A stretch of DNA of 64,000 nucleotides from Bacteroidales bacterium (GTDB lineage: Bacteria; Bacteroidota; Bacteroidia; Bacteroidales; FEN-979): positions 2,268 through 66,267 of the forward strand of contig JADGPR010000008.1 in the NCBI GenBank assembly GCA_017882335.1, written 5' to 3'. Shown piece by piece: positions 1-64,000 of the stretch. Numbering within the stretch: the first letter of the stretch is position 1; each line of letters starts with the position of its first letter. The position numbers and the translations under genes were made by a program. A model generated the notes under the pieces. That model was not told the origin of the DNA and ran no database searches. It was given only the letters and a program-made list of their open reading frames with translations.

Positions 1-836
1 CAGATTCTTCCTGTGACCTGCCGAAGGAGGTACTTGACCGGTTGCAGATTCACATGGTTCCAATGAGCATCCATTTCGGCGAAACATTTTACCTCGACCG
101 TTATACCATTCAACCCGAACAATTTTATTCACTGCTCGCAAAATCGGAACAGAACCCGACCTCTGCGCAACCCTCCATCCGTGATTTCCAGAATAAATAT
201 GAGTACCTGTGTTCTCATTATTCTTCCGTGATCGCGTTAAACCTGAGTAAGGCATTAAGTGGAACTTTCAACAGCAGTTTTCAGGCTGCAAAGGAAATTT
301 CTGACAGGACCGGGAAAAGGATTGATGTGATCGATTCAGGAACTATAACCGGCGCTCTGGGCTTGATCATCTTACGCCTGGCCGAGGCAATTGAAAAAGG
401 TGCCACACATGAAGAATTACTGCCTGAAATCAGGAAATGGATTAAAAAAACTCAGGTAAGGATCACTGTGACTACTTTGAAATATATCATCCGTTCCGGA
501 CGTGTCAGTGCATTCAAAAGTATTGTTGCCAGGTCACTGGACCTGAAACCTGTGATCATCATCAATGAAGAAGGGCGTACAGTACTATCTTCAAAATCAT
601 TTACCGAAAAGGCAAGCATGAAGAAGGTGATCCGGAATATTCAGCAGATCACCCAAAAGAACAAGCTCTGGGGATATGCCATCACACATGCAAACAATGC
701 ACGCACAGCCGAATGGTTCGCCGTCCAGATGGAACAGGTCACCGGACAAAAACCGGCCTTTATAGCGCCTGCATCACCGGCTCTCGGCGCAAATGCCGGA
801 CCAGGTGTGGCCTGCGTTTCTTTTATGCTGGAATAG
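1..836 (+). CDS. DegV/FakB family fatty-acid-binding protein, 5' partial (frame open to window edge)
   Basis: Frame from nt 3 reads DSSCDLP..IHMVP (DegV N-terminal motif); also PTSAQPS, LSKALSGTFNS, IDS, SGRV and a C-terminal GPG motif. Confidence 0.85.
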   Translation, partial: DSSCDLPKEVLDRLQIHMVPMSIHFGETFYLDRYTIQPEQFYSLLAKSEQNPTSAQPSIRDFQNKYEYLCSHYSSVIALNLSKALSGTFNSSFQAAKEISDRTGKRIDVIDSGTITGALGLIILRLAEAIEKGATHEELLPEIRKWIKKTQVRITVTTLKYIIRSGRVSAFKSIVARSLDLKPVIIINEEGRTVLSSKSFTEKASMKKVIRNIQQITQKNKLWGYAITHANNARTAEWFAVQMEQVTGQKPAFIAPASPALGANAGPGVACVSFMLE

Positions 837-940
837 AAGATCGTCACGCGTTACGCGTCATACGTAACGAAAACATCTACTCCCAAACTTTCCGATCCTG
901 GTTTCGTGGTTTTTTGATATTTTAGCAGAAAATCAATCTC

Positions 941-3034
941 ATGATCAACCAGCAACTCATTCATCCCGGAAGCATTGTCGTTATCGGAGGTTCAAATGAT
1001 GTTCAGAAACCAGGCGGCGCGGTGTTGCGAAACCTAATCGAAGGCGGGTTCAATGGCAAACTATATGTTACTAACCTGAAGGAACCTGAAGTTCAGGGAA
1101 TAAGAAGTTACAACGATCCTTCCCTTTTACCGGACGTTGATCTTGCCATCATTGCAATAGCTGCAAAATATATTCCTGATACCGTGGAACTCCTGGTCAC
1201 CCAAAAAAACACCCGTGCTTTTATTATTCTTTCGGCAGGTTTTTCTGAAGAGAACCAGGAAGGAAAAGTGCTTGAGCAGAAAGTGGTGGATAGCATCAAC
1301 CAGGTGAGTGGTTCATTGATTGGGCCGAATTGCATAGGCATATTGACTCCTTTCTACCACGGGGTTTTTACGAAACCCATCCCACGACTGGATCCGATGG
1401 GCTGTGATTTTATTTCCGGTTCTGGCGCTACGGCCTGTTTTATTATGGAAGCAGGGATCCCGAACGGACTAACTTTTGCCAGTGTATTCTCCGTTGGTAA
1501 CAGCGCTCAGATGGGTGTGGAGGATATCCTTCAGTACCTGGATGAGACCTTTGAACCTGGGAAGAGTTCAAAAGTGAAACTTATCTATATGGAAAATTTT
1601 TCCAAACCGCAATTACTGCTGAAACATGCATCATCCCTTGTCCGGAAAGGATGCAGGATCGCAGCAGTCAAGGCCGGCTCCTCGGAAGCAGGCAGCCGTG
1701 CAGCTTCTTCGCATACGGGCGCATTGGCAAGCCCAGATGTGGCAGTGGACGCGCTTTTCAGGAAAGCAGGGATTGTTCGTTGTTATGGAAGGGAAGACCT
1801 CATCGCTGTGGCTTCTATCTTCATGCATTCGGAACTGAAAGGAAAGAACATAGGCATCATTACGCATGCAGGTGGCCCGGCAGTCATGCTTACCGATGCC
1901 CTGTCAAACGGAGGAATGAACGTTCCCCACATTGAAGGTCCTGCTGCAAAAGAATTACTATCACAACTTTTCCCTGGATCTTCGGTGGCCAACCCCATCG
2001 ATTTTCTCGCCACGGGTACCGCACAGCAACTTGGAAACATAATCGATTATTGCGAAACCCGCTTTGATACGGTCGATGGAATGGCTGTGATATTCGGTAC
2101 TCCCGGACTGAACAAGGTTTTCGATGTGTATTCAGTTCTGGATGAGAAGATGAAAACGGCGGTGAAGCCCATTTTTTCTATCCTTCCTTCCATTCTTACT
2201 GCTGCTCCGGAGATAGAAGATTTTATCTCCAGGGGAAGAATATTTTTCAGGGATGAAGTGGTTTTTGGAAATGCACTCGCAAGAGTTTACAATACACATC
2301 GTCCGTTTGTCGAGAAATCCCTGATCCAGGAAGTAGATCATAACCGGATCCGGAATGTCATCAACCAGGCGCAAGATGGCTTCATCTCACCGGGTGAAAT
2401 CTGTGAACTATTGGATGCCAGCGGGATACGGAGAGCAGGTGAAGCTTTGGTGAATACAGTTAAAGATGCCGTGAAAGAGGCAAAAGTGCTGCGTTTCCCG
2501 GTCGTTATGAAGGTGGTCGGCCCCGTTCATAAATCGGATGTAGGCGGAGTCGTACTGAATGTTAAAGATGAAAAGGCTGTTACCCGCGAATTTGAACGGA
2601 TGATTCGCATCCAGGATACGACAGCTGTCCTGATCCAACCCATGCTTTCAGGTACCGAACTATTTGTAGGGGCCAAGTACGAGCCTAAATTCGGACACAT
2701 GATCCTTTGCGGATTGGGCGGAATCTTTATCGAAGTGCTGAAAGATGTTGCTGCCGGATTAACGCCACTGGGCAAGGAAGAAGCCCTCTTCATGATCAGG
2801 AACCTGAAGAGCTATAAGATCATCAAAGGTGTGCGTGGACAAAAAGGCGTAAATGAAGAACTGTTTGCAGATGTCATCCTCAAGCTTTCCGCATTGTTAA
2901 AGTCAGCACCTGAGATCATGGAACTCGATTTCAATCCCGTGCTCGGGAAAGAAGATTCCATTACCGTTGTGGATGCCAGGATCAACCTGAAAAAAATTAA
3001 TGCAGGAACCCGATTTGTTGGAGGAATCCCATAG
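941..3034 (+). CDS. ADP-forming acyl/acetate-CoA ligase (fused alpha-beta subunits)
   Basis: CoA-binding domain (VIGGS, LSAGFSE, GPNCIG), phosphohistidine motif SHTGALA, NPIDF, C-terminal ATP-grasp (PVVMK, HKSDVGGV, ELDFNP, VDAR). Confidence 0.9.
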   Translation: MINQQLIHPGSIVVIGGSNDVQKPGGAVLRNLIEGGFNGKLYVTNLKEPEVQGIRSYNDPSLLPDVDLAIIAIAAKYIPDTVELLVTQKNTRAFIILSAGFSEENQEGKVLEQKVVDSINQVSGSLIGPNCIGILTPFYHGVFTKPIPRLDPMGCDFISGSGATACFIMEAGIPNGLTFASVFSVGNSAQMGVEDILQYLDETFEPGKSSKVKLIYMENFSKPQLLLKHASSLVRKGCRIAAVKAGSSEAGSRAASSHTGALASPDVAVDALFRKAGIVRCYGREDLIAVASIFMHSELKGKNIGIITHAGGPAVMLTDALSNGGMNVPHIEGPAAKELLSQLFPGSSVANPIDFLATGTAQQLGNIIDYCETRFDTVDGMAVIFGTPGLNKVFDVYSVLDEKMKTAVKPIFSILPSILTAAPEIEDFISRGRIFFRDEVVFGNALARVYNTHRPFVEKSLIQEVDHNRIRNVINQAQDGFISPGEICELLDASGIRRAGEALVNTVKDAVKEAKVLRFPVVMKVVGPVHKSDVGGVVLNVKDEKAVTREFERMIRIQDTTAVLIQPMLSGTELFVGAKYEPKFGHMILCGLGGIFIEVLKDVAAGLTPLGKEEALFMIRNLKSYKIIKGVRGQKGVNEELFADVILKLSALLKSAPEIMELDFNPVLGKEDSITVVDARINLKKINAGTRFVGGIP

Positions 3035-3614
3035 CCAGCGACGGTTTTAATGCAATCATAAAGATCACACCATAAACGGCCCCCCAGAAATGCGCATCAT
3101 GGCCGATGTTATCCTTGGCTTTCCTGCTCATGTAAAATTCATAGATGATATAAAGAATTCCAAAGATCCATGCCGGAATTTCAAGCGGGACGAAAAAAAA
3201 TGAGATGGGGGCCTTCGGAATTATGATTATGCTGGCAAAGATCACGGAGGATACTGCACCGGAAGCACCGACTGCATTATAAAAAACATCATTTTTATGT
3301 TTTCCGAAGGCAGGGATGATCGATAGCAACAATCCTCCTAAATAAAGAAGAATATAGTACAGAATGTATTTTTCTACAAAATACACCTTGAAGAAATGTT
3401 CTACAAGGTTTCCGAATGAGTAAAGCACCAACATATTGATCAGCAGATGAACCCATCCCGAATGCAGGAAGCCATAGGAAAAAAACCGGTACCACTGGTT
3501 GCTGTGCTTTACATCAAAAGCATTGAACTTTAACCGGTTGAATAGCTCCTCGTTGTTGAAACAAATGATCGAAGTTACAACCGTGAAAAGTATGATTCCG
3601 TAAGTGATTTCCAT
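2997..3614 (-). CDS. Rhomboid family intramembrane serine protease
   Basis: WYRFFSYGFLH, HLLINM, catalytic GASG and AHFWGA; multiple TM helices. Its 3' end overlaps the convergent ligase gene by 38 nt. Confidence 0.9.
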   Translation of the reverse strand: MEITYGIILFTVVTSIICFNNEELFNRLKFNAFDVKHSNQWYRFFSYGFLHSGWVHLLINMLVLYSFGNLVEHFFKVYFVEKYILYYILLYLGGLLLSIIPAFGKHKNDVFYNAVGASGAVSSVIFASIIIIPKAPISFFFVPLEIPAWIFGILYIIYEFYMSRKAKDNIGHDAHFWGAVYGVIFMIALKPSLAMGFLQQIGFLH

Positions 3615-3632
3615 ACTTGTAGAAAAGAAATT

Positions 3633-3696
3633 AAGTTATAAAGTTCATAAAGTTATAAAGTTCATAAAGTTATAAAGTTCATAAAGTTCATAAAGT
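3633..3696. repeat. Tandem AAGTTATA/AAGTTCATA array (7 units)
   Basis: Read directly; a related degenerate array lies at about 19533-19565. Confidence 0.9.
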
Positions 3697-3740
3697 GTTA
3701 AGTTTTAAGGATAAATTCCTGCAATCCCACACTCACACAT

Positions 3741-3775
3741 CCAGCATCCAGTATCCAGCATCCAGTATCCAGCAT
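3741..3775. repeat. Heptamer array (CCAGYAT)5
   Basis: ccagcat ccagtat ccagcat ccagtat ccagcat, read directly. Confidence 0.9.
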
Positions 3776-3777
3776 CT

Positions 3778-4605
3778 TTACTTGCCAACTTTCTCAGTCT
3801 TCGGAAGCTTAGTGTAATCAATCTCCGATCCGAGCATGCTATGAGGGATCAGGAAAACAACCAGCAATACGATGGAAGCAAGAATGGGCCAGAATTTCGT
3901 TTCCCGGTTCTTATATTGAACAATAAGTGCAATAACCCAGAAAAGGAAAGCAACAATGGATTTGTTGTCGGTCAGGTCGTGACCGAAAGGCCAACCGGCC
4001 CAAAAAACATTAAAGGAAAATTTCTGAACAATTGGCCCGAGGATCAGGCCTCCGATGAGAAGGGTAACAATGGTGATCCAGGTATAAAGGAGAGTGTTTT
4101 TCCCTTTGGTGATTGCTTCAAGTCCGGTGATGGTAGAAAACAGCATCGCTAGAAAGATGATCAGGATATGGGGAAGAAGGATGTACATCGGTACATGCCC
4201 TTTATAGCGGAGAACAGCCGGTTCTTCGTTCAGTAAAACCTGTTCGTTCCCTTTGGCAAGGGTGATATGATACATCACCTTGCCGGCAATATCCTGGTGC
4301 GGCAGACTGCCAATGAGGGAGTCGCCTTTCCTCACCATTGGAGCAGTGGTCCAGCTGTCGTAACTTTTAAATCTCCTGAATTGAACTTTGCCCTTTATGG
4401 AGGTATCAGCAATTTTAAGAATAACTTTGGCATCATCCTGACCATCATAAGTCCGGATCAAATCAGCTTTTATAACCTTTTGCCCGATCTCTTTTTTCAC
4501 ATCCATCGGGTATGTAGGTCCCGTTCTGCGCTGATATCCGGCAATCACCACCGTGAAAATAAATGCAAAGATCCAGATCATCCAGTTTTTTAGTGTCTTG
4601 TTCAT
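3778..4605 (-). CDS. Hypothetical integral membrane protein (N-terminal TM, soluble domain, about 4 C-terminal TMs)
   Basis: 275-aa ORF with clear hydrophobic segments; upstream TATCTTTG promoter at 4703-4710 (minus strand). Confidence 0.7.
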   Translation of the reverse strand: MNKTLKNWMIWIFAFIFTVVIAGYQRRTGPTYPMDVKKEIGQKVIKADLIRTYDGQDDAKVILKIADTSIKGKVQFRRFKSYDSWTTAPMVRKGDSLIGSLPHQDIAGKVMYHITLAKGNEQVLLNEEPAVLRYKGHVPMYILLPHILIIFLAMLFSTITGLEAITKGKNTLLYTWITIVTLLIGGLILGPIVQKFSFNVFWAGWPFGHDLTDNKSIVAFLFWVIALIVQYKNRETKFWPILASIVLLVVFLIPHSMLGSEIDYTKLPKTEKVGK

Positions 4606-4628
4606 ATTTCTTTAATTTTCGCTATTCG

Positions 4629-4696
4629 CTAGAATAATTTCACCCCTGAGGGGTTCCAAGGTTTTTTTTGTTTTTATTTCGCTATTTCGCTATTTG
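4629..4696. repeat. REP-like element, single copy of the unit arrayed at 39554-39790
   Basis: ctagaataatttcacccctgaggggttc + T-tract + ttcgctatttcgctattt matches the last array unit and its tail. Confidence 0.85.
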
Positions 4697-4711
4697 TCAT
4701 GGCAAAGATAA

Positions 4712-7654
4712 TTATTTCTTCACATATGAATCTTGCAAGATGTCATACATAGCCTGGTGGATTTTCGTCCGGATATTCATTTCGACGATTCTCTCATTCG
4801 ATGCATCGGGATAAACCCTGTTGGAAAGGAAAATATAGCTAAGGCGGTTTTCCGGGTCTGCCCAGATATAGGTTCCTGTAAAGCCGGAATGGCCGAAACT
4901 TCTTGGTGAAGCGCTTTTACAGGAAGGTCCGTCGGTTATTGAAGTCAAGGTTGGTTTATCAAATCCCAATGCTCTTCTGTTGCCATTGGCAGGAAACTGG
5001 ACACGCGTAAATTCTTTTATGGTGGAAGGAAGGAAATATTGTTTTCCCCCGTATTCCCCGTTATTCAAAAACAGCTGGAGGAGGACTGCCAGGTCGGCTG
5101 CATTTGAGAAAAGTCCGGCATGGCCTGAGACCCCGCCAAGCATAGCGGCTCCGGGGTCGTGCACATCGCCCCGGATGAGTTGTTTCCTGAAAATAGTATC
5201 ATATTCCGTTGGCATGATCCGGCTTGCAGGGAAACGCTTTCGCGGGAGGAACCCAGTTGTCGACAATCCAAGCGGTTTGTAAAATGAAGAAGAAAGATAG
5301 TCTTCCATGGATTCTCCTGTTTCCTTCTCAATGATCCGGCGCAACAAATAGAACCCCATATCACTGTATTTGTAATCCCGGGTTGGCCGCAACGGGGCAT
5401 CCATGATGGCCCAGTAAACCGAATCCGGGTAATCCCTGCGGATATAAAGATTTTCTGCAACCCGCAAGGGATATCCTTCAGATGGATGATGCTGATAAAT
5501 TGCAGGATCAGGTCGCCCTTTATGAAGTGTTTTGAGATAAAATGGAATCCAGGCCTGCAAACCCGCCTGGTGAGTCATCACATCCCGCAAAATTAAATCC
5601 TGTTTGTTCGATCCTTTCAATTCGGGAAGATAGGTTCCCAGTTTTTCATCCAGGGAGATCTTCTTCTCCTCAACCAATTTCATAATGGCCAGGGTCGTAG
5701 CAGCCACCTTCGTCACCGAGGCCAGGTCATAGATGTCTCCATTGGTTACCTTCAGGGTATCTTCATACCTCGGATGGCCAAATGACTTATTGTAAAATAC
5801 CTTTCCATCAAGAGCAAATACAATTTGACACCCGGGATAGGCTCGTTTATCGATACCCGACAGTGCAATGGAGTCGATGGTTTTTAGTTTTTCTGACGGA
5901 ACACCGATCTCCTCCGGGAAAACAAATTCCAACCGGGTCACGGACGTGGAAATCCCTGTCATATAAGGAAATGAATGCGATGCTGTGACCGGCAGATGGC
6001 CCCGGGCCTTGATTGCCCCAAAGATCAGTCCGGCAGAAAGCGATTGTGATTCCGGGCAGTCCTGGTAAGATGCAACGATAGCTTCCAGGTTACCGGGATT
6101 TTTCAGGAAGGACAATACATAAGGGCTTCCGAAAACATCAAGGATGACTTTCTTGATCGCACTTAAAGTATCGATCAGCTTTAGGGCACATTCCTGTATT
6201 CCGTATTGACGGGAGATCAATCCCTGGTTGCAGTGAAGGCCGATTATGATAAGGTCATTATCTTTTAACTCTGCGATTAGTGAATCTTTCCTGTTGATGG
6301 AAAATGAAGCCGGCAGTGAAATATTCTTTACCGGTGCATAGCGTGAGATCATTTCCTGGAAGGGCTGCAAGACCGTATCTCCGATGAAGACCACCGCTAT
6401 CTTTCTCCGGTCAAGGAAGTTGATAGGGATCAGCTGGTTTTCATTTTTCACAAGGGTGATGGAATTCCGGAAAATCTTTCGTGTGAGTACTTCCGAATTC
6501 ACTGAGTTTATATCTTCCGGGAGATGGATCAACGAAACTGGGGTAAGATGGCTAAGCCCGGCTTTATATTTTAGATTGAGCATCGTACGGCATTTCTGAT
6601 CGATCAGCTCCTGCGGGATCAGGGCGCTGTCGCGTGCTTCGCGGATAGCATTCACTGCCTTTTCCAGATTCTTTGGCAGGAGGAGAATATCATTCCCGGC
6701 CATCAGCGCTTTGACTTCTATTTCCCCGGGTTTAAAATATTTGGTGACGCCCTTCATGTCAAGGGCATCTGTTATTACAAACCCCCTGAACCCCATCTTT
6801 TCTTTCAGCAACCCGGTCACGATTTTTTTAGAAAGTGTGGCAGGGGTATTCCTGGTGGAGTCGAAGGCAGGTACAAACAGGTGGGCGATCATGATTCCAT
6901 CCACACCATTATGAATCGCTTCCCGGAATGGATAGAGTTCAACGGAATCAAGCCTTTCCTGTGAGTGATGAATGACCGGTAATGTAAGGTGGGAGTCGCT
7001 GTCAGTATCTCCGTGCCCGGGAAAATGTTTCGCCGTAGTCAGAATTCCGCCCGACTGCAATCCTTTCATAAAAGCGGTACTTCTGTGTGCAACCTCTTCA
7101 GGGTTTTCCCCGAAAGACCTGAAACCGATCACAGGGTTATCGGGGTTGTTGTTGATATCGATGACAGGAGCAAAATTCATATGAATTCCCATCCTCCTGC
7201 AATCCTTTGCAACCAGTACTCCCATTTCTCTGATGAGGGAATCATCAGGGAGGGCTCCCAGGGTCATAGCCCGTGGAAAGTAAGATACGCTGTCAAGACG
7301 CATACCTAACCCGTACTCGGCGTCGATGGCGATCAATAAAGGCGTCTGCGAATGCTGCTGGACGGTATTGGTGAGTGATGCCTGCCGGCAGGGAGTTCCT
7401 TTAAAGAAACAAACGCCTCCCGGGTTCCATTTCCGGACAAGATTGGTAAGGGTGTCGTTATAAACGGAATCCCTGTCGGAGAAGGCTCGGATAATGAATA
7501 ACTGTGCTATGCGCTGGTTGGTAGTGAGCGAATTAAATACGGAGTCAACCCAGGTGGAATCCGGTTTCGGAAAAACGGAGGATGCCTTTAAAGTAAGACA
7601 GGCAAGCAAAACAAGCAAAAAAACAATTCCCGAAAGGCCCCTGATTTTTTTCAT
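4712..7654 (-). CDS. GH3 beta-N-acetylhexosaminidase (NagZ-type) fused to a serine beta-lactamase-fold hydrolase; signal peptide
   Basis: NagZ signature KHFPGHGDTDSDSH and ITDALDM; C-terminal ASVTK (SxxK), YSD, GHSGFTG. Start moved to MKKIRG at 7654. Confidence 0.88.
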   Translation of the reverse strand: MKKIRGLSGIVFLLVLLACLTLKASSVFPKPDSTWVDSVFNSLTTNQRIAQLFIIRAFSDRDSVYNDTLTNLVRKWNPGGVCFFKGTPCRQASLTNTVQQHSQTPLLIAIDAEYGLGMRLDSVSYFPRAMTLGALPDDSLIREMGVLVAKDCRRMGIHMNFAPVIDINNNPDNPVIGFRSFGENPEEVAHRSTAFMKGLQSGGILTTAKHFPGHGDTDSDSHLTLPVIHHSQERLDSVELYPFREAIHNGVDGIMIAHLFVPAFDSTRNTPATLSKKIVTGLLKEKMGFRGFVITDALDMKGVTKYFKPGEIEVKALMAGNDILLLPKNLEKAVNAIREARDSALIPQELIDQKCRTMLNLKYKAGLSHLTPVSLIHLPEDINSVNSEVLTRKIFRNSITLVKNENQLIPINFLDRRKIAVVFIGDTVLQPFQEMISRYAPVKNISLPASFSINRKDSLIAELKDNDLIIIGLHCNQGLISRQYGIQECALKLIDTLSAIKKVILDVFGSPYVLSFLKNPGNLEAIVASYQDCPESQSLSAGLIFGAIKARGHLPVTASHSFPYMTGISTSVTRLEFVFPEEIGVPSEKLKTIDSIALSGIDKRAYPGCQIVFALDGKVFYNKSFGHPRYEDTLKVTNGDIYDLASVTKVAATTLAIMKLVEEKKISLDEKLGTYLPELKGSNKQDLILRDVMTHQAGLQAWIPFYLKTLHKGRPDPAIYQHHPSEGYPLRVAENLYIRRDYPDSVYWAIMDAPLRPTRDYKYSDMGFYLLRRIIEKETGESMEDYLSSSFYKPLGLSTTGFLPRKRFPASRIMPTEYDTIFRKQLIRGDVHDPGAAMLGGVSGHAGLFSNAADLAVLLQLFLNNGEYGGKQYFLPSTIKEFTRVQFPANGNRRALGFDKPTLTSITDGPSCKSASPRSFGHSGFTGTYIWADPENRLSYIFLSNRVYPDASNERIVEMNIRTKIHQAMYDILQDSYVKK

Positions 7655-7835
7655 TCCCGGTTTTAAATCTGCAGACCACAAAAGAAATAAAAATGAGGAT
7701 TGGTTCGTTAAATCTTATCCATATTTATGAACATTTATGAAAGGCTCCGTCGAATTGTAATATTTTTGAAACGCTTTTCTTCGACTGCTTCCACAGTTTA
7801 CCTGTGATCCGAAAATCAACAAAATAATCCATCTA

Positions 7836-8681
7836 ATGCCTTCAACTACTGAACTACTGAAAATTTCCACCCAGGTCCGGCGCGATATCATCCGTATGAC
7901 ACATGGAGCCGCTTCGGGCCATCCCGGTGGCTCATTGGGGTGTGCTGACTTCCTCACCACCCTCTATTTTGGGATCATGAAGCCGGATCCCAAAAACTTT
8001 ACCATGGATGGAACAGGGGAAGACCTCTTCTTCCTTTCGAACGGGCATCTTTCACCAGTATGGTACAGCGTGTTGGGACGTTACGGCTATTTCGATTTTC
8101 ATGAGTTGGGAACCTTCCGCATGCTGAATACCCGGTTGCAGGGACATCCTTCGGTGCATGAGAAATTGCCGGGGATACGGATGGCTTCCGGATCGCTCGG
8201 ACAGGGTTTGTCGGTTTCCAACGGGGCAGCATTATCCAAGAAATTGAACCAGGATCTCCATCATGTGTTTTGCCTGATGGGTGATGGCGAATTGCAGGAA
8301 GGCCAGAACTGGGAAGCTGCGATGTTTGCCGCAGCACATAAGGTGGATAACCTGATCGCGATTGTGGATGAGAATGGAAAACAGATCGACGGGCCGGTGG
8401 AGAAAGTGATCGATATGGGCGACCTGAAGGCTAAGTTTGAAGCTTTCGGATGGCTGGTAATCAGGATGAACGGAAACGATATCGCGGATATCCGCGAAAA
8501 AATGCTCCTTGCCAGGGTAGCCAGGGGGAAAGGGAAGCCGGTCATGGTACTGATGAAGACCATCATGGGATTCGGAGTCGATTTCATGCAGGACAACCAC
8601 GAATGGCACGGTGTAGCACCGAATGATGAACAGACAGTGAAAGCCCTGGCGCAACTGGAAGAAACTTTAGGAGACTACTAA
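7836..8681 (+). CDS. Transketolase, N-terminal (TPP-binding) subunit
   Basis: SGHPGGSLG, LQGHP, GSLGQG, GDGELQEG..WEA, WHG. Confidence 0.93.
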   Translation: MPSTTELLKISTQVRRDIIRMTHGAASGHPGGSLGCADFLTTLYFGIMKPDPKNFTMDGTGEDLFFLSNGHLSPVWYSVLGRYGYFDFHELGTFRMLNTRLQGHPSVHEKLPGIRMASGSLGQGLSVSNGAALSKKLNQDLHHVFCLMGDGELQEGQNWEAAMFAAAHKVDNLIAIVDENGKQIDGPVEKVIDMGDLKAKFEAFGWLVIRMNGNDIADIREKMLLARVARGKGKPVMVLMKTIMGFGVDFMQDNHEWHGVAPNDEQTVKALAQLEETLGDY

Positions 8682-8685
8682 AAAT

Positions 8686-8734
8686 AATTACGAATTACGA
8701 ATTACGAATTATGAATTTCGCGTTACGCGTCACG
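8686..8734. repeat. Heptamer array (AATTACG)3-AATTATG followed by cgcgttacgcgtcacg
   Basis: Read directly after the stop codon; the same heptamer occurs inverted at 18364-18412. Confidence 0.85.
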
Positions 8735-8771
8735 AACTTATCAAGGTTTACAGTATCAAAATAACATCAGG

Positions 8772-10151
8772 TTGTTGAAAAAAAGTGAGTTTATATTATT
8801 GTTCCTCCTGATCATTCTTACTGGAGGATTTGGACAGGGACAAGTGGGCGAAGAAAAACCAAAGCCGCTGACCCGGATTCTTTTTGTTTTTGATGCTTCA
8901 CAAAGCATGTACGGAAGGTGGCAAAGCGATACCAAATTCAACATTGCATCCCGGCTCTTTGTCAACATCCTCGACAGCCTGAAGAATGTCAAAAACCTCG
9001 AAGTTGCATTACGGGTTTACGGACACCAGAAACAATTCCCTCCGCAGGATTGCAACGATACCAAACTGGAAGTCCCGTTTGCTCCTGATAATATCGGAAG
9101 AATAAAGCATGTGCTGAAAACGATCGTACCGAAGGGAACAACCCCGATCGCCTATTCGCTCGAACAGTCGGCGAATGATTTTCCTCCCTGTGATCATTGC
9201 CGCAACATCATCATCCTGATCACTGATGGACTGGAAGAATGTAACGGTGATCCCTGCCTGGTTTCGCATGATCTCCAGAAAAAAGGAATTATCCTGAAAC
9301 CATTTATCATCGGCATCGGCAGGGATTTCGCGGAATCCTTCGATTGCGTGGGCAGCTATTTTGATGCAACCAGTGAAAAGGAATTTACCAATGCTTTGAA
9401 CATCGTTATCTCCCGTGCACTTAACCCAACCACCGCGCAGGTCAACCTTCTCGACCAGTATGGGAAAGCAACAGAAACCAATGTCAACATGACATTTTAC
9501 GATAATGTTTCCGGAAAAGTTGAATACAATTTCATTCATTCCTTTAACAGCAAGGGATTCCCCGATACCCTCGAGATCGATCCCATGTTGACTTATGATA
9601 TCGTGGTCAATACAATTCCCCCGGTGCGGAAAGATTCCGTAAAACTGACACCCGGCAAGCATAAGATCATCGGGATCGAGACCCCGCAGGGATACCTGGC
9701 ATTCAAAACTAACGGTAATTCAACCATTAAATACCTTCCTGTACTGATCCGCAGGAAAGGAGACAGGGAAACGTTGAATGTCCAGCAGTTTGACCAGGTT
9801 GAAAAATACCTTACCGGCAGCTATGATGTAGAAGTGCTCTGCCTGCCCAGGATCCAGGTGAATAACGTGGTGATCGCGCAAAGCCATACGACGACGGTTG
9901 AGATACCGGTTCCCGGCATGGCGGTGATCCAGCGTACAACCAATGGGTATGGAAGTGTTTACATTGAGGATAAAGGCCAAATGACTTGGCTATACAACCT
10001 GAAGGACAATCTCCAGCAGCAGGAAAATCTTTTCCTTCAGCCGGGAAAGTACAGGGTGGTATTCCGGTCAAAATTTTCAAACCGCTCAGAATTTACTACA
10101 GAAAAGTCGTTTGTCGTGGAAGCCGGGCAAACGGTGAATGTTAAACTGTAA
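8772..10151 (+). CDS. Secreted von Willebrand factor A domain protein
   Basis: Signal peptide; MIDAS DASQSM, GTTPIA, LITDG; beta-rich C-terminal region. Confidence 0.85.
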   Translation: MLKKSEFILLFLLIILTGGFGQGQVGEEKPKPLTRILFVFDASQSMYGRWQSDTKFNIASRLFVNILDSLKNVKNLEVALRVYGHQKQFPPQDCNDTKLEVPFAPDNIGRIKHVLKTIVPKGTTPIAYSLEQSANDFPPCDHCRNIIILITDGLEECNGDPCLVSHDLQKKGIILKPFIIGIGRDFAESFDCVGSYFDATSEKEFTNALNIVISRALNPTTAQVNLLDQYGKATETNVNMTFYDNVSGKVEYNFIHSFNSKGFPDTLEIDPMLTYDIVVNTIPPVRKDSVKLTPGKHKIIGIETPQGYLAFKTNGNSTIKYLPVLIRRKGDRETLNVQQFDQVEKYLTGSYDVEVLCLPRIQVNNVVIAQSHTTTVEIPVPGMAVIQRTTNGYGSVYIEDKGQMTWLYNLKDNLQQQENLFLQPGKYRVVFRSKFSNRSEFTTEKSFVVEAGQTVNVKL

Positions 10152-10157
10152 ATGCAG

Positions 10158-10176
10158 CCTGCCTGCCGCAGGCAGG
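10158..10176. repeat. Palindrome CCTGCCTGC-C-GCAGGCAGG (19-bp variant of the 20-bp element)
   Basis: Perfect 9-bp arms; relatives at 18380-18399 and 18747-18770. Confidence 0.85.
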
Positions 10177-10254
10177 GAATTCAGAATGCAGGAATGTAGG
10201 ATTTCAGGAAATTGATGCTGGATGCTGGATATGTGAGTGTGGGACCGGGAAATG

Positions 10255-10280
10255 ACCCCGTAGGGGTGAAATTATTCTAG
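10255..10280. repeat. REP-like element core ACCCCGTAGGGGTGAAATTATTCTAG, 2 nt before an ATG
   Basis: Reverse complement matches unit 4 of the 39554-39790 array at 25 of 26 positions. Confidence 0.85.
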
Positions 10281-10282
10281 AG

Positions 10283-11239
10283 ATGAAGGAATATACTAAT
10301 ACAGGATCAAAAGATACCCGCTCGGGATTCGGGGAAGCCTTACTGGAACTTGGAAAACAGAACCCGGACGTGGTGGCACTTTGTGCCGACCTTACCGGTT
10401 CAATGAAAATGGATGCCTTTGCAAAAGCATTTCCTGAACGGTTTTTCCAGGTTGGCATTGCCGAAGCAAATATGATGAGCATAGCAGCCGGAATGACGAT
10501 AGGAGGGAAGATTCCCTTTACGGGTACGTTTGCCAACTTCTCAACAGGTAGGGTTTATGACCAGATCCGCCAATCCATCGCCTATTCCGAAAAGAATGTG
10601 AAGATCTGTGCCTCCCATGCCGGTGTTACACTGGGTGAGGACGGCGCCACACACCAGATCCTGGAAGATATCGGACTGATGAAGATGCTTCCGGGAATGA
10701 CTGTGATCAATACCTGCGATTTCAACCAGACAAAGGCCGCAACCCTTGCCATCGCCAAACATATTGGCCCGGTTTACCTGCGTTTTGGCAGGCCGAAGGT
10801 TCCGAATTTTACGCCTGCTGATTCGGAATTTGAGATAGGGAAAGCCATCCTGCTGAATGAAGGAACCGATGTTTCAATTTTCGCTACAGGGCACCTGGTA
10901 TGGAAAGCGCTGGAAGCAGGTAAAATCCTGGAAAAAAATGGGATTCACGCCGAGATCATCAACATCCATACTATCAAACCTCTGGATTGTGAGGCCATAC
11001 TTGCATCCGTGTCAAAAACCGGTTGCGTTGTCACCGCTGAAGAACACATGATGAACGGCGGATTGGGTGATAGCATTGCTCAGTTACTCATTCGGGAAAA
11101 CCCCTTACCCATGGAAATGATTGCCGTGAATGATCAGTTCGGTCAGAGTGGGAAACCGGAAGAACTCCTGGTAAAATACGGACTTGAAGCAGCAAACATC
11201 GTAAAGGCTGTTCAGAAAGTCATGTCAAGAAAAAAATAG
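10283..11239 (+). CDS. Transketolase, C-terminal (pyrimidine-binding) subunit
   Basis: ADLTGS, GIAEANM, GEDGATHQ, GPVYLRFGR, EEH..GGLG. Confidence 0.93.
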   Translation: MKEYTNTGSKDTRSGFGEALLELGKQNPDVVALCADLTGSMKMDAFAKAFPERFFQVGIAEANMMSIAAGMTIGGKIPFTGTFANFSTGRVYDQIRQSIAYSEKNVKICASHAGVTLGEDGATHQILEDIGLMKMLPGMTVINTCDFNQTKAATLAIAKHIGPVYLRFGRPKVPNFTPADSEFEIGKAILLNEGTDVSIFATGHLVWKALEAGKILEKNGIHAEIINIHTIKPLDCEAILASVSKTGCVVTAEEHMMNGGLGDSIAQLLIRENPLPMEMIAVNDQFGQSGKPEELLVKYGLEAANIVKAVQKVMSRKK

Positions 11240-11273
11240 AAACCGGACGGGAATCCCTGCATCCTGTCCACTG

Positions 11274-13253
11274 TTATATTGGAATATGCCTGCCACCATT
11301 GTTTTCTCCGTTCCTCGTCAATAACTGGGGTGCCTCTTTGTCGATAAAGAGAGGTACTGTTTCGATGGTGACGTTACTGGTATCCAATCCCAATGACCTT
11401 ACTTCGGTTATCCCAAAGCGTTTCAGGATGGAATAGAGATCCATGATGAACTGTTCACGTGGGGGGAAATCAAAATCATAATTCTGGATACGGTCGATCA
11501 GTACAAAGCGGAAGTCGCTCGGGATATCGAACTTACGCAATGAATCATACCGGCTGATCAGGTTGATCTCATTGTTCCTGCTCATCTCCTCGATAACCTG
11601 CCTAAAAAACAGGTTGATCCTCGGCTGTACCTTGAACCCGATCTTGAAATCGATCTTAAATAGCACATCAGGGATTAGGTGAGTGACACGGTATTCGAGC
11701 ACATGCGGCTCATCCAGGATATCGACATGGAGGAGCCAGTAAACATCGGCTCGCTTCGGTTGCTTACTTAGGATGGAATAAATAACCTTCGATTCAACAT
11801 CGCTGGATTTATTGGCCTTGGTCAGGAATACCAGATTCGTGGCATATTTCGGAATGGATTCGTCTTTGCTGATGGCGGTGATGACTTCATAATAATTTTC
11901 GATCTTAATGAATTCGATGAAACTGTTCTTGATCTTCCTTCCGCTGAACCAGACATACATGACCACGAACAGGAATCCACCCAAGAGAACCGTAAACCAA
12001 CCTCCATGTACAAATTTATTCAGATTGGCAACCAGGAATGAACCTTCAATGGTAAGGTACACGCAAAGTAACAGGAAAATGAGATAAACCGGGATCTTAC
12101 GGTAATAAAGATAAGTGCTGAGAAGAATGGTGGTCATCAGCATGGTGACCGTAATGGATAATCCATAAGCGGCCTCCATGTTTGAGGAGCGCTGGAAGTA
12201 CAGAACGACGAAAAAGCAGCAGGCATAAAGCAGCCAGTTGATGCTGGAAATGTACATCTGCCCTTTGATATTCGTCGGGTAGTTGATCTTGATCTTTGGC
12301 CAGAAATTCAGTTGAATGGCTTCGCTGATCAGGGTATATGAACCACTGATGAGCGCCTGGCTGGCTATGACAGCTGCGAGGGTTGAAATGATAATGCCGG
12401 TAACCAGGAACCAGGAGGGCATGATAGAGAAGAAAGGGTTGGTCCACTCATATACCTGGTCGGTATGGTTCAATATCCATGCTCCCTGCCCCAGGTAATT
12501 CAGTATAAGAGCTGATTTTACATAGATCCAGGTGATCCGGATGTTCTTCAGTCCGCAATGTCCCAGGTCGGAATACAAAGCTTCAGCCCCGGTGGTACAC
12601 AAGAATACCGCTCCAAGCAAGACAAACCCGTGTGGTGATTTTGTGAGAAAAAGATAGGCGTATTTTGGATCCAATGCCTTGATGATCGACGGGTATTGCA
12701 GGATCTGGATCACGCCAAGCGTTCCCAGCATAAAAAACCACAGGAACATGATCGGGCCAAACGATTCGCCAACCGCTTTGGTCCCGAATTTCTGGATAAA
12801 AAACAATAGTGTGATGATAATAAGTGCAATGGGAACCACGGGTATTCTCGGGTTGATGTTGATCAGGCCTTCCACTGCAGAAACAATAGTAATGGAAGGT
12901 GTGATCACGCCATCGGCCAGCAGGAAGCATCCCCCGATGATGGCAAAAACAAATGCCCATTTTGCTCTTTTACGGATCAGGGCGAACAGGGAGAAAATCC
13001 CGCCTTCCCCTTTATTGTCGGCCCGCAGAGTGATGATGATGTACTTAACAGTGGTCTGCAACGTCAGGGTCCAGAAGATACAAGACAATCCTCCCAGGAT
13101 GAAATTTGTACTGATGGTGTCGGCACCATAAATGATGGCCTTCATCACATACAATGGGGAAGTACCTATATCACCGTAAACGATACCCAGTGTAATCAGC
13201 AAACCGGCTGCGGATACAGTTGAAATATGGCTTTTGTGCATTAACCTTCTCAT
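11274..13253 (-). CDS. kup: KUP/HAK/KT potassium uptake permease
   Basis: GIVYGDIGTSPLY, ADNKGEGG, DGVITPSI, TGAEALYSDLGH, AAYG; ATGA-coupled to the upstream dedA gene. Confidence 0.95.
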   Translation of the reverse strand: MRRLMHKSHISTVSAAGLLITLGIVYGDIGTSPLYVMKAIIYGADTISTNFILGGLSCIFWTLTLQTTVKYIIITLRADNKGEGGIFSLFALIRKRAKWAFVFAIIGGCFLLADGVITPSITIVSAVEGLININPRIPVVPIALIIITLLFFIQKFGTKAVGESFGPIMFLWFFMLGTLGVIQILQYPSIIKALDPKYAYLFLTKSPHGFVLLGAVFLCTTGAEALYSDLGHCGLKNIRITWIYVKSALILNYLGQGAWILNHTDQVYEWTNPFFSIMPSWFLVTGIIISTLAAVIASQALISGSYTLISEAIQLNFWPKIKINYPTNIKGQMYISSINWLLYACCFFVVLYFQRSSNMEAAYGLSITVTMLMTTILLSTYLYYRKIPVYLIFLLLCVYLTIEGSFLVANLNKFVHGGWFTVLLGGFLFVVMYVWFSGRKIKNSFIEFIKIENYYEVITAISKDESIPKYATNLVFLTKANKSSDVESKVIYSILSKQPKRADVYWLLHVDILDEPHVLEYRVTHLIPDVLFKIDFKIGFKVQPRINLFFRQVIEEMSRNNEINLISRYDSLRKFDIPSDFRFVLIDRIQNYDFDFPPREQFIMDLYSILKRFGITEVRSLGLDTSNVTIETVPLFIDKEAPQLLTRNGENNGGRHIPI

Positions 13254-13915
13254 TCCTGTGTTTGTGTTTTTTTGCGTTCTGCAATATTTTTGATCACAGT
13301 AATGACCACGGGGAGAAGCGAAATGATGATGATCCCCAGTATAACGAGTGTGAAATTATTTTTGACATAGGGGAGATTCCCAAAGAAATATCCTCCGAAC
13401 GCAAACAGGTTGACCCAAATGATGTTCCCGATGATGCTGAACGAAAAGAACCGCATGTATTTCATGGTCCCGACTCCGGCAACAAAAGGTGCAAAGGTAC
13501 GTATGAATGGCATGAACCGGGCAATAATCAATGCCTTTCCTCCATGCTTCTCATAAAATGCATGCGTCTTGATCAGGTATTTCTTTTTTATCAGTCTATA
13601 GTTTTTATCATACACTTTCATCCCCAGGAACCGGCCAATGAAATAATTGGTGTTATCTCCGGAAAAAGCAGCTGTTATGAGCAGGAAAACAATAATCACG
13701 ATATTCAGCGGATGGGATTCTTTGGCAGCAAATGCCCCGGCAGCAAAAAGCAACGAATCTCCAGGAAGAAATGGAGTTACCACAAGCCCGGTCTCACAAA
13801 AGATGATGAGGAAAAGGATCAGGTAGGTCCAGTTCTGATAATTATGAATCCATCCTTCCATAATGATATCAATGTGGAGGACAAAATAAATCAGTTCATT
13901 TATCAGATTCATCAT
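13250..13915 (-). CDS. dedA: DedA family membrane protein
   Basis: ETGLVVTPFLPGDSLLFAAG, GDNTNY, ARFMPFIRTFAPFVAG. Confidence 0.92.
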   Translation of the reverse strand: MMNLINELIYFVLHIDIIMEGWIHNYQNWTYLILFLIIFCETGLVVTPFLPGDSLLFAAGAFAAKESHPLNIVIIVFLLITAAFSGDNTNYFIGRFLGMKVYDKNYRLIKKKYLIKTHAFYEKHGGKALIIARFMPFIRTFAPFVAGVGTMKYMRFFSFSIIGNIIWVNLFAFGGYFFGNLPYVKNNFTLVILGIIIISLLPVVITVIKNIAERKKTQTQE

Positions 13916-13943
13916 CCTGTTGTGGGTTTCCTGAAAAAACGTG

Positions 13944-13951
13944 CAAAGTTA
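13944..13951 (-). promoter_or_regulatory. Bacteroidetes sigma-A -7 element for dedA-kup
   Basis: TAACTTTG (TAnnTTTG) about 28 nt upstream of the dedA start. Confidence 0.6.
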
Positions 13952-13998
13952 CACTTTTAATTAAGTTCATATTCCAATGGGGAAAAAGAAGTTTTTAC

Positions 13999-14124
13999 CT
14001 ATATTTTATGATGAATGGATGGCTGTCCGAATCGCTTGGCAACTTTGCCCAATATTTTGGCAGCAACCAATATGATCAGCAAACTAAAGATCAGGGGCAA
14101 CTGGAAGTTTATCTGTTGAAACAT
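13999..14124 (-). pseudogene. 41-aa ORF resembling the N-terminus of a CPA2 cation:proton antiporter (remnant or small protein)
   Basis: Hand translation: MFQQINFQLPLIFSLLIILVAAKILGKVAKRFGQPSIHHKI*; below the ORF-track cutoff. Confidence 0.55.
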
Positions 14125-14226
14125 GGACAGTGAGGCGTCAGGAAATTTAGGATAAAATTAATTCTTTTTATTCAAACCACTTTTAAAACCCTTATTTTTG
14201 TCGGGAAACAAAAAAACCACCGTAAA

Positions 14227-14874
14227 ATGCCTTCCAGCCATCATAACCAGCTGAATGAGATCGTCGAACTGATCATTGAAGCCAATCCAGGAAAACTCCT
14301 GGATATCGGAATCGGGTTTGGAAAGTATGGCTTCCTTTCACGTGAATACCTCGAACTCTGGGATCCGGATGCGGTTTATGGTTCACACAAACGGCAAATC
14401 GATGGAATCGAAGCCTTTGAACCTTACCTGACACCGCTTCACCGGCTCATCTACGACCGCATCTTCACGGGTGATGCAAAGGAAATATTGCCTGAATTAA
14501 ACGATCGTTACGACCTCATCCTGATGATCGATGTTTTTGAACATTTTACATATGAAAATGGGCTGAAGGTGCTTGAAGAATGCATGCGGTGCGGAAGAAA
14601 TATCCTGATCTCGGTTCCCAGGGTGATGTCGGTGCAAGATGAGGTCTATGGCAATCCATACGAAACCCACCGCTACAATTGGAAAAGGAGAGATTTTTCC
14701 GGCATCCCGGATAAATTCTTTCTTTACAATGCCGAATCAACAATCTGTTTCATCGGGGAAGACAGCCAACGCATCTGCGGGATCCTGAAAAAAAGAAAAC
14801 ACAGAAGAATCCTGATCCGGATATTGGAACTGACAGGACTCAAAAAACCATTGAAATACATATTTAAACATTAG
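14227..14874 (+). CDS. Class I SAM-dependent methyltransferase
   Basis: LLDIGIGFGKYG motif I, DGIE, YDLILMIDVFEH; TATTTTTG promoter at 14193-14200. Confidence 0.85.
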   Translation: MPSSHHNQLNEIVELIIEANPGKLLDIGIGFGKYGFLSREYLELWDPDAVYGSHKRQIDGIEAFEPYLTPLHRLIYDRIFTGDAKEILPELNDRYDLILMIDVFEHFTYENGLKVLEECMRCGRNILISVPRVMSVQDEVYGNPYETHRYNWKRRDFSGIPDKFFLYNAESTICFIGEDSQRICGILKKRKHRRILIRILELTGLKKPLKYIFKH

Positions 14875-15061
14875 AAGTCCTCCTGTTCACCTCCTTTTTA
14901 TTCTTATATGCGCCTGGGCCTATCCGGCAGAATTCAATTGTATCATTTCGAAGAAAAAGCCTGTCTGAAAAGTTATTTTTGGGTAGCTTTTTTTCGCATA
15001 GCTCAAGCAACATATTATTTTGATATATTTGTTAAATATTAATCAGAACAATAACAAAAAA

Positions 15062-15451
15062 ATGAAAATACAAATACGATCAGGATTTTATTTCCTTTTA
15101 CCAATTGCCTCTCTCATCTTCTTTTTGTTACTTATTCCCCCGGGATGTAAGAACTATAACGAAGTGGATCTATATCCTCCCTGTGATACGGTCAATGTGA
15201 CCTATTCTGGTGACATACAGCCGATTATTTTTGCCAACTGTTTACCCTGTCATAGCGTTGCGAATAAATTTGGCGGAGTGATACTGGCTGTTTTGGACAG
15301 TGCCAGGATACCGGCCAGGAACGGCCTGTTACTGAAAGCCGTCACACACGATCCTGGTGTGATTCCGATGCCGAAAGGTGGAGGTAAACTATCCGATTGC
15401 GATATTGCGAAAATCAGGCGCTGGATTGCCCTTGACGAACCTGCAAAATAG
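15062..15451 (+). CDS. Small monoheme c-type cytochrome, probably a lipoprotein
   Basis: Hydrophobic leader ending PPGC; heme motif CLPCH; distal PMP Met; LSDCDIAKIRRWI terminal helix. Confidence 0.75.
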   Translation: MKIQIRSGFYFLLPIASLIFFLLLIPPGCKNYNEVDLYPPCDTVNVTYSGDIQPIIFANCLPCHSVANKFGGVILAVLDSARIPARNGLLLKAVTHDPGVIPMPKGGGKLSDCDIAKIRRWIALDEPAK

Positions 15452-15502
15452 GTCAGATTTTCAGGTGAAAGAAATCAGTAATCATCCATCAAGATATCAC
15501 AT

Positions 15503-16387
15503 ATGAAAATATTTTTACTATCATTCTGTTTAATAAATTCCTGGATTCTCTGTTCGCAGACAACAGATACTTTAAGGCATAAACGGTCAGGATCAACAAT
15601 TTATACAGAAGAAACATTCAAATCTTCAAGGGTTATCCTTGGACAATCTATTGAAACACCACCTAACGGTGCATTAACAATCCTGATTTCCCACCATTTT
15701 GGGGCATTAAACACCGGGGCTTACGAGTTATTTGGACTTGACCAGGCCAGTACAAGAATTGGACTCGAATACGGGATTAATGATTTCATAGGGGTTGGAA
15801 TCGGCAGAAGCACATACCGCAAAACCTTTGATGGTTATCTGAAATTCAGGGTACTGCGCCAGAGCAAGGGAAAAAGAAACATGCCGCTGTCCATTTCTGT
15901 TTTTGGGAACATGGCAGTCAATACGCTTAAACTGAGTGATCCCAAGGAAAAAGACTATTTTGATGCCAGGTTGTCCTATTGTACTGAACTGATATTGGCC
16001 CGGAAATTCGGTAAGGTTTTTTCACTTCAGATTGCATCGACGTGGGTACACAAGAACCTTGTTGCCACACCGGAGGACCATAATAACCTGTTTTCAATCG
16101 GTACCGGGATCAGTTTCAGAATCTCGGATGTGATCTCCCTGAATGGTGAGTATCATTACCTGATCTCTGGCCAGCATTTGAGTGAAGTGACCAACTCTGT
16201 TTCCATCAGTTGTGATATCAAAACCGGTCAGCATGTTTTCCAACTGTTCTTGACAAATTCACAGGGTAACTTTGAGCAGGCGTTTATTACAGAGACTGCA
16301 GGAAAATGGTATAACGGGGATATTTATTTTGGGTTTAATATTCACCGCCTCTTTACCCTAAAATATCCCAAGGTACAGAAAAAATAA
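15503..16387 (+). CDS. DUF5777-like outer-membrane beta-barrel protein
   Basis: TFKSSRVI..QS, ISHHFG, FGLDQA, TGQHVFQLFLTNS, GFNIHRLF, recalled as typical of this family. Confidence 0.75.
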   Translation: MKIFLLSFCLINSWILCSQTTDTLRHKRSGSTIYTEETFKSSRVILGQSIETPPNGALTILISHHFGALNTGAYELFGLDQASTRIGLEYGINDFIGVGIGRSTYRKTFDGYLKFRVLRQSKGKRNMPLSISVFGNMAVNTLKLSDPKEKDYFDARLSYCTELILARKFGKVFSLQIASTWVHKNLVATPEDHNNLFSIGTGISFRISDVISLNGEYHYLISGQHLSEVTNSVSISCDIKTGQHVFQLFLTNSQGNFEQAFITETAGKWYNGDIYFGFNIHRLFTLKYPKVQKK

Positions 16388-16428
16388 AAATTTCCTCAAA
16401 TCTAATTTTCAGCAGGTTCTCCCGTGGT

Positions 16429-17130
16429 TCATACCTGTGGTGGCTGCCCTACCACGATCCTGAAATTAAAAAACGGATGCTGTAATGTGGTCATAATACG
16501 AACCCATATTGGAAGCATCTGCTCGGTTCCCCGTGCAGTCGTGATGTCGCCAAGGTCAAGTATATTTTCATCTTTCCACCCAAAGGTGATCAATAACCCC
16601 CGGATTTTTAATTTTGCTTCAGTGTCATTGCCACCCAGGAAAACGGTATGATCTCCCGGAACCAGTGAAGGGTTGACCATCAGGTAAGCATTCATGGTTT
16701 GCAGGCTCTTTACCACCTTTGTTTCAGGAAATGCGCGCTGGATTTGTTCTCCCAATGAATCAGTATTGCTGACCGACAAGCTTGGAGGCATTCCCTTGGA
16801 AAAATCCAGGGGATTGGAAACATCGAGAAGTATCTTGTTCTTCATGTTTTCCTTCCCTGCCTGTTCAAGGGCATTGAGGGAACCCATGCCATTGGTGGCA
16901 TTGACGATGAATTCGCCGAAGATTGCTGCATCTGCGAATGTGGCAATTTTAATATTTGCATGACCTGAATACCATTCGCCGAAAGCGGGTCGGCCAAACA
17001 TATCTTTTCCCGTCGTTGCAAGCGCTTTTTTAACATCGCGTGTTCCCATGGTAACATCATGTTCCAGCGCTGCCAATTTTTCTGCAATAGTCTGCCCGAC
17101 CACACCTGTACCTAATACTGCTATTTTCAT
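16429..17130 (-). CDS. NADPH-dependent F420 reductase-like (F420_oxidored) oxidoreductase
   Basis: IAVLGTGVVG Rossmann motif, DVSNPL, SLGEQIQ, VVKS, DLGDITTARGTE. Confidence 0.85.
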   Translation of the reverse strand: MKIAVLGTGVVGQTIAEKLAALEHDVTMGTRDVKKALATTGKDMFGRPAFGEWYSGHANIKIATFADAAIFGEFIVNATNGMGSLNALEQAGKENMKNKILLDVSNPLDFSKGMPPSLSVSNTDSLGEQIQRAFPETKVVKSLQTMNAYLMVNPSLVPGDHTVFLGGNDTEAKLKIRGLLITFGWKDENILDLGDITTARGTEQMLPIWVRIMTTLQHPFFNFRIVVGQPPQV

Positions 17131-17398
17131 ATTTCTTGGGTTTTATATGATAAAAATTATTGATTTTAAGTTTTCACAAATATACCTTTAATAGGAGGTT
17201 TTGTCAATGAATTTTATTCGTAATACTCAACCTGATTCCCTTTTAAAGTTTTGATAACTTTTATTCATAATATTTTATGGATTTATGATTGTTTTCTGTT
17301 TTATTTTTAACAGGTTCTAAAAAGATTAACTATTTTTACCATTATTAAACATTAATTAAAAGAATTACACACTTTATGTATAACTAAAAACAAAACTT

Positions 17399-18235
17399 AT
17401 GAAAAAGATTTACTTAATGGTATTGGCTATCTGCATGATGGCGGGTACTCTAAATGCCCAAAAAGCTTACATTCGCCTGGGTGTTGGCGGTGGTGTCGGA
17501 CTCAAACAATATGAGGGTACCACGTGGGCCGATGAAACCCATACGAGTACCACCGATAATTTTGTGATTAAATCTATGGGATTGGGCAGTGGTTTTAATG
17601 CAAATCTGGCTTTCGGTTTCATGCTATCAAATTATGTTGGAATTGAGCTTGGTGTAAATGAATTCATTGGGCTTGGCAACAAAATTCATAGCTCCTCAAC
17701 CACCAGCGGTTTTGATTTATCTTCGGATTCAAAACTTTCGGGGATGATGTTACAGATCGTTCCGGCTATTATTATTACTCCCGGGCTCGAAAAGGTCAAT
17801 CCTTATGCAAGGTTAGGAATGAGCGTTGGCATCCTTCCGTCGGTTGTTATGAATGACAATTCAACTACTACCGGTGGTGAGTCATTAAAAGCCACATCCA
17901 GTTCTGAAACTACAATAAAACTTTCTGGTGGTATTGCGCTTGGTTTCACCGCGGCTGGTGGGATTGATTTTAATTTGAGCGAGAGACTGACATTTTTTGG
18001 TGAATTTGTTTTCAATGGGATCACCTATGCACCGGCAAAAGGGAAATTTACGAAATGTATAATTGACGAGGTTGATAAGTTACCAACGCTGACAACCAGG
18101 GATAAAGAATGGACCTTTGAAAAGAAATATGACACCGATGAACTTATTCCGGAGGGTAGCCCAGATAAAAAACCGAAAATGTCAGTCAATTTCAGTAATG
18201 TTGAACTGAATATTGGAATAAAATTCAAATTATAA
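17399..18235 (+). CDS. Outer-membrane beta-barrel protein
   Basis: Signal peptide ending LNA-Q; alternating amphipathic strands; C-terminal IGIKFKL. Confidence 0.75.
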   Translation: MKKIYLMVLAICMMAGTLNAQKAYIRLGVGGGVGLKQYEGTTWADETHTSTTDNFVIKSMGLGSGFNANLAFGFMLSNYVGIELGVNEFIGLGNKIHSSSTTSGFDLSSDSKLSGMMLQIVPAIIITPGLEKVNPYARLGMSVGILPSVVMNDNSTTTGGESLKATSSSETTIKLSGGIALGFTAAGGIDFNLSERLTFFGEFVFNGITYAPAKGKFTKCIIDEVDKLPTLTTRDKEWTFEKKYDTDELIPEGSPDKKPKMSVNFSNVELNIGIKFKL

Positions 18236-18286
18236 GTCCACTCCAAAAAGTCGGAGCGATCAGACTAATTAATGTCCGTCTATAAT

Positions 18287-18332
18287 TCCCCCATCTTATT
18301 AATAATCGTAAGATTTTTGATGAGGTGGGGGA
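18287..18332 (+). terminator. Long hairpin with GTAA loop between the OMP gene and tRNA (terminator or stabiliser)
   Basis: CCCCCATCTTATTAATAATC-GTAA-GATTTTTGATGAGGTGGGGG; about 20 bp with G-U pairs that form on the + strand. No strong U-tract. Confidence 0.5.
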
Positions 18333-18379
18333 TATTGATACAACGAGCTGTCTCCCGACAACCCGTAATTCATAATTCG

Positions 18380-18399
18380 CCTGCCTGCCGGTAGGCAAG
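18380..18399. repeat. 20-bp palindrome variant CCTGCCTGCCGGTAGGCAAG inside a CGTAATT heptamer array
   Basis: Two mismatches to CCTGCCTGCCGGCAGGCAGG; removing it restores cgtaatt-cataatt-cgtaatt-cgtaatt. Confidence 0.85.
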
Positions 18400-18419
18400 T
18401 AATTCGTAATTAATTTTCG

Positions 18420-18493
18420 TGACCCCGGCGGGATTCGAACCCACGACCCACAGCTTAGAAGGCTGTTGCTCTATCCAGCTGAGCTACGGGGCC
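18420..18493 (-). tRNA. tRNA-Arg (anticodon TCT), CCA not encoded
   Basis: GGCCCCG-TA-GCTC-AGCTGGATA-GAGC-A-ACAGC-CTTCTAA-GCTGT-GGGTC-GTGGG-TTCGAAT-CCCGC-CGGGGTC-A folds as a full cloverleaf. Confidence 0.97.
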
Positions 18494-18722
18494 AATTCTT
18501 AATAAACTCTCTTCCAATTCCACTTTTCAGATATATTTCTCTTTTCCTTTCTTCTGTTCGGGTAGAGAATGATTCAGTAAACAGTACTTTCCATGGTTTA
18601 TAGAACCGGGTGGATTTGGTTTTTCCATTATTATGTTCTTTGATCCGACGTTCCAGATCAATTGTCATACCAATATATACTCTCTTATAAGTTTCACTTT
18701 CCAAGACATAGACGATGTACAT
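18471..18722 (-). CDS. Small stand-alone GIY-YIG nuclease (UPF0213-like); 3' end runs into the tRNA
   Basis: YIVYVL..YIGMT..LERRIKEHN..REIYLKSG; last codons (WPRSSAG*) are tRNA sequence and the stop TAG is in the D-loop. Confidence 0.9.
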   Translation of the reverse strand: MYIVYVLESETYKRVYIGMTIDLERRIKEHNNGKTKSTRFYKPWKVLFTESFSTRTEERKREIYLKSGIGREFIKNWPRSSAG

Positions 18723-18731
18723 AAGCAATAA

Positions 18732-18790
18732 TTAGAAGGCTGTTGCTCCCTGCCTGCCGGCAGGCAGGGATCCAGCTGAGCTACGAGGCC
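18732..18790 (-). pseudogene. Duplicated 5' half of tRNA-Arg with a palindrome inserted in the D-loop
   Basis: GGCCTCGTAGCTCAGCTGGAT-[CCCTGCCTGCCGGCAGGCAGG]-GAGCAACAGCCTTCTAA; identity ends exactly at the end of the anticodon loop. Confidence 0.9.
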
Positions 18791-18802
18791 TGATCTGGGC
18801 TG

Positions 18803-18810
18803 CAAAATTA
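18803..18810 (-). promoter_or_regulatory. -7 promoter element driving tRNA half / GIY-YIG / tRNA
   Basis: TAATTTTG about 12 nt upstream of the tRNA fragment's first G. Confidence 0.65.
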
Positions 18811-18988
18811 GAAAAATTTAAGTTACTAACAAGGATAGCTGCTATTGCTGAAAATTCTAATTTTGTAACAAGGAATGAAAAAGGTACCCTGCAATGCCGG
18901 AATAAGCAACAGCTTATCTACTGCTGACTGTGAATTTAAGTAAGTTTAATATTTATCGAATGCGTTTACCTTTTAAATCTTTATTGAC

Positions 18989-19531
18989 ATGAGAATCTTG
19001 AAAGACAGGTCCGCTGCGTTGATCATCGATATGCAGGAACGGTTGTATCCGTTCATTTTTGAAAATGAAATGCTCACAAAAAATGTATCGAAACTTATTG
19101 AGGGCCTGAAAATAATCGGGGTTCCTATTTTTATCACGGAACAATATGTGAAAGGGCTGGGACCAACCATCGAACCGGTTGCAACGCTTCTTGGAAGCCA
19201 TCCCCGCATTGAGAAAATGTCATTCAGCTGCTGCGACGAACCCCGCGTAATGGAAGGGATTGCCGTTACCGGAAAGGAAAACATCATCATCGCCGGCATT
19301 GAAAGCCATGTTTGCGTATTGCAAACCGTTATCGACCTCAAACGCAACGGATATCATCCCGTTATAGTGGAAGATTGTGTTTCTTCCCGCCATGAAAATG
19401 ACAAGAGGATGGCCATTGAACGGATGCGTCAGGAAGGTGCAATCATAACGACCTGCGAATCCATCTTGTTTGAACTCTTACGTTATTCCGGCACAGAACA
19501 ATTCAGGGGAATATCAAGACTTGTGAAATAA
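18989..19531 (+). CDS. Isochorismatase/cysteine hydrolase family protein (YcaC-like)
   Basis: IIDMQERL, TEQY.KGLGPT, EKMSFSC, GIESHVCVLQT. Confidence 0.9.
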   Translation: MRILKDRSAALIIDMQERLYPFIFENEMLTKNVSKLIEGLKIIGVPIFITEQYVKGLGPTIEPVATLLGSHPRIEKMSFSCCDEPRVMEGIAVTGKENIIIAGIESHVCVLQTVIDLKRNGYHPVIVEDCVSSRHENDKRMAIERMRQEGAIITTCESILFELLRYSGTEQFRGISRLVK

Positions 19532-19617
19532 ATTTGTAAAGTTTGTAAAGTTCATAAAGTTTAGAAAGGTTAGACATAATTATGAAGTATTGGCATTACA
19601 CCATTTCGCCATTTTAT

Positions 19618-19704
19618 ATTGCGAGGAGCGAAGCGACGAAGCAATCTCCTGTAGTTATCACAAACAATTGTCATTGCGAGGAGCGCAGCGACGAAGCAAC
19701 CCCC
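19618..19704 (+). repeat. Two direct copies of a ~33-bp REP-like element (GTC)ATTGCGAGGAGCGMAGCGACGAAGCAAYCYC
   Basis: Copies at 19618-19648 and 19670-19703; inverted partners at 22589-22672. Confidence 0.88.
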
Positions 19705-19730
19705 AGAGTAACTTCGCTATTTGATACCTT

Positions 19731-22553
19731 ATGGTCATTGATGAAATAAACAATACGAACGGGACTGAGAACGATAATCCGGAACTGGAATCGGGAGAAT
19801 TGCGGGGAGCGATCCATTTATCAGCTATGTACAAAGACTGGTTTCTGGATTATGCTTCCTATGTGATCCTCGAACGTGCGGTTCCGGAAGTTATGGATGG
19901 ATTGAAACCGGTTCAGCGACGCATCCTCCATGCCATGAAAGAGCTGGATGATGGCCGCTACAACAAGGTGGCTAACATCATCGGTCATACCATGAAATAC
20001 CATCCGCATGGAGATGCCTCCATAGGGGATGCATTGGTTCAGCTAGGACAGAAAGATCTGCTGATCGATACGCAAGGCAACTGGGGAAATGTACTCACAG
20101 GAGACAGTGCTGCTGCTCCGCGTTATATCGAAGCGAGGTTGTCGAAATTCGCCCTCGAAGTTTTATTCAACCCGAAAACAACCATCTGGAAGTCTTCATA
20201 CGATGGAAGAAACAAGGAACCCCTGGCATTGCCGGCCAAGTTTCCTTTGCTGCTTGCCCAGGGCGGGGAGGGTATCGCTGTTGGACTTGCTTCCAAGATC
20301 CTGCCTCATAATTTCAATGAACTGATCGATGCTTGTATAAAAATACTGCAGGATAAAGAATTTGAATTGTATCCGGATTTTCTCACAGGCGGATTTGTGG
20401 ATGTGTCAAAGTACAACGACGGCCAGCGGGGCGGGAAGATCCGCTCGCGTGCCAAGATGAGTCAGCTGGATAAAAAAACGCTGGTTATCACCGAAATTCC
20501 TTTTGGTACCACCACCAACTCCATCATTGATTCGATCCTGGCTGCCAATGATAAGGGGAAGATCAAGATCAAGAAAATCGATGACAATACCTCTCAGAAT
20601 GTTGAGATCCTGATCCAACTTGTCCCAGGAGTTTCACCGGATACGACCATGGATGCCCTTTATGCCTTCACCGATTGCGAGGTTTCCATTTCTCCCAATA
20701 CCTGTGTTATCGCGAACGGAAAACCAAGCTTCATGGGCGTCAGCGAGATCCTGCGGATCTCCACTGCATCGACCCTTGACTTGTTACGAAGAGAACTGGA
20801 GATCCGGAGGGATGAACTGAAAGAACAACTGCATTTTGCATCGCTCGAGAAGATCTTCATCGAAAAAGAGATCTACGAAGGGATCAAGAAATGCAAGACT
20901 GGCGAGGAGATCGACAAAGCCATCATCAGAGGATTTAAACCCTACCTCGACCTCCTGATCCGTCCGATCAACGAAGATGACCTGCATCGCTTGCGGAAGA
21001 TCCCCATCGAACGCATTTCGAAATTCAATTCCGATAAAGCCGACGAAAGTATCCGTGACATCGGTATCAACATAGAAGAAGTTGAAAATCATCTCGCCCA
21101 CCTTATCGATTATGCCATAGAATATTTCCGGCAAATCAAAAAGAAATATGGAAAAGGAAGAGACCGGAAGTCGGAGATCCGGAATTTCGATACCATTGAA
21201 GCCGTAAAGGTTGCGGCCGCCACCCAGCGGCTCTATGTAAACCGGGAAGAAGGATTTGCCGGTACATCGCTGCGGAAGGACGAATTTGTGACCGAATGTT
21301 CCGACATCGATGATATCATCGTCTTCCGCCAGAACGGAACTTTTGTGGTTACGAAAGTCATCGACAAAGTCTTTGTAGGGCAGGAGATCATCCACATTGC
21401 TGTCTTCAATAAAAATGATGAACGAACCGTTTACAACCTGATCTACCGTGATGGAAAGAATGGCAAGGTCAGGGTAAAGAGGTTCAATGTGATGGGCGTT
21501 ACCCGAGACAAGGAATATTTTATCACCAAAGGAACGCCCGAATCAAGAGTCCTTTATTTTACGGCGAATCCGAATGGTGAAGCAGAGATTGTCAGGGTTG
21601 AACTGCGCCCGAAACCGAGGCTGAAAAAATTGAATTTCGATTTTGATTTCACAACGGTTTCGATCAAAGGGCGGGGCTCTATGGGGAACATCCTGACCCG
21701 GTATGGCGTCAGAAAAATCGAACAACGCCAGGAAGGTGTTTCAACACTGGGCTCACGGTTGATCTGGTACGATGATACCGTCAAACGGCTCAATACCGAA
21801 GAACGGGGAATCATCCTGGGCGACTTCTCCGGGCCCGACCGGATCATCACTATCATGCAATCCGGTCATTACCGGCTCACTTCATATGATCTCAGTACTC
21901 ATTTCGATGAAGATATGATCCTCATTGAAAAATATAATCCTGAAAAAATATTCACTGCCATTTATGAAGATACGAAAACGAAATCGTTTTACGTTAAAAG
22001 GTTTATCATTGAAGTAACGGAACGGAAGATGGATTTTATCGGGGAAGAAGAGAAAAACAAGATTGTGTTGCTGACCGGCGATAAATATCCGAGGCTTGAC
22101 ATTGCTTTTGACATGAAGCTGAAGACCAAAGGTGCTGAGAAGGAAGTGATCACAGTACATGAATTCATCGGCGTTAAAGGCTTCAAGGCGAAGGGGAAAA
22201 GGATTTCTCTCCATGCTGTGAAGAAAATTGAATTCCTGGATCCTCTTCAGGTTGATGAACCTCTTCCCGACGTGCATGTTGAAGATGGAGGACAGAAAAC
22301 GGAGGTCAGAGGTCGGAAGACTGAGGATCAAGAATCGAGGATAGAGAATGGAGATCGGAAAACAGAGGTTAGGAGGCAGAAGGTTGATACTGGAGAAAAG
22401 AAAATAAAAAATGAAAAATTAAAAGTGAAAGACGATTTTCGGAAAGCGAAAAGCGAACAGCGAGGAACGAAAAGCCAAAAGCGAAAAGCGAAGGGTGAGG
22501 ATAAAAAAGAGGAGGATACGGGAGGTACAGTGCAGATGGAGCTTCCACTCTAG
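19731..22553 (+). CDS. parC: DNA topoisomerase IV subunit A (Bacteroidetes type) with a low-complexity C-terminal tail
   Basis: DGLKPVQRR, YHPHGDASIGDAL, GNWGN..TGD, AAPRYIEARL (catalytic Tyr); no GyrA box seen. Confidence 0.88.
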   Translation: MVIDEINNTNGTENDNPELESGELRGAIHLSAMYKDWFLDYASYVILERAVPEVMDGLKPVQRRILHAMKELDDGRYNKVANIIGHTMKYHPHGDASIGDALVQLGQKDLLIDTQGNWGNVLTGDSAAAPRYIEARLSKFALEVLFNPKTTIWKSSYDGRNKEPLALPAKFPLLLAQGGEGIAVGLASKILPHNFNELIDACIKILQDKEFELYPDFLTGGFVDVSKYNDGQRGGKIRSRAKMSQLDKKTLVITEIPFGTTTNSIIDSILAANDKGKIKIKKIDDNTSQNVEILIQLVPGVSPDTTMDALYAFTDCEVSISPNTCVIANGKPSFMGVSEILRISTASTLDLLRRELEIRRDELKEQLHFASLEKIFIEKEIYEGIKKCKTGEEIDKAIIRGFKPYLDLLIRPINEDDLHRLRKIPIERISKFNSDKADESIRDIGINIEEVENHLAHLIDYAIEYFRQIKKKYGKGRDRKSEIRNFDTIEAVKVAAATQRLYVNREEGFAGTSLRKDEFVTECSDIDDIIVFRQNGTFVVTKVIDKVFVGQEIIHIAVFNKNDERTVYNLIYRDGKNGKVRVKRFNVMGVTRDKEYFITKGTPESRVLYFTANPNGEAEIVRVELRPKPRLKKLNFDFDFTTVSIKGRGSMGNILTRYGVRKIEQRQEGVSTLGSRLIWYDDTVKRLNTEERGIILGDFSGPDRIITIMQSGHYRLTSYDLSTHFDEDMILIEKYNPEKIFTAIYEDTKTKSFYVKRFIIEVTERKMDFIGEEEKNKIVLLTGDKYPRLDIAFDMKLKTKGAEKEVITVHEFIGVKGFKAKGKRISLHAVKKIEFLDPLQVDEPLPDVHVEDGGQKTEVRGRKTEDQESRIENGDRKTEVRRQKVDTGEKKIKNEKLKVKDDFRKAKSEQRGTKSQKRKAKGEDKKEEDTGGTVQMELPL

Positions 22554-22588
22554 CTGGCGAGTTGGTGAGCTGGTGAGTTGTGATTTGT

Positions 22589-22672
22589 GGATTGCTTCGG
22601 CACGATGTGCCTCGCAATGACAAGGGGCTATTATACAAAGGAGATTGCTTCGTCGCTTAGCTCCTCGCAATG
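22589..22672 (-). repeat. Two copies of the same REP-like element, inverted relative to 19618-19704
   Basis: 22640-22672 reverse-complements to CATTGCGAGGAGCTAAGCGACGAAGCAATCTCC (1 mismatch to copy 1); 22589-22623 shares the arms with a different centre. Confidence 0.88.
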
Positions 22673-22721
22673 TGAAAAGCGAAAAGCGAATGGCCAAAAG
22701 CGAAAAGCGAATTATTTGACG

Positions 22722-23927
22722 ATGACGGATAATAAGATTATAAAAGTAAGTGAAGATGTGACCTGGATCGGTGTTCTTGATCCGGATATTGTTACGTTCG
22801 ACATCGTGATGGAGACCCGTTATGGAACTACCTATAATTCTTATTTTATCAACGCCGAGAAGAAAGTGGTCGTAGAGACGGTGAAAGAGCCGTTCTGGGA
22901 TACTTATCTGAAAAAGCTTAAGAAAGTAGTGGATCCTGCCACCATCGACTACATCGTAATGAATCATACCGAGCCGGATCATTCCGGGTGTCTGGCAAAT
23001 CTTCTGAAACTCGCTCCGCATGCAATAGTGGTGGGTTCAGGCAACGGAATACGTTACCTGAAAGAACTTCTGGGCTTTGATTTCCCGAACCTGGTCGTAA
23101 AAGACGGGCAGATACTTGACCTCGGAAACAAGAAATTGCAGTTTGTGGGTGCAGCCAACCTCCACTGGCCCGATTCCATGCTGACCTACCTCTGGGAAGA
23201 TCAGCTCCTGTTTACCTGTGATGTATTTGGCGAACATTATTGCAATGCTTCGCTGTTTGATGATCTTGCAGGCGATTTCGATGATGCTTTCCGGTATTAT
23301 TTTGAAGTGATCATGAAACCATACAGCAAGTTCATGATCCATGCTATAGAGAAGATCCGCCCGCTTCCGATACGGGCCATCTGTACTGGTCACGGGGTGG
23401 TTCTGCGAAAAAACTGGAGAAAATATGTGGATCTTACTGAACAGTATGCCCTGGAAGCTTTAAAAGAACCCGTCCCGAATACAGTCTTCCTGGCCTATGT
23501 TTCGGCATACCGGAATACAGGTATTATAGCCTCGGCCATAGCGGACGGCATCCGTCAGGCTGGGGCCATCGAGGTTGACCTTTGTGATATTGAAAAGATG
23601 GATCTCTCTGAAATCGAAAAGAAGCTGATCCATTCCTCATCGGTCATTCTCGGTTGTCCGACCTTCAACCAGAACATCCTCTTACCCATCTATCAGGTTT
23701 TTGCACTGGCCAACCCGATACGCGACAAAGGCAAACTGGCTGCGGCTTTTGGTTCTTATGGATGGAGCGGGGAAGGCGCCAGGCTTATTAACTCCAACCT
23801 GGCAAACCTGAAATTCAGGTTGTTTGATGAAGGCCTGATGGTGAAGTTCACCCCGCACAAGAAAACCCTTGAAAAATGTGTTGAATATGGAAAAGCCTTC
23901 GGGGTTAGACTGCTGGAAAAAGAGTAA
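22722..23927 (+). CDS. fprA: Flavodiiron protein (FprA, O2/NO reductase)
   Basis: GTTYNSY, NHTEPDHSG, LHWPDSM, flavodoxin domain with FGSYGWSGEG. Start moved to MTDNKII because the upstream part is repeat-derived. Confidence 0.92.
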   Translation: MTDNKIIKVSEDVTWIGVLDPDIVTFDIVMETRYGTTYNSYFINAEKKVVVETVKEPFWDTYLKKLKKVVDPATIDYIVMNHTEPDHSGCLANLLKLAPHAIVVGSGNGIRYLKELLGFDFPNLVVKDGQILDLGNKKLQFVGAANLHWPDSMLTYLWEDQLLFTCDVFGEHYCNASLFDDLAGDFDDAFRYYFEVIMKPYSKFMIHAIEKIRPLPIRAICTGHGVVLRKNWRKYVDLTEQYALEALKEPVPNTVFLAYVSAYRNTGIIASAIADGIRQAGAIEVDLCDIEKMDLSEIEKKLIHSSSVILGCPTFNQNILLPIYQVFALANPIRDKGKLAAAFGSYGWSGEGARLINSNLANLKFRLFDEGLMVKFTPHKKTLEKCVEYGKAFGVRLLEKE

Positions 23928-23970
23928 CCGGCGTTAATAATGATTTACCCATAATCTTTAAATCTGAAAA

Positions 23971-24819
23971 TTGAATCGAAAAAAAATGTACTGCAGATTA
24001 TTATTCCCGGGATTGCTGCTTCTGCTGATCTTTCCATCATGTACTATGGAGAAAAAACTGGGAATGGAATTTCTGGCCCAAACACCACAGATCAGCATCG
24101 AGGTTTATACTCCTCTAAACCTTTATAAGTTCAGTCATAAGGGGGAAAAGATCCCCGGCTTTGATTCTCTTTCCGGCCCACAGCAGGATTCAGTCTTGTA
24201 TGCCAGCAGCCGTTTTATCCGTGTTGTCGATGATTCAACTTTTCTCGATAAGTATGTCAATGCCTTTATCGATGAACTCCGGGGAATAGGATTCCGGGTG
24301 TTTGTGGATAGCAATGTAGATACGATCCTAAGGACAGAGCCACAGGCCTACGTCGTGAATATGTCTCAGGTCCAGTTGGATGAATATTTCGCACCTTATG
24401 CAGATTCTGAGCCTGTTGGCGACACCGTTTTTTATAAATCCTTTGAATTAAATGCCGTGGATGTTTCTTCCTGGTTCGAGTTGAATAAATACAACGCGGT
24501 AAAACCCGTCAAAAAGGTGCTTTATTCCAGCTTTACCGCTTCAGATGGTTTTACCGGCGACTTTATCATGAATAATTTCAATATGAACCTTCAGTACCGG
24601 TACAAAATCGATTCACTGAAACTGAACGACATTTATGACCTGGCTTCCTTCTCCGGCCGGCGCGATGCTAACTACCTCTTTGATTATTTCATGAACCAGT
24701 ATATCTCCTTTCAGATGCCTGAGAACATGGAAATATTGGGATACTTGCATTATACCCCTTCCCGGAAATCCTTCAATTTTACCGATGAAGAAAAATTCGA
24801 GGTGTTGAAGAACAAATAA
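23971..24819 (+). CDS. Hypothetical lipoprotein
   Basis: Leader LLLLLIFPSC (lipobox); start could be at 23986. Confidence 0.65.
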   Translation: MNRKKMYCRLLFPGLLLLLIFPSCTMEKKLGMEFLAQTPQISIEVYTPLNLYKFSHKGEKIPGFDSLSGPQQDSVLYASSRFIRVVDDSTFLDKYVNAFIDELRGIGFRVFVDSNVDTILRTEPQAYVVNMSQVQLDEYFAPYADSEPVGDTVFYKSFELNAVDVSSWFELNKYNAVKPVKKVLYSSFTASDGFTGDFIMNNFNMNLQYRYKIDSLKLNDIYDLASFSGRRDANYLFDYFMNQYISFQMPENMEILGYLHYTPSRKSFNFTDEEKFEVLKNK

Positions 24820-24831
24820 TTTCTGTGTTGC

Positions 24832-25482
24832 ATGACACATGATGAATCCCGGTTATACAGAACAGCGCTTTTCCTTAGCCTGTTCACGATCCTCTACAAT
24901 GTTCTGGAAGGAATCGTCTGCATGTATTTTGGTTATGAAGATGAAACCCTCACACTTTTTGGCTTTGGTGCTGACAGCTTTATAGAAGTTGTTTCAGGAT
25001 TAGGGATTTTCCAGATGATCTTGCGGATCCGCAAGCATCCCGACACTGCAGTCAGTAAATTTGAGATCAGGGCACTCAGGATCACCGGTGTCGGTTTCCT
25101 TGCCCTGGCCTTGGGATTGATGGCCGGGATCGTCGTGAACCTGGTAGCGCAACACAAGCCTGAAAGCACCCTATGGGGAACCATCATTTCATCCATTTCC
25201 ATCGTGGTTATGCTTTGGTTGGTCATCTCGAAGCGGCGTGTTGGCCGGAAACTGGATTCGAACGCCATCCTTGCAGATGCCGCCTGCAGCCAGGTTTGCA
25301 TTTACATGTCGCTGGTACTGCTGGTCTCAAGTGCATTGTATCAACTCACCGGTTTTGCTTATGCCGATGTTCTGGGTTCAGCAGGACTGATCTGGTTTTC
25401 CCTGGCCGAAGGGAAGGAAGCGCTTCAAAAGGCAAAAGAGCGGAAATACTCAGCTTGTTTCTGTTCGGATGAGTCAAAATGA
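24832..25482 (+). CDS. Cation efflux (CDF-like) membrane protein lacking the cytoplasmic CTD
   Basis: YNVLEG, FGADSFIEV, AILADA; six TM segments. Confidence 0.7.
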   Translation: MTHDESRLYRTALFLSLFTILYNVLEGIVCMYFGYEDETLTLFGFGADSFIEVVSGLGIFQMILRIRKHPDTAVSKFEIRALRITGVGFLALALGLMAGIVVNLVAQHKPESTLWGTIISSISIVVMLWLVISKRRVGRKLDSNAILADAACSQVCIYMSLVLLVSSALYQLTGFAYADVLGSAGLIWFSLAEGKEALQKAKERKYSACFCSDESK

Positions 25483-26490
25483 ACTGCGGGCATAGGGCGC
25501 TACCGAGAGGTTTGCAAAATCATTGTTACAGTATTTGAAATACCCCGTGATGGCAATCATGGCTGCATTATCTGTGGAATATTCCAGCCGTGGAATAAAA
25601 ACATTCCAATTAAAGTCGTCCTGAGCTTTCAGCAGAGCCGCACGCAATGAAAAATTGGCAGAAACACCGCCGGCAATAGCGATCTCACGGATACCCGTGA
25701 GGTCGGCAGCGGTTTTTACTTTCTGCAGGAGTATATCGACGATGACCGACTGAATGGATGCACAGAGATCGGCCTTGTTCTTTTCAATAAAATCAGGATC
25801 TTTTTTTAAATGATCCCGTAGAAAATAAAGGATGGAGGTCTTTAGTCCGCTGAAGCTGAAATCGAGTCCTGGAATGTTAGGCTTTGAAAAACGAAAGGCA
25901 TCCGGATTTCCTTCTTTCGCGTAAGCATCTATCATTGGCCCGCCGGGATAGGGAAGTCCCATAATCTTGGCAGTCTTGTCGAAAGTTTCGCCGGCAGCAT
26001 CATCGATCGTCCGGCCGATAACCTGGAAATCGAAAGGACTTTTCACTACGGTGATCTGCGTATGTCCACCTGATACCGTCAGGCAAAGGAAGGGAAAAAC
26101 AGGGACGGGTTTAGAGCTGGTATCATCTCTCAGGAAATGCGCCAGGATGTGGGCCTGAAGGTGATCCACTTCAATAATGGGGATCTTCAATCCAAGGGAA
26201 AAAGATTTTGCAAAGGAAATCCCGACAAGCAGTGAACCGAGCAACCCCGGACCCCTTGTAAATGCGACGGCGGAAAGCTGATTTTTACTTATATTTGCTT
26301 CCTGTATGGCAGCCTGTATCACGGGAATGATATTCTGCAGGTGTGCCCTGGAAGCCAGTTCGGGGACCACCCCACCGAAGTTCCGGTGTACCTCTTGGTT
26401 TGCTGTTACATTTGAAAGTAGGCGATCATCCAAAGTAACAGCTGCAGCTGTATCATCACAGGAAGATTCGATGCCCAGAATGTAGATCAT
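25474..26490 (-). CDS. tsaD: tRNA t6A threonylcarbamoyltransferase TsaD
   Basis: ILGIESSCDDT, GGVVPELASRAH, GPGL.GSL, HLQAH, SGGHT, DDAAGE, FSFSGLKT, TDNAAMI. Confidence 0.97.
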   Translation of the reverse strand: MIYILGIESSCDDTAAAVTLDDRLLSNVTANQEVHRNFGGVVPELASRAHLQNIIPVIQAAIQEANISKNQLSAVAFTRGPGLLGSLLVGISFAKSFSLGLKIPIIEVDHLQAHILAHFLRDDTSSKPVPVFPFLCLTVSGGHTQITVVKSPFDFQVIGRTIDDAAGETFDKTAKIMGLPYPGGPMIDAYAKEGNPDAFRFSKPNIPGLDFSFSGLKTSILYFLRDHLKKDPDFIEKNKADLCASIQSVIVDILLQKVKTAADLTGIREIAIAGGVSANFSLRAALLKAQDDFNWNVFIPRLEYSTDNAAMIAITGYFKYCNNDFANLSVAPYARSSF

Positions 26491-26499
26491 TGTTGTTAA

Positions 26500-29400
26500 T
26501 TGGATGAGCTGTTCACGGATTCGAAATACAAAATTACCATAAAAAGGGTCACAAAAATATTGATTTATATCCTGGTGGTGCTGATCTCCTTTATTACCAC
26601 CAGCTATCTCGTTTTACGGGATCCCTGGGTACAAACCCTGTCGGCAAGGATCGCTTCGCATTACCTGTCGGTTCATCTTCATACGGAAATCAGGATCGGG
26701 GGATTTGATCTTTCCTTCGGGCGTGGACTTACCATGGAGGACATTGTTATCCGCGACCAGCATCAGGTGGAACTCTTCTCCGCCCATAAACTCAGCATTA
26801 TCCCCGGAAAATTCAGCCTGTCAAAAAAGATCCTCAATTTCAGAAAGGTATTTATCGACAAAGGACTGATCCAGCTCCTGACACACAAAGGCGACACCGT
26901 TCTAAACCTTCAGTTTATCATTGACTATTTTACTCCAAAGGCTACATTGAAACCGCCGGATACCATCGGCCCCAAATGGCATCTCTCCATAACGGCGCTT
27001 CAGCTTTCGTCAACCCGGTTTCATCTCCAGGATGAGAATAAACCGCTGGTAACGTTGGGGATGGACTATTCAAATATTGATGTTCGGAACATTAACTTCC
27101 TGATCACCGGTTTCCATCCGGATGGTGATACACTGATTGCCAGGATCGAACGGCTTTCGGCTACCGAACGCTCGGGTTTTTCGGTTCATTCCATGAGCGG
27201 TGATTTCCAGGTCAGTCCTGCTTTCCTGAAGGCGCATAACTTGAAGCTTGTGACCAATCACAGTGAACTCGACCTGACATTTGACTTTTTATATGACCGG
27301 TGGAATGATTACACCGATTTCCTGAACAAAGTACGCATCCGGGCATCTATAAATCCGTCTTATCTGGATCTCCAGGACATCGGGGCATTTGCTCCGGTAA
27401 TGTATGTGATGAAAGACCGGTTTAAGATGGAAGGAAAGATAAAAGGAACAGTCAGCAATTTCAATGCAAAAGATTTCCGGTGCGCCTACGGAACCGAAAC
27501 AAGGTTCTGGGGAAATATCCATGCATATGGCCTCCCAAATGTGGAAGAAACCTTCGTGGATCTCAACATAAAGGATTTTGTAACCAACAAGGAGGATATT
27601 CACTCCCTGAATCTTCCTATCGCCGATAAAAACCTGGATCTTCCGGCTTTTCTGAAGAATGCAGGAACATATAACCTGAAAGGAAATTTCACCGGTTTCT
27701 ATAACGATTTTGTGGCAAATGCAAGGCTTCGTACGGATATCGGCGATCTGAAAACGGATCTTACCCTTCGAAAACACAAGGGAGTAAAAGGACTGTTCTA
27801 CACCGGCGAAGCGGATATTACCAGTCTGCAGCTCGGTAAACTTTTTAAATCAAATGAATTGCTTGGACCCATATCACTCCGGGCTGATCTGAATGGCAGT
27901 GGCTTCACACTCGAGGATGCTATTGTGACGATGAATGTATGGATTGATTCTGTCAGTCTGAATAAATATACATATCGCCACATTACCATACAAGGAGGGT
28001 TGGAGGATAAGAAATTTAACGGCAGGATGAATGTGGATGATCATAACCTCAGGCTCGATTTCAACGGACTTGTGGATATGGGCGATTCCCTGCCGGCCTT
28101 CAATTTTGATTTGATGTTGAATCATGCCCAACTGTTTGCAATGAACCTGGTGAAACGGGATTCGCTGGAAGATCTTTCGGCCCATGTCAAGGTGGATTTT
28201 ACCGGAAACAATATTGACAACATTGAAGGAACAATCCATATCGATAGCACACGGTACTGTGAAGGACATGATACGATCCGTATGAATCATCTTTCGCTTC
28301 TGACCTCTAGGGATGCAAAAAACAACAAATCCTACCATCTTCTTTCGGATTTTGTGGATGCCGATATTTCGGGAAACTTCTACTTCAGCGACATGATCCC
28401 CTCACTTACTTCCTTCATCACAAATTACATAGCTTCCTTTGAACTTAATGATTCACTCATCGACCACCATCCTTCCACTAACCAGCAGATCAATTATGTT
28501 GTCAAACTGAAGAAAACGGACCCCATTATGAAAGTCTTCGTCCCTTTTCTGAGGATGGCTCCCAATACCAACTTCGAAGGATATTACAATGAAAACGAAG
28601 GGATGATCGCCTTGACTGGATCTTCACCGGACATTTCCCTTTTTGGAAAACACTTTGCAGGTTGGTTTATCAAGGCTACAAGCCGGCAGGAGAATCTCAA
28701 CATCCAGACGGGTTGTAGCAGGTTTTATATATTCAGGGGAGAGAAACTGGATTCTGCACTGATCATGATGGATTCGTTACACCTGGTCTCAAACCTGCAT
28801 CACGACAGCATCTTTTATGACATTTCCTGGAATATGGAAAAAATACAAAGTGACCTGGGCGGATTTGTCAACCTCAAGAACAGTCCTGTTATCCAGGTCA
28901 AACTGACGCGTTTCCACACTTATATTGATCACCACTACTGGACAGTTGCGAAGGAGAATGAAGTGATCATCGACAGTTCTACGATACTGTTTCGTGATGT
29001 TGCTTTTGAGTCGGGTGAACAAAAACTGCAAGTCGACGGAAAGATCTCCAGCCTCCCGGAAGATACTTTGCGGTTGAATTTCAATAAGGTGGATATTTCC
29101 GATCTTGACTATTTCCTGGCAAATCCGCAGATCAATGTCGACGGCATCTTGAGTGGCAGCCTGAAACTGATGAATATACCACATTCCCTTACTGTCCTCT
29201 CGGATCTCAGTATCGATAGCCTCGCTTTCAATAAGGAACAATTGGGTGATGCAAAGTTCAACGTGTTTTATGACGACAAGGCGGAACGGTTTGATGTGGA
29301 TTCCCGGATCTATTATACAGGGAATGCCGGAACCAACATTCCCCTTTCGCTGAAAGGAAGTTATTACCTCGGTAAGCCGGAACCTCATATGAATTTTAAC

Positions 29401-30999
29401 CTGGCATTGAATAACCTGAACCTGAAAATGGTTGCACCCTTTGTTGCAAGTTTCATGTCAAGGCTCAGTGGTTTGGTTTCAGGAGATGTCACGATCACGG
29501 GTTCCCCGGATAGACCAAAGCTGGCCGGAAAGCTCAACCTGATGCGTACGGAATTCAAGATCAATTACCTGAACATACCTTACTCAGTGGTGGATGTAGT
29601 TACCGTTGACAGCACCGCTTTCACTTTTAACCATGTTACCATTTATGATTCACTGGGGCATAAGGCCTATCTCAGCGGAAAGATCTATCATAATTATTTT
29701 CATAGGCTTGAACTTGATCTGTCGATTGATCCCGATGATTTTTCCATATTCCGTAATACCTATGTGCAGAATAATATCTTTTACGGAACGGCGAGAGCAA
29801 CAGGAAATGTCAGGATCACCGGGCCGACAGATAATATTTCGATCAATGCCAGAGCCAAGACAGGTGGCGGAACCCATGTATACATCCCGATCAGTTCTGC
29901 CGCTGATGTGGGCCAGAACGACTACATCATTTTCACAAAACACTGGAACGACTCGACCCGGAAAGAGGAACTTTTTCCCAATTCCACTCCAAAGGGTCTT
30001 TCCCTGGGGCTCGCCATCTTGGTCAATCCTTCTGCTGATGTGGAAGTCTCATTGCCCAACCAGATGGGAAATATAAAAGCCACAGGATCAGGAAACCTGA
30101 CCATGGGCATGACACCCACAACAGGATTTTCACTTTCTGGTTCCTATACGATCCTGAAAGGATCTTTTCATTTCCAGATGAAGAACCTGATACCGCTGAG
30201 TTTTTCCATTGAGAATGGAAGCAGAATAACCTGGTCGGGCGACCCCGCCAATGCCAATATCAGCATGAGCGCCATCTACAAAACGAGGATTCCCCTTGGG
30301 GATCTGGCCAGCGAAGAAGACAAGTTCCAGCGGATCCCGGTTGAATGCATTATCAGGCTTTCAGGCCAACTCACGAATCCGGCTATCTCTTTCGGGCTGA
30401 ACCTCCCGAATGCTGATGAGAAGGTAAAATCAATAGTTTATGGTGCTATCGATACGGTCAATTCTGCAGAAATGACCCAGCAGATTTTCAGTATACTGGT
30501 TCTGGGTCAGTTTAGATCCTACAAGGGAAATTCAATGGGAGGCATCGATGTAGGCTCCACATCCTTGTCAATCATTATGAGTCAGTTCAATTCCCTGCTT
30601 TCAAAGTGGTCGAAAGATGTAGACATCGGGGTAAATTACCGTCGTTCCTCATACACTCCCGGGCAGGAGATCGACCTTGCCGTTTCCACTCAGCTATTTA
30701 ATGAGCGGCTTCTGATCGATGGTCTTTTCGGGGTGAATTCACTAAACCCCACTTCTACCGTTCAGAATACAAGTACAATCGTGGGCGATATTAAACTTGA
30801 ATACATCCTGACCAATAACAGGAGATGGAGGACCCGGGCGTTTAACCGCACCAATACGATAGGCCTGCTGGATAATAATGCGCTCTATACTCAGGGAGTT
30901 GGCCTTTCTTACCAACGGGATTTCAGCTATTGGCATGAATTTTTTAAAAGTGATAAAAGTATAAGAAATAAAAAACCGGCAAAAATAAAATCAAAATAA
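26500..30999 (+). CDS. tamB: Translocation/assembly module TamB (AsmA-like, DUF490); start uncertain
   Basis: About 1500 aa; N-terminal TM anchor plus PWVQT; beta-taco repeats; C-terminal YTQGVGLSYQRDF; divergent from tsaD. Confidence 0.85.
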   Translation: MDELFTDSKYKITIKRVTKILIYILVVLISFITTSYLVLRDPWVQTLSARIASHYLSVHLHTEIRIGGFDLSFGRGLTMEDIVIRDQHQVELFSAHKLSIIPGKFSLSKKILNFRKVFIDKGLIQLLTHKGDTVLNLQFIIDYFTPKATLKPPDTIGPKWHLSITALQLSSTRFHLQDENKPLVTLGMDYSNIDVRNINFLITGFHPDGDTLIARIERLSATERSGFSVHSMSGDFQVSPAFLKAHNLKLVTNHSELDLTFDFLYDRWNDYTDFLNKVRIRASINPSYLDLQDIGAFAPVMYVMKDRFKMEGKIKGTVSNFNAKDFRCAYGTETRFWGNIHAYGLPNVEETFVDLNIKDFVTNKEDIHSLNLPIADKNLDLPAFLKNAGTYNLKGNFTGFYNDFVANARLRTDIGDLKTDLTLRKHKGVKGLFYTGEADITSLQLGKLFKSNELLGPISLRADLNGSGFTLEDAIVTMNVWIDSVSLNKYTYRHITIQGGLEDKKFNGRMNVDDHNLRLDFNGLVDMGDSLPAFNFDLMLNHAQLFAMNLVKRDSLEDLSAHVKVDFTGNNIDNIEGTIHIDSTRYCEGHDTIRMNHLSLLTSRDAKNNKSYHLLSDFVDADISGNFYFSDMIPSLTSFITNYIASFELNDSLIDHHPSTNQQINYVVKLKKTDPIMKVFVPFLRMAPNTNFEGYYNENEGMIALTGSSPDISLFGKHFAGWFIKATSRQENLNIQTGCSRFYIFRGEKLDSALIMMDSLHLVSNLHHDSIFYDISWNMEKIQSDLGGFVNLKNSPVIQVKLTRFHTYIDHHYWTVAKENEVIIDSSTILFRDVAFESGEQKLQVDGKISSLPEDTLRLNFNKVDISDLDYFLANPQINVDGILSGSLKLMNIPHSLTVLSDLSIDSLAFNKEQLGDAKFNVFYDDKAERFDVDSRIYYTGNAGTNIPLSLKGSYYLGKPEPHMNFNLALNNLNLKMVAPFVASFMSRLSGLVSGDVTITGSPDRPKLAGKLNLMRTEFKINYLNIPYSVVDVVTVDSTAFTFNHVTIYDSLGHKAYLSGKIYHNYFHRLELDLSIDPDDFSIFRNTYVQNNIFYGTARATGNVRITGPTDNISINARAKTGGGTHVYIPISSAADVGQNDYIIFTKHWNDSTRKEELFPNSTPKGLSLGLAILVNPSADVEVSLPNQMGNIKATGSGNLTMGMTPTTGFSLSGSYTILKGSFHFQMKNLIPLSFSIENGSRITWSGDPANANISMSAIYKTRIPLGDLASEEDKFQRIPVECIIRLSGQLTNPAISFGLNLPNADEKVKSIVYGAIDTVNSAEMTQQIFSILVLGQFRSYKGNSMGGIDVGSTSLSIIMSQFNSLLSKWSKDVDIGVNYRRSSYTPGQEIDLAVSTQLFNERLLIDGLFGVNSLNPTSTVQNTSTIVGDIKLEYILTNNRRWRTRAFNRTNTIGLLDNNALYTQGVGLSYQRDFSYWHEFFKSDKSIRNKKPAKIKSK

Positions 31000-31080
31000 T
31001 TATGCCGGGGATGCAATCAACTGAAACCTTACCCTGCAACTGACGAAGAGGTAAGGAGAAGGAATAAAATCGAAATCGTT

Positions 31081-34000
31081 TTGTCGTTCACGGTCTACAA
31101 ATCATCTGCAGGTTCAGGTAAGACTTTCACGCTGGTGAAGGAATACCTCCGATTGATATTGCCTGAACCGGATCAGTTCCGGCATATCCTGGCCATCACA
31201 TTTACGAATAAGGCAGCCAATGAGATGAAGGAACGTGTCCTCGGCAGCCTGAAGGAATTGGCCGGTAAGCCGGACGAAAGAAGCGATTCTACCATCAAAA
31301 ACCTGCTGCCTGCGCTGATCAGAGAAACCGAACTCACGGAGGCAGAAATTCAAAGGAAAGCCGGTGAGGCATTACGGCTGATCCTGCACGACTATTCGGA
31401 CTTTACCATTGGGACCATCGACAGCTTTTCACACCGGATCATCCGGACCTTCGCACATGATTTTGGGTTACCAGTGAACTTTAGTGTTGATGTCGACAGT
31501 GATGAATTATTGACCACCGCTGTAGATCTTTTGATCGATAAGGTAGGCGCGGATGAAGGGCTGACGAACCTGCTGGTCAGGTTTATTGAGAACAGGATGG
31601 ATGATGAACAGGATTGGAACATTGACCGCATCCTGTTGAATTTTGCGAGGATTCTGCTGGATGAAGAAGGGAATCAGCAGCTTGTAAAATTAAAGGATCT
31701 GACACTGGATGATTTTTCCAGGATCGCTACCAGCTTGAAAAAACAAACGAGGGTTTTTGAGCAGAATATCAGCTCCCTTGCCGGTAAAGCTACGACGTTA
31801 ATAAATTCTTCGAACTTGCCGGCTACTTCGTTTTTCCAAGGAAGATCCGGCATATCGCGTTACTTCGGGAAGCTGTCGAATGGCGACCTGGATTCCATTG
31901 AGCCAAACACCTATGTGAGAAAAACCATCGATGAGGACAAATGGACCAGCGGGAGTGCAAGCGCATCTGAGAAGGACGCGATCCAATCTCTCAAGCCTGA
32001 ACTGACTGCAATTTATGAGAAGATCCATTATAACTACGAGGAAGGGAAAAACCTGTATCATCTTTCGCTGGCTGTCCTGAAAACCCTTTTCCCGATGGCG
32101 GTCCTGAATGTGATCGGGCAACTGCTCGACGGGTTTAAGAAGCAAAATAATATTGTCCACATATCTGAATTCAACCAGCGTATTTCGCGGTTCATCCTGC
32201 ATGAGCCGGTTCCCTTCATCTACGAGCGGCTGGGTGAAAAATTCAACCATATCCTGATCGATGAATTCCAGGATACCTCCATCCTTCAATGGCACAATCT
32301 GCTCCCACTGGTGGAAAACTCACTCTCCAACGGGTATTTCAACCTCGTGGTAGGAGACGGGAAGCAGGCCATTTACCGCTGGAGAAATGGCGATGTAAGA
32401 CAGTTTGCAGATCTTCCGGCCATTCCCGGAAGTGGGTTGAACCGGTCACTTCATGAAAGTGAAAAGATTTTGACAGATCATTTCAAAAATGAATTGCTTG
32501 ATACGAATTTCAGGTCAAAAAAGGAGATCGTTGAATTTAATAACACATTCTTCTCCCGGCTAAAGACATTGTTAACACCATATAACCAGCTGGTCTACGA
32601 CAGCCTTGAACAAAAAGCAAAGACAGGTTCTGACGGTGGCTACGTCCGCATTGAATTTACCGACCGTGAAATGAAAGGTGCGCAATTCCGCGAATACATG
32701 GGAACACGCATCCTGGAAACCATCCGTGAACAGGAAGCAGCAGGTTACCGAAAACAGAATATCGCCATTCTTTGTAGGAGAAATAAAGAAGGAAGTGAGA
32801 TCGCCCGTTTCCTCCTGGGCCATGGTATCGACGTGATCTCCGCTGAATCACTGATGCTCATGCACTCGCCTGAAGTCAACTTCCTGACAGGGTTTGTCCG
32901 TTTGTTGTATGGCTCGAACAATGTTATCCTGATTGCCGAATTGATTACCTACCTGTATGGCAAAGGAAAACTTCCGGCTCCCGGACTTCATGAATTGCTG
33001 GTAAGGATCCCCGCAAAACCCGGAAAGGATTTTATCTTCCGGCTTTTAAAGGAAAATAATATCCTAGTTTATCCCGACAGGCTGAGGACGCGGCCTGTAT
33101 ACGATGCCATTGAGGAACTTATACGCGTGTTCTACCCGGGCGCCAACGCCGACCCTTACCTCCAATTCTTTCTGGATACCGTTCTGAAATATTCAAGGAA
33201 ACATTCTTCCAGTGCAGTGGATCTCCTTGAATGGTGGGATGAACACAAGGATTCGTTTTCCATCATCATGCCCGATGGTATGAATGCGGTTCGCATCATG
33301 AGCATGCACAAAGCCAAGGGACTGCAGTTCCCGGTGGTGATCCTTCCGTTTTTTGGGGAAAAGAAAATGCTAACCAAAAGATTCCTCTGGGTGGATCTTC
33401 CGAAAGCAGGATTCCATGGGCTTCCGGCAGCTATGCTTGAAACCGGAGGATCCATAGGTAAAACGGAATTCAGCGAAAGATCAGCGGAGGAAAAAGATAA
33501 AACCTTGCTGGATTCCATCAACCTGCTCTATGTTGCGATGACACGCCCGGAAGAAAGATTGTTCGTATTTTCTCCAGCTCCACCGGCCAAACCTGCAGCC
33601 ATAGATACTGTGCCGACATTCTTTTTTTACTACCTGCAACAATCGGATTTGTGGTCGGACGAAAAAGGAGTTTATGAATTTGGAACGGCTTCTCCGCATA
33701 AAGCGATGGAGAATGACAAAACGATTTTCAAAAGGTCATTGTCGTCCATGATCAGCAGCGACTGGCGCAAAAAAGTGCTGATCCGGACCAGCGCACCCGA
33801 ATCCTGGGACATCGCTGATCCTCAGAAAAACTTCCAGTGGGGAAACCTGGTTCATACCGCTTTTTCGAGGATCCTGAGAGCAGGAGATGAGGAAAATGTG
33901 CTCCTGAAGATGAACGATGAAGGGATGATCGATCGAAAGCAAATGGAGCAATTGCTTTCAAAGATCCGTATATTACTTGCTGATCCATTGATCCGCCCGT

Positions 34001-34254
34001 TTTTTCTTCAGGACAATAAAATCCGGGTCGAAGCTGAGATCCTGCGTGAAAGCGGGCATGTTTACAGGCCCGACCGGGTTATCATCCGGGAGAAAGAGGC
34101 GATTGTACTGGATTTTAAAACTGGGAAACCTAAAGAAGAGCAGGAAAAACAGATCGGACTTTATGGCAAATTGCTGAATGAACTGGGCTATCCAAATGTG
34201 AAGAAATATCTTGTATTTATTGAACCGGAGATAAATGTTGTTGAAGTTGAATGA
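31081..34254 (+). CDS. UvrD/AddA-like helicase-nuclease
   Basis: SSAGSGKT, AITFTNKAANEMKER, IDEFQDTS, VGDGKQAIYRWR, HKAKGLQF, YVAMTR; C-terminal PD-(D/E)xK nuclease RPDR..DFKTG. Confidence 0.92.
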   Translation: MSFTVYKSSAGSGKTFTLVKEYLRLILPEPDQFRHILAITFTNKAANEMKERVLGSLKELAGKPDERSDSTIKNLLPALIRETELTEAEIQRKAGEALRLILHDYSDFTIGTIDSFSHRIIRTFAHDFGLPVNFSVDVDSDELLTTAVDLLIDKVGADEGLTNLLVRFIENRMDDEQDWNIDRILLNFARILLDEEGNQQLVKLKDLTLDDFSRIATSLKKQTRVFEQNISSLAGKATTLINSSNLPATSFFQGRSGISRYFGKLSNGDLDSIEPNTYVRKTIDEDKWTSGSASASEKDAIQSLKPELTAIYEKIHYNYEEGKNLYHLSLAVLKTLFPMAVLNVIGQLLDGFKKQNNIVHISEFNQRISRFILHEPVPFIYERLGEKFNHILIDEFQDTSILQWHNLLPLVENSLSNGYFNLVVGDGKQAIYRWRNGDVRQFADLPAIPGSGLNRSLHESEKILTDHFKNELLDTNFRSKKEIVEFNNTFFSRLKTLLTPYNQLVYDSLEQKAKTGSDGGYVRIEFTDREMKGAQFREYMGTRILETIREQEAAGYRKQNIAILCRRNKEGSEIARFLLGHGIDVISAESLMLMHSPEVNFLTGFVRLLYGSNNVILIAELITYLYGKGKLPAPGLHELLVRIPAKPGKDFIFRLLKENNILVYPDRLRTRPVYDAIEELIRVFYPGANADPYLQFFLDTVLKYSRKHSSSAVDLLEWWDEHKDSFSIIMPDGMNAVRIMSMHKAKGLQFPVVILPFFGEKKMLTKRFLWVDLPKAGFHGLPAAMLETGGSIGKTEFSERSAEEKDKTLLDSINLLYVAMTRPEERLFVFSPAPPAKPAAIDTVPTFFFYYLQQSDLWSDEKGVYEFGTASPHKAMENDKTIFKRSLSSMISSDWRKKVLIRTSAPESWDIADPQKNFQWGNLVHTAFSRILRAGDEENVLLKMNDEGMIDRKQMEQLLSKIRILLADPLIRPFFLQDNKIRVEAEILRESGHVYRPDRVIIREKEAIVLDFKTGKPKEEQEKQIGLYGKLLNELGYPNVKKYLVFIEPEINVVEVE

Positions 34255-35699
34255 AAAATGAAGAAAGCATAATGAAAAATGAAGAATTGAAAATAGTGGA
34301 GTTGTATCATTCCTGGGCGGGAATTGAGCCGGAAAGCATAACGTTTCTTCCCGGTTCCGGTTCTTACCGGAAGTATTACCGTTTGGAAGGGAAACGAAAT
34401 TCTGTGATCGGGGTATTTAATGAAGACCAGAAAGAAAATGATGCCTTCATCTCCTTCTCACAAAAATTCCACAAGCATAAGTTGCCGGTTCCTTTGGTAT
34501 ACTCAACGGATTCATCCGGACAGTTCTACCTGCTCAGCGATCTGGGCGATCTGACTTTATTCAGTTACCTTTCCGGGAACCGCTCCGGAGCTGAAGACTT
34601 CCCTGAAGAAATGATCGGCATATACCGGAAAGTGATCGGCTTCTTGCCCTTATTTCAGGTGGTCGCAGGAAAGGAAATAGATTATTCAAGATGTTATCCC
34701 CGGCAGAAGTTCGACATTCAGTCGATGATGTGGGACCTGAATTATTTTAAATACTATTTCCTGAAGTTGGCGAAGGTCCCGTTTGACGAACAGAAACTTG
34801 AGGATGATTTTCAAACCCTGGTACAATTCCTTCTGGGCGCTGGCGCTGATCATTTTATGTACCGTGATTTTCAATCGAGGAATATCATGCTGGTAAAAGG
34901 AGAACCATGGTTCATTGATTACCAGGGTGGCAGGAAAGGTCCATTGCAGTATGATATCGCTTCCTTGTTGTACGATGCAAAAGCATCAATCCCTGAACCT
35001 GTAAGAGAACTTTTATTGGACTATTATCTGGATGTTTTGGAGAACTATTTTCCCGTCGACCGGAAATCCTTTCGTAAATATTATTCAGGGTTTGTCCTGA
35101 TCCGCATCCTCCAGGCCTTGGGAGCCTATGGTTTCCGCGGATTTTATGAAAATAAGCCCCATTTCCTGAAAAGCATACCTTTTGCCATAGCGAATTTGCA
35201 GAATTTATTGGACACAAAGTCCCTTCCTGTGCCCTTGCCAATGCTCAGAGAAGTTTTGGAGAAGCTTATCGTAAACCCGTCATTTCGTTCTTACAATGAA
35301 ACGAGCAACCAGCTGACGGTTAAAGTCTCAAGTTTTTCGTATAAAACAGGGATCCCAGCCGATGACAGTGGAAACGGAGGCGGATTCGTATTTGATTGCC
35401 GCGCTTTGCCTAATCCCGGCAGGTTTGAGGAATACCGTTCGTTCACAGGAAATGATCAGGTTGTTATTGCTTTCCTGGAAAAGGAACCGGAGGTCGGGGA
35501 GTTCCTGAACCATGCCTGTTCATTGGTGGATCAGAGCATCAGAAGGTACATTGAACGGGGATTTACCGGGCTAACCGTCAGTTTCGGTTGTACCGGCGGC
35601 CAGCATCGCTCGGTCTATTGCGCCTGTGAACTGGCCAAACACATACGTTCAAAGTTTGGAGTAACAATCGACCTTCACCATACGGAGTTGAATAAATAA
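34251..35699 (+). CDS. AmgK-like aminosugar phosphotransferase fused to a RapZ C-terminal domain
   Basis: GSYRKYYR, LSDLGD, YRDFQSRNIM, IDYQG, YDIASLL; then SFSYK.GIP..FVFDCRALPNP and GCTGGQHRSV (RapZ-CTD). Confidence 0.85.
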   Translation: MKNEESIMKNEELKIVELYHSWAGIEPESITFLPGSGSYRKYYRLEGKRNSVIGVFNEDQKENDAFISFSQKFHKHKLPVPLVYSTDSSGQFYLLSDLGDLTLFSYLSGNRSGAEDFPEEMIGIYRKVIGFLPLFQVVAGKEIDYSRCYPRQKFDIQSMMWDLNYFKYYFLKLAKVPFDEQKLEDDFQTLVQFLLGAGADHFMYRDFQSRNIMLVKGEPWFIDYQGGRKGPLQYDIASLLYDAKASIPEPVRELLLDYYLDVLENYFPVDRKSFRKYYSGFVLIRILQALGAYGFRGFYENKPHFLKSIPFAIANLQNLLDTKSLPVPLPMLREVLEKLIVNPSFRSYNETSNQLTVKVSSFSYKTGIPADDSGNGGGFVFDCRALPNPGRFEEYRSFTGNDQVVIAFLEKEPEVGEFLNHACSLVDQSIRRYIERGFTGLTVSFGCTGGQHRSVYCACELAKHIRSKFGVTIDLHHTELNK

Positions 35700-35711
35700 T
35701 CTATTGAAGAC

Positions 35712-36437
35712 GTGAACCCGAAACAAACTATTCCAACCAAAGCGATGATACTTGCCGCCGGCTTGGGAACACGGCTACGGCCCATTACCAATACCATGCC
35801 GAAAGCCCTGGTTAAGATTGGTGGCCGTACCCTGCTTGAAGGCGCTATCCGTCATCTTTCGGATTATGGAGTGAAGGAGATCGTAATAAATGTTCACCAT
35901 TTCGCAGACCAGGTCATTCAGTATCTAAATCAGAACAGAAATTTCGGTTTGAATATTATCATCTCCGATGAAAGGGATCAACTGCTCGATACCGGTGGCG
36001 GGTTAACAAAAGTTTCCTGGTTCTTTACCGGTGGAAAGCCCTTTTTTGTCCGGAATGTGGATATCGTCTCCGACCTGGATCTTCACAACATGATGGAACA
36101 ACACCTGAAATCGCGTGCACTCGCAACGCTGGCAGTCCGGAACAGGAAGACCTCCCGCTATTTTCTTTTTGATCTGGATCATCGCCTTTGCGGTTGGACG
36201 AACCTGAAGACAGGGGAGAATATCCTGTCTATTGAATCTAAAATGAATCTGGAAATGCTCGCCTTCAGTGGCATCCAGGTCCTCAGCCCGGAAATTTTTA
36301 CCCTGATCACCGAAGAAGGAAAATTTTCCCTTACCAGCCTCTATCTTCGTTTGGCAAAAGATCACTTTATTAAGGGATTCCGGGATAGAGGGTCTATTTG
36401 GAGAGATGTTGGGAAATCAATTGGAGAAATTGATTAA
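35712..36437 (+). CDS. Nucleotidyltransferase, probably MurU (MurNAc-1-P uridylyltransferase)
   Basis: AMILAAGLGTRLRP.T..PKAL, LLDTGGG, WRDVG; directly downstream of the AmgK-like kinase. Confidence 0.8.
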   Translation: MNPKQTIPTKAMILAAGLGTRLRPITNTMPKALVKIGGRTLLEGAIRHLSDYGVKEIVINVHHFADQVIQYLNQNRNFGLNIIISDERDQLLDTGGGLTKVSWFFTGGKPFFVRNVDIVSDLDLHNMMEQHLKSRALATLAVRNRKTSRYFLFDLDHRLCGWTNLKTGENILSIESKMNLEMLAFSGIQVLSPEIFTLITEEGKFSLTSLYLRLAKDHFIKGFRDRGSIWRDVGKSIGEID

Positions 36438-36467
36438 AATTAAAGTTTCTTAATTCGTACTATCCTT

Positions 36468-37268
36468 TTATCCTCCAATATTATGAAATAAGTTGTGATT
36501 GTTGATCTTCCCTTTTTCCGGTTTTGTAGTTATCGCGCTGAGCATGGCTTCCCGGATCCCCAGATCACGGATGCTGTATTCGAGATTGGCGAACAGGCAG
36601 GGTTTGATCATTCCGTTTGCTGTTAACCTCAATCGGTTACAGTTTCTGCAGTTCCCTCCGTCACCGCCTTCCACCAGCGTAAAACAGCCGGTATCAAGAT
36701 CCATTTCGTGAATAAACCTGACTTCAAGGCCATTTTGCCGGCAAAAGTTCCCGACTTCAATTGCATCAGGTTCAAGGGAAGAATTTTTAACAACACAATT
36801 TATCTTGATGGGTAAAATACCGGCTTCTTTCGCAGCATGAATCCCGGAAAAGACTTTTTCCAGTTCACCACCACGTGTGATCTGCCGGTATTTCTCAGGA
36901 TTGATGGTATCAAGGCTGATGTTCACCCTATGAAGCCCGGCTCTTGAAAGATCTGAAGCAAATTGATCAAGAAGGATCCCGTTCGTAGTCATGCCAAAGT
37001 CGGTGATCCCTTTTAGTTGAGCGATCATTTCCACGAAGCCGACCACGCCTTTTCTCACAAGCGGTTCGCCTCCCGTGATCCTCACCTTGGTGATCCCAAG
37101 ACGGATCCCTTCACGGATCACCTCAAGAATTTCTTCATACGAGATGATCTCCGAATGATCCATCAACCGGATGCCTTCTTCGGGCATGCAGTATACGCAC
37201 CTCAGATTGCACCGGTCTGTAATAGAGACCCTGAGATAGCTGATGGAACGGTTAAATGGATCGAACAT
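36468..37268 (-). CDS. moaA: GTP 3',8-cyclase MoaA (short form)
   Basis: YLRVSITDRCNLRCVYC, TGGEPL, CRNCNRLRLTANG.IKPC, C-terminal IGG. Confidence 0.9.
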   Translation of the reverse strand: MFDPFNRSISYLRVSITDRCNLRCVYCMPEEGIRLMDHSEIISYEEILEVIREGIRLGITKVRITGGEPLVRKGVVGFVEMIAQLKGITDFGMTTNGILLDQFASDLSRAGLHRVNISLDTINPEKYRQITRGGELEKVFSGIHAAKEAGILPIKINCVVKNSSLEPDAIEVGNFCRQNGLEVRFIHEMDLDTGCFTLVEGGDGGNCRNCNRLRLTANGMIKPCLFANLEYSIRDLGIREAMLSAITTKPEKGKINNHNLFHNIGG

Positions 37269-38424
37269 CTGCAATTTCTCCTTTTACCAATTCTGTTTTT
37301 CCGATTTCGATCGTGATAATCCCGTGAGCCTGTGTATAGGCATTGATGTGTGCCGAACCATGATATTCCACCGGGAAAACCAACCCGTTTTCAATTCTGA
37401 CGGGGATCAGAGATTTCCGTTCGGATTTTTCTCTTTTAAAGTTTGTTCCTAAAGGCAAATGAAGCATCTCCGGTTCTTCCAGGCATCCCATCATCCTGAG
37501 CAGGAAAGGTTTTACAAGGACTTCGAAAAGCACAAATGACGAAACAGGGTTTCCCGGCAATCCGAAAATAAATTGATTTCCCCGTTTCCCGAAAACGGTA
37601 GGCCTGCCGGGCTGGATGGCAACACTTTTAAAGAGGATATCAATATTCAATTTTTCCATTGCCTTCGGAACATAATCAAAATCACCCATTGAAACACCCC
37701 CGGTAAGGAGAACTACATCATTACGGTCGAGTGAATCTGACAACTTAACCGACAAGGCAATCTCATTGTCGGCAGCAATCCCTCCGTATTGAGGATGAGC
37801 GCCTGCAGTGGAAACCTGTGCGATTAACTGGTAAGCATTGGTATTCCTTATTTTTGAAGGTGAGGGGAGATGTTGCGGCTCCACCAGTTCATCTCCGGTT
37901 GACAGGATTCCAACATGAATCTGTTTTGATACCTTCGGATTAACAGCTCCTGTAATAGCCAGTACTGAAATGTGTTGGGGCTTTATAAGAATTCCTTTCG
38001 AGAGGACCTTATCGCCTGCTTTTATGTCTTCACCCTGGTAACAGATGTTCAGGGATTCCAGTCTTTTGGTTGTTCGCATCATCCCATTATCCAGGATCTG
38101 TGTGTCTTCAACCATTACCACACAATCCGATCCTTCCGGGAGCATGGCTCCGGTCATAATCCGGGAACATTTTCCTTTGCTGATCGTGAATTCAGGGGTT
38201 TTCCCTGCCGGAATGGTTTCGATTATCTCAAGGTCATGGTCAATATCTGCCATCCTGCCGGCAAACCCATCTACTGCGGATTTATTAAAAGGAGGAATAT
38301 CGATATCGGATAAGATATCTTCCGCAAGAATTCGGCCAAGGCTATCCATGATGTTAACCCGTTCTGATGGGAAAACGGTAACATGATTCATTACGATCCG
38401 GTAAGCTTCCTCAAAGGAAATCAT
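37252..38424 (-). CDS. moeA: Molybdopterin metal insertase MoeA
   Basis: PPFNKSAVDG, RIMTGA, STGDEL, TGGVSMGDFD, PGRP, GLPGNPVS. Confidence 0.93.
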   Translation of the reverse strand: MISFEEAYRIVMNHVTVFPSERVNIMDSLGRILAEDILSDIDIPPFNKSAVDGFAGRMADIDHDLEIIETIPAGKTPEFTISKGKCSRIMTGAMLPEGSDCVVMVEDTQILDNGMMRTTKRLESLNICYQGEDIKAGDKVLSKGILIKPQHISVLAITGAVNPKVSKQIHVGILSTGDELVEPQHLPSPSKIRNTNAYQLIAQVSTAGAHPQYGGIAADNEIALSVKLSDSLDRNDVVLLTGGVSMGDFDYVPKAMEKLNIDILFKSVAIQPGRPTVFGKRGNQFIFGLPGNPVSSFVLFEVLVKPFLLRMMGCLEEPEMLHLPLGTNFKREKSERKSLIPVRIENGLVFPVEYHGSAHINAYTQAHGIITIEIGKTELVKGEIADVRSI

Positions 38425-38449
38425 ATTAAATTATGAATTATGAATTATA

Positions 38450-38491
38450 ACTTCTGACTTCTGACTTCTGACTTCTGACTTCTGACTTCTG
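38450..38491. repeat. Perfect heptamer array (ACTTCTG)6 in the moeA leader
   Basis: Read directly; lies between a TAACTTTG promoter (38496-38503, minus strand) and the moeA start. Confidence 0.92.
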
Positions 38492-38507
38492 ATTACAAAG
38501 TTACGAT

Positions 38508-39611
38508 TTATGCCGGGATGAACCTGACCGCAGTGGCTTTGAAATGGAGCCAGATCTTCTTTCCTTCCTTGAGTTTAAGATGTGCCAGCGATTCAGCCGT
38601 GATCAGCGCGTGAAGCGTGATCCCTGCATCAACAACGACATCAATACCCCTTACTCCGGGAATGATCTCGGTGATGGTTCCCTCGAAATTATTTGTTGCA
38701 CTCGAATCAAAAGATTCAATGGAAAGGATGATATCTTCACCCCTGATCAGGATAAAACCCTCAGGCCCGGTATCAGGCGGGAGCAGCCTGACGGCAATGG
38801 TTTTATCTACAATGGCAACGCTGTTATTATTCTCACTGGCTAACCGTGCCTTGAAAAAATTCCTGGCTCCGACAAAATGTGCAACAAACTCTGATTTTGG
38901 ATTCCGGAACACCTTTTCCGGTGTGCCTTCCTGGATAATGGATCCATCATGAATTACCGCAATTCTGTTACCGAGTGAAAGGGCTTCTTCATAATCATGC
39001 GTCACATGAAGGATCGTTTGTCCCTGACGGTGGATATTCCTTAATTGGCTTCGGAGGTCTGATTTAATGCGGGTATCGAGCGAAGCAAGGGGTTCGTCGA
39101 GCAACAGAACCTTAGGTTGCTGGATCAGCGTCCGGGCCAGGGCAACCCGTTGCATCTCCCCGCCCGAAAGGGTGGAAGGCCTCCTGTCAAGAAGTCCTGA
39201 GATACTCAATTGTTCTGCAATCAGGTGAACCCTCTCTTTTTTTTCTTCACGACTTACTTTCCGGGCGTGCAGGGAATAGGCGATGTTTTCGTAAACAGTC
39301 ATGTGTGGGAAAACAGCATGGTCCTGGAATACCAACCCGATTCCCCGGTTCTGGATCTTGTGATGGGTAATGTCGTTGCCTTCCATTATTATGTATCCGC
39401 TTTCGGGATGAACCAGCCCGGCTATGGTTTCCAGTAACATCGATTTACCTGCGCCAGACTCGCCCAACAGAATGAAATAATCACCCTGTTCAACCGAGAA
39501 AGAGACATCCTTCAAACAGAAATTCAAAAATCGCTTTGAAATATTTTTAAGTTCTAGAATAATGTCACCCCTGCGGGGTTCAAGGGTATTTTTTATTTTT
39601 TTTTTCACCAT
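38508..39611 (-). CDS. wtpC: Tungstate/molybdate ABC transporter ATPase with C-terminal TOBE domain
   Basis: GESGAGKS, LSGGEMQR, LLLDEP, HVTHD; TOBE SATNNFEGTI..ALIT..FKATAV. First ~18 aa are repeat-derived. Confidence 0.85.
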   Translation of the reverse strand: MVKKKIKNTLEPRRGDIILELKNISKRFLNFCLKDVSFSVEQGDYFILLGESGAGKSMLLETIAGLVHPESGYIIMEGNDITHHKIQNRGIGLVFQDHAVFPHMTVYENIAYSLHARKVSREEKKERVHLIAEQLSISGLLDRRPSTLSGGEMQRVALARTLIQQPKVLLLDEPLASLDTRIKSDLRSQLRNIHRQGQTILHVTHDYEEALSLGNRIAVIHDGSIIQEGTPEKVFRNPKSEFVAHFVGARNFFKARLASENNNSVAIVDKTIAVRLLPPDTGPEGFILIRGEDIILSIESFDSSATNNFEGTITEIIPGVRGIDVVVDAGITLHALITAESLAHLKLKEGKKIWLHFKATAVRFIPA

Positions 39612-39790
39612 TTTGCTAGAATAATGTCACCCCTGTGGGGTTCAAAGGTATTTTTTATTTTATTTTTCACCATTTCGCTAGAATAATGTCACTCCTGTGG
39701 GGTTCAAGGGTATTTTTTATTTTTTTTTCACCATTTCGCTAGAATAATGTCACCCCTACGGGGTTTATAGGTATTTTTTATTTTTTTTCG
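39554..39790. repeat. Four tandem 61-62-bp REP-like units with a CCCC-N3-GGGG hairpin
   Basis: Units start at 39554, 39616, 39678, 39739: ctagaataatgtcacccctRYggggtt..ggta-T-tract-caccatttcg. Confidence 0.93.
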
Positions 39791-40582
39791 CTATTTCGCT
39801 ACTTCGCTATTTTTCTCTTTCGCAAGCCATCTCAGCATGATAAACAATGTCAGGGAAATCAGGATGAATAAAACAGAAACAGGCCGTGCATATTTCAATC
39901 CGAAAGCCCCAAACCGTTCATAGATCAGCACCGGTGTAATCATGGGGTGATAAGCAACGACGATAACGGCACCGAATTCACTCATTCCGCGTGCAAACAT
40001 GAGGATCAGGCCTGAAACAACATTTCTCCAGGCCAATGGCAGGGAGATGGTGAAGAAAACCCTGGCCGGTGTTGCACCCAGCGTAAGTGCTGCCTTTTCA
40101 GTACGTTCCGGAACACCGGCAAAACCGTCACGGGCAGCATTTATAAGGTATGGAATGCTCACAAACGCCATAGCAATGGCGATCCCGGCAGGATTCCCGA
40201 TAAAATTCAGGCCGATAGCCGAACCCATTTTACCCAATACGGTGTCCCTGGAAACGAACCCAAGGATCGCGATCCCGGCTGCAGAATGAGGAATCACAAT
40301 GGGAAGGTCAATAATGCCTGTAACCAACTTTTTGAGGGGGAATTTTTTTCTTGCCAGGAGATAAGCGAGTGGAATGGCAGCCAATGCAAATAACGAAGTA
40401 GCCGCCATCGAGGTCCAGATGGTCAGCCAGATACTGCCGGTGACTTCTTTGTCTTTTGCTGTCTCAAACAAACTCTGCGGACTGGTCTTGAAGAACATCC
40501 CCAGCAAAGGGGCCAGTATGAAAAGCAGGACCAGCGACCCGAGGAGGATGAAGACCAATTGTATGGGTTGATAGCGTTTCAA
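39791..40582 (-). CDS. wtpB: Tungstate/molybdate ABC transporter permease
   Basis: DLPIVIPHSAAGIA, EAA-like EKAALTLGA, ARGMSEFGAV..AYHP. Confidence 0.85.
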   Translation of the reverse strand: MKRYQPIQLVFILLGSLVLLFILAPLLGMFFKTSPQSLFETAKDKEVTGSIWLTIWTSMAATSLFALAAIPLAYLLARKKFPLKKLVTGIIDLPIVIPHSAAGIAILGFVSRDTVLGKMGSAIGLNFIGNPAGIAIAMAFVSIPYLINAARDGFAGVPERTEKAALTLGATPARVFFTISLPLAWRNVVSGLILMFARGMSEFGAVIVVAYHPMITPVLIYERFGAFGLKYARPVSVLFILISLTLFIMLRWLAKEKNSEVAK

Positions 40583-40657
40583 TTTTTGGTATTTGGTATT
40601 AGGTTTTAGGTATTAAAATTTCGTGACGATTTACGCGTTACGCGAAAAGAATTTTCG

Positions 40658-41623
40658 CTATTTCCCTTCTTTTGCAAATGCTTTCAGCTCTTTCGGAAGT
40701 TTATCGTAATTCTTTGTTGGCATGGGCAGAACCGATGATTGTCCATTCTTCTCCATGATTTTCATCCCCTTTTCTTTGGAAAGAAGGAACTGCAGAAACG
40801 CAATAGCTGCCGGTTTATTCGGTGCATCGCGCAACATCGTTACACCATAAACCATGGGTTCCCCTTTCACGGTTTCTTTCTTTCCCGGTTCTTTTCCGTT
40901 GATCTCTGTAACGGCTTTGGCATATAGTGCGGCAAAACCCATGTTTTTCAGGTTGATCTCATCGGGCAGAGTAATGTATTTCAGGTTATGTTGAATAGCG
41001 ACCGAGCGGTAAAGAAAGATATAATCGATGCTGCCTGATTCCAGTAATGCAAGCAGGTCAACTTCTTTCGGCCGGATGTAGTTCTGATCCTTGCCGGAAA
41101 TCATTTTTGCAAGTCCCGGTTTTTTATAAAATTTCTCTGCCAGTTGAAGTGACATGACGGTACGATAGCCGCAGGGATCGGCATTGGGATCAGCACGGCC
41201 AAAAGCAACTTCATTTTTCATCAGGAGTTCATACCAGTTTTTCGAATTAATCTGGCCGGCAAGTCGAGATTTTTCCTGGTAGACGATTGAGAGTTCATTA
41301 CTGACAAACTTGATGTTCCAGTCTGCATATTTCGGGATCAGCATGTTATCAATCACTCCATAATCGGATGATGCCAGAATATCGCATGGACGATTGAGAT
41401 CGGTGATTTTCCGGGCAGAAGCCACACTGCCAGCCGATTCCATCAGGATCTTCACATTCGGATACAATTTATTGAATTCAGCAGCAATTTCCTTAAAAGG
41501 AACCGAAAGACTTCCAGCATGAAAAATGATCAGATCACCTGAAATAGCATCGTTTTTTTTCTGACTGAATATAGAAATGGACATTAATGCTGCCGTAATA
41601 AGTAGAAAATATTTCTTCGTCAT
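40658..41623 (-). CDS. wtpA: WtpA-type tungstate/molybdate-binding protein
   Basis: IFHAGSLSVPF, GSVASARKI, DPNADPCGYR, RPKEVDL, YIFLYRSVA, YGVT: WtpA-like pattern, longer than ModA. Confidence 0.85.
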   Translation of the reverse strand: MTKKYFLLITAALMSISIFSQKKNDAISGDLIIFHAGSLSVPFKEIAAEFNKLYPNVKILMESAGSVASARKITDLNRPCDILASSDYGVIDNMLIPKYADWNIKFVSNELSIVYQEKSRLAGQINSKNWYELLMKNEVAFGRADPNADPCGYRTVMSLQLAEKFYKKPGLAKMISGKDQNYIRPKEVDLLALLESGSIDYIFLYRSVAIQHNLKYITLPDEINLKNMGFAALYAKAVTEINGKEPGKKETVKGEPMVYGVTMLRDAPNKPAAIAFLQFLLSKEKGMKIMEKNGQSSVLPMPTKNYDKLPKELKAFAKEGK

Positions 41624-41685
41624 AACTAAAGATTATCGTAGACATTATTATTCTGCATTCTGATTTCTGAATTCTTAATTCTGAA

Positions 41686-42060
41686 TTATTCCAAGTCCTG
41701 GATGAATTTCTCAAATCCTTCCTGAATAACAGAATCCACCGCTGCATGAAAATGGTCGAAAGCCTGTACCAGTTTTTTCCCTTCAGGTGTGAGCATAGTG
41801 CGGCCTCCGTCACTTCCGCCCCGTTGTTTTTCCAGAAGCGGGAATCCGAAGAATTGCTCGATCTTTTTCAGGTTACCCCATGTTCTGCGATAAGTGTATC
41901 CGAGCTCATCACAAGCAGCTTTTATGGATCCTTTTTCTTCGATCAGTTTCAGTATCTGCCATTTTCCATCGCCAAGGATCCCCTTTTCATCTTTATCAGA
42001 CATCCATATCTTGTAATGAAGGTGGATGCTCGATAAGCGGTTAGTGAATGTTTTTTCCAT
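41686..42060 (-). CDS. ModE-family winged-helix regulator (DNA-binding domain only)
   Basis: ILGDGK..LK.IEEKGSIKAAC.ELGYTYRRTW, RGGSDGG.T.LT; 124 aa with no molbindin/TOBE domains. Confidence 0.85.
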   Translation of the reverse strand: MEKTFTNRLSSIHLHYKIWMSDKDEKGILGDGKWQILKLIEEKGSIKAACDELGYTYRRTWGNLKKIEQFFGFPLLEKQRGGSDGGRTMLTPEGKKLVQAFDHFHAAVDSVIQEGFEKFIQDLE

Positions 42061-42094
42061 AGGTTACAATGTTTACGCAAAATTAGTTTTTTTT

Positions 42095-42118
42095 CGATAT
42101 GTCGGTATCAACATATCG
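42095..42118. promoter_or_regulatory. Putative ModE-type operator CGATATGT-N8-ACATATCG
   Basis: Perfect inverted repeat between the divergent modE and pruA promoters; second copy at 46119-46142. Confidence 0.75.
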
Positions 42119-42186
42119 AAAAAAATATCTATAAAATAGAAGCGTTCTAAATAATTTGTACATTTGCATACAAAAAGTTTGAATTT

Positions 42187-43827
42187 ATGAACAATGCAAT
42201 TTTTAACATGGAACGCCCGGTCAATGAACACGCGATGGATTATGCTCCGGGTTGTAAAGAAAGAAAAGCGCTGAATTCAGAACTCACCCGTATGAGCAAT
42301 GAAGTGATAGACATTCCGCTGATCATCGATGGGAAGGAAGTCAGGACCGGCGATACCGGGAAGATTGCGATGCCTCATGATCACCAGCATGTGCTTGCCA
42401 ATTATCATAAGGCAGGAGAGAAGGAGGTGAAAATGGCCATTAATGCAGCCCTGAAAGCCCACACGGAATGGTCATCCTTTTCCTGGGTCGAACGGGTCTC
42501 CATCAACCTGAAGATAGCCGAGCTGGTGGCAAAAAAATACCGGTTTGTAATGAATGCCGCTACCATGCTGGGACAAGGAAAGAACGCATACCAGGCTGAG
42601 ATTGACGCAGCCTGTGAGACCATCGATTTTCTCAGGTACAATGCCTGGTTCACTTCTGAAATATATAAGCTTCAACCCAATTCACAATCGGGTGTAATCA
42701 ACCGCACGGAATACCGGCCATTGGAAGGATTCATCTTTACGGTTTCTCCGTTTAATTTCACTGCCATCGGCTCGAACCTGAACCTGGCTCCCGTGGTGAT
42801 GGGAAATACGGTGGTCTGGAAACCCTCCTCCACAAGCCTGTTATCAAATTACTATCTTATGAAGATTTACAAAGAAGCCGGTGTTCCAGACGGGGTGATC
42901 AATTTCTTACCGGGATCAGGGAGCCTGATCAGCAAAACAGTTTTAGAACACAGGGATTTTACCGGGATTCATTTTACCGGATCAACCGGGACCTTTAACG
43001 GGATTTGGAAGACCATCACAGAAAACATCAGGACTTACAAATCATATCCAAGGATCGTTGGTGAAACTGGCGGGAAAGACTTCATCTTTGTACATTCTTC
43101 CGCCGATCCTCAGGAAGTAGCCGTTGCCATAGTGAGAGGCGCTTTTGAATACCAGGGGCAAAAATGTTCGGCTGCTTCCCGTGCTTATATCCCGGAATCA
43201 TTATGGACTGATATTAAAAACCGGATGGGCGAAATGATCTCACGGATCACAGTAGGGGATGTCAACGAGTTCAGCCATTTTATGAATGCAGTCATTGATG
43301 AAAAGTCGTTTGATAACATCATGGGAACCATCGGCTATGCAAAAAAATCGAACGATGCGGAAGTGATCTTTGGCGGAAATGGCGAAAAATCGAAAGGATA
43401 TTTTATTGAACCAACTGTGATTCTCACAAAAGATCCCCATTTCAAAACGATGGAAGAAGAGATCTTTGGTCCGGTAATGACCATCTATGTTTATAAGGAT
43501 AAGGATTTTGAAGCTACCCTGAAGATCTGTGACCAGACTTCACCCTATGCCTTGACCGGATCCGTCTTTGCAAAAGACAGGGAAGCCCTGAACCATGCCT
43601 GTCGTATCCTGCGGTATGCTGCCGGAAACATGTACTTCAATGATAAGCCATCCGGTGCGGTTGTGGGACAACAGCCTTTCGGCGGTGCGAGAGGTTCAGG
43701 TACCAATGATAAATCAGGGAGTTTTCTGAACCTGTTACGCTGGACAAGCCCGAGGACGATCAAAGAAACCCTGATCCCTCCTACAGAATTTACTTATCCG
43801 TTCATGAAGGAAGACCGCTGTCACTGA
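42187..43827 (+). CDS. pruA: L-glutamate gamma-semialdehyde (P5C) dehydrogenase
   Basis: YRPLEGF, SPFNFTAI, HFTGST, GETGGKDF, FEYQGQKCSA, EEIFGP, QQPFGGARGSGTNDK. Confidence 0.93.
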   Translation: MNNAIFNMERPVNEHAMDYAPGCKERKALNSELTRMSNEVIDIPLIIDGKEVRTGDTGKIAMPHDHQHVLANYHKAGEKEVKMAINAALKAHTEWSSFSWVERVSINLKIAELVAKKYRFVMNAATMLGQGKNAYQAEIDAACETIDFLRYNAWFTSEIYKLQPNSQSGVINRTEYRPLEGFIFTVSPFNFTAIGSNLNLAPVVMGNTVVWKPSSTSLLSNYYLMKIYKEAGVPDGVINFLPGSGSLISKTVLEHRDFTGIHFTGSTGTFNGIWKTITENIRTYKSYPRIVGETGGKDFIFVHSSADPQEVAVAIVRGAFEYQGQKCSAASRAYIPESLWTDIKNRMGEMISRITVGDVNEFSHFMNAVIDEKSFDNIMGTIGYAKKSNDAEVIFGGNGEKSKGYFIEPTVILTKDPHFKTMEEEIFGPVMTIYVYKDKDFEATLKICDQTSPYALTGSVFAKDREALNHACRILRYAAGNMYFNDKPSGAVVGQQPFGGARGSGTNDKSGSFLNLLRWTSPRTIKETLIPPTEFTYPFMKEDRCH

Positions 43828-43875
43828 TCGTGACGCGTGACGCGTGACGCGGAAAAGATGAATGAAGCTTCAAAT

Positions 43876-46038
43876 TTATTCCTGGAACAGTGCAACGGTT
43901 TCAATCAATTCCGGAAGATCCATGCCGATATTTTTCAGGTGTTCGATCTTCGGAACGCCATTCTTATTCCATCCGCGACGCTCATAAACGGCATCAAGCA
44001 ACTGCTCATACTGATCTTCCCGGTATGTGCGGAGGACTGCCATCTTCTCTTCGGTTGACTTCCCGGAAGGATCAAACGCTACTTTTTCCAGCAGCTGTTT
44101 GTCATAACGTTCAGCGCGGGATTCATACTCTTCTTTCGTCACCGGTCCGCAGGCACGGTAGGGTTGTGCATCATGCTTACGCATACCATAGCCCCTGCGC
44201 AGGTTGAAAATCCGCTGAAAATTATAAACCCGTTCTGATTGCCTTAAAAGTTCAGTCTTATCGATATTCTGGCCGGTAACAGCATTAAATATGGTTACGT
44301 AATTGTCAACGTGCTCCGGCACTTTTGCGGGTTCGGAAGATTGGGGATTGTCTTCAGGTTCGACATCATTCCAAGGCAGTTTGCAGAATCCTGCCAATCC
44401 AAACCAGGTACGGAACATCGGGAAGTAATGCAGGGCTTCGGCTTTCTTTTCAAAGGTGGGGATCTGGTTGTTCACCATATCCATGAAGATCAACCATGCT
44501 TCGTCGTGCTGCGGTCCTTTGTTTGTCATTGCATACCCTCCCTGCTGTGCAAGGGATTCTTTGGAAACATACTGCGAATATTCCAGTCCTTTGTTTTCCA
44601 TTCCGATGTCCTGCATGAACTTCGGGTCTCCCCAGCCATTCTTTGCAAAAATTTCTTTCATCTTTCTGACTCCCTGTCCGGCGATGGGACCAAAGCCTTC
44701 ACCCCGTGAAACCTGGTGAAGGAGATCCATAGCTGCATCGGCATTCCCGAAATTCAGTTTCAGTCCGCCTGTACGTTCTTCATTCAGGATGCCGGTTTCA
44801 TAGCATTCCATGACAAAACCAAGAATGGTTCCCCAGCTGATGGTGCAGATGCCGTAAGTATCACAATAAAAGTTAGCTTCAATGGTGAAATCAGGATTAA
44901 AGATCCCGGCAATGGATCCCAACGATGAGGTTGTTTCGTATTCCGGTCCATCAACAATCACCTTATCCCCTTTGTAAGGGCCGGAACGAAGTTCGTAATT
45001 ATCAACACCTTTGGCGCACGACATGTTACAACCGATCCAGCATCCGTCGGGGACATTTTGAGTAAAATACGATTTCCAGACATCCCCGCGGATTTTAACT
45101 GCATCAGGATGGCTTCCAAACCGGAAATTGTTGACCGGGAGAAGGTCATAGTCGTTCATGATGAGGGTGAGGTGGGCCGTTCCTTTCGACCGCATTTCGC
45201 ATTGTTTGTCGTCCAATTCACGCATCTCTTTGTTGAAGCGGCGTCCGCGTTCCTGGATGGCTTCAAGGTTCGCCACATTGTTACGGTTTCCGCCGATGTT
45301 TTTCACCTTTGCAACCAGCGCCTTCACTTTTTTGTCGCGCAGCACTGTGCCGATCCCGCCGCGTCCGGCCTGCTTCAGGCGGACCAGTTTGCGTTTAGGA
45401 TCATAAAATGTGAAATTCAGCATCCCGATGAGGGAATGCTCGGCCGCAGTACCGGCAGCAACAACCGCCACATTCATTTTGTCCTTCTCATTGTCTTCCT
45501 TTGCAAAGGTTTCATGCAGGATTTCCCCGAGAATGTGGCTGTCGGAAGGCAGGTCGCCTGCTTCATAGATCTCAACAACTTCGCGCTCTTCGTCCAGTAA
45601 AATCATGATTTCCTGGTCCGACTTTCCCTGCAATTCAATGGCATCAAATCCGCAGAATTTCAGAAAAGGGCCAAAGAAACCGCCAACATTGGAGTCGACG
45701 ATGATATCGGTTTGCGGACTGATGGCGCAACAGATGGCTTTGCCGGCACCGGAATACTGAGTGATGCCGCAACAAGGCCCACCGGAAATGACGATCTCGT
45801 TTTCCGGGTCATTCCATTTTGTGCCGGGTTTCGTAGCATCCCATAATAGGCGGAGGTCAAATCCTTTTCCTCCAATGAATTTATCTTTCATTTGCTGGGT
45901 AACCGGCTTTTCCTTGATGGTGCGATCGCCAACATTTACATAAAGCGTGCGGTTGTTGTAGCCTTTGTCAATCGGGGCCCAGGTGTATTTGTAGGTTGCG
46001 AGCAGTTTGTGTTTTTCTTTGAATTCTGCGAGTTTCAT
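43876..46038 (-). CDS. Aldehyde:ferredoxin oxidoreductase family (tungstopterin, 4Fe-4S)
   Basis: FIGGKG, SNVGG, QAGRGGIG, CWIGCNMSC, GPEYET, CDTYG, GFCK, YERRGW..NGVP. Start moved to MKLAEF. Confidence 0.9.
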   Translation of the reverse strand: MKLAEFKEKHKLLATYKYTWAPIDKGYNNRTLYVNVGDRTIKEKPVTQQMKDKFIGGKGFDLRLLWDATKPGTKWNDPENEIVISGGPCCGITQYSGAGKAICCAISPQTDIIVDSNVGGFFGPFLKFCGFDAIELQGKSDQEIMILLDEEREVVEIYEAGDLPSDSHILGEILHETFAKEDNEKDKMNVAVVAAGTAAEHSLIGMLNFTFYDPKRKLVRLKQAGRGGIGTVLRDKKVKALVAKVKNIGGNRNNVANLEAIQERGRRFNKEMRELDDKQCEMRSKGTAHLTLIMNDYDLLPVNNFRFGSHPDAVKIRGDVWKSYFTQNVPDGCWIGCNMSCAKGVDNYELRSGPYKGDKVIVDGPEYETTSSLGSIAGIFNPDFTIEANFYCDTYGICTISWGTILGFVMECYETGILNEERTGGLKLNFGNADAAMDLLHQVSRGEGFGPIAGQGVRKMKEIFAKNGWGDPKFMQDIGMENKGLEYSQYVSKESLAQQGGYAMTNKGPQHDEAWLIFMDMVNNQIPTFEKKAEALHYFPMFRTWFGLAGFCKLPWNDVEPEDNPQSSEPAKVPEHVDNYVTIFNAVTGQNIDKTELLRQSERVYNFQRIFNLRRGYGMRKHDAQPYRACGPVTKEEYESRAERYDKQLLEKVAFDPSGKSTEEKMAVLRTYREDQYEQLLDAVYERRGWNKNGVPKIEHLKNIGMDLPELIETVALFQE

Positions 46039-46118
46039 AGGAGTCGGAATTAACAGGGATGGTTTCGAATGTAAAATTAAATAAAAAATCAATGTAACTG
46101 ATAGGAATTCAAAAAGTT

Positions 46119-46142
46119 CGATATGCCATGATGTGCATATCG
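46119..46142. promoter_or_regulatory. Putative ModE-type operator CGATATGC-N8-GCATATCG
   Basis: Perfect inverted repeat between divergent aor and thiF; same length and arms as 42095-42118. Confidence 0.75.
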
Positions 46143-46262
46143 ATGGAAGTCATTTCGGCAGGAAATCAGGTGATTAATCCATTTTTGTTAATTTTGCGTC
46201 AAAGAATGGATCACTGACTGAAAAACAGCGAATCCTTAAATCGTAAACACCAACACCGTGTC

Positions 46263-46841
46263 ATGACATTCGAAGAGATTAAGAAAATCCTTCAACACAA
46301 GATCGTGGGGATTGCCGGTGCCGGCGGACTCGGATCCAATTGTGCAGTGGCACTTGCCCGTGTAGGAACCGGTACACTCATTATTGCTGATTTTGATGTG
46401 GTGAGCGAGAGCAACCTGAACCGTCAGTATTTTTTTTATGACCAGATCGGGAAACCCAAAGCAGATGCACTAAAGGAAAACATTCAAAGGATCAATCCTT
46501 CCGTGAAGGTTATTACGCACAATATTTGTCTTACAAGAGATAATATTCCCGTCCTTTTCAGGGATTGCGATGTCATCGTTGAGGCATTTGACCTGGCAGA
46601 TCAAAAAGAGATGCTGATAGAAACCGTGCTGACTGAGTTTCCGGAAAAACCACTTGTCATCGGGCTTGGTATAGCCGGGTGGGGGAATAATGATGGTATT
46701 CATTGCCGGAAAGTAGATAATATGTTTATTTGTGGGGATGAGATCTCTGAAATTACTCCCGATTTACCTCCAATTGCCCCAAGAGTGGGGATTGTTGCCA
46801 ATATGCAGGCAAATATTGTACTGGACCTGTTGTTGAAGTAG
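46263..46841 (+). CDS. thiF: ThiF/MoeB family sulfur-carrier adenylyltransferase
   Basis: GIAGAGGLGS, DFDVVSESNLNRQ, VEAFD, APRVGIVANMQAN. Confidence 0.85.
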   Translation: MTFEEIKKILQHKIVGIAGAGGLGSNCAVALARVGTGTLIIADFDVVSESNLNRQYFFYDQIGKPKADALKENIQRINPSVKVITHNICLTRDNIPVLFRDCDVIVEAFDLADQKEMLIETVLTEFPEKPLVIGLGIAGWGNNDGIHCRKVDNMFICGDEISEITPDLPPIAPRVGIVANMQANIVLDLLLK

Positions 46842-46875
46842 AAAATGGAAGAAAGAATTTTGAAAATCTGAAAAA

Positions 46876-47079
46876 ATGCAAATCACTTTAAATAATAATT
46901 CGGAAATCCTTGAAGGAAACAGTATCACGGTAAATCATCTGCTCCAACTGAAGAAATTTACCTTTAAGATGCTGATCATAAAAATCAATGGAACCCTTGT
47001 ACAGAAGGGGTCTTACGAAACAACCGCCATCCATGACGGGGATGAGGTCTCGGTATTGCACCTCATTAGTGGCGGCTGA
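46876..47079 (+). CDS. thiS: ThiS/MoaD ubiquitin-like sulfur carrier
   Basis: 67 aa; ING..V, DGDEV, C-terminal SGG. Confidence 0.85.
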   Translation: MQITLNNNSEILEGNSITVNHLLQLKKFTFKMLIIKINGTLVQKGSYETTAIHDGDEVSVLHLISGG

Positions 47080-47090
47080 TTTTTTATCGG

Positions 47091-48386
47091 CTAAATCACT
47101 TCTGCTACTACAAAAGTACTTCCGCCAATAAACACAAGGTCGTTCATGCCTGCACGCTGCTGTGCGGCTTTCAAAGCCTTTTTTACCGAATCAAATGCCT
47201 CGCCTGCCAATCCGTATCTTTGGGCTTCTATCCGGAGTTTATTGGCTTCCAATCCGCGCGGAATATCGGCTTTGCAAAAATAATAAGTGGCATCTTTGGG
47301 CAGCATCCGGAGGATGTTTTCTATCTCTTTGTCATTCACCAGCCCGAAAACAAAATGAAGGTTTTCATGGGGTGTATTGCCAATCTGATCCAATACTTCC
47401 CGCAACCCGGATTCATTGTGGCCGGTATCGCAGATGGTGAGCGGAACCCTGGAAAGAATTTGCCATCGTCCGGCAAAACCGGTATTTTCGATGACATGGA
47501 GAATCCCTTTCCGGATAGTTTCTATTGAAATACTATCGAAGTGAGAAACGAGCATCTCACACGCTGCACAAACCGTGACAATGTTTTTCTTCTGGTAATT
47601 TCCACCAAGGGGTGATTCAAGGTTTGCAAGATAGATGGTGCTGTTCCGGAAGATATCCACCCTCATTTTCCCGCTGCAGGCCTCCCATGCTTTGGTTGTC
47701 ACAACTGTAAATTCTGAATCTGCAAATAAAATTTCTGACCTTTCATCCCTGGCTTTTTCAACGAATACATGCCGGGTCTCTTCCTGGTCTTCGCCGATCA
47801 CAACAGGAATTCCGGGTTTTATAATGCCGGCTTTTTCTTTAGCGATCTTTTCAAGAGTATCCCCGAGAAACTGCTTGTGATCAAAACTGATGTTAGTGAT
47901 AACCGATAAGAGGGGCATGATAATATTTGTTGAATCCAATCTTCCTCCTAATCCAACTTCAATTATTGCAACATCCACATTTTCTTCCCTGAAATGATTA
48001 AAAGCCAAGCCAATAGTCATCTCGAAGAACGATGGCTGGATCTTTTCAAAGTCCTTTTTGTACTTCTCAACAAAGCAAATGACTTTTTCTTCGGGGATCA
48101 TAATTCCGTTTATCCGGATTCGTTCCCTGAAATCGATTAAATGCGGAGAGGTATACAGGCCGGTTTTTAATCCTTTTTCCTGCAGGATGGAAGCCAGCAT
48201 GTGGGAGGTTGATCCTTTCCCATTGGTTCCGGCAATATGAACAGACCTAAAGGAATTTTCGGGATTTTGCAGCAGGTTGCAGATCGCCAAAGTGTTGTTG
48301 AGGTCTGGCTTATAGGCTGCGGCTCCGATCCGCTGGTACATCGGCAGTTGGGCGTTTAGATAGTCGAGTGTTTCCTTGTAGGTCAT
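47091..48386 (-). CDS. folC: Folylpolyglutamate/dihydrofolate synthase
   Basis: HIAGTNGKGS, YTSPHL.DFRERI, EVGLGGRLDSTN, GRWQ, DTGHN. Confidence 0.95.
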   Translation of the reverse strand: MTYKETLDYLNAQLPMYQRIGAAAYKPDLNNTLAICNLLQNPENSFRSVHIAGTNGKGSTSHMLASILQEKGLKTGLYTSPHLIDFRERIRINGIMIPEEKVICFVEKYKKDFEKIQPSFFEMTIGLAFNHFREENVDVAIIEVGLGGRLDSTNIIMPLLSVITNISFDHKQFLGDTLEKIAKEKAGIIKPGIPVVIGEDQEETRHVFVEKARDERSEILFADSEFTVVTTKAWEACSGKMRVDIFRNSTIYLANLESPLGGNYQKKNIVTVCAACEMLVSHFDSISIETIRKGILHVIENTGFAGRWQILSRVPLTICDTGHNESGLREVLDQIGNTPHENLHFVFGLVNDKEIENILRMLPKDATYYFCKADIPRGLEANKLRIEAQRYGLAGEAFDSVKKALKAAQQRAGMNDLVFIGGSTFVVAEVI

Positions 48387-48516
48387 TCGTTTATTCGTGA
48401 GACTCAAATTTTTAGAAAGAAGTGATAAAAAATTTGTTAGTCGAACAATCCCGACGAATTCAGAGGGTATAATACCCCGTCCCGAGTACCCGGAACCCTG
48501 GGATTGATACCCGTGA

Positions 48517-49605
48517 TCATTCTGGAAATGCCCGGTAAATTGCTCCTCCTACATTGTTGTGACTGGCGCCGGTACAGGATTTCAGACAGTTGATCTCTGC
48601 TCTCCAACGGAGTACCCCGAGAAAAGCAAAAATCAGGGCTTCCTTAAAATTTATGGTAAGGGGATCAGGCAGGACGAGTGTCAGTTGGGTTTTTTCCCGG
48701 ATCCTTTCTGCAAGGAAACCATTGAATGCTCCACCACCGGTGATTAGCAGGGTAGAGGTATCAGGGTTCCCGACGGCCCTGGCTACCTGGTCCGCGATGT
48801 GTTCCACGAAGGTCCTGAGTTTATCTTCAACAGGAATATCAAAATGTTGCAGAACCGGGTGAACTTCCGAAACGACCCACTCTTTCCCCAGTGATTTTGG
48901 TGGCTTGCGATGATAAAATCCCAGTTTGTTTAGTGCTTCAAGTAAAGGTTGATGGAGAATCCCCTGCCGGGCCAACTTACCGTTTTCGTCAAAATCTTTA
49001 TGAAGAAAGGATGCGAGATAATTCAGGACGATGTTAGCCGGGCAAATATCAAATGCGATACGATTCCCGAATTCCCCATAAGAGATATTCGCAAACCCAC
49101 CCAGGTTAAGGCAATAGGTATAGTTATCAAACAGAAATTGATCCCCGATAGGGACCAGCGGAGCGCCCTGACCTCCCAGCGCAACATCCGTTGACCGGAA
49201 GTCACATACAACGGGAACCCCGGTTTCAGCAGCGATGGCAGATCCTTTCCCGATCTGGGATGTGAATTTGCTGCCCGGCTGATGGAAGATCGTATGTCCG
49301 TGAGAAGCAATAAAATCGGGCTTCAGGTTGTGATTCAAATGAAACGCCCTCGTAATTTTTCCCAGGTAATGGCCATATTCCGAATCCGTCTTCACAAACT
49401 CGAGCGCACTCCGGTTTTCAAGATTCGAAAGACGGGTTTTCCATTCACCGGAATAGGGGATAGTTTCTGCGTTTTCAAGGGTATAACTCCATTTTTCCTC
49501 CTTTATATTAAAAGTGCAGAATGCAATATCAACGCCATCCAGGGAGGTTCCCGACATTAATCCTGTCACCTTATAGGAGTCTTTATTTTTTTCTTTTGAA
49601 TCCAC
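48517..49605 (-). CDS. anmK: Anhydro-N-acetylmuramic acid kinase
   Basis: GLMSGTSLDGVD, SHGHT, DFR..DVALGGQGAPLVP, NLGGFAN, GGGAFN, EALIFA, TGA. Confidence 0.95.
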   Translation of the reverse strand: MDSKEKNKDSYKVTGLMSGTSLDGVDIAFCTFNIKEEKWSYTLENAETIPYSGEWKTRLSNLENRSALEFVKTDSEYGHYLGKITRAFHLNHNLKPDFIASHGHTIFHQPGSKFTSQIGKGSAIAAETGVPVVCDFRSTDVALGGQGAPLVPIGDQFLFDNYTYCLNLGGFANISYGEFGNRIAFDICPANIVLNYLASFLHKDFDENGKLARQGILHQPLLEALNKLGFYHRKPPKSLGKEWVVSEVHPVLQHFDIPVEDKLRTFVEHIADQVARAVGNPDTSTLLITGGGAFNGFLAERIREKTQLTLVLPDPLTINFKEALIFAFLGVLRWRAEINCLKSCTGASHNNVGGAIYRAFPE

Positions 49606-49636
49606 AGGTTTTCAAAAAATAATATTGATAAAAATT

Positions 49637-50926
49637 TTAAAGCAGATCGACCAGCTTCTCAAGTTGAATTCCTCGCGACCCTTTTAGAAGAATTACAGCA
49701 TCGTTTATCCGGTGATGGTCCAGCCACATTCTGGCTAGTTCGCTGTCCTGGAAGCATAACCATTCTCTTTTTGTATTCAGCCTGGTAAATACCGGCCCTA
49801 CCAGGAAGACCTCTGTAAACCCGAGTTTTTCGATCAGTTCCAGGATATTTTGGTGTTCATTGTCGCATTCACTTCCCAGTTCAAGCATATCACCCAGGAC
49901 AAGCACCTTCCTGACATGTGTGGATCCGGCAAAATCCTGCAGTGCCGGTTCCATGCTGCTGGGATTGGCATTGTACATATCGAGGATCAGGAGGTTGGAT
50001 CGGGTTTTAAGAACCTGTGAACGGTTGTTCTGCGGCTGGTATGATTCAATAGCCTCTTTAATTTTTTCGGGTTCTATACCGAAAAAATGCCCGATACAGG
50101 CAGCTGCAAGAATATTCTCTGCATTGTACCTTCCAAAAAGTTTTGTCGAAAGTGTGATTTCCTGCTCGTCAATTTTTATTTCCATCTTCAAATAAGGATC
50201 CTCCGGATGGTTTTGCTCATCTATACCGGTAGTTTTTCCGGTTTCGTAATGAATGACTTTCATCCCATTCGAATATTTAACAAGCAAAGGATTGTCATTA
50301 TTTACAAAAACAATTCCATGGTGGGATTTCAGATAACGGTAGAGTTCTGTCTTTGTCCTTACCACGCCTTCAAATCCTCCAAATCCTTCAAGATGTGCTT
50401 TCCCGATGTTGGTGATAATACCGTGTGTGGGTTCTGCGATCCTGGTGAGAAGATCAATCTCCCCGGGATGGTTGGCTCCCATTTCCACGATGGCAATTTC
50501 CGTGTCGGGCTTGAGTTTTAACAGCGTCAATGGTACCCCGATATGGTTATTCAGGTTCCCTGTTGTTGCCAGCGTTTGGTATTTTTTTGAAAGAACAGCA
50601 TGAATGAGTTCCTTGGTGGTGGTTTTTCCATTCGTGCCGGTTATGGCAAGAACAGGAATCCGGAACTGTTTCCGGTGGTGATTTGCAAGTTGCTGCAATG
50701 AGGCAAGGACATTCTCCACCAGGATACAGCGGTTATCAAGGCGGTAACGTGTGTCATCAATGATGGCAAGGGAAGCTCCCTTATCAAGGGCATATCCGGC
50801 AAATTCATTCCCGTCAAAATGATCCCCTTTCAGGCCGAAAAAAAGAGCATCTTTCGGTATATGCCTGCTGTCGGTGGATATTTCAGGGTTCTGAAGGAAC
50901 AGGCTGTATAAATTTTCAACCGTCAT
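49637..50926 (-). CDS. murF: UDP-MurNAc-tripeptide--D-Ala-D-Ala ligase
   Basis: TDSR, ITGTNGKTTTKE, NLNNHIGVP, EMGANH, YNANPSSM, LGDMLELG, KGSRG. Confidence 0.95.
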   Translation of the reverse strand: MTVENLYSLFLQNPEISTDSRHIPKDALFFGLKGDHFDGNEFAGYALDKGASLAIIDDTRYRLDNRCILVENVLASLQQLANHHRKQFRIPVLAITGTNGKTTTKELIHAVLSKKYQTLATTGNLNNHIGVPLTLLKLKPDTEIAIVEMGANHPGEIDLLTRIAEPTHGIITNIGKAHLEGFGGFEGVVRTKTELYRYLKSHHGIVFVNNDNPLLVKYSNGMKVIHYETGKTTGIDEQNHPEDPYLKMEIKIDEQEITLSTKLFGRYNAENILAAACIGHFFGIEPEKIKEAIESYQPQNNRSQVLKTRSNLLILDMYNANPSSMEPALQDFAGSTHVRKVLVLGDMLELGSECDNEHQNILELIEKLGFTEVFLVGPVFTRLNTKREWLCFQDSELARMWLDHHRINDAVILLKGSRGIQLEKLVDLL

Positions 50927-50964
50927 CAAGATCTATAGAGCTTAAGATATTTTACAAAGTAAAT

Positions 50965-50997
50965 AAAAAACCCCGCTTCCTTTTCGAAACGGGGTTT
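50965..50997 (-). terminator. Intrinsic terminator after gldJ
   Basis: Minus strand: AAACCCCGTTTC-GAAAAG-GAAGCGGGG-TTTTTT. Confidence 0.75.
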
Positions 50998-51015
50998 AAT
51001 TAATTTCGTTTTTAT

Positions 51016-52491
51016 TTATTTCCCCGGGATAGTACTACCAACACGGGTCATTGCGCAACGGAACCCGATGCAATCGGAGGCATCATCCTGGTCGAGGAAC
51101 CTGCGGGTACTGGGGCTCAGGTAATAGGCGCCGTCTTTCCAGTTGCCGCCTTTGTAAACCCTGGCTTTGTCTGTAATAAGGGAGGTTTTTCCATATTCAT
51201 ACATCAGGTTTGTGGAGGATGTGTCCTTTGGAGGATTTTTCCAGTCGACGCCGATGTTGGATGCATAGTCTCCATCGAGATAATTGATGTTATCTGCTGC
51301 ACGGTAATTTTTACGGTTGATGGCTTCTACCGTTGTAACATCACGGTATTTCAAATGGCCGAGGCTGTCTTTCTGAGCGATAAATCCTTCCGCATCACGA
51401 ACCTCCGTTTTGAATGTATTTCCACGGAAAGGACGCAGGTCGGTATTTTCCATAGAATTCATGGGCCTGTAAACATCGAGAACCCATTCGCTGACATTAC
51501 CGGCCATGTTATAAAGCCCATAATCATTTGGGAAGTAAGAAGCAGTAGGGGCGGGGATATCGGCACCATCGTTCGGGTTGCCGGCAACGCCCATGTAGTC
51601 GCCCTTAGCTCTGCGGAAGTTATCCATGAAGGCGCCGTAATACTTGGATTCGCTGGTACGGGTATAATTTCCATTCCAGGGATAATTTTTACGTTCAACT
51701 ACTCTTTCGAAAAGCGTATTTCCGATGAGCCCGAGAGCGGCAAATTCCCATTCTGCTTCGGTCGGGAGCCTGTATTTTGGGAGGAGGAGACCGTCTTCCA
51801 TCCGTACTTTGCGGGTTCCTGTACCATTCGGGTTCAGGTCGGGCAGGGGTTTGTCAACAAGGCCTTCATATTGCCCTGCAAGGTAGGATTCAGTATTGAA
51901 ATTGTTTTCATCTTTCTGGGAAGGATCCATTGCAAGAACTCCTTTCCGGATGAGCAGGTTTTCATTGACCCTGTCTGTTCTCCAGGCGCAATAATCACTG
52001 GCCTGTACCCAACTGACGCCCACCACAGGATAATTCCGGTAGGCCGGATGCCGGAAATAATATTCAACCAGCGGTTCGTTGTAGGCCAGTTTGTCGCGCC
52101 AGACCAAAGTATCCGGTAATGCTTTCCGGTAGACACCCGGGTAGTCGGTACCGTACACATGGTTCAGCCAGTAGAGGTATTCAAGGTAATCAAGGTTCTT
52201 CACCTCGGTCTGATCCATGTAAAAACTTGAAACGGTTACTCTCCTGGGCTGGTTATCCCAATCGAACATCACGTCGTCCTGGGTTTGCCCCATCGCAAAA
52301 GTACCGCCTTCAATAAAAACTAACCCCGGTCCTGTTTGTTGTTCGGCATAAGGCCGGACTTCAAATCCACCGTTTTTGGGGTTGTTGTAATCCCAGCCGG
52401 TGGACTTTGACGTTTCTTTATGACAAGAACCGAGCAATACGAGGGCAAATGCCATCATAAGTGCGGGAAGATGTTTATTGAATTTCATCAT
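51016..52491 (-). CDS. gldJ: Gliding motility/T9SS lipoprotein GldJ (FGE-sulfatase fold)
   Basis: Lipobox LGSC, STGWDYN, YPVVGVSW, RLPTEAEWE, NMAGNVSEW, IGFRC; porU-gldJ-murF synteny favours GldJ over GldK. Confidence 0.8.
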   Translation of the reverse strand: MMKFNKHLPALMMAFALVLLGSCHKETSKSTGWDYNNPKNGGFEVRPYAEQQTGPGLVFIEGGTFAMGQTQDDVMFDWDNQPRRVTVSSFYMDQTEVKNLDYLEYLYWLNHVYGTDYPGVYRKALPDTLVWRDKLAYNEPLVEYYFRHPAYRNYPVVGVSWVQASDYCAWRTDRVNENLLIRKGVLAMDPSQKDENNFNTESYLAGQYEGLVDKPLPDLNPNGTGTRKVRMEDGLLLPKYRLPTEAEWEFAALGLIGNTLFERVVERKNYPWNGNYTRTSESKYYGAFMDNFRRAKGDYMGVAGNPNDGADIPAPTASYFPNDYGLYNMAGNVSEWVLDVYRPMNSMENTDLRPFRGNTFKTEVRDAEGFIAQKDSLGHLKYRDVTTVEAINRKNYRAADNINYLDGDYASNIGVDWKNPPKDTSSTNLMYEYGKTSLITDKARVYKGGNWKDGAYYLSPSTRRFLDQDDASDCIGFRCAMTRVGSTIPGK

Positions 52492-52512
52492 TGAGAAATT
52501 TTGTTTATATAA

Positions 52513-53502
52513 CTAAAACCTGGGGCATTTTATTGCCCGGATGTGCCTTCTTTTTTCAATACAGGGGAATTGCCAGGATGCAGAAGCTTCATAAGCCCCG
52601 CCAGTGACACCTTTCAGCCTCGAAAGCGTCACGTCGTAGCTAAACCCGAAACGAAAATTTTGATAGTGAACTCCCAAAAACGGGATCAGTGCATCGGCAT
52701 TTTCAAAATTGTGTCTGAACCATACACCGATGATCAAAGGATCGATGGTAAGGTAAGTTCCGACATTTAACTGGTGGAATTTGAATTGTTGCTGGTAAAG
52801 AATATTCGGAGAAATGCTGAATTCACGGTCATCGCCATACCCGCCTTCCTTCAGGTTGATCACTCCTCCGGCATGTATGGTGAACTTCATATCGAGCCTG
52901 CTGTTATTGGCCGAATAAAATCCGAATTTGGGTTGTGAAAGATGCGAAACCGAAACGCCTCCGTAATACTGTTCGTTATACCCAAGCATCACCCCTGCTG
53001 CAAAATCAGGGGCTCCAATGGTAGGATTGTCGGGAGCACTCTCTTTGGTAGGCTGAACGACCCCCAGCCGGGGATCGATCATGTCTTCAAATACCAGGTT
53101 ATCCCAGGATAAATGACGCTGGTAGTACCCGGCTTGCACAGCACCGGCGGCTGTGAGCTTGGCGGAGATGTTGAATTTGTAAGCATAGATAAGGCTGATT
53201 TCAGTGGTATTTAATTTTCCTCCACCGGTCCTGTCGGCAGTCACCAATAAGCCTACACCACCATGAATCGCATCCACATATTGATCATAAGCTGCATTAT
53301 ATGTGACAAAAGCGCCACCTATAGCCGGCCACTGATCCCTAAAATTGCCCATCGCCCTGGGGCATATCGTGGCCCCGGCAAGAGCTGGATTCAGATACAA
53401 CGGATTAGCATAAAACTGCGAAAATTCCGGATCCTGTGAATAGCCCATTTGCATGTATGAAATCAACGCCAAAATTGTGATTATAAATGACTTATTGGCC
53501 AT
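52513..53502 (-). CDS. PorP/SprF family T9SS membrane protein
   Basis: QDPEFSQFYANPLYLNPALAG, RDQWP, GFSYDVT, GAYE. Confidence 0.9.
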   Translation of the reverse strand: MANKSFIITILALISYMQMGYSQDPEFSQFYANPLYLNPALAGATICPRAMGNFRDQWPAIGGAFVTYNAAYDQYVDAIHGGVGLLVTADRTGGGKLNTTEISLIYAYKFNISAKLTAAGAVQAGYYQRHLSWDNLVFEDMIDPRLGVVQPTKESAPDNPTIGAPDFAAGVMLGYNEQYYGGVSVSHLSQPKFGFYSANNSRLDMKFTIHAGGVINLKEGGYGDDREFSISPNILYQQQFKFHQLNVGTYLTIDPLIIGVWFRHNFENADALIPFLGVHYQNFRFGFSYDVTLSRLKGVTGGAYEASASWQFPCIEKRRHIRAIKCPRF

Positions 53503-53742
53503 GAGTGTTTATACAGCCCTAATTAATATTAGGTTACAATATTACAAATAATTTTTAAAATAGCTTTTGGTGATGAATTTAAATTGTTAAATTAGTTGTA
53601 CACATCGACAATAATCAAAACCCGGAACCGTTTATTTATGCAATTACAAATCCCAAACAAAGCTCCAATCTGATGACAGTTTACAAATGAAGAATAAGTA
53701 TTGAGGGAGCCGGGTTATTGACAAAACCTGATATCTGTTGAC

Positions 53743-56700
53743 ATGATTACTTTCTTTTCTTTCAGAGACCGGCCATTTTTTTTCAAAATGGTAATCACCG
53801 GAATATTATTCATCAGTTCATTTTCTACAGGATATTCGCAACCTGTTCATCAACACAGGAGCCTGAAATGGTTTCCGGTAAACAAGGTGGAGATCGGCCC
53901 GGGTGATTCCATGCAGGTTCTCAGTTTCAAAGGGGCTGCCAGCCAGTTGGAGGCCCATGGTTTCCTGCCGGTTTTCCTGGAGATGTTTCCATTGAATTCT
54001 CCGGATGATCAGTTAATCAGCCTTTCCATTGAAAATCCCTTTTACCAGGAAATCAGCAAAGGTGAACTTTCCGGTGTGAAAGACCTGGATCAGATCCCAA
54101 CCTCAATAATTCCTGAAAATTCCATTGCAACGCAAAGAAACAATGCATTTCTTTCCATTTCCTTCGTTCCTATTCGCAAAAATACGGAAAAAGGAACCTT
54201 CGAAAAACTCCTTTTCTTTGACCTTGTGTATGAAATCCGTGAGAATTCCGAAGTTTCTTTGAAAAAAACCACACGGGTATATGCTGCTCATTCTGTTCTC
54301 AGTATAGGCACGTGGTTTAAAATGTCAATTCCTTTATCCGGGATTTATATCATCCAGGCTAAAGACCTGAAAAATATTGACCCTGCTTTTTCAACCATTG
54401 ATCCCAGAACCATACAAATCTTCGGCAATGACGGTGGAATGCTTCCGGAATCCAATGCAACGCCAAGGATCGATGACCTGCGGGAACTTTCTATTCAGGT
54501 TGTAGGAACAGATCCAACAAAACTGAATGATAACGATTACATTATTTTTTATGCAAAAGGGCCTGATTCCTGGAAATACAATAATACCGACCAACTCTTT
54601 CACCATCAGAAGAACCTCTATTCAAATTATTCCTATTGCTTTCTGACTTACGGACAGGCTTCCGGGAAGAGAGTGGTTGCTGAACCTTCTGTAATCGACA
54701 CGCCAAACCCTACCATCAGCCGGTTTAACGACTTTGCTTTTTACGAACCTGCCGAAATCAACCTTATCAAGTCAGGACGAGCCTGGTATTCAAAAGATCT
54801 GTTTGAACTTACCACCACACATGATTATACATTCAATTTCGCCGACCTGGATTTGAGCGTACCGGTTTCGATCATTGCAACCGTGGCAGCACACTGTACA
54901 AGTTCACCAACATCCTTTAATTTATATGCCAACGGGCAGCAACTGTCAACCGTAAATATCCCGGCCGTGGGTTCTCTATATACGGATACTTTTGCAAACG
55001 AACGACTGCTTACGCCGACCTATAGTTCTTCAAGTCCTTCCATCGACCTCAGACTGGATTACATCCGGACAAATAACGATGGAACAGGCTATATAAAAAG
55101 CCTGGAATTGAATGCCATGCGCAAATTGGTTTTCTCTGGTGGACAAATGGATTTCCGGTCTGTTGCAGGTTCAGGTCACGGCCAGGTCAGTGAATTCCGT
55201 GTTTCCGCCGGGAGCCAACCGGTGACGGTATGGGACGTCAGTGATCCGGCTGCCGTCAAGTCGATCGGGACAACCCAGAATAACAACCTTGTCGTTTTCC
55301 GTTTACATACCGACACCATCAGGGAATTCACCGCATGGGACGGTTCAGCCTTTTATTCGGTTCAGTCATTCACAAAGATTGACAACCAGGACCTTCATTT
55401 CACAGGGAACCCGGATCTGGTGATCGTGACCCATCCTGCCTTTATCAACCAGGCACTTTCCCTGGCCGGCTTTCATCAGCAACACGACCACATGAATGTG
55501 TTGGTCACTACACCGGATAAGATCTACAATGAATTTTCATCAGGCGCCCAGGACATCACGGCCATCCGTGACTTCATGAAAATGATCTATGACCGTTCGG
55601 GCAAGACGGCTCCAAGGTATCTTCTTATGTTCGGTGATGCTTCCTATGATTACAAGGACAGGTTACTGAACAACAGCAATTTCGTTCCCACATATGAATC
55701 CAGCGAATCCCTGAACCCGGTAATGTCCATTGTAACGGATGATTATTTCGGATTGATGGATGATAATGAAGGACAGGGAACCGTGGGCATGCTGGATATC
55801 GGCATAGGACGGTTTCCTGTTCAAACAGCTGACCAGGCAGATGCCGCGGTTAAAAAGGTCATACATTATTGTTCCGGTTCCGATTCGGTCAAGAATGACT
55901 GGAGAAATGTTATCTGTTTCGTGGCGGATGACTGGGATTATGGTATGCATGAAGCAAACGCAGATGCAGTTAGTATCGATGATTCCGTTTACAACGTTGA
56001 TAAGATTTACCTTGGTGCATACGACAGAATCTCAACCCCGGGTGGGTTAAGGTATCCTGAAGTCAATGAAGCCATCACCCGGAGGGTGGAAAAAGGGGCG
56101 ATGATCATGAATTATGTCGGCCATGGCGGTATTTTGGGATGGGCTCATGCGAGGGTGCTTGATATTCCTCAGATAAAATCATGGCAGAATTTCGATAATT
56201 TGCCGGTTTTCCTGACGGCTACCTGTGAATTCAGTTACTTTGACGATCCTTCGTGGACATCCGCCGGGGAGTGGGTTTTCCTGAACCCGACCGGGGGAGG
56301 TATCGCCTTACTGACAACGACCCGGCCCACTTATGCGAGTGATAATCAACAATTGGTAACCGGGTTCTATATGTATGCATTCAAAAAAACCAATGGGAAG
56401 TATCCTGCATTGGGGGACCTGATCATGGATTCAAAGAACTACAGCGGGGGGAACACAGGTGATGCCAATACGCGAAAATTTGTGCTCCTGGGAGATCCTG
56501 CATTGCAGATGGCCTATCCGCAACTTCATGTGGTTACAACTTCCATTACCACGAAAGCACAACCCTCAGGAACTGATACCATTAAAGCATTATCCATAGT
56601 GACAATTACAGGAGATGTCCAGGATGATAACGGAAACAAGGTTACCAGTTTTAACGGAACCGTATTTCCGACCGTTTATGATAAGATCTCCGAGGTCACA

Positions 56701-57600
56701 ACAATACCCCTTGAAGGAGAACCTCCCTTTCATTTTTCAGTAAGGAAAAATGTGATCTACAAAGGAAAACTGGCTGTAACCGCGGGTCAGTTTTCATTTA
56801 CATTCATCGTTCCCAAGGATATTGCATACAATTTCGGTGGCGGGAAGATCAGTTATTATGCAAGGAACGAGTCGACGGATGCAAACGGTTACGATCAGAA
56901 CTTTATCGTGGGCGGTTATAACAATGAAGCTGGTCAGGATAACGAAGGGCCGGTAATCCGGCTGTTTATGAATGATACAACTTTTGTTTCCGGAGGAATT
57001 ACGGATCAGAATCCGAGATTGATCGCTTTTTTAAGTGATTCTTCAGGAATCAACACCGTGGGAAATGGAATCGGACATGATCTGACTGCAACGGTTGACG
57101 ATGACACCAAGTCGCTGAAGATCCTCAATGATTATTATGTGGCCGATCTGAATACCTTCAAACAGGGTGTAATAGCCTATCCTTTCTTTGGATTAAGCGA
57201 TGGTTATCATACCCTGACCATAAAAGTGTGGGATGTATACAACAACTCCTCCGACGCTAATATCGAATTTCTCGTTGTGTCTTCCGCTCAGCTGGCGGTT
57301 CAGCATCTATTAAATTATCCGAACCCTTTCTTTGACAGGACGACTTTTTCCTTTGAATATAACCAGCCGAACACGGAACTGAATGTACAGATCGATATTT
57401 ATTCGCTCACCGGGCAGAAGGTGAAAACCCTTCGTCAGCCGATCTATTCAAATGGTTACCGGGCAAATACGATCGAATGGGATGGGACAGGTGATAATGG
57501 CGTCCGGATCGGTTCCGGAACTTATGTTTACAATATAAGGGTAACCATGCCGGATGGTTCAAGTACATACAAATCCTCCAAACTTGTGGTGATCCGTTAA
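53743..57600 (+). CDS. porU: T9SS sortase PorU (C25 peptidase), copy 1
   Basis: YNEFSSG..DITAIRDF, LMFGDASYDYK, IGRFP, YVGHGG (His), TATCEF (Cys), LLGDPA, GINTVGNGIGHD, NYPNPF CTD. Confidence 0.9.
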   Translation: MITFFSFRDRPFFFKMVITGILFISSFSTGYSQPVHQHRSLKWFPVNKVEIGPGDSMQVLSFKGAASQLEAHGFLPVFLEMFPLNSPDDQLISLSIENPFYQEISKGELSGVKDLDQIPTSIIPENSIATQRNNAFLSISFVPIRKNTEKGTFEKLLFFDLVYEIRENSEVSLKKTTRVYAAHSVLSIGTWFKMSIPLSGIYIIQAKDLKNIDPAFSTIDPRTIQIFGNDGGMLPESNATPRIDDLRELSIQVVGTDPTKLNDNDYIIFYAKGPDSWKYNNTDQLFHHQKNLYSNYSYCFLTYGQASGKRVVAEPSVIDTPNPTISRFNDFAFYEPAEINLIKSGRAWYSKDLFELTTTHDYTFNFADLDLSVPVSIIATVAAHCTSSPTSFNLYANGQQLSTVNIPAVGSLYTDTFANERLLTPTYSSSSPSIDLRLDYIRTNNDGTGYIKSLELNAMRKLVFSGGQMDFRSVAGSGHGQVSEFRVSAGSQPVTVWDVSDPAAVKSIGTTQNNNLVVFRLHTDTIREFTAWDGSAFYSVQSFTKIDNQDLHFTGNPDLVIVTHPAFINQALSLAGFHQQHDHMNVLVTTPDKIYNEFSSGAQDITAIRDFMKMIYDRSGKTAPRYLLMFGDASYDYKDRLLNNSNFVPTYESSESLNPVMSIVTDDYFGLMDDNEGQGTVGMLDIGIGRFPVQTADQADAAVKKVIHYCSGSDSVKNDWRNVICFVADDWDYGMHEANADAVSIDDSVYNVDKIYLGAYDRISTPGGLRYPEVNEAITRRVEKGAMIMNYVGHGGILGWAHARVLDIPQIKSWQNFDNLPVFLTATCEFSYFDDPSWTSAGEWVFLNPTGGGIALLTTTRPTYASDNQQLVTGFYMYAFKKTNGKYPALGDLIMDSKNYSGGNTGDANTRKFVLLGDPALQMAYPQLHVVTTSITTKAQPSGTDTIKALSIVTITGDVQDDNGNKVTSFNGTVFPTVYDKISEVTTIPLEGEPPFHFSVRKNVIYKGKLAVTAGQFSFTFIVPKDIAYNFGGGKISYYARNESTDANGYDQNFIVGGYNNEAGQDNEGPVIRLFMNDTTFVSGGITDQNPRLIAFLSDSSGINTVGNGIGHDLTATVDDDTKSLKILNDYYVADLNTFKQGVIAYPFFGLSDGYHTLTIKVWDVYNNSSDANIEFLVVSSAQLAVQHLLNYPNPFFDRTTFSFEYNQPNTELNVQIDIYSLTGQKVKTLRQPIYSNGYRANTIEWDGTGDNGVRIGSGTYVYNIRVTMPDGSSTYKSSKLVVIR

Positions 57601-57685
57601 GAACCTGAATGAAACAGAAATAAGCTTAATTTTGAATGTCGAACGCACCGATAATAAATCTCCGGATAAAATAAATCCTCAAACC

Positions 57686-60600
57686 ATGAGAATTAAGATC
57701 CTGATTGTTCTTTTTTTACTTCCTATAGGATTGCTGGCGGGATATCCCCACAAGGCAAATTCTGTTTTGAAGAATGGCAAATGGTTCAGGATTTCGTTGC
57801 AGAAAACAGGTATCTATCAGATCACCTACGATGATTTCGTTTCCATGGGATTCGATCCTTCTACACTCGATCCATCGAAGATCTCCGTTTTTGGTAATGG
57901 AGGCGGCATGCTCCCTGAATCAAATGCAATAGGCCGCTCCGATGACCTGATTGAGAATGCCATCCTGGTTCAGGATGGAGGAGACGGGAAACTGGATCAG
58001 GGTGATTATGTGCTCTTCTATGGAGAGTCGCCTGATACCTGGGTATTGGATTATATTACCCGTCGTTTTTCGCACCAGAAAAATCTTTATTCGGATTCGA
58101 CATTCTATTATGTAACGATTGGCCCAACTGCCGGGAAACGGGTACAGCAGGTTCCTTCCTTGACCGGTACCCCGGATACTCACTCCCTAAATTTTATGGA
58201 TCATGCATTTCATGATATCGATTCAGTCAGCCTGATACAGTCTGGAAAAACCTGGGTCGGAGAAAAATTTTCGTATAATAAAAATACCTGCAACATTTCA
58301 TTTTCATTTCCTCACCTTGATTCGATGGCAGCAGCAAGGGTGGTCACTCATGTTTTGGCTAAATCAAACCTGCCCAGTTCATTCCTGCTTACAGATCACA
58401 AAAATTTTAATCAATCCATACACATTCCCGATACCAACCCACTGAGCGGCCTCTTTGCAAAGGATAGCACGAAATCCAGTTTCCTGCTTAACCCGCATTC
58501 ACCGATGGATTTCACCCTGACCTATTTGATGAATGAATCCAATGCCAATGGCTGGCTCGATTATATCGAAGTGACCTGTCAGCGGAAGCTTACATGGTCG
58601 GGCCCTCAAATGTCATTCCGTGACCCGAATACCGTGTATATCCATATCAGTAAATTCCACATTACAGGAACAAATCCTTCAGTTGTTGTCTGGAATGTTA
58701 CCAGAAAGGGAACCCCTTCAGAGATTGTTCCTCTTACGACGGAACCAACGATGACATTCGAGGTTGCGACGGATAGCCTGCAGGAGTTTATTGGTTTCGA
58801 CGGATCTTCCTTTTACCCGGTCCACCTTTCGGGTCCGGTTGCTAACCAGGACCTTCATGGCCTGGATCCCCCGAACCTGGTTATTGTGACGCATCCTTTA
58901 TTCAGGGAACAGGCCGACAGTCTTGCCGAGTTTCACCGTACACACAACAACCTGACGGTAGAGGTGGTGGATGTGAACCAGATCTATACTGAATTCGGGT
59001 GCGGGCAAAAGGATCTTACCGCGATCCGTGATTTTATGAAAATGCTATATGATAAGGGCTATCCTGGTAATTCACCCCGTTACCTTTTGTTGTTTGGTGA
59101 TGGAACCTATGATCCGAAAAACCGCATCACCGCCAACAATAACCTGATCCCTCCCTATGAATCTAACGAGTACCTGTCCACTACAGCAACCTATGTGTCG
59201 GATGATTATTTCGGGATTTTGGGCGATGCCGAAGGATATGCCATGAACGGGTCGATCGAGATCGGCATCGGGCGGTTACCGGTGAATACAATAGAACAGG
59301 CAAAAGATGTCGTGAATAAGATCAAAAGGTATTCTTCACTCAACGATTCCACAATGGCTGATTGGAGAAATACCATCACCTTTGTTGCCGACGACCCTGA
59401 TGATAACCTTCACCTGCAGCAAGCAGAGCGACTGGCGGATACCGTTAAAAGGAAATATCCTGTTCTCAATGTAAAAAAGATCTTCAACGATGCTTACCGG
59501 TTTATCCCCTCACCCTCAGGCTTGCGTTCTCCAGATTGTGAAAAGGCAATCACCCAGGCTGTAAATGACGGAACGCTCGTATTCAGTTATACCGGCCATG
59601 GAGGTGAAGACGGATGGAGCGGAACAAAGATACTGACTGTAAAGGATATAAATGGCTGGAACAACTATTACCGCCTGCCTGTTTTTATCACCGCTACTTG
59701 CGAGTTCGGCAGGTTCGACAATCCAAACCGGCCTACCGGAGGGGAACTGGTGATAACGAAACCCAACGGCGGCGCTATTGCTATCTTTACTACTACCCGG
59801 CTGTCCTTTGCTAATACCAATATTGAGCTTGCGGCTTCCTTTTTCAGTCACCTTAAATCGGTGAACGGAGATGCCAACCAGAAAATGGGTGATCTGATGC
59901 GAATTGTAAAAAATGTTAACAGCAACAACATTCTTATGCGGAATTTTGTCCTGTTGGGTGATCCTGCTCAGGATATAGCGTTTCCGAAGCAGCAGGCAGT
60001 GACCACATTTATCAATAACCATCCTGTCGGCGCAGTTCCTGATACATTGTTAGGAATGTCAAAAGTCACGGTCAAAGGTGAGATCAGGGATGTACAGGGC
60101 AATAAGATGGGAAATTATAATGGCCTGGTTTTTCCGAAAGTATTTGATAAACCTGTAACCTACATCACAATTGGCAACACCCCGGTTAGTTATCCGCAGT
60201 CATTCAGGGTTCAAGACCGGTTACTTTTCTCCGGAAAGACTAAGGTTACCAACGGCGATTTTGAATTCACCTTTATGGTTCCAAAGGGGATCGGGCTTAC
60301 ATTTGGAAACGGGAAAATAAGTTACTATTCCCGCGATCTTCAAACCGATGCCAATGGTTTCACTTCGAACTTCATCATTGGGGGTGAGAATGCATTGGGA
60401 GATACCGTTGTCAAGGGGCCCGGGATAGCGCTGTACATGGACAACACGCGTTTTATTTCCGGTGGACGGACAGGCAGGAATCCTGTGATGCTGGCGTTTT
60501 TGAATGACCCTGCAGGGATCAACGATTTTAATCTGGGGATCGGCCATGATATCATTGCCGTGCTGGATAATGATTATAGCCATCCCATCGGGCTGAATGA

Positions 60601-61069
60601 TTATTATGAACCGGATACGAACTCTTATTCAGCAGGATCCATTCGCTATCCCTTCACTGACCTCGCAACGGGGTTTCATTCACTCCTCATGAAAGCATGG
60701 AACGTGTATGATATTTCCGCTGAAAAGGAGATCTACTTCTGGGTTTCTGACCAGCAGATTCCCTTGGTTCAACAGGTGAAGAACTTTCCAAACCCTATGC
60801 GGACAGCAACCACCTTCATGTTTTCTTCCATGAATGTAACCGGTGACGTGAATGTAGAGATCCTTATTTATACATATACCGGGCAACTGATAAAAACGAT
60901 TGAGAAAAAGATCAATGAAACAACGGCCGATACGCAGTTTATTCTATGGGATGGCAATGGGGAGAACGGGCAACCCCTGAGCAGTGGAATTTATCCATAT
61001 CGTGTAATCCTGAAAGGTTCGAACGGGAGCTTTGCCCAAGCTTCTCAAAAACTCGTAATTGTAAGATAA
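57686..61069 (+). CDS. porU: T9SS sortase PorU-like C25 peptidase, copy 2 (lacks the N-terminal domain)
   Basis: Signal peptide MRIKILIV; YTGHGG, TATCEF, LLGDPA, GIGHD, NFPNPM CTD; own TAATTTTG at 57627-57634. Confidence 0.85.
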   Translation: MRIKILIVLFLLPIGLLAGYPHKANSVLKNGKWFRISLQKTGIYQITYDDFVSMGFDPSTLDPSKISVFGNGGGMLPESNAIGRSDDLIENAILVQDGGDGKLDQGDYVLFYGESPDTWVLDYITRRFSHQKNLYSDSTFYYVTIGPTAGKRVQQVPSLTGTPDTHSLNFMDHAFHDIDSVSLIQSGKTWVGEKFSYNKNTCNISFSFPHLDSMAAARVVTHVLAKSNLPSSFLLTDHKNFNQSIHIPDTNPLSGLFAKDSTKSSFLLNPHSPMDFTLTYLMNESNANGWLDYIEVTCQRKLTWSGPQMSFRDPNTVYIHISKFHITGTNPSVVVWNVTRKGTPSEIVPLTTEPTMTFEVATDSLQEFIGFDGSSFYPVHLSGPVANQDLHGLDPPNLVIVTHPLFREQADSLAEFHRTHNNLTVEVVDVNQIYTEFGCGQKDLTAIRDFMKMLYDKGYPGNSPRYLLLFGDGTYDPKNRITANNNLIPPYESNEYLSTTATYVSDDYFGILGDAEGYAMNGSIEIGIGRLPVNTIEQAKDVVNKIKRYSSLNDSTMADWRNTITFVADDPDDNLHLQQAERLADTVKRKYPVLNVKKIFNDAYRFIPSPSGLRSPDCEKAITQAVNDGTLVFSYTGHGGEDGWSGTKILTVKDINGWNNYYRLPVFITATCEFGRFDNPNRPTGGELVITKPNGGAIAIFTTTRLSFANTNIELAASFFSHLKSVNGDANQKMGDLMRIVKNVNSNNILMRNFVLLGDPAQDIAFPKQQAVTTFINNHPVGAVPDTLLGMSKVTVKGEIRDVQGNKMGNYNGLVFPKVFDKPVTYITIGNTPVSYPQSFRVQDRLLFSGKTKVTNGDFEFTFMVPKGIGLTFGNGKISYYSRDLQTDANGFTSNFIIGGENALGDTVVKGPGIALYMDNTRFISGGRTGRNPVMLAFLNDPAGINDFNLGIGHDIIAVLDNDYSHPIGLNDYYEPDTNSYSAGSIRYPFTDLATGFHSLLMKAWNVYDISAEKEIYFWVSDQQIPLVQQVKNFPNPMRTATTFMFSSMNVTGDVNVEILIYTYTGQLIKTIEKKINETTADTQFILWDGNGENGQPLSSGIYPYRVILKGSNGSFAQASQKLVIVR

Positions 61070-61167
61070 CCCTTATTTGACCGCATTTTTTGTGATCCGG
61101 GCAATATCGGAAAAAATAATTCGTTATTTTTGCTGACTCATTATTTAACATCTTAATACAAATTCGA

Positions 61168-62349
61168 ATGCAACAAATGAAGATCCATTATTTTCTTTTT
61201 CTCGCCTGTATTCTTTTTACATCCAATGCTTTTTCCCAAAGAAACCCAATCACGACGGCAGTCCCATTTCTATTGATTGCACCGGATGCGCGCAGTGGCG
61301 GCATGGGTGATGCAGGGGTATCATCTACACCGGATGTGTATTCCATGTTTTGGAACCCTGCAAAATATGCTTTCGCCGATAAAGACTTTGGATTTGGAAT
61401 CGGCTATGTTCCCTGGTTACGCGGGTTGGTCAATGATATCGGGCTTGCTTCCGTTGCCGGTTATAAAAAATTTGGAGACAAGCAGGCCATTGCCTTTTCG
61501 CTACGGTATTTTTCAATGGGAAGTGTAACTTTCACCAATGAAACCGGGCAGGAACTCGGAGATGTGAAACCCAATGAATGGACGATTGACGCCACCTATG
61601 CCAGGAAGTTTTCCCCATCGTTTTCCGGTGCAGTTGCAGGCCGTTTTATCTATTCGAATCTGGTTCCTGTAAAATATATCGAAAATGTACGGCCCGGGAC
61701 ATCGGTTGCTGCAGATGTTTCATTGTATTACCATAAGGAATTAGCGATCAAAGGCCTTACAGCATCCTGGTTCAGTTTCGGATTGAATATTTCCAATATC
61801 GGATCGAAAATATCCTATAGCAGTTCATCAGTTACCCGTGACTTTATCCCCACAAACCTTCGCCTGGGTCCGTCATTAATCATGGATATTGATGAATACA
61901 ACAGGCTTACTATTTCGGTTGATCTGAATAAGCTCCTCGTTCCTACTCCCCCCATTTATGCAACCGACTCATCCGGCAACCCGATCAAGGGCGAGATCGC
62001 CAAGGGGAAAGATCCGAATGTATCCCCGGTTACAGGGATGATCCAGTCATTCTATGATGCACCCGGCGGGTTCAAGGAAGAATTGCAGGAATGGAACGTT
62101 TCACCTGCCATTGAATACTGGTATAACAAATTGTTCTCGATCCGGGCTGGTTATTTCTATGAAAATGTAAACAAAGGCGACCGGCAGTTCTTTACCATCG
62201 GTGCTGGATTACGTTATAATGTATTTGGTCTCGATTTTTCTTACCTGGTTCCTGTAAAGAGCAACAACCCGCTTCAGAACACGATGCAATTTACGCTTCT
62301 GTTCAACTTCGATAAAGTAGAAAACACGGATAAACAACAGTCCAAGTAA
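61168..62349 (+). CDS. porV: T9SS outer-membrane shuttle PorV
   Basis: ITTAVPFLLIAPDARSGGMGD, WNPAKYAF, PWLR, FIPTNLRLG, KLLVPTPP; porU-porV-ispF synteny. Confidence 0.93.
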   Translation: MQQMKIHYFLFLACILFTSNAFSQRNPITTAVPFLLIAPDARSGGMGDAGVSSTPDVYSMFWNPAKYAFADKDFGFGIGYVPWLRGLVNDIGLASVAGYKKFGDKQAIAFSLRYFSMGSVTFTNETGQELGDVKPNEWTIDATYARKFSPSFSGAVAGRFIYSNLVPVKYIENVRPGTSVAADVSLYYHKELAIKGLTASWFSFGLNISNIGSKISYSSSSVTRDFIPTNLRLGPSLIMDIDEYNRLTISVDLNKLLVPTPPIYATDSSGNPIKGEIAKGKDPNVSPVTGMIQSFYDAPGGFKEELQEWNVSPAIEYWYNKLFSIRAGYFYENVNKGDRQFFTIGAGLRYNVFGLDFSYLVPVKSNNPLQNTMQFTLLFNFDKVENTDKQQSK

Positions 62350-62351
62350 TA

Positions 62352-62435
62352 GTTGGCGAGCTGGCGAGTTGGAGAACTGGCGAGTAAAAATTCACCACTT
62401 CAGCTCGTCCACTCACCAACTCACCAGTTCATCAA
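62352..62435. repeat. Degenerate 8-mer arrays (GYTGGCGA)n facing (CTCACCAR)n
   Basis: Read directly; the same unit follows the parC stop at 22553-22580. Confidence 0.7.
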
Positions 62436-62441
62436 CTTATT

Positions 62442-62918
62442 ATGTCCCGTATTGGTTTAGGATTTGATACGCACAAGCTTGAAGTCAACCGTGATTTCTG
62501 GCTTGGCGGAATACAGATACCTTACGATAAAGGTGCCACCGGACATTCCGATGCCGATGTCCTTATCCATGCTATTTGCGATGCACTGCTCGGGGCAGCC
62601 GGATTAGGTGATATAGGAACACATTTCCCGGATACATCTTCTGAATTCAAAGACATCGACAGTAAGGTGCTGCTGAAACGAACCCTGAACCTGATAACGG
62701 AAAAGGGATATACCATCGGGAACCTGGATACAACCATTGTACTCCAGAATCCTAAGATCAGCTCCTATATGCCGGAAATGATTAAAACGCTTGCTGAAGT
62801 CCTGAAAACCGATGAATCCCGGATCTCTATAAAAGCCAAGACAAGCGAAAAGCTGGGATTTATCGGAAGAGAAGAAGGCCTTTCGGCGTATGCCATCGTT
62901 TTATTACAGGAATCCTGA
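62442..62918 (+). CDS. ispF: 2-C-methyl-D-erythritol 2,4-cyclodiphosphate synthase
   Basis: RIGLGFDTH, GHSDADV..HAICDALLGA, DIG.HFP, KAKTSEKLGF.GREEG. Confidence 0.96.
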   Translation: MSRIGLGFDTHKLEVNRDFWLGGIQIPYDKGATGHSDADVLIHAICDALLGAAGLGDIGTHFPDTSSEFKDIDSKVLLKRTLNLITEKGYTIGNLDTTIVLQNPKISSYMPEMIKTLAEVLKTDESRISIKAKTSEKLGFIGREEGLSAYAIVLLQES

Positions 62919-62921
62919 TCC

Positions 62922-64000
62922 TTATTTCGCACCCGTTTTCTTTTTCTTCGTATAGAAAACCACGGAAAAATCATCGATCACTACCGGCTTCTTTCCACTG
63001 TTCCAGACATAGATCTTTAAAACTTTTCCAGGAATCCTGAATTCAGGCAATGTCAGGGAGAACCTGCAATTCCTCCATTCGCCGGTTGGGTTATCAGGAA
63101 TATCATTGACGGGAAACCCCGACCAGAAATTCCCGTGCTGATCGAGGCTGTCCATGCTTAGAACAAATAGTGCTTTATCTGACGATCCTCTTATGCTGTC
63201 GCGAATCCACACGCTTCCTTCAACATAAAACACAACCGGGTATGGAGATAACTCTTTGGGCTTTATCTCAAGGGTTGCACTGTAAGGATGAAGAGAATCC
63301 AGATATCCGACGAACCTGCCTGAATGTGCGTAAGGCACTTTTTTATTAAAAGAATACTTCCATTCATCCGAAATTTCTTCAAAACCGGTGTGGTATGACT
63401 TGCAGGGATGAACCATATCCATGGTATATCCGGGAATTTCATCATTCCCGCCAAGACATTTCTGATAAATAGAATCTGTCTTGAGGAATACATACTGGTA
63501 TTTTGCCTTGTTCATACTGTAAGGATGGATGATATGACTGGTATATTGCCATGTTTGAAGAAGGTTTAAGGCTACAAATGGAAAGAGAAGAAGGAGTACC
63601 AGCGTTGTACCGGTTTTGGTTTCTTTATGGCTCAGTAAGATGGCCAGCAGGATGGCGTAAATGCCGTAATAATCGATAAAGGCCCTTGCCCCGAAACTGT
63701 TTCCATAATACCAGTTCCACCAGGAGGCGATAATATAGGTGCTGAGGATGAGGAACAAACACATGCTGAAAAATCGGAAAAGGTTATGGAATGCCAACCG
63801 GAAACATCCCAGCAGGGAGAGAAAAATCAGCGGAGTGTAAATGAAAAGTCCTTTGCGGTAACTGAAGAGCACATTGCTCATTTGAGGATGCCCGAAGATG
63901 AAGCCTTCCTCCTTGTACGACCAGATGAACCAACGTCCGGTCTGGATGTGCCATAAGATAAACTGGATACAAACTACCAGGGTGAAGGTTGCCAGGAAAA
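62922..64000 (-). CDS. Polytopic membrane protein, possibly a GT-C fold glycosyltransferase with a C-terminal soluble domain; 5' partial
   Basis: Frame open to the window edge (..WSYKEEGFIFGHPQM..); LFSYRKGLFIYTP, WWNWYYG.SFGARAF. Confidence 0.6.
   Translation of the reverse strand, partial: FLATFTLVVCIQFILWHIQTGRWFIWSYKEEGFIFGHPQMSNVLFSYRKGLFIYTPLIFLSLLGCFRLAFHNLFRFFSMCLFLILSTYIIASWWNWYYGNSFGARAFIDYYGIYAILLAILLSHKETKTGTTLVLLLLFPFVALNLLQTWQYTSHIIHPYSMNKAKYQYVFLKTDSIYQKCLGGNDEIPGYTMDMVHPCKSYHTGFEEISDEWKYSFNKKVPYAHSGRFVGYLDSLHPYSATLEIKPKELSPYPVVFYVEGSVWIRDSIRGSSDKALFVLSMDSLDQHGNFWSGFPVNDIPDNPTGEWRNCRFSLTLPEFRIPGKVLKIYVWNSGKKPVVIDDFSVVFYTKKKKTGAK

Follow-up and report, generated by a model that had tools for sequence, protein, structure and literature searches.

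The Ssn nucleases and their NTS/SRM hairpin repeats were described by Chenal et al (2025, Nat Commun, PMC11893778), where Ssn-family GIY-YIG proteins of ~94 aa are reported to cut single-stranded DNA (ssDNA) beside flanking hairpin repeats. These hairpins are inverted repeats of 20–50 nt with tens to hundreds of dispersed copies, an oriented flank is crucial for SsnA, and the arrangement is likened by the authors to IS200/IS605 and REP/RAYT (PMC11893778). That a small GIY-YIG nuclease may have a hairpin repeat of its own is a concept in print since 2025, and the REP/RAYT analogy with a different enzyme class, which an initial annotation of the present locus had drawn, has already been published for Ssn/NTS (PMC11893778). 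The words “tRNA,” “Bacteroid,” and “tandem repeat” do not occur in the main text of that paper. In addition, SegB of phage T4 is a free-standing GIY-YIG homing endonuclease in a tRNA cluster (PMC2330249).

The window analysed here, a stretch of 64,000 nucleotides, contains three copies of the 20-bp palindrome CCTGCCTGCCGGCAGGCAGG, as the initial annotation had noted, one of them being only 19 nt long. A search allowing up to three mismatches returned the perfect home copy at 18749–18768 and the copy CCTGCCTGCCGGTAGGCAAG with two mismatches at 18380–18399 (neither carries a strand), and the chance expectation in the window at the same threshold was 0.00 in 100 shuffles. The third copy, CCTGCCTGCCGCAGGCAGG, at 10158–10176 (no strand; C94:12425-12443), escapes such a mismatch-only search because one central G is missing. 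It is located 7 nt past the stop of a 459-aa ORF and breaks a short tandem array of 7–8-mers (aatgcagg/aattcag; 10151–10207, plus strand). The copy at 18380–18399 lies 19 nt past the 3′ end of an intact tRNA-Arg and breaks a cgtaatt/taattcg heptamer array (18365–18413, no strand). When these two copies were taken out, cgtaattcataattcg was joined in phase to taattcgtaatt, and aatgcag was joined to gaattcagaatgcaggaatgtagg, restoring both arrays as had been claimed. The home copy together with its flanks forms a perfect 24-bp palindrome at 18747–18770, again in agreement with the initial description. The copy at 18380–18399 was also spanned by related-strain contigs of two other runs. A contig of run X2 linked 18768 back to 18379 through 11 other letters, a repeat-induced and ambiguous junction.

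Between the copies at 18380 and 18749, the minus strand carries an ORF (18471–18728, probable start ATG at 18722) for a single-domain GIY-YIG protein of 85 aa. PF01541 matched residues 3–69 (E 7.4e-16) and no other domain was matched; the nearest solved structures were the single-domain UPF0213 proteins 1zg2 and 1ywl (E ~1e-5), and the NCBIfam search with this protein returned no family, only a sub-threshold match. The last 23 nt of the ORF overlap an intact tRNA-Arg(TCT) (18419–18493, minus strand), which reads GGCCCCGTAGCTCAGCTGGATAGAGCAACAGCCTTCTAA, and the stop codon TAG comes from the D-loop of this tRNA. On the other side of the ORF, a displaced half comprising about the first 38 nt of the tRNA reads on the minus strand as GGCCTCGTAGCTCAGCTGGATC (acceptor stem to D-loop, 18769–18790), the palindrome and then GAGCAACAGCCTTCTAA (from the 3′ D-stem strand through the anticodon loop, 18732–18748). 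The palindrome directly adjoins the last D-loop base on one side and the 3′ D-stem strand on the other. In the genome holding the window (G000; other G numbers denote comparison genomes), it precedes the ATG by 26 nt, and a 9-nt leader (18723–18731, minus strand), read from the sequence, connects the displaced piece to the ATG. Further upstream, the conserved stretch gttagtaacttaaatttttctaattttgca (18800–18834, minus strand), which also precedes the empty tRNA-Arg(TCT) loci in sister species, is probably the tRNA promoter and may match the Bacteroidota -7 box, TAnnTTTG. The cassette is thus ordered as probable tRNA promoter, displaced tRNA-Arg 5′ half with palindrome, short leader, GIY-YIG ORF, and intact tRNA-Arg. 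Contigs from one metatranscriptome run (X20) were confined to the tRNA and the upstream gene; the ORF had none.

Comparison with sister species and related strains showed that the cassette is an insertion. Empty tRNA-Arg(TCT) loci were found in seven sister species, and contigs of runs X3 and X5 joined 18489 to 18787, skipping a unit of 297 nt (18490–18786, minus strand) that corresponds to one cassette repeat unit; run X3 also had the filled form. The displaced and intact tRNA-Arg(TCT) sequences differ by the palindrome insertion and two substitutions, one beside the insert (A to C) and one in the acceptor stem (C to T), and therefore neither duplication nor deletion is present at the D-loop insert. 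The claim that removal restores the D-loop was upheld. Furthermore, alaS of G000 and of its sister species G001 differ by exactly 21 nt, and the paralogous copies of a cgcag repeat family comprise 12 filled, 19 empty, and no intermediate forms. The lack of target-site duplication noted in the initial annotation was seen in alaS, the cgcag repeat, and the tRNA D-loop. With no such duplication at these three sites and a whole unit consisting of one palindrome, not of terminal inverted repeats around an internal sequence, the element does not conform to a MITE or a classical IS. In the region of the copy at 10158, three sister species (G004, G001, and G012) have other arrays without the palindrome, and G008 has a perfect palindrome in another 10-mer array. 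Because orthologous arrays differ between species, the intergenic copies show presence or absence only and not exact empty sites, and exact insertion was read from coding and paralogous sites instead.

The number of palindrome copies in G000 was found to be 5 exact and 57 with up to three errors using one regular expression, 70 clusters using an overlapping expression, and 64 loci by a two-arm criterion, consistent with the dispersed unit that had been proposed. Exact insertion, of 20 nt or else of 19 or 21 nt, characterises the secondary copies, which sit mostly within short tandem arrays, the unit of the flanking array covarying with the palindrome subtype. The GCCGGAC 21-nt variant was found in gatgctg arrays in six of seven cases and the T variant in cgcag and taattcg arrays. 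The 21-nt variant occurs in frame within real genes, namely alaS, a peptidase S46 gene, and mutS; the copies in the first two are each inside a single Pfam domain match, and that in mutS is downstream of the last one. Nine of the 11 21-nt loci fall in open frames that extend over 300 aa or more, so the unit is not confined to extragenic positions as REPINs are. Rickettsia palindromic elements are likewise inserted in frame in protein-coding genes and measure ~100–150 bp, whereas the insert here is 21 nt, that is, 7 codons. Elhai et al reportedly described, in Genome Res in 2008, small dispersed repeats of 21–27 nt in Nostoc and put them forward as mobile units, with no associated enzyme proposed; heptamer tandem repeats abound in these genomes. 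Those repeats differ from the present ones in phylum and in sequence, and the work is cited in PMC3116915 and PMC5861425. The 16-mer TCCGCCAGCTGGCGGA, checked as a second dispersed family, was of low copy (at most 10 loci; 7 of 41 genomes).

The arrangement recurs well beyond G000. Among the 20 closest homologue loci, which belong to other families, a tRNA-Arg adjoins 18, and a CCTGCC-type palindrome occupies the same D-loop position in 15, with degenerate remnants there in four more. The usual layout has one upstream copy, and copies on both sides of the ORF were seen in only 2 of the 20 (G226 and G387), so that flanking of the GIY-YIG gene, as originally noted, applies to the window and not as a rule. 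Two tandem units of the same layout are located at a tRNA-Arg(ACG) in G033, a member of another family, and tandem units are also present in G149; in G047 and G418, the cassette copy is the sole palindrome of the genome. When one genome per species was scanned for the junction RATA, palindrome, and G, at least 120 species records, spread over several phyla, were seen to carry it. The 80 loci fetched from these included 49 with tRNA 5′ context, 48 with an intact tRNA-Arg, and 35 with a GIY-YIG ORF 11–106 nt downstream, and they cover at least nine phylum labels, which for MAG contigs may include binning errors. Overall, the same palindrome lies at the same D-loop position beside all five tRNA-Arg isoacceptors in many families and several phyla. 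The tRNA fragment is a fixed part of the cassette and no chance target, and the view of a pre-existing tRNA interrupted by chance was given up; the palindrome is always at the same D-loop position. A “repair scar” is likewise an ill-fitting description of a constant 20-mer found in many phyla. In G008 and G010, the displaced half and the palindrome are retained and the ORF is absent, which points to ORF loss; no such ORF-less remnant was found in G001.

The palindrome was detected in 64 of the 401 sampled genomes of the order. By hand tabulation, it was present in 18 of 21 genomes with a homologue at E ≤ 1e-19 as against 46 of the 380 others, and a homologue at E ≤ 1e-12 was present in 40 of 64 palindrome-positive genomes as against 44 of 337 negatives, figures that overstate independence because the genomes are related and the MAGs incomplete. 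Five palindrome-rich genomes have no homologue at E ≤ 1e-12 (G359, G140, G117, G008, and G001; 55, 21, and 15 forward-strand matches in the first three), and in these five the CCTGCC-type palindrome lies within 1.5 kb of only 2 of 14 small GIY-YIG loci; such genomes count against the nuclease being cognate to the repeat. GIY-YIG lineages at other tRNAs carry other palindromes, and the palindrome type changes three times on the protein tree as against at least seven times in each of 200 shuffles, the sample for this tree having been gathered partly via the palindrome itself. The suggested tie to the small GIY-YIG gene thus received support from adjacency, co-occurrence, and lineage-specific palindromes; taken together, the initial observation was confirmed and its interpretation partly supported.

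The locus resembles the Ssn pairs in its single-domain GIY-YIG protein of about 90 aa (85 aa here, PF01541 only), in the hairpin repeat beside the gene (18749 and 18380 in the window, and the homologue and fetched junction loci given above), in the many dispersed copies in gene-bearing genomes, and in differing hairpins with differing protein lineages. It differs in having a palindrome of perfect symmetry and no more than 20 nt, without a conserved oriented 5′ flank, and in that a tRNA-Arg cassette houses the gene and its displaced tRNA half houses the hairpin. The published SRM pattern with its oriented GTC flank overlapped none of the 64 loci and had 4 matches in G000 as against 10–15 in five shuffles. 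From this likeness and from the genomic comparisons, we consider it probable that CCTGCCTGCCGGCAGGCAGG is the cognate hairpin repeat of the 85-aa nuclease, working like Ssn/NTS pairs. The nuclease would bind the palindrome extruded as a hairpin in ssDNA and nick beside it, and recombination repair of the breaks would place copies at sites of short homology, those of the palindrome alone in arrays built of the same unit and those of the whole cassette in tRNA-Arg genes. The ORF may then be lost and the repeats stay; in such a way the palindrome may have been spread by the nuclease. The failure of the SRM motif and the lack of an oriented flank count against a cognate pair of the Ssn kind. GIY-YIG enzymes are hydrolytic, and we know of no chemistry by which one would insert a 20-nt unit, both of which also speak against this explanation.

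Alternatively, no enzyme may be dedicated to the palindrome, which would then spread passively when arrays that share a unit, or tRNA repeats, undergo homologous recombination or gene conversion with one another. The GIY-YIG cassette would keep one copy for its own use, for instance because a palindrome that divides the 38-nt direct repeat guards the ORF against deletion. The cgcag family with its filled and empty copies and the palindrome-rich genomes without a close GIY-YIG gene agree with such a process, as does the covariation of subtypes with their flanks, which counts against a role of the nuclease because passive gene conversion could explain it without one. We regard passive spread as rather unlikely, since it leaves unexplained why, in several phyla, five Arg isoacceptors are accompanied by an identical 20-mer at one and the same D-loop position, how new array types and unique sites are seeded, and why the palindrome type follows the nuclease clade. 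In a different scheme, a homing endonuclease targets the D-arm of intact tRNA-Arg, and the palindrome is no recognition site but a protective disruption of the displaced copy, the dispersed copies being a by-product. The constancy of the insert position, which falls where tRNA-Arg is most conserved, the presence/absence polymorphism at one conserved site (seven sister species, runs X3 and X5), and the tandem amplification in G033 and G149 speak for it, and SegB offers a precedent with a GIY-YIG gene by tRNA genes, presence/absence polymorphism, and tandem unit amplification (PMC2330249). The protein here is a bare GIY-YIG domain of 85 aa not joined to a DNA-binding domain, in bacterial chromosomes and with a dispersed palindrome. 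SegB-type enzymes have a DNA-binding domain. As the protein has no separate DNA-binding domain, the downstream intact tRNA of the same genome has an undisrupted D-arm, and the scheme does not explain why the disruption is always the same 20-mer, homing immunity appears quite improbable.

A REP/RAYT-type origin, in which a Y1 (HUH) transposase of the genome moves the palindrome and the GIY-YIG adjacency is incidental, would account for the missing target duplication, which is typical of IS200/IS605-type chemistry. REPs and REPINs with RAYTs also resemble this system in that a short palindrome is repeated many times, the enzyme gene is present once and beside repeats, and numbers are patchy among relatives. 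G000 has three Y1_Tnp matches, and on contig C5 the Y1 gene is preceded at ~300 nt by one palindrome. The two Y1 genes inspected (C5 and C85) are, however, directly flanked by another hairpin repeat of the tctagaataatgtcacccc-TGCG-gggt type, and the RAYT link was rejected. Moreover, the unit is a single perfect 20-nt palindrome without distinct left and right ends and not a REP doublet, copies lie inside genes, and adjacency and co-occurrence favour a GIY-YIG enzyme over an HUH one, making this origin very unlikely. A selected, non-mobile hairpin with a host function (terminator, mRNA stabiliser, or protein-binding site) would suit the GC-rich, mostly intergenic copies with A/T-rich flanks at some of them. 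It is hardly credible in view of filled and empty sites between sister species and between paralogues, copies inside alaS, the peptidase S46 gene, and mutS, and copy numbers from 0 to ~55 among related genomes. Neighbour-gene orientations are even (++ 18, +- 18, -- 14, and -+ 13) and some copies are intragenic, for which reasons the terminator reading was rejected.

A bolder form of the cognate-nuclease explanation, which we put forward only tentatively and hold to be possible but doubtful, is that the perfect 20-bp palindrome is mobile, smaller than any other known DNA unit of this kind, and moved in trans by an 85-aa GIY-YIG nuclease whose gene crosses phyla as a tRNA-Arg homing cassette. 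Universally conserved tRNA sequence would serve as homology arms, the palindrome at the D-loop end would mark the point of action of the enzyme, and the same system would seed in-frame 7-codon insertions in essential genes. It was not until 2025 that pairs of small GIY-YIG proteins and hairpins were described. To what is known of them from Neisseria, the locus adds a second hairpin class, simpler than the first and consisting of a symmetric 20-mer alone; clean filled and empty pairs showing exact entry without target duplication, even in frame in essential genes; and a conserved cassette lodging the nuclease gene in tRNA-Arg genes across phyla. The cassette provides a defined substrate, the palindrome with its tRNA flanks, for the study of enzyme action and spread, and the system may offer another programmable ssDNA-cutting specificity.

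The palindromic 20-mer CCTGCCTGCCGGCAGGCAGG is present three times in the window, as a perfect copy at 18749–18768, as a copy with two mismatches at 18380–18399 and as a 19-nt form with one central G missing at 10158–10176, and no match was expected by chance in 100 shuffles. When the 18380 copy is taken out, the cgtaatt heptamer array becomes whole again, and the same is true of the aatgcagg/aattcag array upon removal of the 10158 copy. Taking out the 18749 copy restores the D-loop in a second, displaced copy of the 5′ portion of tRNA-Arg(TCT) and leaves no base duplicated or lost; this displaced part differs by two substitutions, one at a base beside the insert and one in the acceptor stem. 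The initial annotation had described three copies, each interrupting a recognisable sequence, and this description was accurate.

The 18749 copy is part of a cassette on the minus strand. It starts with a conserved upstream stretch that sister species also have at their empty tRNA loci, followed by GGCCTCGTAGCTCAGCTGGATC directly ahead of the palindrome, the palindrome and then GAGCAACAGCCTTCTAA, a 9-nt leader and the ATG of an 85-aa ORF (18471–18728, minus strand) encoding a bare GIY-YIG domain (PF01541, E 7.4e-16), and it ends in an intact tRNA-Arg(TCT), the D-loop of which provides the stop codon of the ORF. This is the only small GIY-YIG gene in the source genome (G000; 3.13 Mb, 123 contigs, 44% G+C), of which the window covers C94:2268–66267. 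The tRNA-Arg(TCT) lacks the cassette in seven sister species (G009, G005, G011, G008, G006, G003 and G012), and the displaced half seen in another relative, G010, contains the palindrome but is not accompanied by an ORF. In contigs of two other metagenome runs, position 18489 is followed directly by 18787 and the 297 nt between them are missing; the filled form is also present in one of these runs. The empty sister loci and the occurrence of this joint together with the filled form show that the cassette is an insertion, polymorphic among close relatives. The palindrome is a real feature that had been correctly observed.

The precision of insertion was monitored in three independent comparisons of filled and empty sites, as the initial annotation had proposed, namely in alaS, in one repeat family and in the tRNA D-loop; empty sites were found both in alaS of the sister species G001 and at tRNA-Arg(TCT) of sister species. 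The alaS of G001 (85% identical) reads gatatccagcatccagcatc followed directly by cagtatccagcatccgg, and that of G000 carries exactly 21 nt, CCTGCCTGTCCGGCAGGCAGG, at this junction with no other change. In the other genomes compared, the palindrome is missing from the array of G012, a degenerate 21-mer occupies this position in G008, and the array itself is absent from G011 and G007. Similarly, in the repeat composed of GCAGATTTATCGCAAA and TTTTCGCAGAAAAG, 12 copies contain exactly 20 nt at the junction and 19 are empty, with no intermediate insert length among them. Because a 7-bp duplication is indistinguishable from none in period-7 arrays, the alaS array included, it is the non-periodic tRNA D-loop that settles the absence of a target duplication, and here the earlier claim of insertion without target-site duplication was borne out.

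Further copies exist genome-wide, as the initial annotation had anticipated. In the G000 genome, one regular expression detected 5 exact copies and 57 with up to three errors, an overlapping expression detected 70 clusters, and a two-arm criterion gave 64 loci. The centres were GCCGGT (19), ACCGGC (12), GCCGGC (8), GCCGGAC (7), GCCGC (4), GCGGC (3) and GCCGGCC (2), in a list that also holds unrelated loose matches. Short tandem arrays are abundant in this genome (2396 TRF hits merged into 1910 loci, with 1250 canonical unit types), the dominant periods being 7 (722 hits) and 8 (431 hits). A TRF array lies within 12 nt of the palindrome at 26 of the 64 loci, and further loci have one or two flanking units only. 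In the window, arrays were noted at 10151–10240, 18365–18413 and 19530–19560, and arrays also occur in frame inside genes, for example DIQHPASSIQHP in alaS. At the intergenic site orthologous to the 10158 copy, the arrays differ in every species of the genus; no palindrome was found there in G004, G001 and G012, and G008 has a perfect palindrome in phase within a different 10-mer array.

The 21-nt form of the palindrome was found at 11 loci in G000, 9 of which, as compared to 1 of the 53 other loci, fall within open frames of ≥300 aa, and the genes around these inserts are real genes by Pfam. The insert is at residue 399 of alaS, within a single tRNA-synt_2c match (residues 6–572), and at residue 371 of a peptidase S46 gene, within a match spanning 22–734; it is located past domain V in mutS and immediately behind the signal peptide in an asparaginase-like protein. 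The peptide encoded by the insert is SLPVRQA or PACPAGR and lies between array-encoded SSIQHPA units. The survival of the 21-nt form inside genes is explained by its preserving the reading frame. One open frame was also seen to run across an array-palindrome-array linker between two uvrA-like neighbours (C96:8845–13869) and between NifS-like and SelD-like neighbours (C81:11343–13559); these are candidate fusions.

Beyond this genome, the palindrome (≤1 mismatch) was detected in 18 of 41 relatives. Across the order, 64 of the 401 genomes sampled carry it, representing 47 of 236 genera; copy numbers range from 0 to ~55 per genome, and a reversed control pattern gave no match across the same 401 genomes. 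The association with small GIY-YIG genes, suggested in the initial annotation, was evident when co-occurrence over these genomes was tabulated by hand. A homologue at E ≤ 1e-19 was found in 21 genomes, 18 of which carry the palindrome against 46 of the 380 others; the three exceptions (G170, G241 and G334) are all remnant cases. At E ≤ 1e-12, homologues occur in 40 of 64 palindrome-positive and 44 of 337 negative genomes, and in G047 and G418 the cassette copy is the sole palindrome copy. Other results speak against this association: no homologue at E ≤ 1e-12 was found in G359, G140, G117, G119, G138 and G199 despite several to many palindrome copies, and a CCTGCC-type palindrome lies within 1.5 kb of no more than 2 of the 14 small GIY-YIG loci in G359, G140, G117, G008 and G001. 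What remains in G008 is a displaced tRNA-Arg(ACG) half that bears the palindrome, the ORF being gone except for a trace of its end; as with the ORF-less half of G010, this suggests that the repeat spread first and the ORF was lost later. Such a remnant was not found in the 90% complete genome of G001.

The best homologue among relatives (55% identity) is from another family (G033), where two tandem units at tRNA-Arg(ACG) are each preceded by GGCTCCGTAGCATAACTGAATA, a perfect palindrome and GTGCATCTGAC. In the order sample, 18 of the 20 loci with the closest homologues adjoin tRNA-Arg (ACG, TCG, CCG or CCT), one adjoins tRNA-Leu and one is at a contig end. The CCTGCC-type palindrome is present at 15 of them, degenerate or interrupted remnants occupy its spot in four (G122, G170, G241 and G334), and neither was found at G225b. 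Where the displaced tRNA half is present at these loci, the palindrome stands directly behind …RATA and ahead of the 3′ D-stem strand. A scan with one genome per species found the RATA-palindrome-G junction in at least 120 records, 80 of which were fetched. A strict pattern recognised the tRNA 5′ context at 49 of these loci; an intact tRNA-Arg is within reach at 48, and a GIY-YIG ORF starts 11–106 nt downstream at 35. By record title, which MAG binning errors may make appear more widely spread, the 80 loci belong to Bacteroidota (50), Omnitrophota (12), several Patescibacteria lineages, Planctomycetota, Chlorobiota, Verrucomicrobiota and Pseudomonadota; some are dispersed copies within tandem arrays in other phyla. 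Up to 8 tandem GIY-YIG copies within a few kb, some with internal stop codons, were seen in G053, G201, G282 and G005, which suggests local amplification of cassette units.

The interpretation of the palindrome as a REP-like unit tied to a GIY-YIG nuclease was right in outline, and the concept itself is already in print for the Ssn/NTS system. According to the main text of Chenal et al (2025; PMC11893778), Ssn are single-domain GIY-YIG proteins of ~94 aa (CDD cd10448) whose cleavage is restricted to ssDNA beside a hairpin repeat (NTS/SRM), which flanks the ssn gene and has hundreds of copies, and NTS-ssnA-NTS was likened to IS200/IS605 and REP/RAYT. That text makes no mention of tRNA, Bacteroid* or tandem repeats. 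The published SRM pattern fits the palindrome at none of the 64 loci and has 4 matches in G000, fewer than in shuffles (10–15); unlike SRM, the palindrome is fully symmetric and without a conserved oriented flank. Literature on GIY-YIG with tRNA-Arg, D-loop or homing, on Bacteroidetes palindromes and on RAYT/REP gave no description of the cassette, phage T4 SegB being the nearest match to it.

Other small GIY-YIG genes are accompanied by other repeats. Those adjoining tRNA-Met in G034 (L018) and G029 (L023) go with the 16-mer TCCGCCAGCTGGCGGA, which takes the place of the D-arm or of the 3′ anticodon-stem and variable region in displaced tRNA pieces and also lies within tRNA-Val, tRNA-Cys and tRNA-Met fragments elsewhere; others have TCCCGA..TCGGGA-type palindromes or GACGAAACCGAAGGTTTCGGC. 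Small GIY-YIG genes adjoin tRNA-Met, Pro, Gly, Val or Cys at L018, L023, L019 (G021), L022 (G005), L026 (G013), L060–L061 and L067, where GC-rich, perfect palindromes replace parts of displaced tRNA copies. In G028 (L062–L066, L069–L070), a longer repeated element resembling a hairpin carries the 16-mer at its tip, and L020 (G025:C3) has two GIY-YIG genes together with an array of tRNA-Val(TAC) interspersed with pseudo-copies in which another hairpin replaces the anticodon arm. When mapped on a FastTree tree of 76 proteins, the type of palindrome requires 3 changes against at least 7 in each of 200 shuffles, a result that shows clustering only, since 37 of the 76 rows had been selected by way of the palindrome. 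Y1_Tnp was matched three times in G000, and the two matches inspected, on C5 and C85, are flanked by a different hairpin repeat. This tctagaataatgtcacccc-TGCG-gggt type, noted at C5:39800–40620 and C85:23680–23870, flanks the two RAYT-like genes, with four tandem copies behind the C85 gene and one window copy at ~10250–10285. Repeats of ATTGCGAGGAGCGAAGCGACGAAGCAATC type, with many copies in G000, occur twice at 19610–19710 of the window with GTCATT in front. In G008 and G001, they stand on both sides of second-class small GIY-YIG genes, which resembles a canonical Ssn-type pair more closely; this gene class is absent from G000.

The anatomy of the cassette, the exactness of insertion, the polymorphism and the association with the nuclease gene are established; the mechanism is inferred. 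GIY-YIG nucleases are hydrolytic enzymes, which are not known to generate exact gains of 20 nt. By analogy with Ssn, the nuclease would recognise the extruded palindrome hairpin in ssDNA, and its nicks would stimulate recombination, by which the cassette would be copied into tRNA-Arg genes through tRNA homology. By the same process the palindrome would be copied into arrays with a like unit, and this would account for the covariation of subtype and flank. Passive gene conversion as the route of palindrome spread and a homing-immunity role for the palindrome are both live alternatives to this nuclease-promoted copying. The small dispersed repeats of Nostoc are reportedly a parallel. Three elements are new: this class of hairpin, a tRNA-Arg cassette that occurs across phyla and holds the palindrome at one fixed position of the D-loop, and the insertions that lie in frame within coding sequences.

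Follow-up and report, generated by a model that had tools for sequence, protein, structure and literature searches.

Among the described systems closest to the locus reported here, the Seg proteins of T4-like phages are GIY-YIG homing endonucleases of ~200 amino acids that carry a DNA-binding domain and are encoded in phage genomes. Like the gene described below, they stand alone, outside introns and inteins, and lie among tRNA genes (SegB in the tRNA gene cluster of T4). PMC2330249 attributes the spread of Seg proteins to nuclease-induced repair, in which flanking DNA is co-converted. The cassette reported here differs in that its protein consists of a 76-aa catalytic core, is encoded on bacterial chromosomes, and is accompanied by a conserved hairpin and a partial duplicate of the tRNA. 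Its family is also rare in viral collections, and a phage family was considered and rejected, since only four IMG/VR loci (one with an adjoining tRNA-Arg) and nine phage records with weak matches of ~40% identity were found. By sequence, the closest relatives of its product are the UPF0213 proteins (YhbQ in E. coli, YazA in B. subtilis; 1zg2, 1ywl), and prokaryotic Slx1-like/UPF0213 proteins are, like this product, described as minimal stand-alone GIY-YIG domains (PMC1564403, PMC7017083). No report of UPF0213 proteins nested in tRNA genes or paired with palindromes was found in the literature searched. To our knowledge, E. coli YhbQ is not adjacent to a tRNA gene.

Islands and prophages with tyrosine integrases also enter tRNA genes, where they duplicate the displaced part of the target gene and leave a partial direct repeat. 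The cassette, in contrast, has no integrase, measures 0.3 kb instead of kilobases, duplicates the 5' part of the tRNA in one of its two forms (type A, see below) and keeps a spare copy that is marked by a hairpin. Homing genes of group I introns in bacterial tRNA genes likewise invade without loss of tRNA function, whereas the cassette carries no ribozyme (Rfam, 21 loci) and keeps the function by duplication, not splicing. REP/RAYT systems (Y1 HUH) also combine a small nuclease gene with a short conserved palindrome, of which a genome may contain tens of scattered copies. However, the cassette gene is nested in a tRNA gene, its enzyme is of the GIY-YIG and not the HUH type, so that no covalent strand transfer would be expected, and the Y1 genes of the source genome carry other repeats. 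In Neurospora mitochondrial DNA, GC-rich palindromes flank tRNA genes, and fungal mitochondria, whose genomes are rich in GIY-YIG homing genes, contain mobile GC clusters. These share with the cassette short conserved GC-rich palindromes tied to tRNA genes, but they are organellar, do not lie in a spare tRNA copy and are linked to no particular small ORF. The literature searched, supplementary tables of GIY-YIG, structured-RNA and repeat-motif surveys aside, contained no description of the cassette design.

Here we describe such a locus and its relatives. We consider it to be, with a probability of roughly 0.65, a member of a large, horizontally spreading family of ~0.3-kb selfish cassettes that use neither an integrase nor an intron, and the cassette is likely a new kind of small selfish DNA.

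Results

A GIY-YIG gene between a partial and an intact tRNA-Arg(TCT)

The window analyzed is a stretch of 64,000 nucleotides from a Bacteroidales genome (hereafter G000). The first-pass annotation had described, on its minus strand, a promoter followed by the 5' half of a tRNA, nine nucleotides, an 83-aa ORF and an intact tRNA, and this layout was confirmed base for base (Table 1). Its claim that the ORF stops at a TAG in the D-loop of the intact tRNA also proved correct, the last seven residues and the stop being read from tRNA positions 1-23, while residues 1-76 form the catalytic core. Direct repeat D2 differs from the intact tRNA (18473-18493) by one mismatch in 21 nt (95% identity), and D4 is identical to 18455-18471 (17/17, 100%). 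The repeat-bounded segment measures 297 bp and contains the GIY-YIG ORF as its sole gene; the neighbours of the cassette encode an outer-membrane beta-barrel protein and an isochorismatase. The intact tRNA is the only tRNA-Arg(TCT) that ARAGORN found in G000.

The TAATTTTG box was read as a -7 element on the basis of TAnnTTTG, which we take to be the Bacteroidota -7 consensus. In relatives with empty sites, a TTAAATTTTTCTAATTTTGCAG block is conserved directly upstream of the intact tRNA. The promoter at TAATTTTG now likely drives the half-copy, the ORF and the tRNA together. The palindrome pattern occurs twice in the window and in none of 100 shuffled sequences.

Table 1. Features of the cassette and its immediate surroundings (positions in the window)
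Feature	Position	Strand	Remarks
TAATTTTG box	18810-18803	minus	likely -7 element of the tRNA promoter
Partial tRNA-Arg(TCT) copy, overall	18790-18732	minus	tRNA positions 1-39, split by the palindrome
Partial copy, first segment	18790-18770	minus	tRNA linear positions 1-21 (acceptor 5' strand, D-stem 5' strand, D-loop); direct repeat D2
Perfect palindrome CCCTGCCTGCCGGCAGGCAGGG, 22 nt	18769-18748	minus	at the 3' edge of the D-loop
Partial copy, second segment	18748-18732	minus	tRNA linear positions 23-39 (D-stem 3' strand to end of anticodon loop); direct repeat D4
Linker, 9 nt	18731-18723	minus	partial tRNA copy to ATG
GIY-YIG ORF (P0001), 83 aa	18722-18471	minus	ATG 18722, stop TAG 18473-18471
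Intact tRNA-Arg(TCT)	18493-18419	minus	ARAGORN; Rfam RF00005 tRNA, 69.2 bits
Second palindrome, one-mismatch variant	18399-18380	minus	20 nt past the tRNA, amid AATTCGT-type simple repeats

The ORF product matches the Pfam family PF01541 (GIY-YIG) over residues 1-67 with an E-value of 6.9e-16 and 58.8 bits (cut-off 22.6), and a scan of the whole genome recovered it as GIY-YIG at 57.9 bits. In an alignment of 70 relatives of the ORF, residues Y5, Y16, R26, H30, P43, E62 and K66 are invariant, and G18 and N31 are conserved in at least 90%. We take Y5, Y16, R26, H30 and E62 to be the Tyr of GIY, the Tyr of YIG, the Arg, the His/Asn and the metal-binding Glu, respectively. A profile search of the PDB yielded the UPF0213 proteins 1zg2 (E = 2e-14) and 1ywl (E = 9.1e-13), followed by SLX1 chains at 7e-8 to 6e-6. 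By these matches the product is a minimal GIY-YIG domain of the Slx1/UPF0213 type without a DNA-binding domain. Most ORFs of the family are intact, but pseudogenised copies occur, and G005 has many copies containing stops.

Relatives of the ORF are linked to tRNA genes

The best-scoring relatives of the ORF were sampled at 82 loci from the order and at 80 loci from genome_contigs, the latter found with a profile of a 10-sequence ORF alignment; three loci are shared, giving 159 distinct ones, and more distant small GIY-YIG genes may behave differently from this best-scoring sample. An intact tRNA gene on the same strand adjoins the ORF at 72 of the 82 and 75 of the 80 loci, or at 144 of the 159 distinct loci, where chance would yield ~0.5 by a rough estimate. 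Culturable carriers among the genome_contigs loci include strains of Algoriphagus, Niabella, Zunongwangia and Mangrovibacterium. On its other side the ORF is usually accompanied by a partial copy of the same tRNA that is interrupted by a GC-rich hairpin. In this sample, homologues are overwhelmingly associated with tRNA genes and hairpins.

Two arrangements were observed. In type A, to which the locus described here belongs, the promoter is followed by a hairpin-bearing 5' partial copy, the ORF and the intact tRNA. Type B is the mirror image: the intact tRNA and a terminator come first, the ORF follows, and a hairpin-bearing copy of the tRNA, 3' partial or full, comes last. The partial copies of most type-A loci match the same tRNA with no or one mismatch over the first 18 nt, and the ORF stop lies within the tRNA at 52 of the 86 distinct type-A loci, the feature by which the first-pass annotation had proposed to recognize short GIY-YIG ORFs of this kind. 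This geometry, which also underlies its suggestion that tRNA maturation by RNase P may sever the nuclease mRNA ahead of the stop codon, is common. Tandem arrays of up to eight units occur. ORFs were also found next to full-length tRNAs with the hairpin, which recombination 3' of it would be expected to produce, and in G436 such a tRNA is the sole assembled match to tRNA-Arg(TCT). When related cassettes of different genomes are compared, similarity begins with the partial copy and ends with the intact tRNA, a span compatible with every model considered.

The hairpin is conserved across phyla and dispersed in some genomes

The core of the 22-nt palindrome, the 20-mer CCTGCCTGCCGGCAGGCAGG, is found near the ORF at 36 of 80 loci without mismatch and at 51 of 80 with at most two mismatches. 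These loci carry labels from at least eight phyla, including Bacteroidota, Omnitrophota, Saccharimonadota and other Patescibacteria, and Pseudomonadota. In other genomes, the 20-mer occupies the same position of the tRNA. The first-pass annotation had located the palindrome of the half-copy correctly; that it destroys the TAG there is no mere accident, the 20-mer being identical across phyla and integral to the design. A clear GC-hairpin insert was present in 62 of 90 type-A loci, giving 63 scored inserts, of which 36 lie at the junction of the D-loop with the 3' strand of the D-stem, 15 in the D-loop, 4 in the anticodon loop and 2 elsewhere, while the other 6 lie at most 2 nt from the junction, in tRNA-Leu. 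Among ten variant hairpins, compared for a strand asymmetry that would point to selection at the RNA level, G·T and A·C variants were seen in 6 and 4 cases.

The palindrome is also dispersed outside cassettes. G000 contains 41 copies at up to one mismatch (40 of them listed with flanks), and 56, 27 and 26 copies were counted in G008, G033 and G283, while a reversed-pattern control gave none. No tRNA was found near the palindrome at any of the 16 non-cassette sites examined, which indicates that the hairpin can persist or spread without the ORF. The second palindrome of the window does lie 20 nt past the tRNA, as had been noted, but its assignment to the cassette was not upheld: its flanks recur at C26, C79, C6 and C59 of G000, no palindrome follows the tRNA in G010 or G033, and it belongs to the dispersed repeat family and is probably not part of the cassette.

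This dispersal raises the question of whether the hairpin itself is the mobile agent, a REP-like mini-insertion that favours single-stranded loops and owes its movement to another enzyme or to replication slippage. In that case it would merely have been tolerated in the spare tRNA copy where it landed, and the GIY-YIG ORF would be uninvolved or have joined later as a passenger. Besides the copy numbers, several loci are in line with this explanation: two different hairpins lie within one D-loop (L127), hairpins are nested in hairpins (L159, L173), the same hairpin occupies two loops of one partial copy (L084, L097), and hairpin-bearing partial tRNA copies occur without an ORF (G010, G008:C23, G000:C96). 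The palindrome is also present in genomes without a GIY-YIG match at E ≤ 1e-3 (12 copies in G010, 10 in G475). Within the family, it was found in 14 of 27 genomes with a GIY-YIG match and in 13 of 63 without, a comparison that is suggestive only, the 90 genomes being kin and many of the ORF matches weak. However, the cassette palindrome is the only genomic copy in G418 and G047, and three of the four copies in G436 lie in cassettes. The identical 20-mer accompanies ORFs under different phylum labels whose identity has fallen to ~50%, and a hairpin moving by itself leaves the constant presence of the ORF between two tRNA copies unexplained. Nor does this palindrome flank either of the two Y1 (IS200/RAYT-type) transposase genes of G000, which are bordered by other repeats. 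We consider a hairpin-driven origin improbable.

A REP/RAYT system is likewise not supported, the Y1_Tnp genes in question being G000:C5:39950 and C85:23244; one CCTGCC-type palindrome lies 325 nt from the Y1_Tnp gene on C5.

The cassette is polymorphic within the genus and its ORF tracks tRNA identity

ORF matches were found in 162 of 401 genomes of the order and in 27 of 90 of the family. The closest relative in the family has 67% identity and belongs to another genus, while the best match of the same genus has 41%. None of the same-genus genomes examined carries the ORF at this locus. G003, G005, G006, G009, G012, G013 and G015 have empty sites, G010 an ORF-less form and G001 a remnant, so that the cassette is not fixed among its relatives; a related empty allele was recovered from the metagenome of another study (run X2). 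Where the allele is empty, the tRNA locus is fully functional.

A tree of 157 ORFs requires 26 changes of the tRNA amino-acid label, compared to at least 61 in 300 shuffles, and 16 of the phylum label, compared to at least 19; the tree is built from 76 columns and weakly supported (11 of 154 branches starred), and the phylum names are the MAG labels of the submitters, one 'Chlorobiota' contig being identical to a contig from a genome of the order of G000. On this tree, ORF lineages track the identity of the tRNA and hardly the host phylum. Near-identical copies at different tRNA species were not seen within any one genome, and co-resident copies fall in different ORF clades, which counts against mobility. 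As is the case for homing genes, the cassette shows presence/absence polymorphism at a defined site and horizontal spread with a conserved target, the latter judged from a short alignment and from MAG labels.

An alternative reading of this distribution is a domesticated module that benefits the host, passes mainly by vertical inheritance and is often lost. Such a module might guard or maintain tRNA genes, for instance by acting on recombination intermediates at integration hot spots, or its hairpin-bearing tRNA-like leader might regulate expression of the tRNA operon. The ORFs are mostly intact with invariant catalytic residues, and ORF clades keep to one tRNA species across many families, as such a module would predict. 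tRNA genes are known integration hot spots, and in G011 an integrase gene follows a truncated tRNA-Arg(TCT). A survey of 2006 (PMC1564403) noted a tRNA Gm18 methyltransferase fused to a prokaryotic Slx1-like domain, which also points in this direction. On the other hand, the distribution is patchy even inside one genus, the nearest relative at 67% identity belongs to another genus, clades mix phylum labels, and the empty alleles function fully. Arrays of up to eight units and pseudogenised copies, such as the many with stops in G005, also argue against a host function. This alternative fares no better than a self-moving hairpin, and we give it little weight.

No trace of an integrase or an intron

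No integrase was found among the ORFs of at least 40 aa at 17000-20500, in agreement with the first-pass annotation. An Rfam E-value scan of 17500-19800 identified only tRNA, the downstream tRNA being uninterrupted, and gathering-threshold scans of 20 other cassette loci also yielded tRNA only, so that the claimed misfit to a group I intron is borne out at 21 loci. The partial tRNA copies are very unlikely to be attL/attR scars of a decayed integrase island, or the remains of a lost group I intron, with the ORF as leftover cargo. Such an origin would recall the partial tRNA duplication left by integrase islands, the layout of type B (intact tRNA first, 3' partial copy last) and the true integrase adjoining tRNA-Arg(TCT) in G011. 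It is contradicted by the missing integrase and intron, by the small size of the unit (~300 bp) and its repetition in tandem, by the duplication of the 5' part in type A, and by the recurrence of the same ORF family and hairpin at 144 of 159 loci.

G000 is a MAG of 123 contigs and palindromes mislead assemblers (in G436:C48, an ORF tail with hairpin-bearing tRNA lies both at the contig end and internally), but the probability that the tRNA duplication is an assembly artefact is negligible, as Logan contigs of three other studies (X2, 18496-18773 with one difference; X3, 18472-18670; X4, 18624-18785) cover the ORF and each junction, and the same architecture recurs in complete genomes such as the chromosome of Niabella insulamsoli (L175). 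The four sequence runs compared with the locus are DNA contigs. In the source run (X1), a contig spans 18435-19050, and a joint of 18494 to 18732 without the ORF and with 40 other letters is a weak hint from one contig with a 23-nt side. RNA runs contain ~5% of the words of the locus, presumably from the tRNA.

Discussion

The view of the first-pass annotation that the locus is a ~300-bp integrase-free element that targets tRNA genes and uses the tRNA promoter is partly supported, having withstood comparison with relatives, with homologues and with independent assemblies. We infer its mobility, the substrate of the nuclease and the recombination route from sequence comparison.

In the selfish-cassette reading, the element would consist of a GIY-YIG nuclease and a tRNA fragment with a GC-rich hairpin, such that the spare copy is marked and the other remains intact. 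The tRNA fragment would serve as a homology arm that selects the target, and we propose that the nuclease can for this reason do without a domain for sequence-specific binding. In the manner of its structure-specific Slx1 relatives, the nuclease may cut the hairpin, as a hairpin or cruciform, or loop-stem junctions of the tRNA gene. Ends-in (Campbell-type) homologous recombination with the tRNA gene already resident would mend the break, where a crossover 5' of the hairpin would generate type A and one 3' of it type B. Repeated events or unequal exchange could produce the tandem arrays, and recombination between the repeats could produce empty sites or hairpin-bearing full-length tRNAs, while the ORF would share a transcript driven by the tRNA promoter. 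In type A, the arm of homology 5' of the hairpin is only ~21 nt long, which counts against this route. Moreover, a nuclease target inside the tRNA would persist in the intact copy, so that the classical logic of homing, in which insertion destroys the target, does not simply apply, and immunity of the carrier by insertion appears doubtful.

A tentative extension, which taken as a whole is possible and still less probable than not, is that of a new class of minimal mobile element in which a nucleic acid chooses the target: the 76-aa structure-specific nuclease would read only its own invariant 20-nt hairpin, and the tRNA fragment marked by that hairpin would guide integration into tRNA genes by homology. 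As parts of the same joint proposal, the hairpin would be a detachable mini-insertion that enters loops of tRNA genes and other hairpins and seeds dispersed palindrome families in some genomes, and the element would have crossed between Bacteroidota, Patescibacteria, Omnitrophota and Proteobacteria. A bolder consequence of this proposal would be that cells tolerate full-length tRNAs with the hairpin in the D-loop, such as that of G436, or repair them as RNA.

If the selfish-cassette reading holds, the cassette would be, at ~300 bp, among the smallest autonomous selfish DNA elements. It would represent a third route into an essential gene without killing that gene, namely a self-healing partial duplication marked by a hairpin, besides self-splicing introns or inteins and the att-site duplication of integrases. 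It would also account for numerous pseudo-tRNA fragments and unannotated ORFs of the 'GIY-YIG nuclease family' near tRNAs in Bacteroidota and candidate phyla, offer a testable substrate for the poorly understood bacterial Slx1/UPF0213 family, and serve as a tractable example of a chromosomal element that spreads across phyla. Its nuclease might also be of practical use, as a small structure-specific enzyme that recognizes a defined hairpin of 20 nt.

Practical consequences would be breaks of MAG assemblies at cassette loci and effects of hairpin-bearing tRNA-like sequences on tRNA annotation. As a separate observation on annotation, the 97-nt 'tRNA-Asn(att)' that ARAGORN reported on G000:C91 is a false positive within a coding region.

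Anatomy of the Cassette

The only tRNA gene detected by ARAGORN in the whole window is tRNA-Arg(TCT), and an Rfam search over 17500-19800 returned no family besides tRNA. Nested at this gene is a cassette consisting of a GIY-YIG ORF, whose product is termed P0001 here, and a partial copy of the same tRNA that carries a GC-rich perfect palindrome in its D-loop. The first-pass annotation had described a promoter box, a split half-copy, a linker, an ORF stopping at the D-loop TAG, an intact tRNA and two palindromes, and this layout was borne out throughout by the sequence, ARAGORN and a repeat search.

Features of the cassette in the window
Feature	Position	Strand	Source
TAATTTTG box	18810-18803	minus	sequence reading
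tRNA-Arg(TCT) partial copy, first part GGCCTCGTAGCTCAGCTGGAT	18790-18770	minus	sequence reading
Perfect palindrome CCCTGCCTGCCGGCAGGCAGGG	18769-18748	minus	sequence reading
tRNA partial copy, second part GAGCAACAGCCTTCTAA	ends 18732	minus	sequence reading
Linker, nine bases	between partial copy and ATG	minus	sequence reading
GIY-YIG ORF	ATG 18722, TAG 18473-18471	minus	sequence reading
Intact tRNA-Arg(TCT)	18419-18493	minus	ARAGORN; Rfam tRNA 69.2 bits
Second palindrome	18399-18380	minus	pattern search

The stop codon of the ORF is the D-loop TAG of the intact tRNA, and its final seven residues are encoded by tRNA sequence. The duplicated sequence falls into two halves (21 nt, 95% identity; 17 nt, 100% identity) whose start-to-start spacings are 297 and 277, so the upstream copy contains a net insert of 20 nt. 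Two matches to the palindrome pattern lie in the window, and 100 shuffles gave none.

Overlapping short ORFs with CHCEERSDEA-like peptides lie on both strands at 19582-19834, immediately upstream of a 940-aa topoisomerase-like gene; this region looks like a GC-rich intergenic repeat, not genes.

The tRNA-Arg(TCT) Locus in Relatives

To compare the locus, 40 relatives were searched at the DNA level and the loci were then read. The first-pass annotation had suggested looking for empty alleles in close relatives; empty, ORF-less and remnant forms were all found. The sequences of G009, G005, and G012 run from the promoter block straight onto the intact tRNA, and G003, G006, G013, and G015 have the same appearance as judged by coordinates. 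In G005 and G009 short tandem repeats lie between the promoter block and the tRNA, while in G008 the intact tRNA lacks a cassette and is preceded by ∼600 nt of other DNA. G010, a genome of the same genus, has the promoter, a half-copy with a 20-nt palindrome at the identical D-loop position, six bases and the intact tRNA, and the ORF is absent. The closest relative, G001, retains only a degenerate half-copy and a palindrome remnant after the promoter. No close ORF homologue was found in the same-genus genomes (best match 41% identical), and the closest in the family, 67% identical, is in G436, which belongs to a different genus.

The promoter-tRNA gap at the loci of G009, G008, and G005 (L004, L006, and L007) is filled by 7-8-nt tandem repeats (CACTTGG, CTGCTGA, GGTGAAC, TTGCACn), and similar repeats flank dispersed palindromes of other genomes (L106, L113, and L116). 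The genome G011 has no cassette; its tRNA-Arg(TCT) is truncated at position 60, in the T-loop (L005:1-1560, G011:C16, minus strand), and is followed by an apparently broken tyrosine-integrase-like gene. A second tRNA-Arg(TCT) copy was not found in this 90%-complete assembly.

The duplication is not an assembly artefact, since the ORF and its junctions were recovered in Logan contigs of three other studies: one contig of run X2 covers 18496-18773 with one difference, one of X3 covers 18472-18670 and one of X4 covers 18624-18785. The probable source run yielded one contig across 18435-19050. Another X2 contig, with ∼10 differences in 100, joins 18489 to 18787 and is the empty allele of a related organism.

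Recurrence Beside tRNA Genes

When 401 genomes from the same order were searched in six frames (E ≤ 1e-5), ORF relatives were identified in 162 of them and in 112 of 236 genera, often as tandem arrays. We read the best 80 loci together with the window locus and G033:C217 (82 loci, 109 ORF matches), and in 72 of these an intact same-strand tRNA directly adjoins the ORF or array. Type A, in which the ORF precedes the tRNA, accounts for 29 loci, mostly at tRNA-Arg with all five anticodons and also at Glu and Ser. Type B, in which the tRNA and its terminator precede the ORF, accounts for 41 loci (Met, Leu, Asn, Val, Pro, Gly, and Arg). Two loci show both layouts, and ten show neither, being contig ends or masked stretches with tRNA fragments in most. 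In type A, the ATG is preceded by a partial copy of the 5′ portion of the same tRNA, which usually has 0-1 mismatch over its first 18 nt and is split by a GC-rich hairpin. In type B, the 3′ part of the tRNA and the spacer/terminator are repeated downstream of the ORF, the hairpin being inserted in, or substituting for, the T-loop or the anticodon arm. The genome G033 has two type-A units in tandem ahead of tRNA-Arg(ACG), and G053 an array of eight type-B units.

A scan across phyla with one genome per species, using an alignment of ten close relatives as query, gave at least 521 confirmed relatives, of which the best 80 loci were kept. By record title, these represent all major Bacteroidota orders as well as Omnitrophota, Pseudomonadota, Nitrospirota, Ignavibacteriota, Margulisiibacteriota, and, among the Patescibacteria, Saccharimonadota, Roizmanii-, Falkowii-, Magasanikii- and Woykeibacteriota and Minisyncoccota. 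An adjacent intact tRNA is present in 75 of the 80 (60 type A, 12 type B, 3 both). Since three contigs are shared by both samples, the union is 144 of 159 distinct loci, against a rough chance expectation of ∼0.3% per locus, or 0.5 loci (41 tRNAs, ∼460 qualifying positions each, one strand, 3.1-Mb genome). In these samples most homologues adjoin a tRNA gene and hairpin-bearing partial copies recur, the association for which the first-pass annotation had suggested a search.

The cassette is positioned between the tRNA promoter and the tRNA. At most type-A loci the ORF ends a few bases from tRNA position 1 or within the tRNA, the stop codon lying inside it in 52 of 86 distinct loci (18/29 plus 34/57 in the two samples). 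Since most such loci have no room for a separate tRNA promoter, the ORF and the tRNA must be co-transcribed. As proposed in the first-pass annotation, RNase P processing may strip the stop codon from the nuclease mRNA, a geometry that is valid at these 52 loci.

Sequence, Position, and Dispersal of the Hairpin

Of the 80 cross-phylum loci, 36 have a perfect match to the 20-mer CCTGCCTGCCGGCAGGCAGG no more than 200-260 nt from the ORF, and 51 have one when up to two mismatches are allowed; in the more diverse order sample the respective numbers are 12 and 18 of 82. At least eight phylum labels are represented among the perfect matches. Other clades bear different GC hairpins, including TCCGCCGCGGCGGA, TCCGCCAGCTGGCGGA, CCTGTCTACCGACAGGTAGA, long CCCGCCCGAC...GTCGGGCGGG forms and also some with TTCG loops. 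Within one ORF clade, the cassettes at Asn and Val(TAC) have the same hairpin at the same T-loop position.

Among 90 type-A loci (87 distinct), 62 have a clear GC-hairpin insert, and the remaining 28 show imperfect hairpins or alignments fragmented by the cheap-gap method. The 63 inserts are located at the junction of the D-loop and the D-stem 3′ strand (36), inside the D-loop (15), no more than 2 nt from this junction in tRNA-Leu (6), at the anticodon loop or within it (4) and elsewhere (2). Multiple or nested hairpins occur at L127, L159, L173, L084, and L097. At L127, from an Omnitrophota MAG, two different hairpin types lie adjacent within one D-loop, and at L159 and L173 hairpins interrupt the middle of other hairpins, as though insertion favored the single-stranded loop of whatever hairpin is present.

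Within the family, the palindrome is present in 27 of 90 genomes with 0 to 56 copies per genome, while a reversed-pattern control gave 0 in every genome. G000, the window's own genome, has 41 copies, G008 has 56 and G001 31; G033 and G283 have 26-27 and G065, G225, G358, and G394 2-3 each. In G418 and G047 the sole copy is the cassette's own, and in G436 three of four copies adjoin GIY-YIG ORFs. Sixteen non-cassette copies that were read have ordinary or simple-repeat surroundings, with no tRNA nearby. The dispersed form in G000 is CCTGCCTGCCGG(C/T)AGGCAGG (∼40 copies, including the second palindrome of the window), and most of the 40 copies listed are embedded in short tandem or simple repeats that are CGCAGAT-like or AATTCGT-like. 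Genomes without a GIY-YIG match can also harbor the palindrome (12 copies in G010, 10 in G475); it is present in 14 of 27 family genomes with a match vs. 13 of 63 without, these genomes being kin. We conclude that the hairpin both travels with the cassette and can multiply independently.

A Y1 transposase was considered as the agent that multiplies the hairpin in G000 and is not supported, the two Y1 genes being flanked by different repeats. Both genes (C5:39860-40640 and C85:23244-23880) are of the IS200/RAYT type; one has REP-like GTGGGCGGAGTCCACGG / CAGCCCCGAAGGGG units on either side, and the other a ∼50-nt unit that ends in CACCCCTGCGGGGTT and is present in four tandem copies.

The Nuclease and Its Phylogeny

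P0001 matches the Pfam GIY-YIG family with E = 6.9e-16, and an alignment of 70 relatives shows no variation at Y5, Y16, R26, H30, P43, E62, and K66. The profile of this alignment best matches the UPF0213 proteins BH0048 (1zg2, 2e-14) and EF2693 (1ywl, 9e-13), with SLX1 nuclease domains ranking after them. On these matches we place P0001 in the minimal stand-alone Slx1-like branch, which is described in PMC1564403 and PMC7017083. The protein is too small for a DNA-binding domain. A second small GIY-YIG gene was not found in G000, where tblastn gave a single match; a Pfam scan returned the window ORF and one 622-aa open frame, taken to be UvrC-like.

A tree of 157 ORFs, one per locus (76 alignment columns, IQ-TREE quick search), has only 11 of 154 inner branches starred. 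Compared with 300 shuffles, the tRNA amino acid label changes 26 times (minimum 61, mean 68), the type A/B label 18 times (34 and 41) and the phylum label 16 times (19 and 20), for a short alignment in which kin are not independent and phylum is the submitters' MAG label. One 'Chlorobiota' contig (L129) is a contig of a genome placed in the order of G000 by the genome collection. In the tRNA-Leu clade, for instance, ORFs labelled Bacteroidota, Saccharimonadota, Minisyncoccota, Omnitrophota, Nitrospirota, Pseudomonadota, Ignavibacteriota, and Magasanikiibacteriota are intermingled. The lineages of the ORF thus change hosts yet retain their tRNA target, the pattern of a site-specific mobile element. 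Since co-resident cassettes of one genome belong to different clades and lie at different tRNAs, there is no sign of recent within-genome jumps.

Relation to Known Systems

Integrase islands duplicate part of a tRNA and come closest in genomic logic, and REP/RAYT systems offer the closest pairing of a nuclease with a palindrome. The cassette lacks the defining features of an integrase island, a group I intron and a REP/RAYT element alike, and these identities were rejected. The closest sequence relatives of the ORF are UPF0213/YhbQ/YazA. Functionally, the nearest analogues are free-standing homing genes of the GIY-YIG type, T4 SegB in a tRNA cluster (PMC2330249) among them. In full-text searches of article main texts outside subscription journals, neither the 20-mer nor a small GIY-YIG cassette nested in a tRNA gene was found described. 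We rate the cassette as a probable free-standing selfish nuclease gene of unprecedented architecture.

Possible Mechanism and Derived Forms

We infer that the unit of the element is an ORF plus a hairpin-marked tRNA fragment, which would recombine with a resident tRNA gene via homologous sequence flanking the hairpin on a single side. If the crossover fell 5′ of the hairpin, type A would result; if it fell 3′, the product would be type B or a hairpin-bearing copy preceded by an intact tRNA. Since only crossovers sparing one intact tRNA would be viable, the productive arm would always abut the hairpin; in type A this arm would be tRNA 1-21, and in type B it would consist of the T-arm, acceptor and terminator. 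Arrays, empty sites and hairpin-bearing full-length tRNAs could arise as the repeats undergo additional exchanges. Because the nuclease is assigned to the structure-specific Slx1 branch and is without a binding domain, we propose by analogy that it may cut the extruded hairpin or cruciform, or the loop-stem junctions of the tRNA gene; such a cut would stimulate the exchanges and leave target choice to homology. Against this mechanism, any tRNA-internal cleavage site is still present in the intact tRNA, type A offers an arm of 21 nt, which is short for recombination of the RecA type, and the hairpin remains in some ORF-less genomes.

Full-length tRNAs with a D-loop hairpin lie downstream of an ORF in G149 (L021), in G436 and at L175. 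The only assembled tRNA-Arg(TCT) match of G436 has the 20-nt hairpin in its D-loop (L107, L108), and no intact tRNA-Arg(TCT) was found elsewhere in this 99%-complete assembly. The same ORF tail and hairpin-tRNA are present at the contig end and internally (C48:1-800 and 7900-8800), which suggests either that assembly went wrong at the palindrome or that a tRNA bearing the hairpin is tolerated. Since the contig has signs of repeat-induced misassembly, no inference was drawn from the missing intact gene.

'Solo' forms, in which a hairpin-bearing partial copy is retained beside the intact tRNA and the ORF is absent, occur in G010 (Arg-TCT), G008:C23 (Arg-ACG) and, outside the window, at tRNA-Gly(CCC) of G000. 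There the tRNA (C96:26642-26715) is followed by a terminator, a partial copy that begins at about position 7 and carries the hairpin TCCCGAGTACTCGGGA in place of ten bases, and a further terminator. The stretch up to 26830 constitutes a type-B solo form in the genome that contains the window.

Follow-up and report, generated by a model that had tools for sequence, protein, structure and literature searches.

Gene content of the island

The window, by which we mean the whole stretch of DNA analysed, comprises 64,000 nt of contig JADGPR010000008.1 from a Bacteroidales bacterium (FEN-979) with a genome of 3,133,807 bases (3.13 Mb). It carries the following genes, predicted promoter elements and predicted operators.

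36468..37274, minus strand: moaA, GTP 3',8-cyclase (profile matches)
37252..38424, minus strand: moeA, metal insertion into pterin (profile matches)
38508..39611, minus strand: wtpC, ATPase with a C-terminal TOBE domain (384.3 bits, under the cut-off of 440; best family)
39791..40582, minus strand: wtpB, permease (NF040839, 284.2 bits, under the cut-off of 340; best family)
40658..41623, minus strand: wtpA, tungstate/molybdate-binding protein (NF003196, 375.4 bits, cut-off 355)
41686..42060, minus strand: ModE N-terminal-domain-only regulator, 124 aa, winged HTH, no Mop/TOBE domain
42078..42085, minus strand: -7 element of the regulator-wtp operon, TAATTTTG, 9 nt from operator 1
42095..42118: operator 1 (predicted), CGATATGT-CGGTATCA-ACATATCG, that is CGATATGT-N8-ACATATCG, common to the divergent modE-like and pruA promoters
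42159..42166, plus strand: -7 element of pruA, TACATTTG, 40 nt from operator 1
42187..43827, plus strand: pruA, NAD-dependent L-glutamate gamma-semialdehyde dehydrogenase, putative regulon member (TIGR01236, 756 bits, cut-off 613.6)
43876..46038, minus strand: tungsten-type aldehyde:ferredoxin oxidoreductase, AOR (AFOR_N and AFOR_C; PDB 1aor, E 1e-49)
46072..46079, minus strand: -7-like element of AOR, TAATTTTA, differing from TAnnTTTG at a single base, 39 nt from operator 2
46109..46118, minus strand: extension AACTTTTTGA flanking operator 2 towards AOR, with conservation of 80% or more among 24 AOR upstream regions
46119..46142: operator 2 (predicted), CGATATGC-CATGATGT-GCATATCG, that is CGATATGC-N8-GCATATCG, common to the divergent AOR and thiF promoters
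46189..46196, plus strand: -7 element of thiF, TAATTTTG, 46 nt from operator 2
46263..46841, plus strand: thiF/moeB-like adenylyltransferase (domain and profile matches)
46876..47079, plus strand: thiS/moaD-like sulfur carrier (domain and profile matches)

This gene content is coherent: WtpA scores above curated cut-offs, including that of TIGR03730 (325.9 bits, cut-off 242.75), and moeA, moaA and AOR are all present, the last being the only AFOR gene of the genome and a single copy. A Wtp-related system has been named 'molybdate/tungstate' (PMC12327845).

Two 24-bp palindromes and their occurrence in the genome and the family

Both predicted operators are perfect 24-base palindromes, lie exactly where the first-pass annotation had placed them and are flanked, as it had also claimed, by divergent gene starts, box 1 by those of the modE-like gene (42060, minus) and pruA (42187, plus) and box 2 by those of AOR (46038, minus) and thiF (46263, plus). 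They fit the outer inverted repeat CGnTAT...ATAnCG of about 24 bp that is the Mo-box format, and their placement is that of Mo-boxes as well: they occur in promoters of oxyanion-transport and cofactor genes, adjoin a modE-type gene and are kept in orthologous promoters.

We scanned with the pattern CGATATG-N10-CATATCG, which has 14 defined positions, and used the reversed pattern as control. Exact matches in the window were found at boxes 1 and 2 only; five matches were found against 2.65 expected, and the other three, with three mismatches each, are at chance level. The two boxes were also the only exact matches in the genome, which held one further match with one mismatch and eight with two, compared with two matches for the reversed pattern. 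The one-mismatch site, the next best in the genome, is located on another contig, upstream of the gene for an AlgE-like outer-membrane porin, and a site with at most two mismatches stands 46-65 nt upstream of 10 of the 11 porin genes of the genus (our own and 9 of 10 orthologues).

The scan of 61 family genomes returned 57 exact sites in 39 of them and not one exact match to the reversed pattern. All but one of the 55 exact sites outside the source genome are found upstream of the genes for the regulator, pruA, AOR/thiF, a lipoprotein/TonB-receptor operon, the porin or wtpB (pruA/regulator 21, AOR/thiF 15, lipoprotein/TonB receptor 15, porin 2, wtpB 1, unassigned 1). An exact site was present in 38 of the 54 genomes bearing the regulator versus one of the seven in which no regulator was detected; such site counts are not independent because the family genomes are kin.

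When sites with no more than two mismatches among the 14 positions were sought within 250 nt upstream of orthologous genes, they were found for 49/85 regulators, 46/55 pruA, 23/26 AOR and 9/19 thiF genes, and for none of the operon-internal genes (wtpC 0/21, moeA 0/44, moaA 0/38); moeA is read as operon-internal because of this absence. The 36 of 85 regulator upstream regions lacking a site at this threshold include the more distant clade L066-L085. In most orthologous loci the site stands 33-38 nt before the regulator ATG, in the same place as operator 1, and the pruA operator is also present where pruA sits 1.5 kb from the regulator. The 80 orthologous loci had been chosen through the regulator; the scans of the source genome and the 61 family genomes had not. 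Positions 8 and 17, which the search had left free, proved symmetrically constrained in 131 sites (position 8: C 93, T 38, A 0, G 0; position 17: A 77, G 52, T 2, C 0), giving the consensus CGATATGY-N8-RCATATCG, with conserved half-sites and an 8-nt spacer that is free to vary. Motif and regulator share this arrangement throughout an entire family of uncultured Bacteroidales. The first-pass annotation had named a lack of conservation upstream of orthologues as one result that would refute its idea; the motif is conserved, and the idea is supported. Its regulon of two boxes was too narrow in extent: the porin has a predicted operator here, and in relatives the lipoprotein/TonB-receptor operon has one too.

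The 124-aa regulator

The sole Pfam domain of the regulator is HTH_1, above its cut-off, and the regulator is the only protein of the genome that matches TIGR00637, ModE_repress (E about 2e-21, 75.8 bits, under the curated cut-off of 98.5). A profile built from 35 orthologues retrieved the PDB entries 2ijl_A (135 aa, 4e-14), 1b9m (3.5e-10) and 1o7l (5.2e-10). Judged by these profile matches the regulator is homologous to the DNA-binding domain of ModE, a statement of homology and not of equivalog status. Pfam gives none of the di-Mop (two TOBE) domain of full-length ModE in the 124 residues, and the score against the full-length model NF007957 (PRK10676) is 33.9 bits (cut-off 369). The earlier description of a regulator devoid of TOBE domains is hence accurate; the genome's one TOBE domain forms the C-terminal end of WtpC. 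The protein matches the stand-alone ModE N-domain type (2ijl-like, about 110-140 aa), and short forms predominate in its family, with 132 of the best 150 cluster representatives at 160 aa or less. Eighty orthologues align over 100 to 124 of its residues, mostly over at least 111; that we found no longer relatives is weak evidence.

Operator position and the predicted mode of regulation

Promoters of Bacteroidetes have the consensus TAnnTTTG at -7 and TTTG near -33 (PMC7366714). Direct reading confirmed the -7 elements and operator distances quoted in the first-pass annotation, and the predicted promoters of the regulator, pruA and thiF carry TAnnTTTG exactly. Among orthologues the gap between operator and TAnnTTTG is 9-11 nt in 40/49 regulator and 28/46 pruA promoters, 39-42 nt in 20/23 AOR promoters and 21-22 nt in 5/9 thiF promoters; it is 14-15 nt at the porin. 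Operator 1 ends 9 nt from the -7 element of the regulator and therefore occupies the position of the -33 element, and reading of the orthologue upstream regions revealed no TTTG at the -33 distance in promoters with such close-set operators. The contrast between repressor-like and activator-like positions that had been noted at this locus is thus conserved across loci. The operators stand at conserved distances, short at the regulator, pruA and uptake genes and longer at AOR, and this suggests a dual regulator.

It is very probable that this small ModE-like regulator, which has no metal-sensing domain of its own, binds the palindromes. With a probability of roughly 0.8, they are operators for a dimer of the 124-aa protein and define, together with the third operator, a small tungsten/pterin-cofactor regulon, which would consist of an autoregulated regulator-wtpABC-moeA-moaA operon, pruA, the single AOR gene, thiF-thiS and the AlgE-like porin gene. 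At the regulator operon a bound dimer over the place of the -33 element would most likely block RNA polymerase, and repression would likewise be the most likely outcome at the porin and, in relatives, at pruA and the lipoprotein/TonB-receptor operon, where the operator covers the -33 position. Activation is most likely at AOR, with its operator 39-42 nt upstream of the -7 box. Switching on the signal would then lower uptake and the NAD-dependent aldehyde dehydrogenase and raise the tungsten enzyme. The genes moeA and moaA belong to the operon read as repressed; for E. coli, by contrast, activation of moa by ModE has been reported (PMC11980592).

Alternative readings

The sign of regulation is ambiguous, since activation of the class-II type is also conceivable from an operator that overlies the -33 region. 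The same operators and regulator might accordingly work in a single mode, with repression everywhere, autoregulated and possibly metal-independent, or activation everywhere, the site replacing the missing -33 element. The lack of TTTG at close-set operators fits this possibility, and all targets would make sense as one tungsten-inducible set. Molybdenum-independent DNA binding has also been described for a ModE with reduced sensor domains, and truncated E. coli ModE is cited as binding DNA regardless of metal (PMC12327845); an N-domain-only ModE may do the same. The two conserved classes of spacing (9-11 versus 39-42 nt) are nevertheless better explained by two modes, the ModE of E. coli K-12 carries a dual-regulator annotation, and ModE is able to activate or repress (PMC12327845); a single mode is the less probable choice.

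The first-pass annotation had named the WtpC TOBE domain as a candidate for metal sensing; as a tungstate sensor acting in trans, this domain would dock on the small ModE. It is the sole TOBE domain of the genome and is encoded in the operon of the regulator, and its S-A-x-N and K-A residues, invariant among 20 orthologues, resemble the oxyanion site of ModE/Mop/Tub (PMC11672702; PMC11980592). However, the regulator and exact operators occur together with zero TOBE matches in 17 of the 61 family genomes, and none of the 11 genomes of genus g6 has a TOBE domain, although 10 have the regulator and all 11 have sites; five such TOBE-less genomes, with a completeness of 94-98%, are also devoid of PF13531 binding proteins. 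In many loci, moreover, wtpABC is missing and moeA-moaA comes immediately after the regulator. Because regulator and sites persist in TOBE-less genomes, WtpC is not the general mechanism, and we consider this sensor improbable.

It is slightly less probable still that another transcription factor binds the palindromes and that the ModE-like gene is a mere neighbour. Binding by the ModE-like protein is a prediction, and the one genome that keeps a site while no regulator was detected is 94% complete (G018). Against this stand the frame and core that the motif shares with verified ModE boxes, the fixed position of the site before the regulator gene and the co-occurrence of regulator and sites.

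Chance matches or hairpins of terminators or repeat elements, as which a simple scan flags both palindromes (terminator-like), are contradicted by the family scan with its empty control, by the site contexts between divergent gene starts, where transcripts do not end, and by an orthologue conservation limited to the half-sites, so that this reading is practically negligible.

Returning to operators bound by the small ModE in two modes, tungsten status would generally not be relayed via a TOBE domain. It is conceivable, if rather doubtful, that the sensor-less ModE reads tungsten status by an undescribed route, candidates being direct binding to the dimer, the tungsten-pterin cofactor or MoeA, which is always co-transcribed, and drives a tungsten-sparing switch. 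With tungsten available, the ferredoxin-linked AOR would be on, and the NAD-dependent PruA and uptake would be off, the latter including outer-membrane gates (the AlgE-like porin here, a lipoprotein and TonB-dependent receptor in relatives). If true, these would be the first regulon-defined outer-membrane tungstate/molybdate uptake systems in Bacteroidota.

Comparison with known systems

The modA operator of E. coli K-12, which we read as CGTTATATTGTCGCCTACATAACG, has the same 24-bp CGnTAT...ATAnCG frame and is identical to box 1 at 13 of the 16 half-site bases, in agreement with the ModE-box form that had been proposed; like operator 1, it serves an oxyanion ABC transporter promoter and adjoins the regulator gene. 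Core and spacing are also shared with the E. coli consensus ATCGNTATATA-N6-TATATANCGAT (PMC545781), whereas the inner half-site is ATGY here and ATAT in the modA operator. The DNA-binding domain of E. coli ModE (1b9m, 1o7l) is homologous to our regulator; that protein, however, is 262 aa long and binds molybdate through two Mop/TOBE subdomains (PMC11672702), of which the 124-aa regulator has none. The targets differ too, being wtp, AOR, pruA and outer-membrane proteins under Bacteroidetes-type promoters.

In Methanosarcina acetivorans, where modE is likewise located beside a Wtp-related transporter, the EMSA-verified ModE box RTTATGT-N8-RCATAAY (PMC12327845) has the core TATGY-N8-RCATA and the spacing of the palindromes described here, and some orthologous sites, reading CGTTATG, fit the left half of that motif. 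According to the same source, Mo leaves the in vitro DNA binding of this ModE unchanged. In contrast to our regulator, the archaeal protein retains one Mop subdomain, and its regulon is centred on alternative nitrogenases (PMC12327845).

The stand-alone ModE N-domain architecture is common to our regulator, Desulfovibrio proteins and PDB 2ijl, and Mo sensing by such domains has already been called mechanistically unclear (PMC545781). The site predicted for Desulfovibrio, CGGTCACG-N14-CGTGACCG, is unlike our palindromes, and Desulfovibrio loci have MOP-fusion genes nearby (PMC545781), of which there are none in the source genome. TaoR, the tungstate-responsive regulator of aldehyde oxidoreductase in Desulfovibrio alaskensis, is set apart by its description alone as a different family, with an HTH and a PBP-like domain (PMC11980592). 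Tungstate reportedly does not alter its DNA binding in vitro, and, as is proposed for the regulator here, TaoR links both an AOR gene and transport to tungsten status (PMC12327845, PMC11980592).

Proposed operators and the genes of the island

The first-pass annotation had proposed two 24-bp palindromes of the exact pattern CGATATG-N10-CATATCG as ModE-type operators, and direct reading bore out both their sequences and coordinates. The four -7 elements claimed with them are also present, at 9, 40, 39 and 46 nt from the boxes; the -7-like element of AOR, the gene of a tungsten-type aldehyde:ferredoxin oxidoreductase, is TAATTTTA and differs from TAnnTTTG by one base. The operators and neighbouring genes are:

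42095-42118, operator 1, CGATATGT CGGTATCA ACATATCG, between divergent gene starts
46119-46142, operator 2, CGATATGC CATGATGT GCATATCG, between divergent gene starts
36468-37274 (-), moaA
37252-38424 (-), moeA
38508-39611 (-), wtpC, with a TOBE domain at the C-terminus
39791-40582 (-), wtpB
40658-41623 (-), wtpA, exceeding the NCBIfam WtpA cut-off
41686-42060 (-), ModE-like regulator, 124 aa
42187-43827 (+), pruA (TIGR01236, 756 bits)
43876-46038 (-), AOR-family enzyme, 720 aa
46263-46841 (+), thiF
46876-47079 (+), thiS

AOR is the only AFOR gene genome-wide, and the closest solved structure to its product is P. furiosus AOR (1aor, E 1e-49). A reading of the boxes as terminator hairpins was ruled out because both sit between divergent gene starts. 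No Moco riboswitch or other RNA family was found in the window, its sole Rfam match at gathering score being a tRNA. RNA reads were not listed for 41500-46900; the single run that covers part of this interval contains 0.33 of the sampled words.

At the wtpB-wtpC junction (39554-39801) we noticed a 62-bp unit in 4.0 copies (91% matches), each copy carrying a GC-rich hairpin as well as the ribosome-binding region, start codon and opening codons of wtpC, which places three short reading frames upstream of the true wtpC start. The repeat may be a genuine leader duplication or an assembly artefact.

The motif is specific in the genome and the family

The exact pattern occurs twice in the genome of the window (3.13 Mb, 96.7% complete), as operators 1 and 2; the whole-genome scan gave one further site with one mismatch and eight with two, and the reversed motif, used as a control, gave two matches at up to two mismatches. 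Scanning 61 genomes of the family yielded 57 exact sites in 39 genomes, counts that are not independent since these genomes are kin, and no exact match of the control pattern in any of the 61. We examined the surroundings of all 55 exact sites outside the window's own genome.

Table. Context of the 55 exact sites outside the window's own genome
pruA and/or regulator downstream: 21
AOR and/or thiF downstream: 15
lipoprotein without Pfam family, with or without TonB-dependent receptor, downstream: 15
porin downstream: 2
wtpB downstream: 1
short contig, no gene assigned: 1

Elsewhere in the genome of the window, three molybdopterin-oxidoreductase (PF00384) genes lie on contigs C17, C3 and C27, on which no operator with two or fewer mismatches was found.

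Sites are conserved upstream of orthologues

We compared 80 Bacteroidales metagenome-assembled loci with a relative of the regulator (54-88% identity), which were picked via the regulator; the whole-genome scans were free of that selection. Some of the locus records bear the names Draconibacterium and Prolixibacteraceae. Two gene orders recur, AOR / pruA / (MFS) / regulator-wtpA-(lipoprotein, TonB receptor)-wtpBC-moeA-moaA and, at other loci, regulator-moeA-moaA. The best site per locus was exact at 32 loci, had one mismatch at 22 and two at 8, and was lacking at 18.

Table. Unique 250-nt upstream regions with a site of at most two mismatches; operon-internal genes serve as the control, random windows from the same loci containing true sites
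regulator: 49/85
pruA: 46/55
AOR: 23/26
thiF: 9/19
lipoprotein (about 300 aa, no Pfam family): 15/29
porin: 3/3
wtpA: 1/46
wtpB: 1/22
wtpC: 0/21
moeA: 0/44
moaA: 0/38
thiS: 0/10
TonB receptor: 0/14

Conservation upstream of orthologues and specificity in the genome support the reading of the boxes as ModE-type operators. Among 131 sites, position 8, which lies outside the search pattern, is C in 93 and T in 38 and never A or G, and position 17, likewise outside it, is A in 77, G in 52, T in two and C in none; from this mirror-image constraint the motif is therefore CGATATGY-N8-RCATATCG. Its half-site has the variants CGATATG, GGATATG and CGTTATG.

On the AOR side, operator 2 is adjoined by a 10-nt block, AACTTTTTGA (46109-46118), which is at least 80% conserved across 24 AOR upstream regions and may be an extended contact or the site of a second factor; another conserved element of AOR promoters, TTAC, stands about 21 nt from the operator.

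A more distant regulator clade, loci L066-L085 at 54-66% identity, whose records carry the names Lentimicrobium and Lentimicrobiaceae, shows no discernible site within 260 nt before the regulator, the best candidate having 4/16 mismatches and the others at least five. Despite this siteless promoter, an exact site precedes the lipoprotein gene at four of these loci (L070, L073, L080 and L083); at L068 and L081, AOR has a weaker site upstream.

Two further observations concern the regulator gene and its leader in relatives. Short tandem repeats, with units including GTCACCAT, CACAGAGT/CACAAAGT and CCATTTCA, lie between the -7 box and the regulator ATG at loci L021, L040, L042 and L057 and lengthen the leader, otherwise about 24 nt, to 100-170 nt. 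In a genus-mate (G057, 80% complete; C25:214868-214996) the regulator match ends at a TAA after 43 residues, with an exact operator 170 nt upstream, and the regulator may be broken there.

Outer-membrane proteins enlarge the proposed regulon

While both proposed boxes stood, the two-box extent of the regulon did not, as it is enlarged by a porin site and by a lipoprotein/TonB operon of relatives. The one-mismatch site of the window's genome (C121:1804-1827, the same as L005:1804-1827) is a third, intergenic operator, 56 nt upstream of a gene for a 481-aa AlgE-like (Alginate_exp) outer-membrane beta-barrel that is followed by queA. Ten of the 11 porin genes in the genus (that of the window's genome and 9/10 orthologues) have a site with at most two mismatches 46-65 nt upstream, and the porin is a candidate for the passage of tungstate or molybdate through the outer membrane. 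Relatives (L033:7405-11642; L130:2501-5020; L139:203-2554; others) carry the operator ahead of the roughly 300-aa lipoprotein gene, often followed by genes for a Por-tail protein and a TonB-dependent receptor, an operon that suggests TonB-dependent tungsten/molybdenum uptake. The ESM Atlas clusters of this lipoprotein come from Bacteroidota alone, and a search of the window's genome with the relatives' lipoprotein as query did not find it.

The regulator as the probable binding protein

Only HTH_1 matches the regulator in Pfam; against ModE_repress it scores E 2e-21, under the model cut-off, and it is the only match to this model in its genome. A profile of 35 orthologues matches PDB 2ijl (E 4e-14; 135 aa, described as a 'molybdenum-binding transcriptional repressor') as well as E. 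coli ModE (1b9m, 1o7l) across the DNA-binding domain. An exact site is present in 38 of the 54 family genomes with the regulator versus one of the seven without. From sequence, we predict with a probability of roughly 0.85 that the boxes are the operators of the 124-aa protein. Stand-alone ModE N-domains form a large family with 509 cluster representatives at E <=1e-10, and 132 of the best 150 of these are at most 160 aa long; no longer, fused relatives of the regulator were found among proteins of 218-2000 aa, which is weak evidence.

Promoter geometry

Bacteroidetes promoters have TAnnTTTG near -7 and TTTG near -33 (PMC7366714), and we measured the gap from the operator edge to the next TAnnTTTG. 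It is 9-11 nt in 40/49 regulator promoters (9 in the window) and 28/46 pruA promoters; in the window pruA shares its box with the regulator, and its gap is 40 nt. TAnnTTTG was found in two porin promoters, with a gap of 14-15 nt. The gap is 39-42 nt in 20/23 AOR promoters (window 39) and 21-22 nt in 5/9 thiF promoters (window 46). The dimer would thus cover the -33 region in the close class, and its centre would lie about 65 nt upstream of the start in the AOR class.

By analogy, the close class might be repressed and the AOR class activated, at about even odds. This follows the precedent of ModE, which can activate or repress (PMC12327845) and carries a dual-regulator annotation in E. coli K-12. 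It counts against such a division of signs that moeA and moaA ride on the operon read as repressed, E. coli ModE being reported to activate moa (PMC11980592).

Metal sensing

The TOBE domain of WtpC, the only one in the genome, had been suggested as the sensor, and its invariant S-A-x-N and K-A residues resemble the oxyanion site of ModE, Mop and Tub (PMC11672702, PMC11980592). This proposal is weakened by the family, in which TOBE is present in only 40 of the 61 genomes, while in 17 the regulator and exact operators occur without a TOBE match. In one genus TOBE occurs in 0/11 genomes, the regulator in 10/11 and sites in 11/11, and five TOBE-less genomes, 94-98% complete, also lack any PF13531 binding protein. 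Since regulator and sites occur in TOBE-less genomes, a TOBE partner cannot be the general sensor. When the regulator (35-row alignment) was co-folded with the TOBE domain of WtpC (20-row), the score was 0.00 against a mark of 0.32, which speaks neither for nor against binding. Sensing by stand-alone ModE N-domains has been called unclear since 2004 (PMC545781). The gene with which the regulator is always co-transcribed is moeA, and a link of MoeA to sensing is a lead only.

Discussion

Tungsten enzymes are common in anaerobes, while to our knowledge tungsten sensing and rationing are largely unknown in bacteria beyond Proteobacteria and Desulfovibrio. Here, we present a clean operator-regulator pair with family-wide conservation that is open to testing. 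ModE boxes and ModE-domain-only proteins are already known; new are the content of the regulon (the WtpABC-moeA-moaA operon, the sole AOR, thiFS, pruA and outer-membrane proteins), the grouping of the NAD-dependent aldehyde dehydrogenase pruA with the 'uptake-like' class and apart from the tungsten enzyme, which stands opposite, and the phyletic evidence for TOBE-independent sensing. We found no such regulon described for Bacteroidota in the searchable literature, without RegPrecise or subscription papers, nothing combining tungsten, aldehyde ferredoxin oxidoreductase and Bacteroidales, and nothing relevant on TunR or tungstate-responsive regulation.

The regulon points to candidate outer-membrane tungstate uptake proteins and pairs a tungsten-dependent aldehyde-oxidising enzyme with one that needs no tungsten, and its regulator lacks the sole known ModE sensor domain. 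The full motif is a simple rule by which tungsten-controlled genes can be annotated in Bacteroidales metagenomes. It shares its frame with the E. coli K-12 modA operator, CGTTATATTGTCGCCTACATAACG, and with the E. coli ModE consensus ATCGNTATATA-N6-TATATANCGAT (PMC545781), and its core equals that of the EMSA-verified Methanosarcina ModE box, RTTATGT-N8-RCATAAY (PMC12327845).
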